NCBI GenBank assembly: GCA_964036045.1
Contig: OZ038379.1
Location: forward strand, 31,558,001 to 31,622,000
From: Eutreptiella sp. 'Long Island Sound 2002'
Lineage: Eukaryota; Protista; Euglenida
Direction of reading: 5' to 3'
DNA: 64,000 nt
Position 1 is the first letter of the stretch, and the number at the start of each line of letters is the position of its first letter. Positions 1 through 64,000 of the stretch are shown piece after piece. A model generated the notes under the pieces. It saw only the letters and a list, made by a program, of their open reading frames with translations, had not been told where the DNA came from and did not search any database. The position numbers and the translations under genes are program-made.

Positions 1-129
1 TCGGCGTTCTCAGCCATCCTTACCGCAGCTTCCCAAGGCCCCCGCACGGTCTTCAAGGACATGCGGGTGGCCATGGGTCGGCCCGTCCCGTGGCCATGCC
101 CCCGCCCGTGACCCGCCCTCGAACTCCCG

Positions 130-520
130 CGCCCGGGTCGTCCCGGTACAGCGCGCAGTCGTGCCGGGCCGCGCTCCTTGTCCGGCGGCGTCCTAAGTCG
201 GGGGTGATGCCCCAGGAGACCCATACCTTCTCAGCTCACGTTGATCTTGGAACGCTGACTCGGGTGGATCCAGGACAGTTCGGGGCAGTCGGTGGCCGGG
301 ACCGGAGAGCAGATCGGACCGTAGCGTTGTCGTACACCGACGTTGTGACCCAGACGGCCTGCTGGGAGGGGCGTTCTCAGGTGTGCGACGAGATTCGTCT
401 TACTCTAGCGGAGGTAAGACGGAGGACTCCCCCGGCAGAGCCTGCGTGGGGCCCCCGAGGGACGACGCCAAGGCTCACCGTACGTGGGACCGCGGCAGGC
501 GCTCCTCCTCCTCCTCCTCC
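130..520 (+). repeat. ~390-bp segment duplicated at ~2245-2637, each copy followed by (CCT)n and the 46-bp satellite
   Basis: Long near-identical stretches (AAGTCGGGGGTGATGCCCC...GGCGCTCCTCCTCC). Contains the hairpin CGTCTTAC...GTAAGACG. Confidence 0.85.
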
Positions 521-535
521 TCCACGGCCCACTGA

Positions 536-960
536 CCCCGGGCAATGTGGCAGTGCATATCAGGAGTTCCACCGCCCACTGCCCCCGGGCAGTGAAGCCG
601 TGCATTGCAAGAGTTGCACCGCCCACTGCCCCAGGCAGTGTAGCAGTGCATTGCACGAGTTGCATTGCCCACTGCCCCCAGGCAGTGTGGAACTGCATTG
701 CAGGAGTTGCACTGCCCACTGCCCCCGGGCAGTGTGGTAGTGCATAGCACAAGTTCCACCTCCCACTGCCCCGGGCAGTGTGGCAGTGCATTGCAGGAAT
801 TGCACTGCCCATTGCCCCCGGCTGGCAAGGCAGTGCATCACAGGAGTTCCCTTACCTACCACCTCCAGTGAGGCAGTGCATTGGCGGAGTTCCACTGCCC
901 ACTGCCCCCAAGCAGTGTGGCTGTGTGTAGTAGGAGTCCCACTACCCACTGCCCCCGCCT
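536..960 (+). repeat. ~46-bp self-complementary satellite (GGCAGTG..GCAGTGCATTGCAGGAGTTCCACTGCCCACTGCCCC)
   Basis: Tandem units visible directly. Confidence 0.9.
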
Positions 961-1359
961 CGTCGAGCCGGGCCCACCCCGCCCGCCACCCGTCCAGGGC
1001 TCCTCCCTGGGCTAGAGGTGCAGCCTGTGAGGGGCAGAAGCACCACTGCCATACACAGTGCACCTCCTCGATGTCTGGTGGCCTGGCACCAGTATAAAAA
1101 CCCTCAGGATGGTAGCTGTGGGACGGGTTGCCCACACGCACAGCCAGGCAACGGCCGCGTCACCTCACCTCACCTCACCTCACACCGCCTCACCTCACCT
1201 CACCTCCGAGTCAGCCCAGGCCCCACCCCTGCCACCCCCTGAGGGCACCCCCCGAGGGAGAACGGTACTGTGCTGTGAGGGACAGACACTCTCCCCTGTC
1301 GGCCCCCCCAGCCGCCCACGCTCGCCCACGCTCTCCCTTCATGCGCCGACTCACTGGCA

Positions 1360-2130
1360 GGGTACCACCGTGGTGCCACCGACGAATGCGTGCGCCGCCG
1401 TGGCGCAATTTTTGGGGTAGAGCGCCATCGTGGCACTGCCAGACAGCCCCACGCCGCCGTGGTGCCAGTCCAGTGGCGGAGCGCCATCGTGGTGCCGCCG
1501 GCGTACGCGTGCGCCACCGTGGTGCAGCCAGCGTACAGGTATGCCATTGCTGCGCCTCCTCTAGGGCCGTGCGACACTGTGGCGCCACCCGGAGGGCAGT
1601 GCGCCAATGTGACCCCAACACAGTGGCAGGGCACCACCGTGGTGCCGCCAACGTATGTGCGCCATCGTGGCGCAAACCTCAGGGCAGAGCGTCACCGCGG
1701 CGCTGCCCAGACAGCCTTGCGCCGACGTGGCGCCAGTTCAGTGACATGGCACCGCCGCGGTGCAGTCAACGTCCGCATGCGCCGTCGTGGCGCAACCTTC
1801 AGGGCAGAGCGCCACCGTGGTGCTGCCCAAACGGTCTTCGTGCGCCAGCCTGGCCATGGTGTATCCTCCAGGCCGATACACGAGGCACCATGGCGAGGTC
1901 TGCACCTGGCGCTCCGCCAACCTCGGTGACACCCCGTGCAGAGGTGACGTGTCATCGGCGGTACTCACCGCCTCACGTGCCATCGGCGAACGTCGCCGTC
2001 TCGCTCGGGCACCATCGTGGTGCCATTTTCTCGGTCACGTGCCGTCTCGGTGCACGTATCGTAGGGCTCGTCGTTTGGGCTCGGCCTTTGCGGCCGGGCG
2101 TCGTCGGTGACCTCCACGGCGGTGCACCAC
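1360..2130. repeat. 30-bp-period array: 15-bp palindrome GCRCCA-NNN-TGGYGC plus ~15-bp linker
   Basis: About 17 regularly spaced palindromes to ~1860, degenerate beyond. Linkers recur as a higher-order repeat. Confidence 0.85.
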
Positions 2131-2639
2131 CGTGGTGCTATGGCCGTGACGCACGTCCCGCACTCACAGAACCCGGGGGTACCCAGGCCACCGGCGGTGC
2201 GCGTGATCGTGTGGCGTGACCATACTCGCGACGCCGGCGGTACTCGGCCCGCCGGTAGTGCGCATAGTCGTGCTGGGCCGCGTTCTATTTAGCCCGGCGA
2301 CGTTTTCAAGTCGGGGGTGATGCCCCGGAAGACCCACACCTTCCGCTCACGTTGATCCTGGGACGCTGCCTCGGGTGGACCCAGGACAGTTCGGGGCGGT
2401 CGGTGGCCGGGACCGTAGAGCAGATCGGACCGTAGCGTTGTCGTACACCGGCGCTTTGACCCAGACGGCCTGCTGGGAGGGGCGTTCTCAGGTGTGCGAC
2501 GAGATTCGTCTTACTCTAGCGGAGGTAAGACGGAGGACTCCCTCGGCTGTGCCTGCGTGGGGCCCCCGGGGGACGACGCCACGGCTCACCGTACGTGGGA
2601 CCACAGCAGGCGCTCCTCCTCCTCCTCCTCCCCCCCCAC

Positions 2640-4082
2640 TGCCCCCAATCAGTGTGGAAGTGCATCGCAGGTGTTGCACTGCCCACTGCCCCTAGGAAGT
2701 GAGGCAGTGCATTGCAGGAGCTCCACTGCCCACTGCCCCCAGGTAGTGTGGAAGTGCATTGCGGGTGTTGCACTGCCCACTACCCCCACGCAGTGAGGCA
2801 GTGCATTGCAAGAGTTCCGCTGCCCACTGCCCCTAGGCAGTGTGGCAGTGTTGAGCAGGAGTTTCACTACCTAGTGCCTCCAGGCAGTGCTGCAGTGCAT
2901 TGCAGGTGTTGCATTGCCCATTGCCTCCGGGCAATGTGGCGGTGCATAGCAGAAGTTCCACTGCCCATTGTTCCCAGGCAGTGAGGCAGTGCAGTGCACG
3001 AATGCCAATGCCGACTGCCCCCAAGCAGTGAGGCAGTGCATTGCAGGACTCCCACTCCACTAAGCCCGGGCAATGTGGCAGTGCATATCAGGAGTTCCAC
3101 CGCCCACTGCCCCTGGGCAGTGAGGTCGTGCATTGCAAGAGTTCCACACTGCCCCCAGGCAGTGTAGCAGTGCATTGCACGAGTTGCATTGCCCCTTGCC
3201 CCCAGGCAGTGTGGAACTGCACAACAGGAGTTCCATTGCCCACTGCACCCAGGTAGTGAGGCAGTGCACTGCAGAAGTTCCACTGCCCACTGCCCCAAGG
3301 CAGTGAGCCAGTGAATTGCAGGAGTCCCACTGCCCACTGCCCCCACGCAGTGGGGCAGTGCATTGCAGGAGTTGCATTGCCCACTGCCCCCAGGCAGTGA
3401 GGCAGCGCATTGCAGGAGTTCCACTGCCCATTGCCCCTGGGCCGTCTGGCAGTGCATTGTAGGAGTTCTACTGCCCACTGCCCTTAGGCAATGCGGCGGA
3501 CAATTGCAGGAGTTCCACCGCCCCCTGCCCACAAGTAGTATGGCAGTGCATTGCAACGCTTCCACTGCCCACTGCCCACAAGTGCAGTGCAACACGGCAC
3601 ACATAGTGCAGTGCAATGCACGGTACCAAGCAGTGCAGCACAACACACCAAATACCAATAGTGCAGTGCAGCACACACGGTGCAGTGGGCCCAATAGGCC
3701 CTGTGTGACCGTGTACAGGCGTCGGCAGAGCAGCACCGGCCCATTGCAACCCTGCACTGGTCCAAATTGTTCAACAACACACTAGCACACAGCGCACACT
3801 TGGACACACAACCCTCTCGCTTACCTGTACCCGTGGGTAGACATCCCGGCCATTGCCTTTTGGTAACAGCGCCTTCGGCACACCACACCACACCACACCA
3901 CACCATACCACACCACACCACACCACACCACACCACACCACACCACACCACACCACACCACACCACACCACACCACACCACACCACACCACACCACACCA
4001 CACCACACCACACCACACCACACCACACCACACCACACCACACCACACCACACCACACCACACCACACCACACCACACCACA
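2640..4082 (+). repeat. Composite repeat: 46-bp satellite (2640-3595), ~290-bp unique segment, (CACCA)n (3881-4082)
   Basis: The same composite occurs inverted at ~36465-37830. Confidence 0.9.
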
Positions 4083-4994
4083 TAACCCATTCCGTGGGGT
4101 TCTCGGGTCCCCTTCCCACTCTCAGAGGGTTCCGCCTGGCATAGAGCACCACCCACAAGTATCGGCACAAAGGGGGGCAGGGGCCCGCATGGCCTAGTCT
4201 AGGGGGTCCTTGGGTCCCCTTCCTATTTGTTGGAGGGCTCACGGGGGGGTCGCCGGGCCCGGGTCCTTTACGCTGACCCCCCCCCCCCCCTTGGAAATTG
4301 GCACCGAAGTGCCGGACCATCGGCGCCAAGGGCGCCCTAAGGCAAATTTGCTTGAACCACTGGAGGGTCAAAAAATGGGTTTTCACCCGATGTGTCTATA
4401 CTCAAAATACTCAGTTTTTTCAGGAGAACCCAATGATGGATGAAAACCAATTTGGACCAAATATCAATACCACCCTTGTGCAAAGGTATGTCAGAGATGG
4501 CCCATACCCTAGTGGCTAAAGCAGTGCCTCTGCAACTGCAAGGTTATGTAAGGTCATGCAAGGTCAAGGCGACGTGCTCGAGTGTGGACCACCTCCGCAA
4601 ACCGACGAAAGCTTGTCGCCCTTGAGGACCTGTGGGGAATGGCACACACGTGATCCAGCATGTCTCAACCCCCTTAACTCTTACGCATTATAGGCTTGCC
4701 ATATGGCGTGGCGGTTTTGCCTACCGCATCAGAGAGCCCTCTGGTGTACGCATGTGAACTCTGGGTCTTTGCCATGTGCCCCGCGTTGCGGGGATCCACT
4801 GTGTCATATGCCGGAGACACCCACTTTCCCAAGCACAGTCTCGAGTACTCTTTGAACTTTTGGAGTCGGTCAAAAAAAAAAGTGCCTATGTAACAGCAAG
4901 GTCATGGGCCCAATCCCCAGTGGGGGCAATCTGCAGGACCTCAAACAGGGTCAGGGACAAGATGGAAAATTTTTTTTGTTTTTTTTTTGTGCTT

Positions 4995-5440
4995 TTGATG
5001 TTGTCCCCTTTGTTGGGGACCCCCGAGAATGCAGGGGTTATGTAGCATTTCCGCCCACTTGTGGGCCCCCCTAGAAAGCAGGGGTTAGGCAGCCAATTCT
5101 GATTTTGTCCCCCTTTGTTTGGGGATCCCTGAGAATGTAGGGGTTATGTAGCATTTCCACCCACTTGTGGCCCCCCTAGAAAGCAGGGGTTAGGCAGCCA
5201 ATTCTGATTTTGTCCCCCTTTGTTGGGGACCCCTTGCGAATGCAGGGGTTATGTAGCATTTCCGCCCACTTGTGGGCCCCCCGGAAGGCAGGGGTTAGGC
5301 AGCCAATTCTGATTTTGTCCCCCTTTGTTTGGGGATCCCCGAGAATGCAGGGGTTATGTAGCATTTCCACCCACTTGTGGGCCAATTCTGATTTTGTCCC
5401 CCTTTGTTTGGGGACCCCCTGAGAATGCAGCGGTTATGTA
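4995..5440 (+). repeat. ~105-bp tandem repeat (about 4 units plus an 80-bp variant)
   Basis: GAGAATG recurs at 5025, 5131, 5236, 5341 and 5421. Confidence 0.9.
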
Positions 5441-6035
5441 AAAAAACATAGTAAACAAAAGTACCACCTACCATCCCCCCCCCCCCCTGTTGCAATATTT
5501 TTTGCTCCTGCATCTGTACCTCAAAGTGATCATGGCAATGAGGCGGCCATTTCAAGCCATATATGTAGGGGTCCGGAGCCCCCCCGCCCCCTCTAGCTGG
5601 CCCCCTACCCCTGCCCCCCCAGACCCAGCCCCCCCCCCCCCCCCCACCCCCGCCCTGAAAGTGGCACCGAAGCGGGAAGGAGTCGGCGTATGGCCCATTG
5701 TCCTGACCCCCCCGTGGGAGGGCTCCGTCCGGCATAGGGCACCACCCACAAGTTCTGGTTCAAAGGGCCCGGGGGGGGGGGGGGGGGGGTAGCGTTCATC
5801 CTGCAATGGCAGCGCATCTTGCATTGGCAGGGCATCCTGCACTGGGCAGGGTATTCCACGCACCTGTTGAGCAGCGGGTGAGAGTGGGCATAGGGTGGGG
5901 GGAAAAGTAATGGGGCGGCTGTGGGGGGTCGCGGTAGCAGTTACGCGTTGGGGGGGGGGGGGGGGCAAGCCGGGCCACGGCGGTGGGCCCCGTGTGTGGG
6001 GAGGGCGCATGTGGGGGAGGGGCGCGGAGGCTGTG

Positions 6036-6250
6036 CCAGCCATCCTTGCTAGGGGTCGCTGGCTGTTCCCGAAGCCCAAGCGGCCGGTACTAGGGGGCCG
6101 CGGGATCCCCAGGGCTGGTGTTTGGCACTGGGGCGTGCGCACACCTGAAACTGTCAGTAAACCGCCCAAAGGGCGGTGCCCGGGCCCTGTCGTGTGGGGC
6201 TTCGCACCCGGCACCCAGCCCATGGGTAGAGCTGGGGAGTGCACATCACA
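6036..6250 (+). repeat. Dispersed ~200-bp repeat with a second copy at ~54079-54265, each followed by a pentamer microsatellite
   Basis: AGCCATCCTTGCTAGGGG...GGGGCTTCGCACCC...CCCATGGGTAGAGC.GGGGAGT is shared by both copies. Confidence 0.85.
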
Positions 6251-6413
6251 CCACACCTTACTATGGTACAGCACAGCACAACAAATCATGTTGCAACACA
6301 ACGAGACAGGATCCGACCGGACCGGACAGGACACAACGCAACACAACACAACAACTCAAGCTGCCCTGTTCTGACACCAACACAGCTCTTGCACCGTCTG
6401 CGCTTGTCTTCAG

Positions 6414-6739
6414 CCACTGTTTCTGGCCCCAAGATCTTCACCCGTACGTTGTTTGACCAATGCCCCCGACTGAGAGTTACGCTTCCGGAGTTGACGGAGG
6501 TGCTGAGGCGATTCCCGACAGAAGTTGTCCAGTGCTGTGGTGCCTGGTATTTCAATGAGGTGCGGCCCAGTCTTTCTTTTGTATTGCAGGCCTCCGCACC
6601 ATCTTTGGACCCGCACCTTCTGGGATCCAGCACGCCTCCACCCCCTGTTCCCCTTTGCCACCCCATCTCCTTGTTTTGCCGCAGAGGCTTTCAGACCGAT
6701 GACAACCCCGGATCGTGGGTACAGCTCAATTTTGAAAGG
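6414..6739 (+). CDS. Putative upstream exons of gene 1 (6414 or 6361-6559; 6695-6739), possibly a discoidin/F5-8C-like fragment
   Basis: GT-AG flanks and a phase-0 join give ...VVQCCGAWYFNE|TDDNPGSWVQLNFER, resembling the 'T.n.p.SW.qidf' strand of F5/8-type C domains. The link to exon 8296 is unresolved (candidate exon 7799-7927). Confidence 0.4.
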
Positions 6740-8295
6740 GTTGGGGGCTGCAGAGGGGGAGAGGGGCAGGCTGTGCACTGGAAGATGGTCTATTTCTTCA
6801 CAGGTGGGATGGCATGGGGGGATGTAGAGGGTTGTTGAGTGTTGTGGAGGAAAGGGGAAGCGCAGTCCCTGCCATGCAGGGGCACGATGCTACCGCTGAT
6901 TAGCGGTTGTGGAATGAAATGATTCTTGGAGGTCAGACCTGCATCAGGAGATTGCGTGGTGCACTGCCTCTGCGTTTCATGGTGATTCATCTTGTCCCTC
7001 CACTTCACAGCACGACGCACATAAATGCCAGTTTCTGGTTGGTGTTCCCCCCCCCCCCCCCCCAAGTGCAGCCGCCTTGTCAGGAGACGCCGTAGAAAGG
7101 GGGTGTCCTGTCCTTGGAAGCAGCGGCTGTGAAGGAAATTTATGGCCCCCCGCAACTCACACCACCTGATAACCGGATTGGCCCATGGGCACATATCGCC
7201 CACTTTTATGGCAGGATGGGCAACCGGGCGACAGTACATATTTGCCTTTGCACCTTTTTTGTGTCTTTTTGTACAATTTCACAGTGAGCGAAAGTGTTCG
7301 AGGGGTGTGCCGTACGTGATGAAGGGAGTGTCCCGGGAGGGAGGAGGGGCAGTCTCCAACATAAACACCATCGAGACCGATCAGCATGCGCGACGCGCTG
7401 ACCCCATGAGTCTGGATGCAGTGAAAGGGGACACCAGGAATGAATGGAACCCGACTGCAGCATCTACGCTACAGAGGTCCCAGGCAGTCCGAGGCACTAG
7501 AACTAGTATGGGCAAGCAGCCCGCGACCTCAAGCGATCTACCCTCGACGTGTTCTGGACATGCCATAGGCTCCATGCAATAGGACTGGGAGTGGCGATCG
7601 TCGCTATTGGACCCCCAAACCCGCTCCTATCACACGGGTCCTCCAAGCGGCATTGGCCCTGGCCAACTGTGAGGTGGCATCGGTTGTGGTTCAGCGCCGG
7701 TAGGGCAGCCCCGTTGGGTAGCACAGCGTACTCACCTACCTACCGTACCCACGTGTTCACCGTCTTTGCGGCGTCGACCGTTCAGCACCATGACACAGGG
7801 GGTTGCAGCAGGACACCATTACAGATGCCGGGTTGTCCATACCGATTCTGTGGCATTCTGCCCGCCAGAAACTTGGGCTAACGCCATTTCCCAGGATTTT
7901 GTCAGTTCCGCCACGCAGCAACGGCCCGTAAGTGGCACACCAGATCATCGGTGGACATTCTTTTGGGTCTAAAACACTGAGAAACCGGTGCTCACAGCAA
8001 TGTCTTCATGGACCACATGAGAAATGTTGACGGACGTGCCCTCAGCACTGCAACATTCCACAAAAGTATGGCAGTCTCCCTCTCACGATGATTCTGAGGC
8101 CAAAACTGTCGCTTGTTTCCTGCATCTTCAATGACGCATTTGTGCCTTTCCTTTTGAGACATTCCCCTGCCTGATCCCTGGCACCTCCCCGACCCCGTCA
8201 CTGCCCTGCCCGGCCCCTGCACTCCTGACCCCGTCCTCGCCCCTCTGGACCCCTCACACCCACTCTCTACTTCCGTCGGTTTGTCGCTGTTGCAG

Positions 8296-11200
8296 TCCGC
8301 CGTGGTTTGGAATGAGCAGCAGCTCGCCGACATTCGCAAAGGCCGGACGGTTGCACAGAAGGTATCCGTTGGTCGGGACCATGCAGGGTGGCGGAGATGG
8401 TGCACATGAAGGGGATGCGCCGGACCTGGGAACCTGTAGTGCTGCGTGTGGTGCGTAATGTGTTGTGTGCGGGGTTTGTTGTGTATTTTCTACGCACCCA
8501 ACTGTGACTGTGTCCTATCACTCCCCTTACTCACACGGCATCTCGCATCCATCCTCTGGATATTGCACACAGGATTTAGCATGTGTGTTGTGATACATCT
8601 TATGTGAGAGTGGGTGTGTGGTGTGTTGCATAGAGTCTATTGTGTGGTGTGTGCATGTGCCGCACAGAGTGCACCTTGCAACGATCTGGTGCTCAGCGCA
8701 TGCTATGCCCCCGACACCCAAGACCCCCCGCTGCAAGCCTTTGCCATGCGAACCAGACAGCCAAACGCTCGGTGCATGCAGACATCCTTCTCCACGAAAC
8801 GTAAGCCCTCCATGGCAAGCGGCAAGCACGCGTGCTGCAGACACCACGGCCGACACGTGTGCCACACCACCCCAACCGATTGAGCCCCGCCACCCCTGGC
8901 CCCCACCGCAAGCTCCTCCTGCCTCGCCGCCCCCAGTGCCAGAGCCAGCCCCCCCCCCCCCCCCCTCCCCGCCACAAGTGGACTACACAACCCGACCCAC
9001 AACCCCCCCCTCCCCCATCAGCAGTATCCATGTATCAACGACAATCCCTTCGGCACAGGCATTCCGCCTCCTATGCAACCGGACCATTGCACAGGTGCAC
9101 AGAGGGCATTGTTCAGGCCAGTAGATGCTCGGGACCTAAAAGTGACCCACCTCCTGCACAGTGGAAACTCTGACCCCCTGACCATGTGGCCCTTTAGGCT
9201 GACAGTGCCGACCAGGAGCCGCGGAGGCGCGAAGTGGACATGCTGGAGGAGGAGCAGGTCCGGGAGGAGAAAAAGCTGCAGAAGAAGCGCAACCGTGAGC
9301 ACCGCAAGGAGGTGATTGAGAAGGTGAAGGAGGAGATCGGCTCTGCCGAAGTGCTGAAGGTTTGTCCGCGCCCGCGAGGCCAATGTCTTTTTCGAGCGCC
9401 AGCACAATGGACAACCGAGCCAGTGTTTCGGGTAGTTTGCAGCCCATTTGTTCCCTTTTGTGAATCCCACGCATCCCAATGAATTGAACATTGTACATTA
9501 ATGAATCCCGACATAAAATGGTATGTGCACGAACATGGGCTGTGGTTGTGATCAGTCCAAAGGGTTCTGGCCGATGATGATTTTGCCTGTGGCCAGACAT
9601 GTGAAAACACGTCTGTCGCTGACTGCAACTGGGCGCACTGTGTTGTTCACTGTGTGTGTCTCCATGTGCATCCCATGTGGAAAGTGTATGTGCACGAATG
9701 AATCCCACAAACAAACAAATATGAATTCACAAGAATAGGGACGCAAACCAACCAACTCACTGGCACAGTCTCGATGTTGTTTGTTGTTGCGCTGCGGGTG
9801 GCTGCCTTTCTGGGGGTTTTCCTCTTTAAAGAGGACACCGGAAAAGGCGTGTGCAGCGGTGCGGGCCTGTTCGTATCAAGTCCATGTGTTGGTGCGCTGT
9901 GTTGCTGCCAATGTACCGCAGGCTGTGGCCGGCAAAAAGGTGGAGACGAGACGCGAGTCGGATATGTTGGAGGAGCGGCTGCTGGCAGAGGAGCGGAAAC
10001 GGAAGCGGGAGCAGGAGGAGGAGTACAAACAGGAGCTTGTCAAGAAGGCCAAGCAATTGCTGACGGATTCGGATTACAAGGTCGCCTGTCCGTAGGGAGA
10101 GTGTTCGACCGGCGCACGTACGGCGGGCAACATGTTCAGCAACTTCCTAGAAATGATGCCATGCCACACCAATCCCGGCCAGGGCAATTCCTTGCATCCC
10201 GTGGACGTGCGTAGTGTGATATGGGGATCATTTTCAATCGTCGGTCGTTCTGTATCCAAACTGCCTGCGACCCCTTCAAGCAAAGGCGAGGGTGGGGTCA
10301 GATACCCTGCACCCCCCTCCCGCCGTGTTGTGCGTGAAGGGGGACCCAGGCCCATTCAAAATGCCAAGTGAGTAAAGATGAAGCACGCGAATGCCCCTTT
10401 CCTCTTTGTGTCGCAGGCACCAGAAGAGCCCGCCGCTTCATCCGCTGCAGACGCTACTGCACCCGCAGCAGACACTACTGACGCTACTGCGCCTCCGCCA
10501 GAAACTGCACCCACCGCAGAGGCCACCGAATCTGCAGCAGACAGCGTCGCACCGGAAGAGGAAAAGGCAGAGGCGGAAGCAGAGGCGGAGCCGGAGGCAG
10601 AGGCAGAGGCTATGGATGCGGACGAGGCTCCGGCGCATTCTGCAGATGACTACATGGCAGAAGGTATCGATCCGGCTGTCCTCGGCCCGTTGCAGCCTGC
10701 ACGCTACCCCATGGATATGCTGAGTGCTTGCCTCCGGGTCAGAGGCCAGAAAAGAGTTTGTGTCCCGGTAAGAGGCCTCAAATTTTTGGATTTCTGTCGT
10801 AATTTTCATCTGCCCACTGGAGGAAAATTGCGTCGGTTGCTGGTCTGGCCTGGCGGGTGGGTCCTGTAACTCAGCCCCCACCCCCACCCCCATTGGCCGT
10901 CGCTAAGCACATCTCTGGCACTGCCAGTTCACTCTTCCCTGGGACATTGTTTCTTTGCGTTGAGCACCCTCTGCAGTGCCATCCCTTAAAGTGGAGCAGG
11001 TGTGAGGGGGGCTGAAGGCACACAGTTTTGGTCATCCAGGGCAGGGGCCAAGTGCACAGCGTGATGCGTTTTGGCCCCCTTATCTCCGCCCTCCCCTGAG
11101 GACCGCTCTCCGTCGCCTGGGATCTCAGAGTGCACCGACCCCACAATCAAGGATGCATGCCCCAGCCTTTGGCCGAAGGAGCGTTGCACCTTCCGTAGAC

Positions 11201-14200
11201 AATCCCCTGCATGCTCCGGATGGAATTCGCACACGAAATGAACCCCGCACCAAAACCCCACAGTTGCCCGGTGGACAGTGGGTCGGCTTGTCCTATTTCA
11301 TGACACATCTGACTCAAAACGTCAACAGTAGACCACTGGAGGCCGCGGTCTGCATGCCTGTATTGGTATTGGCGTCTCATGCCGCCCCTCCCCATTCTGA
11401 CCTCTGTGATGTCTGACGAGTGCAATCAGCACCAGAACCAGAACCAAAGACCTAAAATACAGCAAGCAGCCTAAGTGCTGTGGTGCTCAACATCAGCAAT
11501 CCGCGACACGCAGGGTTGTCTCAACTTAACTCGGACAAATGCAGTGCAGCAGAAGTGCGACGTGGCCCGTTTGCTTGCACAGTCTGATGTGGGGGGAATT
11601 GAGGGGGGGAAAGCCTGGCCAAAAAAGTTGGTAGCTGTCACTTGCCGAGTGGGTATTTTGTCCGGACCGTATGTATTACTGGGTCGGCGTCACGCCATTA
11701 TCGTTGCGCTCCCCATCTTCTTCACCCCGCATTGCCCTCATCCCGCCACCTCCATCAACAGTCACTCTATATCTCTCGGGGACATCCATTATGTGCCAAC
11801 ACAGAGCAAATTCGCAATTTTTCACGATTTTCTCACGGTTTGGTCCAATGCACCAAAAAATCGTTCTGTAAGGGGGGGGGGGGGTATGTGTATGCTTTTT
11901 GAAATCTGTGAGAAAAGGCCGTTTCAGAAATGTATGGGTTGGGGGGGGGGTCACAGTTTTGAGCACAGAGGGACGATGCACAGGACGGGGCACTGCTCCA
12001 GGGATCACTCATTATTCTGAATCCGAGTCGTTCTCATTGTTGCCCCTCTCCACAAGGGCTGGGACTCCATTGGGGCACACACCCCCCTGCTTATGATTGA
12101 GATTTTTGTCCGCTTTGGACGATGCCTGCGTTGCTTGCTGCCTCTTTTTGTCACCAGGCAGCTACCATGTCCGCATACAAATTCACTCCACGGGCTGTTG
12201 CTTTCCCGGATGCACCACAGAAACCTTTGGTGCGCAAAAGGGCTCGCTATGGGGGTGCAGAGTGGGCGCAAGTGACTTGGCATCCTGCCAAGTAGGCCAA
12301 GAAACCTCGTATAATCTGTTCACAGCAACAGAGATTCATGCTGTGGGGACAAGTTTGCGATTGTCTACTCCATGACATCAAACGGCCAATATCTCTATCA
12401 TATTATCCGTTGAGGCCTAACTCTTGCATTTTTGAATTCTGCACATCAAAATTCATCAATCTAGCCTATTTGATTGTGTTGTGAGGTAGCGATATGTTAG
12501 AGCTTCCCTGGGCAAAGGGAAACCTGGGCTGCAAACCCGTGCAAGCTGCGCGGCCAGATTGCTGAAAATTCTGGCATCCTCCAACTTCGGCTTCTGATTC
12601 TGCAAAAATATGGTTTGGAGCCCCCCCCCCCCCCCCCCCCCCGAACCCATACATTTCTGAAACGGCCGTTTCTCACAGATTTCAAAAAGTATACACATAC
12701 CCCCCCCCCCCCCCCCCAAGGGAACAATATTTTGGCGCATCGGACGAAAAGTTCAAAAACGCCGGGGAAAATGCCAAAATCCACCAAGTTGGCGCACAAC
12801 GAATGTCCCCGAGAGATATTTCTTCAGTTTTTCCCAATCCTGCAGCCTGCGTGCCTTGACTGGCACCCACCCTGTGTTCAAGGGCATAGCCCAGAGGCCG
12901 TCAGTTGTGAGGTCCATGGACCTTGTGCCATGCAATGGCCTCACTGTACCCTGACTTCACCCATACAAAGCCAGGATGGCGCTCAAGGTTTTCAGGGTCA
13001 GGTGTCAGGCCAAAATCCAACCACTTTATTTTGTCATCTCTGATTAACACAGGCTGCTGCTGATGGTCCAAGTAGTGCAGGAACTGGGTCTTGCAAATTT
13101 GGCGACACGACCCACGGTAGGGTACAAAGTACGTTGTTTGATGGCCCCTGTTTCGGGTGTATTTCTGGGGACCTGCATGTTTCTTTTCTGCTCCAAATCA
13201 ACGTCAATGCAGGTTGCCAGAAATTCATGCTGGGAAGCCTTGGTGGGGTGTTCTTTCCGATCCCAAAACTGGTTTGCAAAAGCAGTGGCCTCAGCGGTGG
13301 AGAGAATCTGGTGTTCCTTGTGGTTGCATGCAGGTTGCTGTGAACCGGCTGTTCGCGGCTTCTTGGCCTGCTTGGCAGGATGCCGAGTCACCTGCACCCA
13401 CTCTGCACCCCCATGCACCCCCAGAGCGAGCCCTTTTGCGCACCTAAGGTTTCTGTGGTGCATCGGGGGAAGCAACAGCAAGTTGCGTGAGTTTGTATAC
13501 AGACATGGTAGCTGCCTGTTGACACAAAGAGGCAGCAGGCAGCAGACGCACTGTCCAAAATGGACAAAATTCTCAAACATGTCGTCAGTACAGCATGCAG
13601 ACCCAGGGTGTTCCAAATAGCCCTTTTCAAGGGCTTTCCGAATTTACCCCACATATCCCCCCCCCCTTTGGGACACTCAGCGGTCACAAATGAAGCAACA
13701 AAGACACCAACTCCTGAAAACGCTCTGTGTTGGCACAAAATGCAACGACCCCGAGAGATATTCTTTCATTCCCCGTTTTCCCCTTGTCCGCTGCTCCTTC
13801 ACACGCACCCTCCTCGTCCGCTCCTGTTCCCACCTTCACCCAGAGTTCCACTCAACAACAAAGGAGTGGGCGTGCGGGGGGTGCCAGACCGTCAGTTAAC
13901 TCCAACGCTTCTTGTTTATTGCATTATTTGCCTCAAACCACCATACCCGCCCCTTTCCTCTGCACCCTCTGTCATTTTCCTCAGGAGGAGAGGAAGCAGT
14001 TGCCGTCGAAGGTGTACACGAAGAAGGCGTACCCCCGCCAGCGTACAATGAAGAGGTGTTGGGACTGCATTGTGAGGGCGGAGGTGCTGGTGTTGCGGAG
14101 GTGCTGGTGTTGCGGGTTTTAAGCGCTCGCACGTGCTGGGTTGTTGGTGTTGTGAGGGCGAAGGCACGGGGGCTGTCAGCGTTGTGATTGAGGAGGAATT

Positions 14201-14522
14201 GGGAGCGAGGATAGGCAAGGTTTTCAGAACGTAAAGACCCGGATGCAAGTCTTTGCTCGTTTCTCCTTCCGACGAGGAGGCGCAAGGGCCAACCCCATCT
14301 CTAGCCCCCCCCAACCTCCGCACAAACCCAGTCACGAAAGGCAGTGGTGAGGGGTAGCAATGTGACTGTTGTGCCTCTGGGGTGTGGAGAGTGGTGTAGC
14401 TGGGGTGTAGCATGCAGCAAAGGGCAACAGGACAGGGGTGTGGTATCCGATGCCTTCGCAATCCGTCGCAGGAGAATGCAGCATTGGAAGCAGCGGAAGA
14501 AGCCCTGGAAGGAGTGGAATAA
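8296..14522 (+). CDS. Gene 1, 3' exons: 8296-8361, 9216-9359, 9922-10080, 10417-10663, 13985-14055, 14472-14522 (TAA); charged coiled-coil protein with acidic low-complexity tail, function unknown
   Basis: All junctions are GT-AG with consistent phases (0,0,0,1,0). The join gives a continuous ORF SAVVWNEQQ...EVLK|AVAGKK...SDYK|APEEP...MAEG|GEEAV...NEE|ENAALEAAEEALEGVE*. Confidence 0.7.
11773..13770. repeat. Cluster of inverted copies of one dispersed repeat family in a gene 1 intron
   Basis: ~11773-11950 is inverted relative to ~12640-12820, and ~12097-12305 is inverted relative to ~13352-13575. A further end copy lies at ~13710-13770. Confidence 0.75.
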
Positions 14523-15614
14523 TGCAGGAGGAAGGGGATTAGCTTGTGAACACAGTCGTTCGGTATGCCCTGCTTGTCTGAGGGACCAAGGCTCCTATGT
14601 ACCCGATTTTTCGGGGGCCCGTGGATACTTGCTTTCCCCCCCGTTTTTCCACTCCGGATACTCAGATGCTTAGGGTGAGTAAAATTTCTTGCCATTTTCC
14701 CTCACACATGCACATCTTTCCATCACAGGATTCCATTTTTCCTTGTCATTTCATACTCACACATCACTCACTCTGTTTCTTACCCACTTCCGCACAGCTG
14801 TTTTCACACACACACATGGACCCCCCTCCGGCATTTTGGCCACATGAGGGCAACTTGTTCATGTCAAAGCGAGAAATTGTCCGGTGTGGCTGGCAATCGG
14901 ACGCACAATCTTCAAAGAAATTGAAGGGGTGTTGGAAGCAGTATCAAATTGGCTGCCAAGTACAGTGGGAGTCGGGCTGGTGTGTGGGGCAATGTGGATG
15001 AAATTTTGAAGATTGTGGTTGTTGCGAAATATGAGGAGGCCAAGCTATTGATTCCTGAGAAAAAGGCAGAAATGCTCTCATGCCAGAAGTATTTTGTCGA
15101 TGCACTGCATTTTTCTGCATTTTTTTCGCTGATTGCACAATTGTTCCCCTGCATAGTTGGGATGTACCTTACACGTGCAATGGAGAAGACATCCCGAATT
15201 CTTGTGCCCATGTTGTGCTACAATTCATGTCTCGTGTCTCAATTTCCATCCATTTTGAACCATTTCCCACCATTCCCCTCATTTCCCCATTCCCCCCCAT
15301 TTTTCTCCATTTCCCCCCATTTTCCCACCATTTTCCCACAGTTTCCCCCCATTTTTCCATTTTCCCCGTTTTCCCACGGGCCATTCGGGTGTCAGGGACT
15401 TTCGGATTCGGGTACGTAGGAGGGTTGGAGGGAAGACTTCATCCCAGGGGCCAACAGCCTCCATTGGAGAGGATGCCTCCACCGCCGGCATGGAGTGTCT
15501 GCTTGGACGCATCTGGCCAATAGCGAGGAGGGCCGTTGCATTACTCTGTGTGGACCCGACACAGAGCAGTGAAACAGTCCAGGGGTTCCGTTGCCAACCC
15601 CCCAATGGAAAGGA

Positions 15615-15790
15615 AGGGTGTGTGGGGAGGTAAGGATAGGCAAGACCGGAAGAGCCAGGGCATTAGGTGGTGAGAGGCCAATGGGCACCGCCACTTACGG
15701 AGGAAAGGGGTTTAGGGAAAGGACGAGAGTGAGTGGTCAGAGGCCAATGGGCGCCGCCAGCTTCAGGCAGCAATCCACTCATGCGTCATA
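15615..15790 (+). repeat. Dispersed SINE-like repeat, second copy at ~29292-29467
   Basis: GGGAGGT.AGGA.AGGCAAGACCGG...CAATGGGCACC.C...GGAAAGGG...GGCCAAT..GCGCC..C.GCTTCAG.CAGCA is shared. Confidence 0.8.
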
Positions 15791-18006
15791 AGCCCCCCCC
15801 TGCGTCGCGATGTGGAGGAGGACAAATTGCGAATCACGAAATCCTCTCTGGAGCCCTTTGGAAGGGCAGTCTGAAGACTCCTGATGGCTTCATTGGGCAG
15901 TGATGGCCCCTAGGCAAATGATTTTTGAATTTGCATTCCCGCCCATGAGACATCCCTTGAACTGATCAGCGCAGCATGGGGGATCGTTTGGGAAGGTCTG
16001 TGTTGGGGTAGGCACCCCATCCCCCCACCCCCTGGGGCGGGGGCGCCATTTGTGGTGCGCCAAATTACGTAATCCATAAGGGGGAAGGGACCCCCCACTA
16101 TATCCATCCCTCATTGAGAGGCCTGGGGCTTGAACGCATGGCAGGAGTACAGGCGGGGTGTCCTGGTGTTGAGTATTGTCCTCATCAGGAGGCAGGTGCT
16201 GTGAGAAAGGGCGGAGGGGCGAGGGGGTGAGCCTTTGGGCAAGACATTGCAGATTCCGTTTCGGGATTTCAAGCAGTTGTGAGCATGTGTGATCCATGAA
16301 TTTATGCAATTTATGCAACAGTATTGATGTTGCCTTTGGTGGGCCCTCTGGGGCTGAGTACCCCCTGTTCACCGTTTTTGCCGGTGCGAATTGTACAATT
16401 TGAAGTTGTTCCCAAAAGGGGCAGAGCGTGTCCAACCGCAGAGCTGGGGCCTTGGGGTGTTTCCTGAGCAGACACCCACCCTCACACGAGATGTCTCACG
16501 AAAGGCATCTCTAGAGACATGCGAAACACTGTGTGCAATATCCAGAGGATAAAATGGCAGACTGTCAACGCATTTGTTGATGCCACAGGATGTACATCAA
16601 GTGATGGGCGCGCAATGCTGCACTTCCCTCCCCGCTTTCTTCAAGCCTCCAGACCTTACTTCATAGGCTGTTGGGGGGCGCAGTCACTCCGGGGCTCCCC
16701 TCCTGCAGCTGCATGCCTGGCCATGCGAGTGCGCTTCCTCGACCGTTGAGGTTGGGTGTATGCGTGTTGTAGTGGAAAGATATGGAGAGGAAATCGATGT
16801 CCCTGCGCTCTTGCTCCGCACTGCCGCTTTCTCAGGACCCGGACCCAGTGGATCGTTTCGATCGCGTGACTTCACAACGCCGGCACAGTTACTGAGGGTT
16901 ATGCCACCCCCCCCCAACCCCCGGCAGCAACACCACTTTGCACCCCACTGTAATCTCGTGTGGGTGGTGTTGACACACGTCCCCCAGGAAGCCCGCCCAC
17001 ACACAACAGCCCCTTCAAAGACCCACACCCAGTCCAAGGGGGCATGGCAACGCGGTGCCCGCGCTGCGCAAATGCAGTGCAACGCCCAGTACGGTCAGAC
17101 TGATTGGGGGGGCGGGGGCAGCGGTCTGTCATTTCCTTGGGTTTGTGTCAGTGGAGTGCACTGCCCCATGTCGGTGAAGGTTGTACCCCCGGCCATTCAT
17201 GTGCACAATGCCCACACCCACTGGCACATCAGAAGACCTTTCGCTGGTGTCGCGATATCGAAAATCCAAGCACAAAGTCATGGCCGCGAGGGCATCTCTG
17301 CCGCAGGTCAAGATGCGTCGTACGGGCCCGGGGGTGCGAGAGGCAAAACGTGCCAGCAATTGAGACAGCTTTGAGTTGGAGGTGACAAGGGGCAACAAAC
17401 ATAACATGCCACTCCGATGGAACACCGGGTTATGGGGCCTGCGAAATGCATCACTTTGCAAAATTTTCGCGTCCTCACGTCCTGTTCAGCGATCAGCCTC
17501 ATGCTGTGCATGAGGCTGTCGCGACGTCGAGACGAGTAAAATTGTAATTTTCCTTTTGCGGACGGTATGTCTGCAGTGCGGCTCGCACCACGACATGAAC
17601 GACCGCGCTGTGCGCCATGTCACCCCAACGCAGAACAGAGAACTGAGGAGTGTCTGGGTGTCGTACCCTCTTCAAACAGTCGCCAATGGACTTGGCGTCC
17701 CAGCCCTTGTGTTGGCAAAACTGGACAGGCCCATTGGATGATGCTGCAGCGTGGCTGATGACGCCAGGGGTCTGCACTAGTGATGATGATGCAGGCCCTT
17801 GACATCTCAGCCCCCCCCCCCCCCCCCCTCCCGGGCCTTCGGTGATTGGGAAAGTTTTTCTCAGGCTCCTTCAGCGCAGATCAATGAAGATCAAAGGGGA
17901 TTTCGTGCCTTCGGGGGTTTGAGGGGCAGGGTGTTTGAAAAGAAAGGCAGAGGGTGCCCACTGTGTGCCTCGAAGAAGCTCCCGGTGGACGGCTCTGCCC
18001 ACACTG

Positions 18007-18080
18007 ACTGTGTGTGTGTGTGTGCGTGCGTGTGTGTGTGTGTGTGTCTGTGTGTGTGTGTGTGCGTGTGTGTGTGTCTG
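18007..18080. repeat. (TG)n microsatellite
   Basis: Direct inspection. Confidence 0.95.
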
Positions 18081-19289
18081 ACACCCGTTGGTGCGTGGTG
18101 TACATTCACACCTTTGCTTTGCGCTTAGTGTATGCGTGGCGGCTTTGTTTGTTTGCCGTATCCCTCCGCCACTTTCATGAACCACCCGCCTCCCTCTCTA
18201 ACCCCCTCTTCAGGGGGACCCTGGCCCCAGCACAACCACTCGGGGGCTGTAAGGGGTCGGGATCAGGTGCGAGGTACCGCAGGGGCAGCGCCCCCTCTCG
18301 ATCACACAGTCTGGGTCGCTGCAAGCGCTCGTACACACAGCAGGACCAGTGCTGAAAGCCCCCCGGAATGGGGTGCAGGGCTTTCGGAGATGAGGGAATG
18401 CGGAGACACCACATATACCCTGCACGCCCTGTACCAGTCTGCACGACGCACACCCACCAGCATGCGCACAGAATTAGTGAGAGTGCCCATCTGGGCCCCA
18501 TAGTCTTGAGAAGACACACGTGTCGACCAGTGGAAGGGCGCGTCCACGGCACTGTGCAACTATTCCGTAGATCGACGTCCTCTGGAGCTTTTGCGAGCTC
18601 CATTGGCGGCTGACATCTGTTTGCCAGTCTCCCAGTGTGAGATGTCACGCGTACCGTAGGATTTTGCATGTCTGCTACTGCAGCAGTGGGCAGCTTTTGT
18701 TCAGGGGCATGCATCCCCGTCTGGCACCAACACACTTTTGCCAACCTGCTCCTGCTGCCTGTGCAGTGACCTCGTGCCCCATTTCTGTGTCACTCTAAAG
18801 GGTGCAGAGGCATGAAGTGGGCACAGGGATACTTGGGCAGGGTGGAGGCTGCCAGCGCCGGGGAGATCTGTTGTGGAAAGGGTTTGCGCAGTTGCCACGG
18901 TATCAGGGAGGGGCACGGAGGGTCCTGCTGGTCTGAGACGGGGGGGGGGGAGACTGGCTAGCGCTCATGCAGTGCATCGTCGCCGCTGCAAACCACCGAT
19001 GCAGTTGCCCCTCTGACCAGAAACTACAACTGCTCGCAGCCATTATGCAGGGGATCAAAGATGTGTTATCAGCTCCACAGTGTCCTGGTGCCATCCTTTC
19101 GTCGACCCAGCTTCAGGTTGCACATGGTCACAGCATCGAGTCCCGTTGTCTCCATTCGTTACGACACAACAGCAGTGCAGGGGGGAGCGTTGGGCATCTT
19201 TTTTGACCCGTGCCCCACCGGTGACCTTTTGGGGGGGTGCACTAAGCGCAGTGTGCGCACACTGCAACTATTTGGATGTCTAGCCGTCC

Positions 19290-19772
19290 TAGAACCCCAT
19301 ACTTTGTGATACTATGGTCATTGTGCCATTCATTGGAAGAAAGAATGGTACTTCAACAGCCTGCCAACAATCCTACAATGACATGCACAGGTGGTATAGG
19401 GCACACATTGAGCAGCTGTTTGCTCGCTTGTGGCATTGGGGCTTGGTTAGGAACATATGGCGTGGCGGCCCCAATGAGTTGCACCAGTCAGTCCGTATTT
19501 TGTTGCATTTTACGCAATTTTGCATTCACAGGCAGGTGCGTCCACCCCCCTATGGACCAGGGGAGCATGTCCCGCCTCATGTTTGGACTGACAAAAGCAA
19601 CTCGGCCACCACGCAAGATGAGGTAGAGGATGAGGCAGAAGTGTGTGTTGTGTGTTGTCAGAAGCGTTCCACCATCACAGTTTGTGGTGAGTGTGAAGAG
19701 CACTATTGTACTGAATGTATTGACACACACGCTTGTGGGACCAATGTTGTTTGTGAAGTACAATACAAATGA
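19290..19772 (+). pseudogene. C-terminal fragment of a PIF/Harbinger-ISL2EU-like (DDE_Tnp_4) transposase with Cys/His-rich tail
   Basis: IVPF...YNDMHRWYRAHIEQLFARL..W matches the 'N..H...R..VE..F..L' catalytic-Glu helix. The tail reads CVVC...CGECEEHYCTECIDTHAC. Confidence 0.6.
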
Positions 19773-22700
19773 CATTTGGTGTTGTTGAATTCACAGCTAT
19801 TGCCTTATTATGCAACATGCTTTGTAGGGAAGGTGTGCAGTCCAACGTGGTCTATTTGGGGGGCTTCTCCATGAGAGGGTAAATCTGGGGCTGAAGTCGG
19901 GATATTTAATAGAAAAGTAGCACGCCGGGCACGCGCCGGGCAAACACTCCCCCCAGAGAGTACACCAGTGAACAGTGCGGAAGCAGAGTGTCCATAAGGC
20001 AGGGCTGCCATTCCAGGAGGCTCGTTCATAATTGTGAAGCCGGATGAAACCAGCACCCGGGGGCACACGGACGAAGTGCACTTTGGGGTCTGAGATGCGC
20101 AAATCTTGTATGCGTCGAGATCAACCGTGAGAGTGCGGGGGGCATGCAGCAGCGCCGGCCTGTGGGGCCATGGGGATCGTGATGACTGCAGCCCGACACA
20201 AAGGGCCCGTGGGATTTGTGTTATGCGTAAATCAGGGTATCGGCCCCAGGGCCTATCTGTCGGACAAAGTCTGTATTTGTAAAGAGACCTGAGCCAAGTC
20301 GGAGGGTGTACGATCGGCGTATGATTCTGGACCCCTTGCTACCTGTTCAAACATCTTGACAGTCAGCCCTGCGGGTTTTGGATCTCACACACGTTGTAGG
20401 TTTTGAGATTGGGTGGCAAGAGCAGGGCACTGTATGCTTTACCATTTTTTGTTGGCGCCTTGTGATAATGAGGAGACAAGGATGAGTAGAGTAGCATTGC
20501 CTGACCACGGGGGTTGGAGGACATGGGCTGCAGCCTCTGCACATCTGAGGCATGACACATCCTGATTTCTGACCAAACCCTTTGTAAAGTCTCTTGGGGG
20601 GCCATGGACCCATGAGACTATGATGGTACGAGATATTGAGCCCATTTGATACGGCAAACAGGCCACAGTGGACCGCCCTGTACAGTGGTAAGTCTGGTAG
20701 GTCGTGTAAGCTTGTCAGGGACCGCTTTCTGTACTATCGTTTTTCTGTACGACATTCTTTTACATTGCGTCTTCGAAATTGACACGCAGACTGATACTGG
20801 TGATGGTACCAGATGTGTTTGGGTAATCGTACCCCTTGAGTATGCTGTTTTGGCTGCCTCGTGCAACCGAATGTCAACTGTCTTTTCGGGGGTAGTTATC
20901 TCAAATGGGTGTGCGCAGGGTTTAAGTCTTTCGTGTCACCCACCCACCCCAACACAAACCACTGGACTGCACAGTCGCAGTGGCATTCTGGACCAACTCA
21001 GACAACTGAGGCTTGATTCTTTTGTACCCGCACTTGGATCACCACATTTTGTTTGATGAGGGAGGGAGTATCACTAGCGCGCGCTCTCTCTCTGTCTCTG
21101 TCTCTCTCTCTCTATCTGTCTCTCCCTTAACCAGGCCTGTCAGCGAACTTTTGCACTGCTCTGTGTACGCACAGCGGACACTGGGTGGAACAACTGTTAC
21201 GGGTCTATCTGTCTCTCACCCCGCCCCATTTCTCTTCCTCGGTCTCTGTGTCACAGTCTCTGTCCCTGTCTCTGCCTCTGTCTGTTTGTGCCTTCGCGGG
21301 ATGCCATTGAATTGCGTGACGGCCATCAGCGGTCTTAACGTAAGAGGGTACAAAAGGAGCTTGACCCTTTTGCCTGAAGAACAACGGTGGCCGTCACGTG
21401 ATTCAACGGCATCCAGTGAGGCACAGACAGGGGCAGAGACTGTGACACAAAGACAGAGGAAGAGAGAGAAAGAGCCCTAGCGAGCGAGTGAGCAAGTGAG
21501 AGAGATAGCGCCGGTGATAGTAACAGAGACAGAAACGAAGACAGAGACAAAGGGGGAGACCTTGCAGTGTGTGCACCTTTGTTGCTGGAATGCATATTGT
21601 ATACCCACAAAAACCATGACCTCCCAAGAGTACAACCATATGCACCAAAATCAAAAGAATCAACTCAATGTACCAGCATGAAACAATGTGGAGAGAATAG
21701 TTTAGATTTGTGAGAATGCAACGATGGTGGTGTTTCATGTCATGTGTCTGCTCACCATCCTAATGGTATGTCTGACGAAGGCACTTGCTATTTGACTGCG
21801 TGCAAAACATGCCCATTCATGGTCATTCATTTATAGTTGTCTTTTGCAGGTGTAAAGGTCTACACTCACGGTTACTTTGTAAGCCACTCTGGTATCCTGT
21901 GCCATATCAGGGTCAAGCTAGGAATTGGTGTCGTCTCCCATACCAAACCCTGCCAAAACGGGCAAGAAAGAAGTAGAATGAAGTGAAGAGCACACAATGA
22001 ACAGTGCAATTGGCAAAGCAACCACACCACAATTTACCCATAGGAGGTGGTATTGACAGGCAGGGGCTGCCACGTGTTGCGCCTTTACAGCCCCAGCCCC
22101 AGCCCCACACTTTTGCACCACCACACTATTGTCACTTGCTGTCGACCATCGGGAGCCACAACCTGCCTAAAATCCTCCTTAGACCCCTTCGCCATCCACA
22201 CACCAGAAACCCATATGCTGCTTCACGCACACTCGCCCATCAATTGCACCCACACTGTGATCAAAGAGATTCCGAAGGCGTACACTGGGGACAGTGTCAT
22301 CTCTTGTTAGCTCCACCAGCCCTGAATGCGGTTGTGTTTTTGGCGTCTGGCCGCTTTTCAGCCGCAGAATTTTGCAATATTGCATGTTTCATCAGCACCC
22401 ATCGAACTGTGTGGGAATTTGTGCATGAAGACCTAGACATGACATGAAAAATGAAATACCAAATGAATGCCAAATTTCTACAGTTGTGCCACCACCCCCT
22501 CTTCACAGCAACAGGCACCAAACATGGCGGAAACAACACAGGGTGTTGTTTCCAGTGTTGTTTGGACAAAGCTATTGGTTGTACACAACCCTATGATACA
22601 TGTGCACAGGACGTTGTACTGGAAAATGGACCATTGGTGACAGGCTGCACCCCCACGTAGACGGCCCAAATATCCAGCACAGGAAACCAATCTCAGGCCA

Positions 22701-23137
22701 CATGAGCAGACAACGCTAAAACAACAGCAAATTGCTCCCGTTTTCTATTCCAACCAAACCAAGGGACCACAAAACCCACGGTTCCAACAATTGCAGAGCC
22801 GACGATAGTGTTGTGTGTTGTCTGCAAAAGGGCGGGGGGAGAGGGGGAAGGTGAAGTGCATTCAGTGTGCAAACACACCTCATCACAAAAGGGGCAAGCC
22901 AGAGAGGAACACAAATGCGCATCATGGACATTTAAAAACGGTGAATTTGATTCGTTGGTCTGCTTGGCCACCAAATGAGACTACTCCACAGACCTCCCTT
23001 TTGTGCCAGTGTGAACTCGTAAGGGGCCGCTTTCTGTACAATAGTCTTTTCCATTGCGTCTCTGAAATTTACAGGGGCCACCGCAGGTCATGTATGCGTG
23101 TCAACGCTGTGTCCTGAGCTGTCGGTAGTCGCACTGC

Positions 23138-24175
23138 ATGGGCAACGAGCAGAGCGGTGAGAACGGTGATCGCGATGCCCCTAACAGTCCTCCCCCATTG
23201 TTTGCGCCCGAGAGCGCTCAGTCCTCGAAGGAAACGCGACACAACCCCGACATCATCAAGTTCGAGGATGTGGTCGAGGCCAGCGACAGCGACCCCAGCG
23301 ACGGGGATTGCTCCGACGACAGCGCTGAGGACTGGCACCCCCGTGTGCACGACCTCGGGGCCGCACCGCGGGGGCCGAGCCCCGTCGGGGCACGGAAGGC
23401 CGAGCCTGCCCCGCCGCCGCTCTTCAGCGGCGGCCCCTCGACGGCCCCTCCGCGTGCGCGCGCAGAGCCCCCGGCAGCGACCTCGGCCCTCTTCCCCCGC
23501 GGCACAGCGGGGGGGGCGGCGCACACACCCACCGGCGTCCCTCCAGCGGCGCCTGCCCTGCTCCCCAGCAGTGCCCCTGCCCCCGCACTCGCAGACACGC
23601 ACATGGGGTCTTTCCGATCGCATACATCATCGCTCTCCTCGTCACGCGGGGGCCAGCGGCAGCCCCTGCCTGTCACGCTGTGTGTGTTGGGGGTCGAGGG
23701 GCTGCAGGGCGGAGCTGCCCCCCTCAGCCCGTACGTGCAGATCCAGAGCGGCCCGCGGCAGTTCCGCACGACCACGCGCTGGAACACCGCAGCCCCCACG
23801 TGGGACGAGACCTTCTCCTGGACGGCGAGTTCGGGCGATGTCCTCGTCCTGACCGTCTTCAGCGACGCCGCCGACGAAGGCGCAGACACGTTCTTGGGCG
23901 GCGTCAAGATCCCGCCGGCGCAGCTGCTGACGGCGCTGTACAGCAAAGAGTCGCTGGTGCGCACGCTGAGCGGCCCGCACGGCCCTGCGGGTGTGATCGT
24001 GGCGCAGATACTGCAGGGCTCCGTGCCAGAGGAGGACGCACCGGATGCTTCAATGCAGGGCCCGCCGCCCCCTTACAGTCGGCCCTTCGAGCCTATTGAT
24101 GCTTCCCCTGTGGCGCCGCGGATGACGTTCAGCCCCGCAACAACTCCAGGGGTGTCCAACCAGTCGTCCATCAAG
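23138..24175 (+). CDS. Gene 2 exon 1: N-myristoylation motif, Pro/Ala linker, C2 domain 1
   Basis: Starts MGNEQS (MGxxxS). Contains the C2 pattern VTLCVLGVEGL...SPYVQI...TTRWNTAAPTWDETF...LVLTVF...DTFLG. Donor AAG|GT at 24176, phase 0. Confidence 0.85.
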
Positions 24176-25161
24176 GTTTCCACTCTTCCTCTGCACCTTT
24201 GTGCGTGAGGAGGCCTGTTCTTGATGGTGACCCTCTTACATCGCTTATTGGGCTTGTTTTTTTTCCTTTTCAGGCGTCGCTGGAGGTACCCCCTGTGGGA
24301 GGTGATCCTTGGTGATCGGTGTGTGCCCTTTGTTACACTATCCCACGTCACATGTAGTGGAGAGCACTGCAAAGTTGATGGTCTGGAAATGACTGATTGT
24401 GAAGCCCGTCAGTGCTGCAGGGGTGTGGACGCCATAGGGGCAGAGATTCTGCAACGGGCCAACATCGCACTCTCATCCACAAACCCCCCCACGGTCCTAA
24501 CTTTAAGCCTTGGGAATGGCTGCGTGTTAACTCTGCTAACTCTGCTGGGACTGAGTGCCGCTGGCAGCGACGCTGCAATGTCGAGCAGTGGGTTTGCTCT
24601 TCTACCCTGACCCACAACCTCGACGCCCCGCCCCCTTTCGGGGGACACAAATGACTTTGGTCAACAAAACACCGGGTACACAAAACACATGGCACTGGAC
24701 ACCAGTTGTACTATGTGGTATCCCATCAGCCTTTAAGAACACCCCCTCACCCCCAACCCCAACCCCACAACAATTCTGTTACGGGTAGGTGTCAGGCATG
24801 CCCCAAGTGCCACATGGCGGTCTCGTGGGGGCTGTTTCGCAGTGCCGGCTGCCGGGGGTCGAGTTGGCACGAAGTGGGACAGCTGACGGCTGACACAACC
24901 TGAACAAACCTTGAACCCGCAGTAGTTTCTGCACTCTGGCCAATCAGCATCGCCTCGGACAGAGCGCAAAAGAATAAAACTATTATTTAATTCTGTCTGC
25001 TGTGCATTATGTGCACCAGCCAATTCAAGCCTTCTGGTGGGTTGTGGGTCGCAAAGGGGGTGCTCTTGCATGCAGTGCCGCGCCTTTAGCATACAGCGAA
25101 TGGGGTTATAAGGGCCTCCAGATGGGCTGTTACATTTGTCTCCACTTTAACAGGCCCCCTG

Positions 25162-25868
25162 AGTAGCCGGGATTTCGGTGACCTACGGTGACCGGTGGTT
25201 TGGTAGGTTTTTTACACTCGGTGACTTCGGTGACCATCAATTTACAATAGAAGAAGTGAGGCAACAAGGTGTGGCTGGTGTGGCTTGCTTCCAGTGTCCT
25301 GCTGATGTGGCCGGGTTTGGTTTGGAACTGAGACAACAATGGTATCACTGGGCTGATGTCCAAAAAAAGCGCCACACCAACTTCCAATGGCAGGAATTGA
25401 ATCTGCCTCTTTCCTGCAGCAGGCAAGTGCATATACCATTGGGACACTGCACCAATCTGCTGTACACTTGCTCATGGGTGGCATACAGTCCAAAGAGCAA
25501 TTTTTTTTCCAATAGATCTGGCATAGTTTGGGTTTCCACAGGACTACAAGTGCAGAACATCCAAAAAGAAGATGTTTCTGGGTAGGTGCATAACAAAACC
25601 CAACCACCTGCCCTGATTCATGCCAATTCATCTTGGCATCATATGTGGATGCTGGTTTCTTGCTGAATTGGTATGTATCAACAATTGAAAACCCCAACAT
25701 GTATGGAAAAAAGCTGGAGAGAAATATCAGCAATTTAAAGTAGATGACAGGATGATCAAAAAGCCCTTTGCACAGTGGTTTTTACCGTTTTTTTAAAAGG
25801 TTTTTTACAGTTTTTTATGAAGCCTGGCTTAGCCATGGAAATGGCTGGTGACTTCGGTGCCGGCTACT
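25162..25868. mobile_element. Possible MITE or internally deleted DNA transposon
   Basis: 9-bp inverted ends AGTAGCCGG/CCGGCTACT with subterminal (TT)CGGTGAC repeats at both ends. No TSD found. Confidence 0.35.
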
Positions 25869-26744
25869 GAGGAGGCTTGCTTTTCGAATGCTTAATGTCG
25901 CGACATCACTCCTCTCCACTTTGGTGACACTCATACAGCAGGTTTTACGTTGCCACATTACTTACTTAAACGCAACTTTGTAAGCAAGTGAAGTACATTG
26001 GTACGCTGTCATGGGAGATCCTTCATGAGGCACGTACTATTAGGGCAGTGGGTGTGACTGGACCAGCCACCTCAGAAAAGCCCAACAACCTATCGTCATA
26101 GGACGGTGGGCATTGATTGAGGAAAAACAATCATTGAAACCATGTCAATAATGTCTTGTGCCCATACATCAAGTGGAACCCGTCCGCTGTCACCAGTGGA
26201 AAACAGTGGTTTTGACGAGAAGGATTTACCCCCACAGACCCACAGGCACACTGATTTGGTTCTTCGGATGCATTGTGTTCGGGTGCATTTCTTGCTCTTA
26301 GGTGGTTCTTGCCACCACAGTGCACACAGTGCAAAGTCAAGCCGAAAGGGGCTGCCAATGGTTGTCAATGGTTGCCAATCATATCTTTCAATGGCGAGCG
26401 GGCAAGCATTGATGGCCATTGCACACCACCAACCCCCCCCCCCCCCAGCAACCAGCTCACCTTAATTAGCCCCCCCCCCCCCCCCGCAACCACCCCTTTT
26501 CCCTGGCCATTGTTGCACACACCCCAAACTAGAAAAAGTGCCTTCCTTCTTGGATGTTGAGGGAGCGTTAGCGCGAAGGGTGTGCGCAAGGCAACTTTTT
26601 GGGCCATTTCCAATCCCTACCCCTATGGGACCCCTCCGATTCTGTCCCCGCCGGTTCTAGGGCGCCAACCCGGCGGCCTATGGGTACCACGTTTGCCTCC
26701 TCTACACTTTGGTGCATTTGAATGGGTTAGTACAATCAAAAGCA

Positions 26745-27150
26745 GCCTGAAGGCATGTCCCTGTATTCCGACGGCAGCCTCCAAACGGTGGAAATCACGG
26801 GCTCCGAGTACCAAGCCGCGGGAGTTGCACCGACAAAGGACCCCTGCGCATTCTAGCCCGGGTACATCGACAACATGGCCGTGACCAAATGTGCCGACAA
26901 ATGACCCACGTGGGAGTGCTCTTATCCCAGCGTCCGCCACAAGGTGTGTGATCACACGCAACACAAGCGAGGCAACACAAGCGAGTCATCATGGAGTAGA
27001 TCCTCGGTCACCGTCAAGAGTCCGAGGCCCGGAGTGTACAAGACCGTGAGCAAATCCGGCGCAATGGGGAGGTGGACTTGCTCGCCAAAATCGCCACACG
27101 GCTACCAGTCCCAGACTACGATCCCATCCGTCCAGAGGATTTAGCAGTTT
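26745..27150 (+). pseudogene. RNase H domain fragment of a retroelement (intron 1 of gene 2)
   Basis: SLYSDGSLQ...AAGVA and RVIME*ILGH...RRNGEVDLLAKIAT match the first (YxDGS) and last (WxxGH...NExxDxLAK) RNase H motifs. Confidence 0.7.
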
Positions 27151-28841
27151 GTGGCAGTTTGTTCAATGTCGTGCACGGATGGTTTGTTGCTTCATTTGGA
27201 AGGCAAGGGGCGGTTGTTGGTCTACGCGGGAGCTTCATACGGTAAACTCGGGGACTCAATTTGGGAAAGTCATCATAAAAGTAGCGCGCAAGGCACGCGC
27301 AGGGCAAACAGTCCCCCGTTGAAGGCTATAGTCCTACACCTAAGCGAACCTGTCTCTCTGTACAAACCGGTACCCCTCCCTGGAGATGCCGCTCGCATGC
27401 ACAGTCTTGCTCCCCGACCCACAACTCACCACCATGCAGAATACCTTTGCAGATTCTCCTATCTGAAATGTGATGCCAGGCATAGACACTGTGTCAATGT
27501 GTAGTGTCAACGTGTAGTACAGAGGGATCGAGATGCACGACACCTGTACGCCTACTATACTCGTTAATAACGTGGAATAGCATCAGCACAATGCACCCCA
27601 CTTCCTTGTACCTAACCAACAACAACTAGTACCCACTAGGCTTGTAAGCCCAAGGACCAACCATCTGAGATCCGAGCGCAACATGGCCGAATGGGGCCAG
27701 CTACAGCAGTGCTGCCACTTGGACAACCATTGACTTGCAATGTAGGCCCCCTGACCCACTAGAGGCAGAACAACGCCAGTGAGGAGCAAATGGCAAGGGG
27801 GGAGACTGTCATCTCCAGGCTATCTGCCACTAGCCTTCAGACCTTACGAGTAATTCAACTCAGCCAAATGAAAGATTGCACTCAAAGAGGCGATCACTGA
27901 GTACTGATCGAACTGCATGCGAGCCAACCTTGAGGCAGTGAAGGCCATTGTGTCGTAGGCGCTGTCGCAGCCTAATTGCAAGCCTGACTATTTGTGGCCC
28001 TGCCCCCCCCCCCCCCTTTGCTTGTTGTTTGTTTGACTGTCTAGGCTATCCAAATTAAACGGCCCACATGGAATATTGTGCTCCAAGTACTCGTTAGTCA
28101 ATGCCACACTTAGTGTTGAGTGTTGGCTAAACATGGAGCCTCTATGTGTTACCGACGTTCAGTAACTGAGGGCAATGAGTTTGCATTTGACCAATACACC
28201 ACATATGGTTTTGTTGCATCTATGAGAAGTTGGGTTTCAACTCCGGGGCCGAGGGGGGTCAATAGAGGCCTCTAAAATTTTTCTTGAGGAGGGGGCAGTC
28301 TAGCCAGGGGCTCTCTCTATTGAGCCCCCCTTTTTCCCTGACTTAAATGCCCGGTCACTCCATAGTCGGGTTTACAAGTTATTGCTGTTTTGTGGTGCAA
28401 TCCCCTCCCCTCTCAAGGTGGTGTCATTTGATGACCATTCCTCCTTACCCCTGGGGGGTATGGCGCAAAAAGGGGGGGGGTTGAAGGGGGGCACCAAGTT
28501 GGCACCCTGGTAAGCAAATTGAGCAAATTTCGGGGGGGGGGGGGGATACAACAGAATGGTTTTTGCAGTTTTTTGGGGGGGTAAAAACAAAAAAATGCTG
28601 AATATCCATTGTTGTTTCCTTTCCGCTACAATTCGTATTGTAAAAATATTGGTGTTTGCCTGGTATCAAAATTGTCAAGCATTGGCACCCATGTGCAATT
28701 GCCATCTGCAATGCTCACATCTGGAAATGGTTGCTAGCAGCTATGGCTCGGCGCCGATTGCACAAGCATTGCTCGTGATTGAACACCACCTCGACAGATT
28801 GCTGTTGTCTCCTCCCTGTCCCAAGCCGTCGCACGCTGCAG

Positions 28842-29105
28842 GAATCACCAGGCGCCCCAGACGTTGACGCTGTGAAAGTGCTGATTGTTGCGGGCAAAGG
28901 CCTAAAATTGGAAGGCCCACAGCCGCAGTTGGATCCGTGCGTCGAAGTGCAGATCGGGCCCACCGTGCATTTGACGGGCATCTGCATCAACACTGCAAAC
29001 CCGGTTTGGAAAGAGGCGTTTGCGCTCCCTGCGGTCCGTCCGGAAGACCTCTTGCACGTGCGCGCCATCAACGCATATGACGCCTCTGGCGATGTCATAG
29101 GACAG
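28842..29105 (+). CDS. Gene 2 exon 2: C2 domain 2 (N-terminal part)
   Basis: CAG|GAA acceptor and CAG|GT donor, 88 codons. Contains VKVLIVAGKGL...DPCVEVQIG...NTANPVWKEAF. Confidence 0.85.
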
Positions 29106-30748
29106 GTGCTGTGCCTACTGCTGCCCACGCTCTATTGTCGGCTGCCAATACTGCTCCAGGTCCGATTTCGATCACGACTCACAACTCTGCTTCTCAACAG
29201 CTTCGGGACGACACATGCCCCTCCCGCAGCAATGTGGGGTCAGGGGGAATGCGAACGCAAACCCCTGGCCAGAGAGCAGTGCCACCACCACAGGGAGTGT
29301 AGGGAGGTGAGGACAGGCAAGACCGGGAGATCAAGGGCACGAGGCGGTGACAGGCAATGGGCACCACTGCCTACGCAGGGAAAGGGTTTCAAGCAAAGGA
29401 CAAGGGTAAGTGGCGACAGGCCAATACGCGCCCCCGGCTTCAGACAGCAGACCACACAGGCGTCATGCCCCCCCGTGCACACAAACGGGAGCACCATGAG
29501 AGGCTGGGTGCCGGTGGTCCAGGTTAGGTATGGTTTCGCCAAAGGGTCATGACGCCCCGATTACGGGCGAATGATCCCTCAATGAGATGCGCAATGAAAA
29601 CCGTGTGGGCGCCCACATTGGCCTTATTTGCATCCCTGTTCTGACGGTACAGCAAGCCCATTATGTGGCTCCGTGTAGGATCTTTGAGGTTGTGTGTGTG
29701 GAGGGGGGGGATACCACACTGCCTGTGGTCTGTAGACTGTCTGCCACAAGTAGACGTGGTCTGCCGGCGCGCTGTAGACGAGACTTTTGGAGGTGCAAGG
29801 CGTAAAGCATGGAAGTGTGGAGGTGTGGAGGAGGGTGTGAGGGGAAAACGAGGGGGGGGGGGGCTGGTGCATATTATCTTTTCTCGTCTATGTCCTTCCC
29901 TGCAGGGTGTGAGGCACTGGACTCCGAGACAGTGCCATCAGAAGGCTGAACGGTGTCGCGGTGCCGGTGCCGGTACCGGTACCGTCCTGTCTATCTCTCG
30001 TCGTGTCACTGTCATTGTCGCTGTTGCTGTTGCGATCTCTGCCCTCTGCCGTGCACGCACACACTCTCTGTCAATGTCTCTGTCACTGTTGCTGCCTCTG
30101 GGGAGTGGAAAATTCATTTTCCGAGGGGGGCCGTTCGAGCCCCTCAAAATCAAGGGGGTGTTCCTGGAAAAGGGCTTCTCGTGACAGAACCGATGTGAAA
30201 AGGGTAGTCCCCAGGGCTGGCGGTAGGCCCAAAAGGAGCCTGGGATAGGCCGGGGGGCGTCCAGGGACCCCAACACATACGAGACAAAACGATACCCACG
30301 ACCCGCGGACAATTTTGAGGTGCGTATGTATCACGGGGGCATTGTTGTTCTTCACAAGTTGCGTGGCGGCTGTTTTGTGGGCCGTCATCACGCCTCTTTC
30401 ACGAGAGCCCCTTTTAAGGGGTTGGGGTACAGAAAGGGGACTGGAACCCCCCGCCCCCCGCCGCGACACAGAAGGACGTTTTGTAGGGGTACAAAGGGAC
30501 AGGGGCACGCATGGACCGGGGAAACGATGCTGCATGTGAGGGGGCTCAGCGATGGGGACAGGGACAGGGACAGTGACAGAGATCGAGACAGCATAGAGAC
30601 AGAGACAGGGACACCGAATATGACAGAGACTCTGACAGGCAGACGAAGGCAGGGGCAGACAGGGAGGGGGGAATTCATTTGTGGTCCCCAGCCCTGGCAC
30701 GTGGCTCTTCCCCTGCCCCTCTGACCGTCTCGCACCGCCCCCGCGCAG

Positions 30749-32341
30749 GTCTCCATCCCGGGCTCTGTTGTGCTGGCGATGGCAGAAGGGGAAGTCACGC
30801 GGGAGGTCGACATCCGCACGACGCGCGGCGCCCCCGTCGGTGTCCTCCTGATCGGCGCCGCGCGCACTCGCCGCACTCTCGCCGTCCCCAGTCCTGCCCC
30901 GCCCTCGCCGCCCGCAAAGCCCCCAGACACGTCCCCTCCACAGCCTCGGCCACAGGCTCAGACTCATAGTGCCGGGCCAGAGCCACCCCCGAACGGCAGC
31001 CCCATCCGTCTCACAGTTCACATCCTCGGCGCCCGCGGTCTTGCGGCGCCCGGCGGCCGCCCCCCTGACCCGTGCGCGGTCTTGCGCGCCGGGACCATCG
31101 TGCTGGCGACTGGGACCTGCGAGGGCACATGCGACCCCGTGTGGGATGAGGCGCTCTCTGTCGCTGTCCCGGCGCATGGGGCACTGACCCTGGGGGTCTT
31201 CACGGGGGGACAGCTGCTCGGGGAGACCACGATCACGGCGGCGGATCTGCAGGGCTACACCTCCGCCACGCCCCCCCTCCGCCTACCGCTCGCACTCAAC
31301 GGTCGGTCGGCGGGCGAAGTCACGGTGAGTGTGCACCCCGATGCGGTGCGCAGTGTGCGCGCGCGCACCCCCAAGGGGAGCGGCGTGGCGTCCCCCGGCC
31401 ATGTGGCACCACTGCTGGACCTGACGCAGCCCGTGCCAACCCACACACACCCCTCGCCCCCCGCCGCCAAGCAACCCCCGGGGCGTGCGGCCCCAGCAGT
31501 GGAGCCGGACGCCGGTGTGTCCGAGGCCCTCACATTCAGCATCGTGGTCCTGCGGGCGCTGGACGTGCGGAGCAACCGCATCAGCGCCGCAGTGACGCTG
31601 GCGGCAGAGGAGGGGGGGCCGCTGCACCGCACGACGGCGCAGCCTATAAAGGACGGGACGGTGGTCTGGGACGAGGGGGCGTTCGCGGTGCACGTGCGGC
31701 CCACAGGAACGCTCACGTGCACTCTGCTGGGGGCGGACCGATACAGTGAGGCGGGGGTCGGGGTTGCAGTCGTGTACGGCAGCACGCTGCAGCGCAGCGG
31801 AGCCCACGAGTTTTGGGTGGCAGCCAAGGACGCTAACGGCGATGTATCGGGGCAGTTGGTGTTGTCGGTCTCCAAGGGCATCCCTGGGACACGACCACCC
31901 GCCTCTGGCCCGTCCCCTGCGCCTGACTCTGCACCGCTGTCTGCTTCCACCTCCAGCTCTGAGCCCCGGCGTGTGCCTGTGGGCCGGGCTGTGTTGCCGC
32001 TAGAGGACAACGGTGATCTTGCACATGGCAGTGCGCTGCCTCGCGGACTGACCCAGACCCAGACACAGGCACAGACACAGGCACAGGCACCGGCACCAAC
32101 ACAGGCACACGCATCAGCACAGAGGTGTGCGCCTTCACCATCAGATACAACGCTGCAACACCTTGAGATAGCGCTGTCGCAGGCGGTCGGAGTGAAGGCA
32201 ACCCGTAGCAACCTTAGTGCCACACTGCAGACTGCCAAGCAGAGCTACAGCACCCGCCTGCGGCTGCTGCAGGATGGGCACGTGGTGTGGGATGAGACGT
32301 TCGTGGTGCCTCTGTGCCGTAAGGACGAGCTGATCTTTCAG
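30749..32341 (+). CDS. Gene 2 exon 3: end of C2-2, C2-3, C2-4, start of C2-5
   Basis: 531 in-frame codons, phase 0 at both ends. Motifs LTVHILGARGL..DPCAVL..PVWDE, FSIVVLRALDV..VVWDEGAF, LEIALSQAVGV..VVWDETF. Confidence 0.9.
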
Positions 32342-32574
32342 GTCAACCGCCATCACACACCTGTGCTTATCCCCAAGCCCCGCTGACCATCTCCTCTGTT
32401 GCCTGGTGAGTCATACAGGACTTCTACTGGAGCTGCTCACGTTTGTCCAAGACTATGAAGTTTCATCGGAGGCATATCAGGGGGTATTAGAGTTGTGAAC
32501 GAGCTGTACTGGAGTTGTGAACAACTTCAACGGGAGTTTTGAAGGAGTTTGATTGGAGTTGTATTGGCGTTGTA

Positions 32575-33339
32575 CCGTAGATTTTGGCAGAATAGGCCAT
32601 TCTAGCATTCGTTTGCCCTGAAAATGTGCCTTTCGCAAAAAAATAAAAAAAACGCAAAAAAGATTTATTTCTCTCGTGTTGCCTTGCAAAACACGTAGAT
32701 TCTTCGCAATTTTAGAAAAATAATTATTTCTCCTGTTGTTCCCTGTTGGTCGTTTGCGCTTGACAGATGTTTACTTCGCAATCTTATTTTTCTTCTTTGC
32801 CCCCGGAAATTGCTATTGCACAGCATGCTGAGCGTCTTGAACGGGCAGATGTTGAACAGTTCTGTCGCAACCTTCTGTTGGGAATGGTCGGTATTGCCAA
32901 TACCAACCGTACCCTGCCTTGTCCATGGCAAAGGTACCAACAACTTCGAAACCATACCAAATGATGATGACTGAGGGGTGAAATTTTTGTCCCAAAAATT
33001 GAGAGAGTTTTTGGGTTTCCATGTGACTCTAACTGCACAACAACCAAAAGGAAGGTGTGTTTCGGGCCTGCGACCGAGATCCATAGCATAGGGGACATGC
33101 CATTGGCCTCAAGAACGCTTCCTTCACAAAATTTTCATGTTGACCAAATTAATCGCAAAAATTTGATCAATATTTGCTGGGCTTGGTGAAATTCTTGTCG
33201 CAAAACACTAATTCCTCAAAAAAAATTGGAAAAAAACCTTTTTGACATTTTGCCCTGTAACACAAAAAATCTGACGAAATATTAATTCCTTTTCAATTCG
33301 CAAAATTTCGCCGTTCGCAAAAATTCACTGTTTCAACGG
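32575..33339. mobile_element. AT-rich MITE-like insertion with TA flanks (Tc1/mariner/pogo-type ends)
   Basis: TA|CCGTAGA...TCAACGG|TA splits a degenerate GGAG(T/A)TGTATT repeat tract. Internal TTCGCAAAA-type repeats. The TIRs are very short. Confidence 0.45.
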
Positions 33340-33506
33340 TATTGGACATGTTTTGAAGTTGCATTGGAGATGTGTTGAGTTGTGTTGGAGATGTATCGGA
33401 GATGTATTGGAGATGTATTGAGTGTTATTGGAGATGTATTGGGGTCGTAAAGGGGTTGGTGCAATTTGATAGGAGTTGTGTGCATAGGAGCTCTGCATTT
33501 CGGCAG

Positions 33507-34115
33507 GTCAAAGAGGCTGACAGTCAATCCAACCATGTGCTGGGCACTGCGACGTTGCACGGCAACACTGCCCTCTCCCTTGCTGGTGGGCGCGAGCTGC
33601 AGTTGGATTTCCGGGACGCTGGCGGCAGGGCTATGGGAAGGTTGATGCTGTCCATATCCGCACCCTCTAAGACCCAGACGAGTAGGCCCGAGGGGGCGTC
33701 TGGCGCTACGCACAAGACCCCCCATCCCTCACAGGCCCTGGGTGCTGCAGCGGTAGCACAACCTGTCGCCAGTGCTGTTCCCACTGGCCCCGCGCAACGA
33801 GGCACACCCGTGCGACCGGTCCCGTCACCGGCGCCTGCATCACCCCATCCAACCGGCAGCCCCCAGTCCCTGCCCAGCCCCGCCTTCAAGGGCCCCTCTC
33901 AGGCGCCCCCTGCTGGGGGCGGGGCGCGGCGTCTGGAGATCGGGGTGATGCAGGTGGTGCTGCGGGCCGCCCCCGAGGGCAGTCTGTGGGCTGTGCTGCG
34001 GGCAGGTGACCACTGCCACAGTACGCGAACGCAGCGGCCTCAGGCGGGCGGTCGTGTGGCATGGGACGAGACTTTCCCGGTGCCATTCAGCCCAAATGAC
34101 CCAATGGTGTTTGAG
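33507..34115 (+). CDS. Gene 2 exon 4: end of C2-5, linker, start of C2-6
   Basis: CAG|GTC AAA acceptor and GAG|GT donor, 203 codons. Contains VAWDETFPVPF. Confidence 0.9.
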
Positions 34116-35499
34116 GTCCACCCTGTTTCTCGTTCCTGTTCCCCGATTTCAGAGCTGCCCTTTACGCATGAGAGCACCTCCCCACCCCCCGAAGGACAGC
34201 TGAAGGTTTTGGGGGGCAAGGGTGCAGTTAAATGACGGCAGTTGGCGACTCGCCGACAGTAGTAGCCGCTCAAGTTAAGCTGGTTAGCCAGTTGCCGACA
34301 GTGGTGGGGGTCCTTACCATTTTTCGGATTCTAAAACATGATTGGTCGGGGGGTCCCAGACCTCCACAGAAACGCGCCCTGGCGAGCCTGGGGCCAGCGG
34401 TGTCCTTACTGCCAGAACGAAACAAAGCTCGCCCTCTGGTACACCTGGACCTCGTCTGTACGCCACCCGAGTCCCCCCCCAATGCCCTCAGCCCCGGTCC
34501 AACCCCCCCCCCCCCCCCCTCCAGTTCTCAGTTGTCTGAGAATTGGCATCTGGCCAATGTAGACCAATTTTTGCTCCAGCACCCTCGGCACCGCTGATGT
34601 GCCATATGATGCATCCTTCCTTGTCCACTGTCCACATGTCCACAGTTGATACAAGTCAACAGCTTTGTACTTGGTGGGCTCTGAGTGTGCACATGACCTA
34701 CGTGTAATTGTTGTCATTTCATGTGTTTCATGGCAACTCCATTGCTCTCAGTGCATTGCATCCCTGATTGCCCAGCACATTTTTTCAAAAAGGTGATCCA
34801 GAATTGGTATAATGGTGCTACATTCCCCCGCCCTATCTGGGAGTCACAAGTGTTTTTTAGCAGCAACTATTGAGAGCTCCCAGCCGGTAGTAACAGCAAG
34901 TATCTTGCACCTACCAGGAAACCTTAGCAAGCATCGGGTGCCCCACCAAGAAATGGCAGCAACCATCCGAAACCCACCCTCTAGTGGCAGCAACAATTCA
35001 GAGCAATATCTGCAGGAATTTTATCAATAGCCATACAACTGTAAAAAAAAATTCCGGCGCCTGTGGCACCAAAACCTCTCGAATGCCAGTTGGTGGGGAG
35101 GAGGGTCAACCCCCCCTCCCGTTTCAGACCCCCCCCCCCCCCGGTCCAAACCCCCCCTCCCCTTCCCCTTTCCGCCCATTCTAAAACATGACTGCTCCCT
35201 ACCCCAGCCCTGCTTTCCCGGGCATCAATACGGGAGCAGGAGTCATCCCGTCCCCACCGGTGCGTACAAACAGATGACACCTGGTCAGGATCCATACATC
35301 TACGCAGCATGGACACACCAGCAAAGTCATACAGACACCACCGCCACAGAAAACAGAGGAGGCATCATTTTTCGGAACAATGCAGTGTACGCTGTACCGT
35401 GAGGCTGCTGAATGTCGTTCGTTTTCTGCCCCTCTTTTGTGAACGGCGGGCGTTTTCTCCCCCGAGCGCCTGTACATGGATTTTCATCGGCCAACTCAG

Positions 35500-35743
35500 G
35501 TCAAAGAAAGCGGCAGTCGCTCTGAGCACTTGGTCGGAACGGCGATGCTGTCGGGTGGCACAGCACTCACGTTTGCCGGCGGGAGTGAAGTACGCCTGGA
35601 CCTGCGGGATTCCGGGGGTGCCAGTGTGGGATTCTTGGTGCTGCGTGTGCGGGAGTCTGCGCCGGAGGGACCTGGCCTGCAGCAGGTTGGTGATCAGGCA
35701 GAGGCGCAGGCACAGGCACAGGCAGGGGCACAGGCACAGGCAG

Positions 35744-35782
<39 letters not shown>

Positions 35783-36171
35783 TGCAGTTGCCAGCTGAGC
35801 CAAATGAACCACCGGCAGAAGCACAGACACAGGTGCAGATGCAGTTGGAAGGGAAGGCGAAAGCAGAGGGAAAGAGGGAAGCTGATGCCAGGGCACCGTC
35901 AGAGGTACGACCGCGGGTGCAGGCCCAAACAAGGGTCGCGCCTGTGCTTTCCACTCCATCCCGAGAGACTCCTGCGGGCCCGCCCCAGCGCTTTGAGGTC
36001 ACGGTATTGCAAGCGGGAGGGTCGGTGGCGACCCGCAGCAATCTGTGTGCTGTGGTGCGGGCTGGGGACCAGTCTCATCATACTCGTCGCCAAGGAGCAG
36101 AGGATGGTCGTGTGGTTTGGAATGAGACCTTTACCGTGCGCTTGGGCCCCAAGGACGAGATTGTGATTCAG
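35500..36171 (+). CDS. Gene 2 exon 5: end of C2-6, Gln-Ala repeat, start of C2-7
   Basis: 224 codons, phase 0/0. Clear paralog of exons 4 and 6 (VKE...LVGTA.L.G..AL..AGG.E.RLD.RD..G.S.G.L.L; VVWNETF). Confidence 0.9.
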
Positions 36172-36464
36172 GTGAAGCTCCCTCCGATGATGTCCTTGCC
36201 GGCGTCAGTACCAGAGTCCAGCCCCTTCCGGTGACTACCCGCTAACCCCCAACCCTCCTGTCGCAAGAGCAGCCAGGACATTAAAAGACGCCAACCCTTC
36301 CGCTGACTACAATGCACGATGATGCAACTCTCTCATGTGCACCCTTGCCACACAATGCCTCAACCAGACTGCTGCTGTATTTGTATGGGTCCTGATGCCC
36401 ACCAAATGCACCGCGACATTTGGTGAATGTCTGTGTAAATTTCCACAGGAGGACATTAGGACAC

Positions 36465-37830
36465 CAGAATGTGATGTGATGTGATGTGATCTGCTGAAGG
36501 CGCTGTTACCAAAAGGCAATGGCCGGGATGTGTACCCACGGGTACGGGTAAACGGGAGGGCTGTGTGTAAGTGCACGCTGTGTGCTAGTGTGTTGTTGTA
36601 CAGTCGGGACCAGTGCAGGGTTGCACTGGGCCCGTGCTGCTCTGCCGACACCTGTGCACGGTCGCACAGGGTCTATTGGGCTCACTGCACTGTGTGTGCA
36701 CTGTGTGTGCGCTGCACTGCACTGTGTGTGCTGTGCTGCACCGTGTGTGCTGAACTGCACTATCAGCACTTTGTGTGCTGTGCTCCACTGCTTGGTGCTG
36801 TGCACTGCACTGCACTGTGTGCGCTTTTGACAGGCCAACGAGCAACACACTGCCTCACCGCCCAGGGGTAGTGGGTAGTGGAACTCTTGCAATGCACCGC
36901 CACACTGCCTGTGGGCACACACTGCTTTGGGGCAGTGGGCAGCCGAGTAGAACTCCTACAATGCGGGGCCACACTAGCGCCACACTGCCGTGGGGCACTG
37001 GACAGTGGAAATCCTGCAATTCACTACCACACTGCCTGTGGGCAGTGGGCAATGGAACTTCTGCAATGCACCATGCACCGCCACACTTGCAATGCACCAT
37101 GCACTGCCACACTGCTTTGGGGCAGTGGGCAGCCGAACTCCTGCGATTCACCGCCACAGTGCCTGGGGCAGTTGGCAGTAGAGTAGTAGAACTCCTGCAA
37201 TGCACCGCTACACTACCTATGGGCGGTGGGTAGCCGAAGTCCTGCATTGCACTGCCACACTGCGTGGGCAATGGAACTCCCGCAATGCACCGCCACACTG
37301 CTTTGGGGCAGTGGGCAGCCGAACTCCTGCAACGCACCGCCACATTGCCTATGGGCACTTGGCAGTAGAACTCCTGCAATGCACCGCCACACTGCCTGTG
37401 GGTAGTGGGCGGTTGAACTCTTGCAATACACCGCCACACGGCCTGGGGGCAGTGGGCAGTGGAATTCCTGCGATTCACCGCAATTCACCGCCCCACTGCC
37501 TCACACTGCCCATTGCCTCACCGCCTAGGAGTAGCACGTAGTGGAACTCCATCTGAATGTTGCCTCACTGCCCAAGGGTAGTGGGAAGTGGGACTCCTAC
37601 TGTACACTGTTGTGCTGCCTAGGGGCAGTGGGCAGTGGAACTCCTTCTGTGTACTTTCTCACTGCCTGGGGGCAATGGGCAGTGGAACTCTTGCTGTGCA
37701 GTGCCTCACTGCCTTGAGGCAATTGGCAGTGGAGCTCCTGCCGTACACTGCCTCACTGCTTGTGGGCAATGGGCAGTGGAACTTGTGCCGTGCGTTGCCT
37801 TACTGCCTGAGGGCAGCCTACATTGAGGCC
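36465..37830 (-). repeat. Inverted copy of the composite 46-bp-satellite element with a short (TGATG)n tail
   Basis: 36497-36700 is the reverse complement of ~3670-3880, followed by the inverted satellite. Confidence 0.9.
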
Positions 37831-38010
37831 TCATTGAATTTCTGGCCCCTGTGCGTAAGAGCATTGGGGGCTCATTGAATCCCTAGCCCCTGCGTGGGAG
37901 CACATTGAGGCCCCATTCAGATCCCGGCCCCCGTGCACCAGTGCAATAGAGCCTCATTGAAATCCTGGTCCCCGTGCATGAGCGCACCGGGACCTCATGG
38001 AACTCACGGC
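37820..38010 (+). repeat. ~40-bp tandem repeat, about 5 degenerate units
   Basis: CATTGAGGCCTCATTGAAT...GGCCCCTGTGC recurs. Confidence 0.7.
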
Positions 38011-38094
38011 CTCTGCGCCTACGTGGGATGTCAGCCCACAACGGCATTGGCCAACGGGCTAGGGGCATAGGCCGTCCTGCTCAGTCAGTGGTTG

Positions 38095-40760
38095 CTGCTT
38101 GAGGGGTGCCTGCCGGGGATGGCAGCCCCCACTGGCACAGGCCCACTAGCTGGGCGGGACAGGGAGCCCTGCCCATTCGGTGGTCGCTAGCTATGGAGCG
38201 ACTGCGCGGGATGGCAGCCTCCAATGGCACATGCCCATTGGCTGGGGGGACGGGGAGTCCGGGCCAATCAATTGTCGCTACCTTTGGAACGCCTGTGTGG
38301 GATGTCAACCCACAGTGGCAGAGGCCCACGGGCTAGGGGGACGGGGAGTCTTGCCCCGTCAGTTGAGCTGCTCTAGGGGTGCCTGTCTGGGATGGCGGCT
38401 GCCAACCGCGCGAGCCCACTCGCTACGGGGGACAGGGATTCCTGCCGAGTTGATGGTCGCCACCTATGGAGCGCCTGCGAGTGATGGCGGTCTCCAATGG
38501 CACAAGCCCACGGACTGGGGGGACAGGGACTCCTGCCCAGTCGGTGGTTGCTGCCTATGGAGCGCCTTTGGGGGATCTCAGCCCCCAACGGCGCGTGCCC
38601 ACTGGCGGGGGCGGGGGGGGGGGGGGGGGTCCTACCCAGTCGTAGGTCGTTGCCGCCTATGGGGCGCTTGCGGGGGATGGCGGCCCCCAACGGCGCGGAC
38701 CCATTGGCTTGGGGGACGGGGAGGCCTGCCCCGTCGGGTCGCTGCATATGGAGCGCCTCGGCGGGATGGCAACCCCAAACATCGCAGCCCCACGGGCTGG
38801 GTGGACGGGGAGTGCAGCCCAGTCTTTGGTCGCCGCCTATGGAAATCTTGCGTGGGATGTGAGCCCACAACGGCACGGGCCCACGGGCTACAGGGACAAG
38901 GAGTTCTGCCCAGTCAGTGGTCTCTGCTCAAGGGGTGCCTGTCGGGGATCGCAGCCCCCAATGGTGCGGGCCCTCAAGCTTGGGGGACGGCGAGTTCTGC
39001 CGATCTGCTGGTGCTTGCCTACGCACCGCCTGCGGGGGTTGGCAGCCCCCAGCTGTGGGGGCCCACCGGTTGGGGGGATGGGGAGTCCTACCCCGTCGGT
39101 GGTTGCTGCCTATGGAGGGCGTGCGGGGGATGGTAGCCCCTGATGGTGCGGGCCCACCGCTAGGGGGACAATGAGGCCTACCCAATCCGTGGTCGTTGCC
39201 TATGGAGGTTCTTTGGGGGACGGCAGCCCCCAACGTTGCACGCCCACAAGCTAGAGCGATGGCAAGTCGTGCCCAAAAGATCGTTGCTTCCTATGGAGCG
39301 CCTATGGGGGCTGGCAGCCCCCAACAGCGCAGGCCCACGGGCTGCAGGGATGGGGTGACGTGCCTTGTCGGTGGTCGTTGCCTATGGAGTGCCTGTGGGG
39401 TATGGCAGCCCCCAACAGCCCGGGCCCACTAGCGGGGGGGACGGGGAGTTGTGCGCAGCGGGTCACTGCGGCCTATGGAGCGCCTGCGGGGGCATGGGAG
39501 AACTGCCCGGTCGGTGGTCGCTGAGGATGGAGCGCGTGCGGGGGATGGCAGCCCCCAGCAGCGCGGGCCCACTAGCTGGGGCGACAGGGAATCGTGCCCA
39601 GACGCAAGTCGCGGAGGACCGCCTCCGGGGGACGGCAGCCTCCAACGGTGCGGGCCCATGGGTTGACGGGACGGTGAGTTTTGCTTAGTCGGTGGTCGCT
39701 GCTCAAGGAGCACCTGCGGGGGTTGGTAGCCCCTAGCGGCAGGGGCCCACTAGCTGGAGTGGCGGCGAGTCATGCCCGGTCGGTGGTCGCCGCCTATGGA
39801 GGCCTCCAGGGAATGGCAGCAGCCAATGGCGCGGGCACACGGGCTTGGGAAGACATGCAGTCCCGCTCAATTGGTGGTCGCTGCCTATGCAGCGCCTGCG
39901 TGGGATGGCAGCCCCCAACGACGCGGGCCCACGAGTTGGGGGGAAGGGGAGTCGTGCTTAGTCGGTGGTCGCTGCTCAAGGGGCACTTCCGGTGGCTAGC
40001 AGCCCCCAACGGCGGGGGCCCACTAGCTGGTGGGACGGTGTGTCGTTCCCGGTGGGTGGTCGCTACCTATGGAGCTCCTGTGGGGCATATCAAGCACCAA
40101 CTGGCGCGGGCCCACGTGGTGGGGGGACGGGGAGTCCTGCCCGGTCGGTGGCCGCCGCCTATGTAGTGCCTGCGTGGGAAGGGACCCCATAATGACGCAG
40201 GCCCATGGGTTGTGGGGGAGGGGACTCTTGCTTAGTTGATGGTTGCTGCTCAAGGAGCACCTGCGGGGGCTGGCAGCCCCAAATGGCGGGGGCCCACTAG
40301 CGGGGGGAGACGGTGATTCGTGCGCGGTCAGTGGTCGCCGCCTATGGAGCGCCTCCGGGGGATGGTAGCCCCCAATGGTGCGGGCCCATTAACTTGGGGG
40401 ACGTGGAGTCCTGGTTGCTCGATGGTCGCTGCCTTTGGAGCGCTTGCGTGGGATGGCAGCCTCCAATGACGCGGGCCCACGGGTTCGGGGGACGGGGAGT
40501 CCCGCTTTGTCGGCGGTCGCTGGTCAAGGAGCACTTACAGTGGTTGGCAGCCCCCAACATCGGTGGCCCACTAGATGGGGGGACGGCGAGACGTGTCCGC
40601 TCGGTGGCTCCGGGGCATAGCAGCCCCCACTGGCGCGGGCCCACGGGGTGGGGGGATGGGGAATTCGGCCCAAGTCGGTGGTCACTGCCTGTAGAGTGCT
40701 TGCGGGGTATGGCAGCCCCAATGGCGCAGGCCCCTCAATTGGGGGGATGGGGAGTTCTGG
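38095..40760 (+). repeat. ~90-bp GC-rich satellite, about 29 degenerate units
   Basis: CCTATGG(AGCG) recurs at 38463, 38554, 38656, 38745, 38836 and onward. Confidence 0.92.
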
Positions 40761-41079
40761 AGTTAGGAAGAAAGGAAGAAGAAGCTCGAACTTGGCTATC
40801 AAGAACAGCTTGTGAAGAGCCGGAAGGTAGAAGAGAGAACGATAAGGAAAGAGGAAAGGAAGCACATTATGGAATTCACGAAGTTCTAGTTGGGGGACAA
40901 AGGGACCCCTTTGAAGGCCGAGGCTTCTCAGCCCCCTGCTGGGGCTTCTGTTGCGGCGGAACTGCAAAGGCGAGCTCAGACCCGAAATAGACGAGGCTGA
41001 GTCTTTGGCCCATAAGAAAGCAAGGATCAGCCTCCATGGAAAATGACGCCAATGCAAAACTATTTCCTTTTTTTTGTAG

Positions 41080-43211
41080 GTGTTGCACTCTGCACATGAC
41101 TGCAATAAGATCTATGGGGGAACAAAGTGGGTGGAGAGTGAGTTGGTCATCGGGGGTGACCAACCCTTTGTGAGACGCCTTATGGGCGTCTCAAAATCGC
41201 TAATGGTGGGCTCTATTTACAATATGGGTGTGTGGGGCAAAGTTGCGGCGGCATGGGTGAAAGCGGGGGTCTGCCGTACATTCGAGGGGTAGGCGGTGGC
41301 CCGTTGCCGCTATCAGGAGACGGACCTCAGCTTGGAGAATGGGGGGTGCGTAGGGGACTCGCACATTGTGGTGGAGTGGTGCTTGGTCTTCCTATGCAAT
41401 CTCCATTGTTGCATGGCCATGGGCCGCCTCTAAGTGGCCTTCATTGAGGCCCGCCTAGGAGACTTTCCCAAGGACAACGCCGCGGCCGTGCAACGCGTGC
41501 TATACCGGGCACGCACGGCTGTCAGGTTGGGTGCCTTGCCTTCAACTGACGGAGAAGAGGCACGGGCGTTGTTCCTCGCATGGGGAAAAGCGGCCCACTA
41601 TTGGCCTATGCCCCGGTCGTCAGTCTTAGTTACTTTCTCTAGATTACTATTTTATTGTTCGATCGGCGGCACCAAAATTCAAAATAACAGCTAATATTGA
41701 TTTCGAAAAATTAACAACGAGATCACAAAAATTAATCATTTTACGTCCTACTTTTTCAACAAATCGTGGATGTCCTAGTGAACGCCGGGGATGCGCGCCC
41801 AGCGTGCATCTCGTGGCGCGACCGCGACTAGGTGCAGGAGCTGCCACTGGGCAGCCCGCAACGCTTGCTTGCGGCCGACCCCGCCTTGCGGTGGGCAATT
41901 CTAAGGGGATTGAGGGATCGGGAGCAAGGGAGTGTCTGCTCGGAGGTCTGGGTGGCCTCTAAGCATTACAAGGCTAGGGAGTGGTTCACAATTGGACATC
42001 TGGGGTACACAAGGGCGGAGGATGAGGGGCTGTGGGCAGGGATGGTGGGCGGTGATTGGGAAGGGGAGGGTGAGGAAGAGTTGAAGGAAGAGACCCCCCC
42101 CCCCCCCCCCTCCCCGACGCCAAACCAACACCCCCAAACCCTCAGCCACCAAAGTAGTGGCAAGAAAATCCCCAAAAGCATTTTGAGTCGGATGACTCAT
42201 CGGATGGAGCCATCCCCCCCCCCCCAAAAAAAAGAACCCCCCCCCCCCCAAGCTCCCCTCGGCCACAAAGGCCACCCCCACCCCCGAGACAAGTCCCCCC
42301 CCCCCTTGGGGGGGGAGGGGATGGTGCCAACGACCCCATCGTTGGCATCAAGGTCCACGTCCCGAACTCAAGGGGCGTGGAGTTGGGCACCGTGCGCGGT
42401 GTCCACTAGAAAAAGGCGGGCATTGTATGGGTGAAGTTCCCAGGCAACTCTCAGGTTCCCAAGCTCTCCGAGGTTGCTCGCAACCTCCTCTTCCCCTCCC
42501 CCGAGGCCGCCCATGAACACGTTGAGCGTGTTCGCAAGCCCAAGAAGGCCAGCCCCTCCCCCCATCCTTCGGGCTAGCCTCACCCGAAGACTAACCCCCC
42601 GACTGTCCCCAAGACTAACCCCTAGACTGACCCCAAGACTGACCCCCCGACTGACCCCAAACCAGAAAACAGCCCCAACCCTAACCCAACCCTAAACCTT
42701 ACCTAGCAATTGTGGGACCCCAAAGATGGGTCCCAAGAAGTGTGAGAACGCATCACACTCCAACAGGTGACACCACCTGTGGAGCAGTACAAAAACCGGC
42801 TATGATGGCCAGAAATGGTCCAGAGGTGGATAAAAAGGTATTTGTTGTCTTGTTGTGTATTTGTAGGGTTCTTTAGGGGGGATTAATTTTCGCATAAAAC
42901 AGTTGAGTTCTGCGAGGTTAATATTAACGTCGGCGACGCACTAATTTTTGACATTTTAAAAATTCATTGAAAAATTTAAACATAGAATTAAACCCTTGGA
43001 CCGTTTTAACATTGTTTTGGAAGGAAACCGGTGAGACCCCCACCCCCCAAAACCCGGATGAAACTGGCAGCCGGTCCCGTAAGGCACCCCACCGGGGGGC
43101 ACTTTTTCCCGTCTAGACCTGTCAACCCCCCCCAAAGGGGTCAAGTTTCAGTTTACGTATTAACTTTTGGCCAAAAATTAAAAATATTGGTTTTAACATA
43201 GGTTTCTAGGG
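41080..43211 (+). mobile_element. Divergent, internally deleted relative of the 46442-51842 transposon
   Basis: 41080-41600 reads LVIGGDQPFVRRLMGVS..RTFEG*..LCNLHCCMAMGRL*..DGEEA..F.AW. ORF2 homolog pieces lie at 41763-41930 and ~42320-42560. An AT-rich subterminal region ends in TTTCTAGGG at 43211 (candidate terminus). The 5' end was not found. Confidence 0.75.
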
Positions 43212-43214
43212 GGA

Positions 43215-45915
43215 TCGGCACCGGGCCTAGATGGTTTCGGACAAGACATCTATCACCACTTCCACCACGGCTTCTTCCCACGCATGATTCACATCATTCA
43301 AGACTTTGAGTCCACGGGTACACTCCCGGATCACTAGTCGGTGCAACTACCGAACCCCATCCCCAAGACAGCATGCATTCCCACCTCAGGGGACCTACGT
43401 CCGCTGGTCCTACAGAACTCGGCCCTCAAATGGGTCACGGCTACTGTACTGCTCCAATTAAAAGACCCCATTGTGTATTTGACGCCGCCAGAGCAGCGCT
43501 GCTTCGTCCCAGGTCTCAATCTCCACGGCCATTTATTCTTGTCGCACGCGATGTGGAGGGCTGTGAAAAGTGGCCTCTTTGTGCGCACGGACTTTGCCAA
43601 GGCTTTCGATTCTGTGTGTCATGTGTGTGCGTCGGCGTTTTTCCACAGGATGGGCCTCCCCGCCAGCCACACACACACAGGCTCCTCTTCCTTTTCCAGG
43701 CACCAGTGCGCCTCATCTTGCTGGTAGATATCTACCATGGCCACGACTACCGCCCTAAGTCAGGGCTTCGACAGGGTTGCCCCTTATCCCCGCTCTTCTT
43801 CTCCCTTCTCATATCACCACCCATCCAACAATTGCAAACAACAGCAATTCTAGTAAGGGTACTGGTGTATGCAGATGATGCGATGCTCATTTTTAACTGC
43901 TGCTCCCGCCGCGCACACAAGCAAACCCGGCGGTGCTTGCCGATTTTTCATCGGTTTGCGCCCTACACAGGGCTAAAAGCCAATTTTGACAAATTGCACC
44001 TCATCCCCAAGGGGGAATGGACCCCCGAGCAAAAGCAATTCCGAGCGCGCACGGGCATGAAAGTCAAAGATTCAGCCAAATATTTGGGGATGAAATTTGG
44101 GGAAGTCACCCCGCAACAAGCCTTTGCGCCTGCCATCCAAAAAGCCATGCTTCGAGCATTGGCAATGCACCACTAGGACATGACACTTGCGGAACAGCTT
44201 GCCCTCTTGGAGCTTTGGATTCGGCCCCTCATGTCCCTCCTTGCTAGAGTTGTTTTCCAGATAAGGCTGCGATTGCATCGCTGCAAAGCGTGTACCATAC
44301 GGTGTTGCGTATAACCCATCGCGGCATCACCATGTTCCATTCTGTCATAGGGCCGGGACGCACGTGGATTTTCATCGCTTAATGCGAAAGTAGTAGTCCG
44401 TAGTATTATAGTAGTAGTAATCCGTAAAAGTTCTTGCTCTTGCAGCACACATCTACATTTGTAAACCCCACACATGGGGACACGGCCCTCCCGACGGTAG
44501 TCACAGACTCTTTCACACAATGGGCCGCCAACTGGGGGGTACCACATGGCCCCTCTTACCTGCCCACCCTCTAATTGCGACAACTGCCCTACGCCACAAT
44601 GCCACTGCTGGCACTGTTGGCTAAGTCTTTTTCTCTGCTACTATCCACGTCCACCGTAAGGGTACCGCCAGTGCCCTCGCAAGAACCTCATTTGTGGCAC
44701 AATCGCCGCTTTGTGGACTACTGGGGACACATCATCTACCGTCCGGTATGGATCTCACAAGGTGTTCGCACATGGTCACAATTTACTCTTGCGCACATAC
44801 GCTCGCTGCCGCACACATACAGGTCCATTTATCGCCTAGCCTAGCCTAAGCTACGAAAATTGGCGCGTGCACCGACACAACGGCACCGACGGCCGTCCTT
44901 TTCCATTAAGTAGTTGTCACGCAGAGTAGCGACAAAGGTAGCGCCAGTTCAAGATGTTGACGCCGGTCTGGGCCCCACAGCTTGGCAACGGCTGCACACC
45001 TTACCCATCCCACACGCGCACAAACATGTCATTTGCGAGGCATTTTGGCACATGCTGCGCACGGGACATCGGCTGCGCCATTGGCTCCCACACCAACAGC
45101 TATGCCCCGTCCATGGTATGGATCACACACACGAGCATGCAATGATCACATGCACCAACCTAACAAAAATATCGCAACGCTTGGCCCCATGCATGCTGCC
45201 TTTCAAACTCAATGGAGTTTGTGTCCGCACGTTTCACTCGATGCCAATCGCGCATCTGGCGGACTCGCTTTCACGCATCCCGGGCCTAACCGCTTGATCG
45301 GCCATCATGGCCAGTTGGCAAACTGTCCATAACGTCGGGTCAACCCCGGCCCTGAATGCATGGCACACCTTTGTAAGGAACTGAAAAAGCCAATGCCCCG
45401 GCTGAGGCCGGGCGCCTTAGGCCGGGCGCCTTCAGAACTCCCTAAATTTCGAGCAATCTTTTCTTATCCCTCGGACACAAGAAGACGTTATAAATCAACT
45501 AGGGGATGCAGAGGACTGGCTAGACCTAGCTAGACGGCTCGATTTTGTTTCTCTGTCCGCCTTTGCACACTCCAATTCTTTTGACACGGTCTCAATGTCC
45601 TCTGTGGACGACCCCAACCCTGATGCACTGAGCTCCCCCGCGGGGATTGATTCCCCACAGTTGGATTCATTGGGTCTAAGTGAAATGCACAGCCCGCCGT
45701 ACCACTCACCCATGTTTAGGCTGGACTCCGACCTGGAGCCGGACCCACCCACCCGACGGGCACCCCCGTTAAGTGCATTGGGGCTAAAAGCCATGCTCAC
45801 ACCGCAATGTATTGCCTCCCCCAACCTCATCGGTGGATTCCGGCGTGCCCTGTCTAGATTTTCTGCAAACCTCATCACCGGGCTCCACTTGGTCCTGCTC
45901 CAGTCATGTGAGTGA
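43215..45915 (+). mobile_element. Degenerate non-LTR retrotransposon (L1/Tx1-like) ORF2: RT plus zf-RVT-like region
   Basis: PGLDG, DLRPLVLQN, DFAKAFDSV, GLRQGCPLSPLFF, LVYADD and AKYLG, then W..LHTLPIP...EAFWHMLRTGHRL...CPVHG..HTHEHAMITC. Many stops and frameshifts. Confidence 0.9.
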
Positions 45916-46544
45916 TAGATTGCGCAAGCGGCACTGTCAGAGTAAGCGGCGACGCGGTACCCCACTCCGTGGGGGAGAAATAGCACGGCGTCGATGTGCC
46001 TAGCGCAATCCACCACGGCCATCAGCGCTGTGCTATCGGTTAGAGGGTAGACTGGATTCCGGTCAAGCGAAATACACGCAAGAGACATCAACGGTCTAGT
46101 AGTATGTGCCATGGACCGGCAATCATCATCATCACGGCTTCGAACCCAGGTTCCCCCGCACGTCTAGGGGCCCTTTGCCAGCGACCCAGCCACTGCCCCC
46201 TTCAGCATCGAGCGCAACCATCCGTACCGCCGGTGGATGGGTGGCGTGTCTTGTCATCATACTCTTCTACATGTCTGATATATACTACTTTTTGTTTGTC
46301 TTGCACCAAAAACACACAATACCACACCTATAGCAGCGCGCTCCGCCGCCGGTACCACCGGCTGACGGCTACCGCGTCTCCTCCTCATACTCCTCTTCGG
46401 CTTGTGGGTTCAAACCGACGACTCCAAGTTGCCTAGCGGTGCCCTTGGTACACGCTAGAATACCCAATCTCGTTCTAGCCTAGAACCGGCTAGAGCGGCT
46501 AGAACGAAAAAAAGCTGCGGGGGGGGGGGGGGATGAGGTGTCTA

Positions 46545-47724
46545 GCTGGACCCCCCTATCCATCCTCGGGGGCCCATACTTTTTTTTCACAATTTCATTG
46601 TTTTCACCTGATTTTGGAGTCCAAAAAATTTTCGTTCTAGCGGCGTTCTAGCGACGCTCGCTAGAACGTCGCTAGAACGCCGCTAGAACGGTTCAATAGA
46701 ACACTGCTAGAACGATATATATGAATGCTCCGCCACTCCTCCAAGAGAAGCTGCCCCGGCTACCATAGCCAGCCGTGGCCAATCACAGGGTCCCGATGCT
46801 GGACCCGACTCATGGAGCGCCGGGTTCCCCCCCCCCCCCACCCCCCGGTTAGCCCGGTTAGCCCCCCACCGCACCCCATAGGTCACTTGGAAGGTCACTT
46901 GCGGGCCGGCGCCGGGTCACTTGGTGGGGGGTTAGCCCGATTAGCCCGGTTAGCCCGATTAGCCCCCCTGCCCCCCCAGGCCCCCATTCGCGAGTCGCGA
47001 CACGCAGGTTACCCCTCCTGCGTGGTGGGGGGTTGCCGGGGCTCATCCTTGCTCCCGGCACCCCCCTTCTCACCCCCCGTGTCCCCTTCCTTCTCACCCC
47101 CCTTGTCACCCCCCACCTCACCCCCCCTTGTCACCCCCCTCCCCCTTGTCACCACCCTCGCCCCCCTCGTCATCCCCGTCATCCCCGTTGTCCCCCTCGT
47201 CCCCGGCCCCCAAGGCCTCCCGGAGGTGGGCCTCCGCCTCCTCCCGGGTGCGGAAGAGAAGCTCTCCCGGCACCCGGAGGGTGCCCCCCTCTTTCTCCCG
47301 CTTCCTCTTCTTCCCCTTCTTCCCCTTCTTCCCCCCCTCCCCCTCCCCATTGGACCCCTGCGACACCACCCACCACTCCCCCGGGTCCAACTCCTCATTC
47401 CAATCCCCCAACACCGTCACTTGGCTGACGGTCCCCCCATTGCCCCCCTCCGCCCAAGGGACATACCGGGCGTCCCCCACACCCGGCACATTCCCATAGG
47501 GGTCCCGGCCCCTATCTTGCAAGGGGGGGGGCTTGGGGTTGGGGGGGGGGTGGCTTTGCCCTTGCCCTTGGCCTGGGGCTTGGCCTTGGCCTTGGGCTTG
47601 CCCTGCTGCCCTTGGGGGGGGGGCGCCTCTTCGTCGCTACTCTCGAAGTGGCGGGGTTTTTTCTTGGGGGCCTTGGGGGTGGGTTTGGGGGCCTTGGGGG
47701 GGGGTGTCCTCCCCCCGCTGCCGG

Positions 47725-47768
<44 letters not shown>

Positions 47769-49665
47769 TCCCCCGCCCGGTCCTACAACCTCCCCCAACC
47801 CTTGCGCTGCGGGTCCATGCCCCCCGCACTCCTGCCCGCTTCCCACCTACCCAAACCCTCCAGCACCGAGAGGGCCAATTTGGGGTCCGTCCCCATCATC
47901 CGGCCCAACTCGGTGACCCCCACGAGGCGCGTCCGCCCTCCGCCATCGCGCCACTCCACGTGCACCCCGCGGGGGTCGGCTCCACACGTCTGCACGCTGA
48001 CAACCTGAAGACACAAACAAAATGCAGGTGCGTTCTAGCGACGTTCTAGCGGCGGCAGCACGGCGGTGGCTAGATCAAGACTAGAACGGTTCGCTAGATC
48101 AACGCTAGAACGCTATCAACAAACCGTGCCTTGGCGGTCCAGGGTGGGGGAGATGGCCCCCAGGGCCTTGGCGAAGGCGTCCCGGGGGTTGGGGGGGTGC
48201 GGCTGCGGGGGGCCCCCAGCGGGGGTTGCGGCGGGCTTGGGCTTGGACTCGGGCCGGGAGGCGACGCCGTGCACCACCCCGGCATACGCCCCCCGGTTCA
48301 CCGCCTCGGGGTTGAAACCCCCGAAGTCCAGTAGCGCCGAGCAGGTCGGCGTCCAGAAGGCCTTCCCCACCCAATCAACCCCCCCCCCTCCAAGCCCAGC
48401 CCCTGCCAGCAGTGGGCGACGAATCGCCAGTGGGTGCCCCCCCCCTTTTTCCGCTCGGGGGTGAAGATGTTGGTTTGCGCCAACTCAAACATCTTCACCC
48501 CCATTTTTTTTGGGGGGGGGGGGGGGCAACTCCCCCCATCCCTTCCCCGGCCCCGGCAACTCACGTTGCCACCCCCACCACCCGTTGACCACCCCTAGGT
48601 GCAGGGGCTTGTCCAGGTGGACAACCCCCCCCTCGTCCACCCATACCCACCGCCCCGCCCCCAACAGCGGGTGGTGCACCCGCACCAACAAAAACCGGAG
48701 AGTAAATACCGGACTCTCCGGGGCGACGAGGAGGGGGGTGTCCAAGTTTGGGGGGTGGGGGCCAGCCAGGACAGCCGGGTCCCATGGCAGGTCCTGGAGG
48801 GCCCCCGCATCCCTCGACCCCATTATCCCCGTGAGCCACTGGCTCACCCCCCCCCCCCCCCGCCGGCGTCGCCACCACCACCTTCGCCTCCTCCTCCTCC
48901 TTCACGATCTCCTCCTCCATCTCCTCCGCCTCCACGTCCAACTCCACCACCTCGTCCACCTCCTCCTCCTCCACCCTCGCCACCACCGCCGCCAACTCCC
49001 TCTCGCTCCGCCGCACCGCGCGATTGAACCCCTCGATCGCCTCCTCCTTCTCCGCCACCTTCGCCTTCGCCTTGCGGAGGTTGGCCTCCGCCATGCGGAT
49101 CCTATCCGCATCCCCCCCGTCCCGGAGGCTGGCCAATTTGGTCTCCCATTGGGAGACCTTGGTCTCAGCCCTTCCCTTGGCCGCCTTGGAGGCTGCGAGG
49201 GAAGCCGAGAGCCCTTTGAGCTCCCCCCGCGCCTCCTTCACCTCCGGGTCCTCCGCGGGGACCGCTGCCGACCCCTGCTTCCTGGCGACCAAAGGGGGAG
49301 GGGGTGGCAATGGTGGATGTGGGGCTTGGGGCTGGGGCTTGGCCTTGGGCTTGGCGAGGGGGGGTGCCTTGCCCTTCGGGGCCTGCTCGGCCTTTGGCTC
49401 CGCCTCCTCGGCCGGAGCCTGCCGTGCCTCCCTCTGCGCCTCCAAGATCTGCGCAATCAGCGCCTGGGTCGCCGCAGTCTGTAGCAGACACAGGAGCGTT
49501 CTAGCGGCGTTCTAGGCAACTGTTGTAGCGGCGTTCTAGCGACAGTCTAGCGGCCGATCCTGCTGCCTAGATCAAGACTAGAACGATTTCCTGGATCACC
49601 GCTAGAACGCACAGCACGGCATATACTTGCTTCAGCAGCTCGTCCATCAACTCTTGCGATGCCAT
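46545..49665 (-). pseudogene. Transposon ORF2 (exons ~49665-49627, 49478-48125, 48004-46737, ~46607-46545): coiled coil, chromo-shadow-like and Tudor-like segments
   Basis: GT-AG phase-0 joins MASQELMDELLKQ|TAATQAL... and ...DRQGT|VVSVQTCG. Frameshifts fall in G/C homopolymers. Two segments are homologous to ORF remnants at 41763-42560. The last exon is tentative. Confidence 0.65.
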
Positions 49666-49750
49666 CTTGCGAAATAGTCTAGTTCAGGGAAGCCTGCATG
49701 TGGCCCTGGCCCCTCCTTACCTCCATGGCATCCCTGCCCGAGCATGGCAC

Positions 49751-51620
49751 TTACGACCGCGGCCCCCCATGCACAACCCACGACACGTCAAAGTATGCAA
49801 ACAACCATGTCATGCACTGTGCTTGCACATTGGCCTCCCTGTGGATGGCCGACCACTGACAACCCGACACCTCGTCCACCCCCTCCACCCGACAGGCCCC
49901 CCTCCCCCGGTTGCTGTGCTCGTTGTGACCATGTTTCAGAAAGCGGTTAATGCTTTCCGAAATGTCACCCGAGAACATAGCCAGGCCAAATGGCTTAATG
50001 TTCTGCAACATGGTATCTACATCATGCTCAAGGCTTAATAGATACCATGATGTTCTTCCGACAGTACAGTGGCACCTTAATCGCGGGCCACGGCAGCACA
50101 ATTCAATGGGTTAGGGCCCTGATATGTACAATAGAGGGGTTGCAGCAGGTCCCACATGTTCGCGATGGCCTTGTACTTGGCCGTGCTTGGCCTAATGCCG
50201 AGGCACTTAGCAATATCCGGCCATGCGTCAAAAAAATTGGCCGTCTCTTCCCCGTCCGGGGAAGCTGACCCATAAACGCTCCAACCTGCACGCCTCTCCG
50301 ACAGGAGAACTTGCAGGTCTTGACGGAGCGCAGGGGTGGCCGACCTAGCCTCCCGGTCGACAAACTCCCCCAACAAGCGGCCCATGGCCATTGTCAAGTG
50401 CAAAATGCACAAGACGACTGAGGCACGTGGCAATTTCAAAATGCGCTGCGTACTGCAGCCAGCGGCTTGTCAGGAAGGCGTCCCAAGGAGGAAGGCCGTG
50501 TAGTTGGCCTCATCACCCTCCATGGTCCGCAGGTTAGCACTACCCTCCCAAGTCTTCGTTTGGGCATTCCATATCCCCTCATTGAACATGGAGCCCACTT
50601 GGGGGCATGTGGACACCCCGACCACCCTTCGCGTCCACGGTTGATCCCCCCCGAGGATCACCTTTGCCTCCTCCTTGGAGGCCCCCTATTGGACCAGCCC
50701 CGTGTCGATGATATCTTGAATCACCTAAACACGAAACATGGGGGGTGGTTAATTTCGTTCTAGTCTAGTCTAATCTAGCGTCTAGCGAGCGGTGTTTGAG
50801 GCCGACTAGATCGAAACTAGAACGAGTGAAAGGCACTAGGTGAGAGGAGTACCTCCGAATTGCGCCTCCACAACGTGCCAAGGGTGTCCATGGCCTTGTC
50901 ATCGCAATTGGCCATGCTCAACACCCAAAGGCCTGCCGGGGAGCGGGCCAAGCGGTCGGAGTTGGCCAAGGAGATGGTGAGTTGGGTCCAATTGCCCCCG
51001 GCCACGGGGTAGGCATCTCCCCGGACGATGAACGTCAACGGGAAGGTGCGGTTGATTGACCGCACCAAGCCCGGCCGGGAGAGGATGTATGTGACCCATG
51101 AGGCGAAGGGCCATGAGATCCCGGTGGCCTTGGGCAACACTCTGGCAACGGGGTCATCCAATTGCACCGGGGCGACCAACTCCTTCCAACGGGCTTGGAA
51201 AGCCCGCTCGGTACAAATTGGACGGGAGTAGGGGCCACTAGGGACGGTGCGGTGGTACTCCAACTTACGGAGCGTGTAGAGCTCCGAGAGGGTCCTCCAC
51301 GAGGACTTGGGGGGCCTCATGTTGAGCACTAGTTCACACATGGCGGTGGGGGGGAGTAGGGAGGCGGCGTATGCCTCAACGGCGGCCTTGCATGCCTCAC
51401 CCGTGGTATGGGTAGAAGTGGCGGAGTTCACATATTGGACGGCGTTGTTGAATTGCCGCCGTGCTAGGGGGCATGATAGCGCCCACGTGGCCAAGTAATT
51501 GCCCACCCGCTCATCCTTGAGGTTAGATGCCCTACTCAACTCCCGTAGTGCCTTAGACAAGAGGGAAGTATCCTTCCCGGTTGAAGAGGGAGCAAGGGGG
51601 GAAGTGGTGGGGCGTTTCAT
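49751..51620 (-). pseudogene. DDE transposase (~580 aa, exons 51620-50853 and 50724-49751), RAG1/Transib/CMC-like
   Basis: Motifs FIVRGD (D~202), VILGGDQ (D~283), CILH (CxxH), PDGEE and FSGDISESINRFLK..N.HS.R (E~512). Lesions: in-frame stops at 50686-88 and 50470-72, and a frameshift near 50080. Confidence 0.8.
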
Positions 51621-52149
51621 TGCAAAGAAATGTGCAATATCTAAGCGGGAAAGAAGGAAGCATGGAACAATGCACTACGGACAATAGCAAGCATGCACGG
51701 TGCAACGATGAAGAAATTGGCACATCTGGGTAGACATTATATCGTTCTAGTATTGATCTAATCTAGGCTAGAACATCTAGAACATCTAGGCTAGAGTGTT
51801 CTAGGCTAGAACGAGATTGGGTCTTCTAGCGTGTACCAAGGGTGGTGCTACCGCTACACTGCGGCGACCAAGAAAGCCAAACTTGGCACCAGTGCCCATG
51901 GTTCTGGTCCACCTTGGCTGACACTGAGTTTCTTTGCACACCACAGGTGATCAGGTACAGACACTAACATGACCGACAGATGCTCCGGTGTCACGGATGT
52001 ATCACAGACATGTGCATACCGGATGAGATTGTACTGCATGTGAGTGGCGTCACCGGTCAGCCCCAATTACCGGATCAGCCCTACACCGGAAGTAAGGGTT
52101 GAAAGTGCCTATGGGGGGGGCGCTTTCAGTCAATGAGATACCGACCATC

Positions 52150-52790
52150 AACCCCCCTATTGAGCGCCTGCGGGGGATTGTAGCCCCCAACCGTGCGGGC
52201 CCACTGGCTTGAGAGACGGGGAGCCTTGCCCAATTTGTGGTCGCTGCCTATGGAGCGCCTGCGGGGGAAGGCAGCCCCCAACAGTGAGGGCCCAAGGGCT
52301 TGGGGGATGGGGAGTCTTGCCCAGTCGGTGGTTGTTGCCTATGGAGCGCATGCGGGGGATGGCAGCCCCTAGTGGCGCGGGCCCATGGGCTGGCGGGATG
52401 GGGAGTCCTACCCGGTCGGTGGTGTTGCCTATGGAGCGCCTCCAGGGGATGCAGCCCCCAACGGTGCACGCCCACGGGCTGTGGGAACGGGCAGCCGTGC
52501 TCAGTTGGTGGTTGTTGCCTATGGAGCGCCTACGGGGGATGGCTGCCCCCAACGGCGCGGGCCCATGGGCTGGGGGGAATGGGACTCCTACCCGGTTTGC
52601 GTTCGCTGCCAATGAATCGCCTGCGGGGGATGGCAGCCCCAACGGTGCGGGCCCACAGGCTAGGGGGACGGGGAGTACTTACTGCCTAGTCGGTGGTTGT
52701 TGCCTATGCAGCACCTGCGGTGGATGGTAGCCCCCAACGGCGCAAGCCCATGGGCTGGGGGGATGGGGAGTCTTGCCCTGCCTAGGGGGG
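52150..52790 (+). repeat. Second array of the ~90-bp satellite, about 7 units
   Basis: CCTATGG at 52247, 52338, 52428 and onward, in the same orientation as 38095-40760. Confidence 0.9.
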
Positions 52791-52799
52791 TTGCAAGCA

Positions 52800-53750
52800 G
52801 GCATAATAGGCAAGTAGTACCGGGGACCATAACCTCGGGGTAGCAGCAGCGGGTCCTTCGCACCCGGTCCAACAAGTTGCGGGCGCGAGTCCCTTTAACC
52901 AGACACCATGAGTTCTGCCGGGGCTTAACTCCTGAACAAGTACAAAACTAAGGGCCCCCTTGGGCAGCTTAAGCCCACTGAGATGCGACCAGGCGTGGCC
53001 ACCAGCAATTACGTTTGGCCTGCCATACCGTGGTGAACCGGGCTGCCTCGTTGAGGCCGGTTGAGTCCAGCTCTTGGGGGGCGCAATGAACAGACCTTGG
53101 GGGAGGCCCTTTAACCCTTTAAGCATTAAATACGGCAATATTGCGCTATGTTTGAGTTATTACGCAGCGCAGTGTTTTACCCTGCTGACATGCCCCTTCC
53201 GGTGGTGCGCTCGCCATTGGGGCTACCGTTGGGGAATCGTGGGCTGTTGCCCCTCCCGAACGCCCTCTCTGGTCTGGGCGCCGGGGTGGTGGCCCGGGGG
53301 CCTTGTACCTTACCTATACTGGTATAAGCGGATTCCCATACTAGGGTGTCTAGCTGGACGGGTGCCCGCAGGGACCCGGTAACACAAAATGAGACGGAAA
53401 CCCAAAGGGGACGAGAACACCAGCATTGCCACTGGCCTTTCCCAGCAATCTCTCCGAGAAAGCGTTCGAGCATTAGCCAAGACCCTGGTACCAGCGTGTC
53501 GGAATATCATATTTGTCTGCCTGTTCGCCACTTTTGCAAGGCAGAGCCCTGGCACCGAGCTTCACCCGCAGTCCTCGGCAAGAGAGAGCTTGCATCAACC
53601 AGCAAAAAGAATACTCGCTACTACAACCAAGATCTGCACAATGGGATACTTCCCTCCAGGTCACCCCGGAGCCAGCACCGCAAGCCCTTGCGTCTCGCCT
53701 ACGCACTGCTACACCTACCCCGCCTGGCCTGGGGGTTACGGGTCCTACTA
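52800..53750 (-). mobile_element. Possible 3' remnant of another LINE
   Basis: Minus-strand AWSHLSGLKLPKGALSFV resembles the 'W..L..L.+P' zf-RVT lead-in seen at ~44985. Heavily decayed. Confidence 0.3.
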
Positions 53751-54270
53751 GGCCGTCCCACTACTCCCTGCTGCCCTGCAGGTCCCCACGCTCTCCCCAT
53801 GACCTGCTCCCCCTCGGCCCCCTGCCCTGCTACCCTCACGCAAACGTGGCTGCAACGTTGATGGTAGGGCCCCGCCTCTGGGGGGGCCTCCACGTCGTCG
53901 GCTGTCGTTCGTGTGGGAAGGTGGGTGTGGGTGGGCATGGGATGGGGGGAGAGACGGAGGGGCAGCGGTGGGGGGCGCAACAGCACATAGCGCGGGGGGG
54001 GGGGGGGGGCGTGCCGGGGTGCTGTGGAGGGCCCTGTGTGTGGGGCGGGCTTGTGTGGGGGAGACGAGGGGAGGCTTTGTCAGCCATCCTTGCTAGGGGT
54101 CACTGGCCGTTCCCGATGCCCAGGCGGCCGGTACTAGGGGGCTAGGGGATCCCCAGGGCTGGTGTTTGGCACTAGGACGTGTGCACCGCCCAAAGGGCGG
54201 TGCCCGGGCCCTGTCGTGTGGGGCTTCGCACCCAGCAGTCAGCCCATGGGTAGAGCCGGGGAGTACTCAG

Positions 54271-54445
54271 GTGATGTGATGTGATGTGATCTGATGTGAT
54301 GTGATGTGATGTGATGTGATGTGATGTGATGTGATGTGATGTGATGTGATGTGATGTGATGTGATGTGATGTGATGTGATGTGATGTGATGTGATGTGAT
54401 GTGATGTGATGTGATGTGGTGTGGTGTGGTGTGGTGTGGTGTGAT
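54271..54445. repeat. (TGATG)n/(TGGTG)n microsatellite
   Basis: Direct inspection. Confidence 0.95.
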
Positions 54446-54951
54446 GTGATGGTGGTCCGTTACGTGGCATGACGTGCTGTGCTGTGCTGTGATGGGGTGG
54501 GGTTGGGTGGGGTGCGATGGCATGCTGTGGCGTAACGTGACGTGATGTGACGTGGTGTGGTGTGGTGTTGTGTAATATAATGTGATGTGATGCGTCGTTT
54601 TGGCCGGGTCCGTACCGATCCCTGTCCTCTTGTTGCGGATAGATAGTAGGGCCGCAGTAGGACAGCAGTAGCCTATGGACAAGACCCAACCCCCCCCCTC
54701 GCCAGGGGAAGTGGGGTTTCCAGAAACGATGGTGACAACATTCGTTGGAGGGAAAGCCTCTGTAGGTGCCCAAAATCATGTCTCTTTCCCTTGTTTTGCC
54801 CCGGTGCCTGGTGTACCATGTTCGCAACGACATGTGGTCCCGCATCGAGGCCTCATCTGCGATCCACAGGAACGGGAGTTGGGTTGTCTAAAGAGGGGTC
54901 TTGAAGGGTCCCCAAGTCAATTGTTGCGACCGTACACCCACTGCCCCGCAG

Positions 54952-55416
54952 GTAAAGCAGGCAGACAGTAGTGCCGAGCCTTCATTGGGCGCTGCGACGC
55001 TGCAAACTGCCACTGCGTTGGTATTTGCTGGTGGGGCCGATTTCCGTCTGGATCTCAAGGGCTCCGACGGCCAGAGCACCGGATTTCTGACGCTGTCCAT
55101 CCGCTCCCCAAGCCCTGAGACACTCTCAGAGGCCGATAGTCCATGGCCAACGAGTGCGCCTCGTCCACGGCCCGTGGCAACCGCAGCCCAAACCAGTCTC
55201 AAGGGACCGGCAACGCCTCCCGAGGGGACCCGCGACCTGAGGGTCGAGCTGCTGCAGGTGTCCGGACTGCCAGCAGCCCCCCGCGATGTGTACGTCGTGT
55301 TTTGGGCCGGCACCCAGAGCCACAGGACACGTCCGCAGCCGGTGTGCGATGGGAGTGTGAGTTGGCACGAGGCCTTCACCGTGTACTTTGGCCCCCGGGA
55401 TGAGATGATCTTTCAG
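54952..55416 (+). CDS. Gene 2 exon 6: end of C2-7, start of C2-8
   Basis: 155 codons, phase 0/0. VKQADSSAEPSLGAATLQ...SVSWHEAFTVYFGPRDEMIFQ, paralogous to exons 4 and 5. Confidence 0.88.
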
Positions 55417-55878
55417 GTGCCGTCTGCATTGCAGTGCTCCACCCACAACGCACCCTCCAGAGCCCTGTGCCTGCACTCTCTTCTGCGTACACCCCCGGCG
55501 CTTTGTAGACAGACTAGATACGAGTGTCGGTCAGGATAAATCTCTGCATTGACAAGCGGTGTAGCCTCTCCAGAAGACCCCCCCATCCAATCCTCTTGGC
55601 TGCTGGAGGGGTGCCTGCCTGCTGCTACCTGCCTGCCGATGCTTGCAGCTTGTTCCTTGCTGCTCACTGACGGCTGGTCTGCTGGTCCGCCGGCTGCTTG
55701 TTGGCTGCACCCGCTGCTGTGTCTCCCTTGTTCAGCGCCCCCTGCTCCTGGTGGCTCATGGTTAACTGCGGAACTGGGCCTTCAATGCCACCTCAGGTCG
55801 TAGGTTGACAAGGCAGGGCAGCTCCGTAAGGCCCGACTCCCGCCCCACTTTCCCTTGCGGTACGGTGCCATACATCAG

Positions 55879-58422
55879 GTCAAGCAGCCGGACAGGGACT
55901 CTGAGCCCTTGAGCTCCGTCGCCCTGGGCAGCCATGCAGTGGGCTCTTTGGCAACCGGCAGCCAAGCCCGCCTCGCCCTGCACGACGCCAAGGGCAGCAG
56001 CGCAGGCTATCTGTCGTTGTGCATTCACACAACTGCGTCTCAGCAACCGTCTGCCGCTGAGGACAAGGGCGGCGTGCAGGCGTCGCGTTCGGGTGACGAT
56101 CGGAGGTGCGGAGGCAGCTCATCTGCGAGGACCACGGCGACGGTACCCGCAGCCGTACGCAGTGAAGTTCAGACCCCGGGGCAGAAACCAGCAACGGCCC
56201 AGGCACAGGCACAATCACAGACCGTCGCGCAGGCCCAGGTACAGGCCTTGGTCCAGTCCCATCCGCGAGCACAGGCACAGGCATGGGCGGAGACGCAGGC
56301 GCAGGCCGAGGCGTTGGCGCGGCTGCAGGCGCAGGTCGAGGCACACGGGCGGGCGCTTGCGGAAGCGCAGTCCGAGGGGCAGGCACAGGCGCAGGCCCTG
56401 GCATTGGCTGAGGCCCGTCTGAGGGCGGAGATGGAGGCAAAGCTGCACGTCGAAGCCCAGCTCCACGCGTTCGCCAAGGCCCAAACGGAGGCGCAGCCTC
56501 ACGAGCCGCCGCCACCGCCACCGGACATTTTCGGGCCTGGCACGGCGGGCCGACTGGAGCTCCCGGCAGACTGCACGCCTTCCGTCGGGTACTCGGCGCC
56601 CTATCCAGTGCCCTATCCGGTCCCTTACACGGACCCCTCCCCGTACCCTGCGGCCCCTTCGGTGAGATCCCACACCGACGCCAGCACTTCCACCGAAACG
56701 TGGAACAGCGCCGGCGCTGACACGGACACTGGGCACAGCGTGAGCACTGGTACCGCCAGCGTCGTCATGGACCGCAGGGCCGGCGACAGCACCAGACAAG
56801 ACATGGGGCAGGAGGCGGCCGGGGCGGTGTATGCGGGGCGCAGCCCCCGCGCCGCTGTGCTCAGTGCGGCGCACGTGCACACCTTTGCGGTCTGCATCGC
56901 GTGCTTCGCCGATGCTGGGTCAGGGCTGGAGGGCCGCACGCTGCACGCGGCCCTGGAGGTGTCCGGAGGGGCGGAGCAGCGCACCACCACCCGGCGCCAC
57001 TGCGACGGCTGCACTGTCTGGGACGAGGCGCTTGTGGTGGCGCTTGCGCCCGACGGCATCTTGGCGGTGCGCGTGCGCGACACTGCGGCCCCTGGGGCCG
57101 GGCTTGTGGGGTTTGCCACTCTTGACACGCCGGCGGTGGCGGCGGCCGCGCGCAGCAGTGCGCCCTTTTGGCGCAGCCTCATCAGCGCCAGCGGCCGCGC
57201 GGCGGGGGAGCTGCTGCTTCGGGTCACGGACTCAGAGAGCCCACTGGCCGCGGCCCTGGGGACATACGAGCGCCGCGTCGCCTACACCGACGGCGGGCCC
57301 CTGGCAGCATGGCCGGTGTCGCGGGCCGCCAGGGCCCGCTCCGCGTCGCCCACGGGTGCCGTCCGCGCGGCATCGCCCACGCGGTTGTCTGCCAAAAGGG
57401 ACAAGAAGTCGAGGGGGGCGCACAAATCGGGCACCAAAGGCAAGACAAAGAGGGCCGCTGCCCCCACGTCGGCGCCCTCCTCCCCGACCCTGTTCGCCGC
57501 ATCAGGGCCGTACTGGGCCCCTACAGGGGGGGCGCGGTCGGACTGGTCCGCGGCAGAGCTGCAGGCGGCGTACGCCATGGCGGACCGGGCGTCCGTGCCG
57601 GGCGGCAGGCACGCGCCACCCCCGCGGGTGGCTGCGGTCTGGGACGGCACCTACGTGCACCCCGGGGCTGGGGAGCGATGGCCGGCGTACCGCAGCCAGA
57701 GCTCAGTCCCGCATGTGGGCCGCACGGTCCATGGGGATGCGGCAGCTGGGGCTCCGGGGTCCACAGCTCCGCCCGCAGCGGACCACAGGAAGCGGGATGG
57801 CGATCTGAGGGACGGGGACAGGGACGTAGACCGCAACCGGGCGGCGTCCTGGGACTGCGATCAGGACTGGGAGGGTGATCGGGATCGGGACAGAGACGGC
57901 AACAAACTGAGGGGAGGAGGGCGACCCCGTGACAGAGAGAGTGACGGGGCCCAGGGCCGGAACAGCAGCAGCGACGGGGACGGGGCTGGGGCCCATTCAG
58001 CCGAGAGGGTGTTGCTCAGTCTCTGCAAAGTTGTGGCCACCGGGCGGGCCCCATTCGCCGGGGGTTTCTCCGCCGCGCTGCACCTGCGGGGCACCACCGT
58101 GTGCACGGGGGAGGGGAGTGCGGAGGGGGGGCTGGTCACGTGGTCCGACAAGTTCCAGCTGCTGGTCCGGCCCGACGACTTCCTGCGCCTCACCGTTCTG
58201 CACGGGAGCGCCCCTGCGACAGACCCCGCCTTCAGCCCCGATGAGCCCCTCCTTACGAGCCGTGTGCTGGGGACGTGCCGCATTCATGGCCAAACGGTGC
58301 TGACACACCGGGGCGAGGCTTTCTGGATGGATCTTGTGGACGGCCAGGGCAGCGTCGTGGCGGAAGTGCAATTGGGTTTGGACTGCATGGGCCCCCCGTC
58401 GGGGGACAGCGCACAGACCTAG
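55879..58422 (+). CDS. Gene 2 exon 7 (terminal): end of C2-8, QA-rich coil, C2-9, C2-10, stop
   Basis: CAG|GTC AAG acceptor and 848 codons to TAG. C2-like CTVWDEALVV and LVTWSDKFQLLV motifs. Confidence 0.88.
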   Translation, partial: VKQPDRDSEPLSSVALGSHAVGSLATGSQARLALHDAKGSSAGYLSLCIHTTASQQPSAAEDKGGVQASRSGDDRRCGGSSSARTTATVPAAVRSEVQTPGQKPATAQAQAQSQTVAQAQVQALVQSHPRAQAQAWAETQAQAEALARLQAQVEAHGRALAEAQSEGQAQAQALALAEARLRAEMEAKLHVEAQLHAFAKAQTEAQPHEPPPPPPDIFGPGTAGRLELPADCTPSVGYSAPYPVPYPVPYTDPSPYPAAPSVRSHTDASTSTETWNSAGADTDTGHSVSTGTASVVMDRRAGDSTRQDMGQEAAGAVYAGRSPRAAVLSAAHVHTFAVCIACFADAGSGLEGRTLHAALEVSGGAEQRTTTRRHCDGCTVWDEALVVALAPDGILAVRVRDTAAPGAGLVGFATLDTPAVAAAARSSAPFWRSLISASGRAAGELLLRVTDSESPLAAALGTYERRVAYTDGGPLAAWPVSRAARARSASPTGAVRAASPTRLSAKRDKKSRGAHKSGTKGKTKRAAAPTSAPSSPTLFAASGPYWAPTGGARSDWSAAELQAAYAMADRASVPGGRHAPPPRVAAVWDGTYVHPGAGERWPAYRSQSSVPHVGRTVHGDAAAGAPGSTAPPAADHRKRDGDLRDGDRDVDRNRAASWDCDQDWEGDRDRDRDGNKLRGGGRPRDRESDGAQGRNSSSDGDGAGAHSAERVLLSLCKVVATGRAPFAGGFSAALHLRGTTVCTGEGSAEGGLVTWSDKFQLLVRPDDFLRLTVLHGSAPATDPAFSPDEPLLTSRVLGTCRIHGQTVLTHRGEAFWMDLVDGQGSVVAEVQLGLDCMGPPSGDSAQT

Positions 58423-60413
58423 TGCGGTGGCACTGGTTGGGGGGGTATGAGCTAGCGATGGTGAGGCAGACGGCTCCGGTTCGCTTTTACCTCTACCCAC
58501 GGGGGGCACCCCCCATTGCGGATGAGCAGGCATATGTCACCATCCTCCACGCTTTCTGCGCCTAATGTACAAGAGGGCCACGGTACTTATTTTGGCGGTG
58601 GTTGGTTTTGCACTACCAAGAATAAAAGAGCCTTTTAGCAATCTGCTGTTTTTGTTGAAGCTACTTTTGGAAGTTTGGATCACAATGTTTTCTCAAGATT
58701 GCTCACTTGTGCATGTGACAATTTGGTGCTTGAATATGTCCACTGTGTCGGGGTGGCTGGGGGGGAAAGGGGGCCTGGCAATGGTCTATGTCAGCAAATG
58801 AAATTCTCAGCATCCCCATTTCCTTCTGTGTATATGGGTTGTTCCTGTTTATTTTTGATGCCAGATTCCGGTCGCTGCATTTACACTGTTCCCCATGGTG
58901 TTTCTTGCACTCCTTGGTGGGTGAGGGGCATAACAGCATCATGTTCAGAACTCATCAATGTTGGGAAAGTACTGTGCCATGGCAGCATTTCCAACTTTGT
59001 ACGAGCTTGCAAATGCGCGCTGCAAATCAATCCATGGGCCCATGTGATGACAACACAACATGCCGTGCCATTCTGTGGTCCCTTGGAATCCTGACAACAT
59101 GCAACTGCAGTAAAGGGATTCGTGTTGCAGAAGAGGGTGGGTCATTGGTACGTCTCCAGGAGGCATTTCATGCACAACCAGGAAAACTGTTTTGGGCGTT
59201 GTTTGGCACAAAGCGAAGAATAGCAATTTCCCCACAAACAATTCAACCTACAGAACCCCACACCCCTGTGCAGCATTACACATAGGGCAAAGGGTTGACT
59301 GAGCATTGTGCTGCGGCCAGCAGCAGCAACAGTGGCAGCCTTTCGACTACCGTTCGCAGCACTGAGCAGGCAGTGGGTTGTGGCCATGTATTGGGTTAGG
59401 AACAGCGAAAGGAAGTGAGCCAGGTGTTCGGTTGTGGGTAGCAGGTCGCTTTCGGCATGTGATATCAAAGGGAGAATGCCACAAAATGTGGTTAGCCAAC
59501 CATGGCAGTTAATGGGAAGCTTTGGTGATCGGTTGTGTTATAGCATGTGGTATGCAGTGACTGGGGACCAGGCAATGGGTGGAATTGATTGGTGATTTGC
59601 ACTCAGCAGGCAGCGGGTCACAAGGGGGGGTTCCGGAATGGGTTATGCAAACGTACTTGGTGACAGGTTGTCAACAGGCCCTGCATCACAACCCCCTGCA
59701 TGCGCAACTGTGGTGCTTCTTATTGCAGGTCACTATTTAACCCGGAATGTCCATGATATACAACAGGAGGTCCAATGCCGCTGGAACCACACCTTCAAAT
59801 GGTTTGCACTGTTTGAGTCTTTGCGGTCACTACATGCCGCCGCATGACCACATACGCTTGGCCAAACTTTAAGATCAGTTGTATGCTGCTGCTGGTGGTG
59901 GTGGTGGTGGTGGTGGTGGTGGTTTGTGGCACCTTGGCCAGAGAGCCTGCTTCGCGCACGGAGGTCAGGGTGGCCTGTTGGTGGGCAGCACACAAGGAGG
60001 GTGCAAAAAATGCACAGCTGCTGAATCAGTGCTATGAGGATGAGCACCGCTTCATGTTGCACATGCTCTCAGATCAATTGTACAACACTTGCTCATGGTC
60101 ATGATCCCAACACCAAGTGCAATACTGTAGGGTCCTTCATCCACACCCCCTGACCCCGGGGGGGGGGGGGCGACTCTGCGGATCCTAGGACGCCAACTAC
60201 CCCTGCCCCCCCCCCCCCCCCCCGCCTAGGGGCCTCCAGCCAACAGTTCGTTGCCAAAGGTGTTGCCCTCAGGCGTCCATGGGCGCAAAGGCGCCTGATG
60301 CTCCATGAACACCAAAGGTGCCCTCAGGAAAATTTTGTCCACTTTGCACCCCAACACTATCCTTAAACCCAACCTTGACTCTAACGCCCACCCCCAACCC
60401 TCGGCCTACTCCT

Positions 60414-60433
60414 ACCCTAACCCTAACCCTAAC
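60414..60433. repeat. Short interstitial (CCCTAA)n telomere-type tract
   Basis: CCCTAACCCTAACCCTAACC preceded by degenerate variants. A similar degenerate tract lies at ~42674-42700. Confidence 0.7.
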
Positions 60434-61769
60434 CAGGATTGGATATTGGGACCGAGCTGGTGGGGGAAGCAACATTGTCTAGGAGACTTCAACAACAAAT
60501 GAGGTACGCACTGGAAAGTGGATGAGAGCGGCTCAAATGAGGCTCAGAATGAGCTGTATTAATCCGTTTGGGCACCACAACTGAACAAGGATCATTTTTG
60601 GAAAACCATAGTTTTGACCCGTTTTTGAGCCATTTGTGGTGCGCAATTGGCCCATTTTCAAGGCCCTCTCGGACTTGAGACGGGCCAAAATTGCTCAACA
60701 TGGGCTCAAAATGGGCTCATTCCACTTGTTTGTGCACCTCCGAATAGTCCAAAATTATCTTTGGAAAAACACATTTTTGATCCATTTTTGACTGATTTTT
60801 GGTCGCAAAACAGCACAATGTCAAGGCATTTTGTGTCTTTGGAGGGGCCAAAATAGCTTGCAATGGGCTCAAAAAGGGCTCATTTCACAAAAAAAGACTT
60901 TTTTCAAAAATGATCGTGGACCACATGGAATGCCAAAACAAGTGTTGTTGGCGCGTTTTGAGCAGTGGTGGCCCGTTTGGGCCCCCCTAAAACCCCGAAA
61001 TGCCTTGAAAATGGGCTGTTTTGCGACCAAAAATGGGTCTTTCCAAAAATGATACTAGACCATTTGGGGTGCACAAACACACCTTTTTGGGCTACTTTTT
61101 GCAGCTTGCTGCAGCCCACTGGGCATAGGTACGGGGTCTGGGCAATTTAGAGGGGTGGAAACCACCAGAAGTGGGTAGTTGCGGGTGGATTAGGTGCGCT
61201 CAAAATTGCATTTTGAGCCACGTAGCCCAGGGGGGGGGGGTTTTCTGAGAAGCACTACGGAATTATGCAAGCATAGCACAATAAAGGCTCATCGGAATTA
61301 GGCTGAAACAGCGAGAGAAGGTACAGTGTATAGTCGATCCGCAAAATGAATTGAAGCAGGAAGACAACAAACGGCGCGTAAAATACACCGCAATTCTCAT
61401 GATACATGCAGCGCCATGGCAAGAACTCACACGTATATGCCAGGCACGCGTGACCACTGCTGCCGGCCACCTTTCGCCTAAAACGATTGCGGCTGGAGAA
61501 AACAGCCATGCATACCGCTGCTCAAATGGTGGAAAACAGACTGCCCACACATGTGTTAATGAACACAGTAGGGGCAATAGTGTGGGGGGTTTTGAAAACC
61601 TCCCACCTTTTTAAAAAATGGTCCGCGGGGGGTTTTAAGGGTGTTTATCGACGCAGACAGATCATTTGTGCAATTTTTTTTTGGTGGTCCTCCTTTCGAT
61701 TGCACATCCAGAGTTTTGTCTTTGCCCCGTATTCAGCCATTTTTGATTTTGTCCCCTTAGCTAGGGACC

Positions 61770-63960
61770 CCCCATAATTCAAGGGTGATGTTGCATTTCC
61801 GCCCTTTTTTGGACAATTATGATTTTGCCCCCCGCTCTGAAGCGGTGGGGATCCCCAAGGCGGCAGGGGTGATGTAGCCACCTTGCCCATTTATGGGCCA
61901 CTTCTGATTTTGCCCCCAGCTCTGAACCGGTGGGGATCTCCGAGGCGGCAGGGGTGACATAGCCACCTTGCCCATTTATGGGCCACTTCTCATTTTGCCC
62001 CCCGCTTTGAAGCGGAGGGGATCCCCGAGGCGGCAGGGGTGACGTAGCCACCTTGCCCATTTATGGGCCACTTCTGATTTTGCCCCCCGCTTTGAAGCGG
62101 CAGGGATCCCCGAGGCGGCAGGGGTGACGTAGCCACCTTGCCCATTTATGGGCCACTTACGATTTTGCCCCCCGCTCTGAAGTGTTGGGGATCCCCGAGG
62201 CGGCATGGGTGACGTAGCCACCTTGCCCATTTATGGGCCACTTCTGATTTTGCCCCCCGCTCTGAAGCGGTAGGGATCCCCGAGGCGGCAGGGGTGACGT
62301 AGCCACCTTGCCCATTTATGGGCCACTTCCGATTTTGCCCCCCGCTTTGAAGCGGAGGGGATCCCCGAGGCAGCAAGGGTGACGTAGCCACCTTGCCCAT
62401 TTATGGGCCGGATCTGATTTTGCCTCCCGCTCTGAAGCGGTGGGGATCCCCGAGGCGGCAGGGGTGACGTAGCCACCTTGCCCATTTATGGGCCACTTCT
62501 GATTTTGCCTCCCGCTCTGAAGCGGTGGAGATCCCCGAGGCGGCAGGGGTGACGTAGCCACCTTGCCCATTTATGGGCCATTTGTGATTCTGCCACCCGC
62601 TCTGAAGGGGTGCGGATCCCCGAGGCGGCAGGGGTGATGTAGCCACCTTGCCCATTTATGGGCCACTTCTGATTTTGCCTCCCGCTTTGAAGCGGTGGGG
62701 ATCCCCGAGGCGGCAGGGGTGACGTAGCCACCTTGCCCATTTATGGGCCACTTCTGATTTTGCCCCCCGCTTTGAAGCGGTGGGGATCCCTGAGGTGGCA
62801 GGGGTGACGTAGCCACCTTGCCCATTTATGGGCCACTTCTGATTTTGCGCCCCGCTCTGAAGCAGTGGGGATCCCCGAGGCGGCAGGAGTGACATAGCCA
62901 CCTTGCCCATTTATGGGCCACTTACGATTTTGCCCCCCGCTCTGAAGCGTTGGGGATCCCCGAGGCGGCATGGGCGACGTAGCCACCTTGCCCATTTATG
63001 GGCCACTTCTGATTTGTCCCCCGCTCTGAAGCGGTAGGGATCCCCGAGGCGGCATGGGTGACGTAGCCACCTTGCCCATTTATGGGCCACTTCCGATTTT
63101 GCCCCCCGCTTTGAAGCGGAGGGGATCCCCGAGGCAGCAAGGGTGACGTAGCCACCTTGCCCATTTATGGGCCACATCTGATTTTGCCTCCCGCTCTGAA
63201 GCGGTGGGGATCCCCGAGGCGGCAGGGGTGACGTAGCCACCTTGCCCATTTATGGGCCACTTCTGATTTTGCCTCCCGCTCTGAAGCGGTGGGGATCCCC
63301 GAGGCGGCAGGGGTGAAGTAGCCACCTTGCCCATTTATGGGCCACTTCTGATTTTGCCCCCCGCTTTGAAGCGGTGGGGATCCCTGAGGTGGCAGGGGTG
63401 ACGTAGCTACCTTGCCTATTTATGGGGCACTTCTGATTTTGCCCCCCGCTCTGAAGCGGTGGGGATCCCCGAGGCGGCAGGAGTGACATAGCCACCTTGC
63501 CCCTTTATGGGCCACTTCTGATTTTGCCCCCCGCTCTGAAGCAGTGGGGATCCCCGAGGCGGCAGGGGTGACGTAGCCGCCTTGCCCATTTATTGGCCAC
63601 TTCTGATTTTGCCCCCCGCTTTGAAGCGGTGGGGATCCCTGAGGTGGCAGGGGTGACGTAGCCACCTTGCCCATTTATTGGCCACTTCTGATTTTGCCCC
63701 CCGCTCTGAAGCGGTGGGGATCCCTGAGGTGGCAGGGGTGATGTAGCCACCTTGCCCATTTATGGGCCACTTCTGATTTTGCCCCCCGCTCTGAAGCAGT
63801 GGGGATCCTCGAGGCGGCAGGGGTGACGTAGCCACCTTGCTCATTTATGGGCCACTTCTGATTTTGCCCCCCGCTTTGAAGCAGTGGGGATCGTCGAGGC
63901 GGCAGGGTTGACGTAGCCACCTTGCCCATTTATGGGCCACTTCTGATTTTGCCTCCCGCT
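61770..63960. repeat. Homogeneous 85-bp satellite, about 26 units
   Basis: Unit CCACCTTGCCCATTTATGGGCCACTTCTGATTTTGCCCCCCGCTCTGAAGCGGTGGGGATCCCCGAGGCGGCAGGGGTGACGTAG. ORF-track starts are offset by 85 bp. Confidence 0.97.
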
Positions 63961-64000
63961 CTCAAGTGGCGGTTGAGGGGGACATTGTACCATCATTGGT

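Follow-up and report, generated by a model that had tools for sequence, protein, structure and literature searches.

A high-copy DNA transposon of Eutreptiella with a RAG1-like predicted transposase fold and a 2-bp target-site duplication

The window that we analysed is a stretch of 64,000 nucleotides from Eutreptiella sp. 'Long Island Sound 2002'. At its positions 46442–51842 lies a cut-and-paste DNA transposon of about 5.4 kb, a pseudogenised member of a high-copy family with its genes on the minus strand (table 1). In predicted structures its transposase has the core architecture of RAG1 and Transib, and the element is flanked by a target-site duplication (TSD) of 2 bp. We conclude that the family very probably belongs to the published CMCT clade as an unnamed lineage distinct from Transib sensu stricto, with a RAG1-type DDE enzyme that inserts with a 2-bp stagger. 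Its exact position within that clade is a matter of inference.

Table 1. Features of the transposon and of a related fragment, in window coordinates.
Feature	Position	Strand	Remarks
TSD, left copy, TG, 2 bp	46440–46441	.	
TIR, 3' end of element relative to genes	46442–46493	+	begins 5'-CCCTTGGTACACGC; one CTAGAACG motif inside
Subterminal array, eight exact CTAGAACG motifs	46471–46714	.	near-perfect hairpin at 46633–46690
Accessory gene, several predicted exons	47118–49667	-	exons from ORFs and GT..AG sites only
Accessory-gene introns, predicted	~49483–49627; ~48017–48124	-	CTAGAACG fold-back arrays
Transposase exon 2	49754–50724	-	D283 (GGDQPW), C-x2-H (CILH), E513 (SESINRFLK)
Transposase intron, GT..AG, predicted	50725–50852	-	inverted pair of CTAGAACG motifs inside
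Transposase exon 1, 256 aa	50853–51620	-	N-terminal region and first catalytic Asp, D202, in FIVRGDAYP
Subterminal motifs, other end	51743–51813	.	two exact CTAGAACG and degenerate CTAGAAC copies
TIR, 5' end of element, upstream of transposase	51791–51842	-	
TSD, right copy, TG, 2 bp	51843–51844	.	
Divergent relative, decayed 5'-truncated fragment of same transposase family	41095–41601	+	keeps GGDQPF and C-x-LH

How well are the ends of the element defined? The terminal inverted repeats (TIRs), at first described as 45 bp long, match at 97.8% over those outer 45 nt and extend to 52 nt, with a match of 92% over the whole. The 19-nt terminal sequence occurs in the window at the two ends of the element only (chance expectation 0.02). 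All complete copies begin with CCC(T/C)TGGTACACGC, so that the termini are indeed CCC and not CAC, as had been remarked for the window copy; those of a divergent sister family (L006) begin CCCTACGTG, giving CCC...GGG. Hundreds of copies of the element are present in the same assembly, a search of which with exon 1 returned 199 cluster representatives, and in some copies (L002) both transposase exons are intact. Together with the transposase gene and a downstream accessory gene, the TIRs make up the two-gene transposon that the original prediction described. The fragment elsewhere in the window is 42% and 30% identical to the family over two matched stretches; scans for Rfam families and tRNAs anywhere in the window gave no matches.

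If the ends are so defined, how long is the TSD? It had been taken to be 5 bp and GC-rich, CGGTG/TGGTG. Those letters are present, but all seven of the complete copies are flanked by a direct duplication of 2 bp, with no fixed sequence among them: TA, TT, CA, CA, CA, GG and TA, where the third CA belongs to the window copy, whose TG is given here in the orientation of the transposase. The duplicated part of CGGTG/TGGTG is TG/TG only, the 5-bp candidate being a chance near-match, and a 3-bp duplication fits none of the seven. The sister family also duplicates 2 bp, AT/AT. Since AT is self-complementary, it lengthens the inverted repeat by itself; we read that family as having CCC termini and an AT TSD, and rejected CATCCC termini with no TSD. 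Mechanistically it was above all the 5-bp TSD that joined the element to Transib in the original prediction; with a duplication of 2 bp that link fails, an outcome that the prediction had itself listed as counting against it.

The transposase gene consists of two exons and a predicted GT..AG intron, in keeping with the spliced minus-strand ORF first proposed. Its splicing we infer from colinearity. Exon 1 and the intronless relative P0276 are colinear, removal of the intron gives gap-free colinearity with the same protein across the junction, and P0380 has an insertion at the very position of the intron, read through. Conceptually spliced, the product has its D, D and E at residues 202, 283 and 513, with spacings of 81 and 230 aa that agree with those expected; the RGD, GGD and ES(I)N motifs and the CxLH motif are all found, the last two as SESINRFLK and CILH. 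A stop at 50686–50688 replaces a W of the intact sister copies, a second at 50470–50472 replaces an L, and a 1-nt frameshift relative to the same copies lies near 50080. These three lesions had been recognised from the start; a third stop at 49751–49753, where other copies read Q and go on, had been missed. Across a transposase family diverged to 25–48% identity the D/D/E residues are conserved, which settles the check proposed for them. A profile search returned 523 representatives (E ≤ 1e-3), all unnamed, and these conserve GGD.PW, C.LH..MA.GRL, PDGEET and ES.N..LK.

Can this family be tied to a known one by sequence? Neither the four ORF pieces nor the intact sister ORFs nor 24 diverse relatives matched a transposase family in Pfam. 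The 24 diverse members matched no Pfam family even at E ≤ 10, with nothing for Transposase_21 (PF02992), DUF4218, Plavaka or RAG1, and among PDB chains neither a single protein nor the family profile, used as queries, picked up RAG1 or Transib. At the sequence level no profile connects the family with RAG1, with Transib or with any other catalogued family. The zinc ligands, said to be incomplete in the window copy, are in fact absent from the whole family: column statistics over the 24 diverse members revealed no conserved C-x2-C or H-x3-4-H, and conserved Cys and His at other positions (C90, C106, H109, C209 and H219).

What, then, does the protein resemble in structure? We examined AlphaFold models of two different proteins, P0276 as the full core (pTM 0.83) and exon 2 of a sister copy (pLDDT 91.6). 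Against the PDB, Foldseek gave 47 matches to the P0276 model at E ≤ 0.001, all of them RAG1, BbRAGL or HzTransib, with a best E of 1e-9 and TM-scores of 0.53–0.57; this full-core model is of a relative at 34% identity, and its first three strands are of low confidence (pLDDT 50–67). The solved structures concerned are HzTransib (6PQN/6PQX), mouse RAG1 (6XNX, 4WWX) and BbRAGL (6B40). They lead by a clear margin, with VIA-align Z-scores of 16.7 for RAG1, 15.4 for BbRAGL and 14.8 for HzTransib, as compared with 12.3 for the P element and 7.2 for Hermes. The RAG1 alignment pairs residues 7–412 of the model with 553–1005 of RAG1 (369–379 residues in VIA-align), from the pre-RNase H region to the C-terminal domain. 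In the model D47 lies at the end of strand 1, D128 after strand 4 and E359 within a helix, the secondary-structure elements expected from RAG1 and Transib. The C/D-x2-H, some 80 aa past the second D, opens a long helix at the place of DALH in RAG1. In a search of Swiss-Prot models the best eight matches were all RAG1. The exon-2 model, from the window's own family, matches RAG1 at an E of 5e-6 (TM 0.55–0.63) and HzTransib at 0.06 only. Protein-language-model features of exon 2 lead to clusters in which the RAG1_ZnH2, ZnC2 and RNase_H families occur; the Atlas feature search with exon 1 was uninformative.

The claim of a RAG1/Transib core architecture is therefore upheld among solved structures, and in the models the likeness to RAG1 holds at the level of the fold, at only 9–13% identity in the structural alignments. 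How specific is it? In the Atlas shape search of predicted structures, TM-scores were 0.64–0.69 for Plavaka, 0.66 for EnSpm (Transposase_21/DUF4218) and 0.61–0.64 for RAG1. Models of EnSpm and of Plavaka thus match no worse than those of RAG1, and the fold does not set Transib/RAG apart.

Arrays of the 8-bp motif CTAGAACG, in both orientations, are found near both ends of the element and within every predicted intron. All 21 matches to this motif in the window fall inside the element, where chance predicts 0.53, and the folding of the subterminal array at 46471–46714 has a z-score of −10.4. A sister family has the same layout with another motif, GGTTSAACC. The intron arrays, recurring in this way, are the least expected feature of the element.

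The accessory gene lies downstream of the transposase on the same strand. Its predicted product is a coiled-coil, low-complexity protein with additional regions of no recognisable family: Pfam yielded weak coiled-coil-type matches only, Atlas yielded none, and tblastn against the L006 element and the divergent fragment gave no match. By eye we spotted a candidate H-x-D...H dioxygenase pattern; in no copy examined does one frame hold the domain. A strong splice-donor-like GAG/GTAAGG near the 3' end of the transposase and the first donor of the accessory gene are both in phase 0, so that the same acceptor could serve both.

The published CMCT clade unites EnSpm/CACTA, Mirage, Chapaev, Transib, Plavaka, ESTA as well as Lanisha (Kojima 2025, PMC12730594). 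Its TSDs are of 2–5 bp, those of 2 bp being known in Mirage, ESTA (TA) and PlavakaA; its termini are 5'-CA..TG-3' 'in most cases', which is no claim of universality; C(2)C and H(3-4)H motifs are said to be common to all its lineages; and HHpred links from its members, ESTA included, to RAG1 are already known (PMC12730594). The element shares with this clade the fold common to RAG1, EnSpm and Plavaka, and its 2-bp TSD falls inside the range. On the other hand, its termini are CCC..GGG and not the usual CA..TG, its family conserves neither C(2)C nor H(3-4)H, no Pfam model of EnSpm, Plavaka or RAG1 gives a profile match, and whereas the TSD of ESTA is TA, that of the element has no fixed sequence. 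For Mirage, TSD length, the sole feature compared, fits.

Might the RAG1-like fold be a modelling artefact, or a generic DDE resemblance in a protein from hAT, P, MULE or another unrelated superfamily? The P element transposase does reach a Z-score of 12.3, and further down the match lists there are hAT proteins. Motifs like C/D-x2-H and E-x-x-N-x-x-x-K are common to several superfamilies, as Yuan and Wessler reportedly described in 2011. However, the two models, of different proteins and independent of one another (pLDDT 79 and 92), rank their matches identically and with high confidence; RAG1 aligns over about 370 residues, the P element over about 280 and Hermes (TM only 0.25) over about 250; and a TSD of 2 bp does not suit hAT (8 bp), P (7–8 bp) or MULE (8–10 bp). 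We consider this explanation very improbable. A true member of the Transib/RAG lineage, with target stagger and termini changed, would account for the best solved matches and for the language-model clusters reached by exon 2. TSD length and TIR termini do vary inside Transib: Nozomi-related fly Transib elements have TSDs of 5, 3 or 2 bp, including TA (2026 preprint, 10.64898/2026.08.26.747230). As the TSD varies among elements that are Transib by sequence, a 5-bp TSD supports that classification but is not absolute. Yet those fly elements are 42.8% identical to HzTransib (10.64898/2026.08.26.747230), whereas the family described here has no detectable sequence match to RAG1 or Transib, and HzTransib fits it less well than RAG1 does, reaching only the E noted above with the exon-2 model. 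The equal fit of EnSpm and Plavaka models, the 2-bp in place of a 5-bp TSD, the absence of the zinc ligands and termini that lack a CAC(A/T)GTG-like heptamer (CAC(A/T)(A/G)TG, RSS-like) all speak against such membership, which we regard as decidedly unlikely.

A position inside CMC proper, near Mirage or EnSpm/CACTA, deserves more weight, although it too is fairly unlikely. Two proteins would then be made from one transcription unit, and the subterminal arrays would be protein-binding sites, as in En/Spm of maize (CACTA). The 2-bp TSD, the length known in Mirage, speaks for such a position. Like En/Spm, the element encodes two proteins on one strand, the second gene downstream of the first, has a short TSD, and carries, close to each end, dense arrays of a short motif in the two orientations; the acceptor that both phase-0 donors could share would suit a single transcription unit, and the EnSpm (Transposase_21/DUF4218) and Plavaka models fit its transposase at the TM-scores given. 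But En/Spm has a TSD of 3 bp and CACTA termini, where the element has 2 bp and CCC, not CAC(TA), and none of the 24 diverse members matches Transposase_21, DUF4218 or Plavaka even at an E of 10. Nor is En/Spm known to carry such arrays in its introns, as the element does in every predicted one.

How might such an element move? In the reading that we prefer, an unnamed lineage of the CMCT clade, it encodes a DDE enzyme with the domain order of RAG1: an RNase H-like core, an inserted region at the place of ZnC2, a helical region opening with C-x2-H at the place of ZnH2, and a C-terminal helical domain. This transposase would bind the CCC-initiated inverted repeats, and the CTAGAACG arrays would probably be bound by it or by the accessory protein. 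It would then cut the element out, possibly via a hairpin as in RAG1/Transib, and insert it with a 2-bp stagger, from which a 2-bp duplication would follow.

A bolder reading is that the family may be a RAG1-fold lineage of superfamily rank, without the C2H2 zinc module, whether lost or never had, and with an end-binding motif built into every intron, introns and termini appearing to co-evolve since a sister family repeats the layout with a different motif. We think this unlikely. If true, it would point to a regulatory link in which the binding of transposase or accessory protein bears on how the element's own transcripts are processed; another possibility would be that the introns arose from fold-back derivatives of the element, a matter of interest in a euglenid-like host.

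The findings offer no new way into how V(D)J recombination arose, the specific hallmarks of Transib being missing and the link between the clade and RAG1 already published. They place a RAG1-core architecture in a transposon lineage that is abundant in a microbial eukaryote and a sequence orphan, one with a 2-bp target stagger and without the zinc ligands, and so broaden the range of the EnSpm/Mirage/Chapaev/Transib group. As a natural point of contrast, the lineage lets one ask which parts of the RAG1 fold govern target spacing and the recognition of the ends.

How many bases does the element duplicate upon insertion? We compared the flanks of seven complete copies, the window copy and its sister copies L002, L003, L004, L005, L008 and L009. 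In 7 of 7 the two bases adjoining the CCC...GGG termini are identical on both sides; in the orientation of the transposase they read CA (window), TA, TT, CA, CA, GG and TA. The chance of all seven pairs agreeing is about (1/16)^7. A 3-bp duplication fits none of the seven. The original prediction favoured a 5-bp duplication, CGGTG/TGGTG, and proposed measuring its length across further copies; that measurement gives 2 bp, and the pentanucleotide is a true TG duplication plus neighbouring bases that match by chance. The divergent sister family L006 of the same genome, located via the transposase relative P0333, has the termini CCCTACGTG...CACGTAGGG flanked by AT on either side, the same reading as for the window family. 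The inverted repeats predicted at 45 bp are present within a longer pair (see table), and the CCC termini, in place of CAC, were read correctly. The 19-nt terminal sequence occurs at only two places in the 64-kb window, both of them element ends, where 0.02 would be expected by chance.

The two-gene layout also holds. Comparison with relatives supports the transposase intron: the intronless P0276 aligns without a gap over the junction of exons 1 and 2, while P0380 carries an insertion at that very point, which is read through. Relative to intact sister copies the window copy has stops at 50686-50688 (W in the sisters) and 50470-50472 (L), and a 1-nt frameshift near 50080. To these two predicted stops and frameshift we add a further stop at 49751-49753, where other copies have Q and read on through a conserved Cys. 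L002 is a complete copy of 5489 bp in which both transposase exons are open and both splice sites present; the putative catalytic residues of its conceptual spliced product, D202, D283 and E513, lie where they had been placed. Near the transposase 3' end, at 49690-49760 on the minus strand, is a strong splice-donor-like site, GAG/GTAAGG, in phase 0. Since the first donor of the accessory gene is also in phase 0, one acceptor could serve both, and a fused or alternatively spliced transposase/accessory product could arise by analogy with En/Spm.

Features of the element (window coordinates unless stated)
Feature	Position	Strand	Remarks
Terminal inverted repeats	46442-46493 and 51791-51842		52 nt, 92% identity; outer 45 nt 97.8%
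Transposase exon 1	51620->50853	minus	256 aa
Transposase intron	50725-50852	minus	GT..AG; inferred from comparison of relatives
Transposase exon 2	start 50724	minus	
Inferred introns with inverted CTAGAACG arrays	48017-48124, 49483-49627, 50725-50852		
Accessory gene	about 47118-49667	minus	coiled-coil, low-complexity protein
Equivalent layout in L006	7500-7770, 8950-9000, 10047, 12560		L006 coordinates

Whether exon 1 or exon 2 served as the query, about 195 cluster representatives came back from a single ENA assembly; as some of these clusters hold up to 226 members, hundreds of copies are implied. Over the main aligned blocks, identity between the fetched copies and the window copy is 89-93% (84% in one L005 block). 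Several estuary metagenomes also contain the element's sequence, as do DNA runs that bear the labels of two coded organisms, and 5-10% of its sampled words occur in three metatranscriptome runs.

What kind of transposase is this? We examined an AlphaFold2 model of P0276 built from 87 family sequences (pTM 0.83, the first three strands at low confidence). In it D47 is predicted to end strand 1, D128 to follow strand 4 directly and E359 to lie in a helix, with C208/H211 opening a long helix. Foldseek against the PDB gave 47 matches at E<=0.001, every one RAG1, BbRAGL or HzTransib (E 1e-9 to 5e-4); Hermes came next (E 6e-3, TM 0.25). With VIA-align RAG1 scored Z 16.7, with 369-379 residues aligned (7-412 of the model on 553-1005 of RAG1), followed by BbRAGL (15.4), HzTransib (14.8), the P element (12.3), an IS256-type enzyme (7.4) and Hermes (7.2). 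The top eight matches among Swiss-Prot models are all RAG1, the protein-language-model features of exon 2 point to clusters bearing RAG1 domain families, and a model of L002 exon 2, from the window's own family (pLDDT 91.6), gives the same ranking. The structural check thus bears out the predicted RAG1/Transib likeness as far as solved structures go. Among predicted structures, however, the P0276 model is matched no less well by Plavaka clusters (TM 0.64-0.69) and by an EnSpm cluster carrying Transposase_21/DUF4218 (0.66) than by RAG1 clusters (0.61-0.64). RAG1 and Transib head the PDB list because no other members of this broader fold class have been solved.

Is the element then a Transib? 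Published duplications in the CMCT clade, which includes EnSpm/CACTA, Transib, Plavaka and ESTA, span 2-5 bp; those of 2 bp are on record for PlavakaA and, as TA, for ESTA, which HHpred connects to RAG1 (PMC12730594). Elements that are Transib by sequence may themselves vary in duplication length (2026 preprint, 10.64898/2026.08.26.747230), so that 2 bp alone does not exclude Transib ancestry. But every other specific Transib mark is missing too, and we consider a Transib in the strict sense unlikely; the family is more probably an unnamed branch of the EnSpm/Mirage/Chapaev/Transib group. Whereas Transib termini carry a CAC heptamer, the window family has none, and its proteins show no sequence similarity to Transib or RAG1: the family profile, run against PDB sequences, hit neither a RAG1 nor a Transib chain, and none of 24 members matched any Pfam family up to E 10. 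The zinc ligands were predicted to be incomplete in the window copy, as they are; beyond it, the C(2)C and H(3-4)H of Transib, and of CMCT lineages as published, are conserved nowhere in the transposase family. That family is broad. An exon 2 profile run against 1.84 billion representative proteins gave 523 matches at E<=1e-3, each an unnamed ORF in an assembly that is environmental or unannotated. Members fall as low as 25-48% identity, yet keep GGD.PW, PDGEET, S.YL..LE.D, C(I/V)LH..MA.GRL (its His invariant) and ES.N..LK...HS.RGGG; the first Asp (V[KR]GDG.P) lies within the same ORF in three relatives. A decayed, 5'-truncated fragment of a divergent member lies at 41095-41601 (+), with GGDQPF and C-x-LH kept and two in-frame stops.

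Other repeats and mobile sequences lie in the window and beside sister copies. A long GC-rich array of degenerate tandem units, by its look a satellite or minisatellite, occupies 38100-40700, and in several frames its translation gives repeats of the type ...GDGS/EPQ...W.D.E...; at 43341-44176 (+) an ORF whose YADD motif resembles that of reverse transcriptases is probably a piece of a retroelement. The sequence beside sister copies (L003 1-266; L006 339-5852) holds, among others, a transposase gene of the piggyBac type (PF13843) and an element resembling a LINE (Exo_endo_phos and RVT_1). The host genome is rich in further mobile elements.

All 21 exact CTAGAACG motifs in the window fall inside the element (0.53 expected by chance), in five clusters: the two element ends and three inferred introns. 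One end cluster includes an almost perfect hairpin, 46633-46690, with a z-score of -10.4. In each intron the motifs form an inverted pair or array, with z-scores of -2 to -3. Short repeats GGTTAGCCC / GATTAGCCC occur in both orientations at 46840-46965, in the interval that separates the left subterminal array from where the accessory gene ends. L006 repeats the layout with a different motif, GGTTSAACC (10 of 10 matches inside the element, 0.23 expected), so that termini and intron arrays seem, from these sequences, to change together between sister families. The accessory gene has a small inferred intron, GTGAGT...poly-C...AG, and its further encoded regions have no recognisable family. Its frame slips at homopolymer runs that vary among copies, with long G or C runs at 48505-48525 in the window and at 8050-8075 and 8160-8180 in L002; the length differences may be true slippage or long-read assembly error.

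How would such an element move? We infer cut-and-paste movement by a DDE transposase. If this enzyme works as RAG1/Transib do, it would nick the DNA at the CCC ends and might close the flank into a hairpin. Duplication of 2 bp implies a stagger of equal length upon integration. As in En/Spm, the N-terminal region of the transposase or the accessory protein most likely binds the dense 8-bp arrays.
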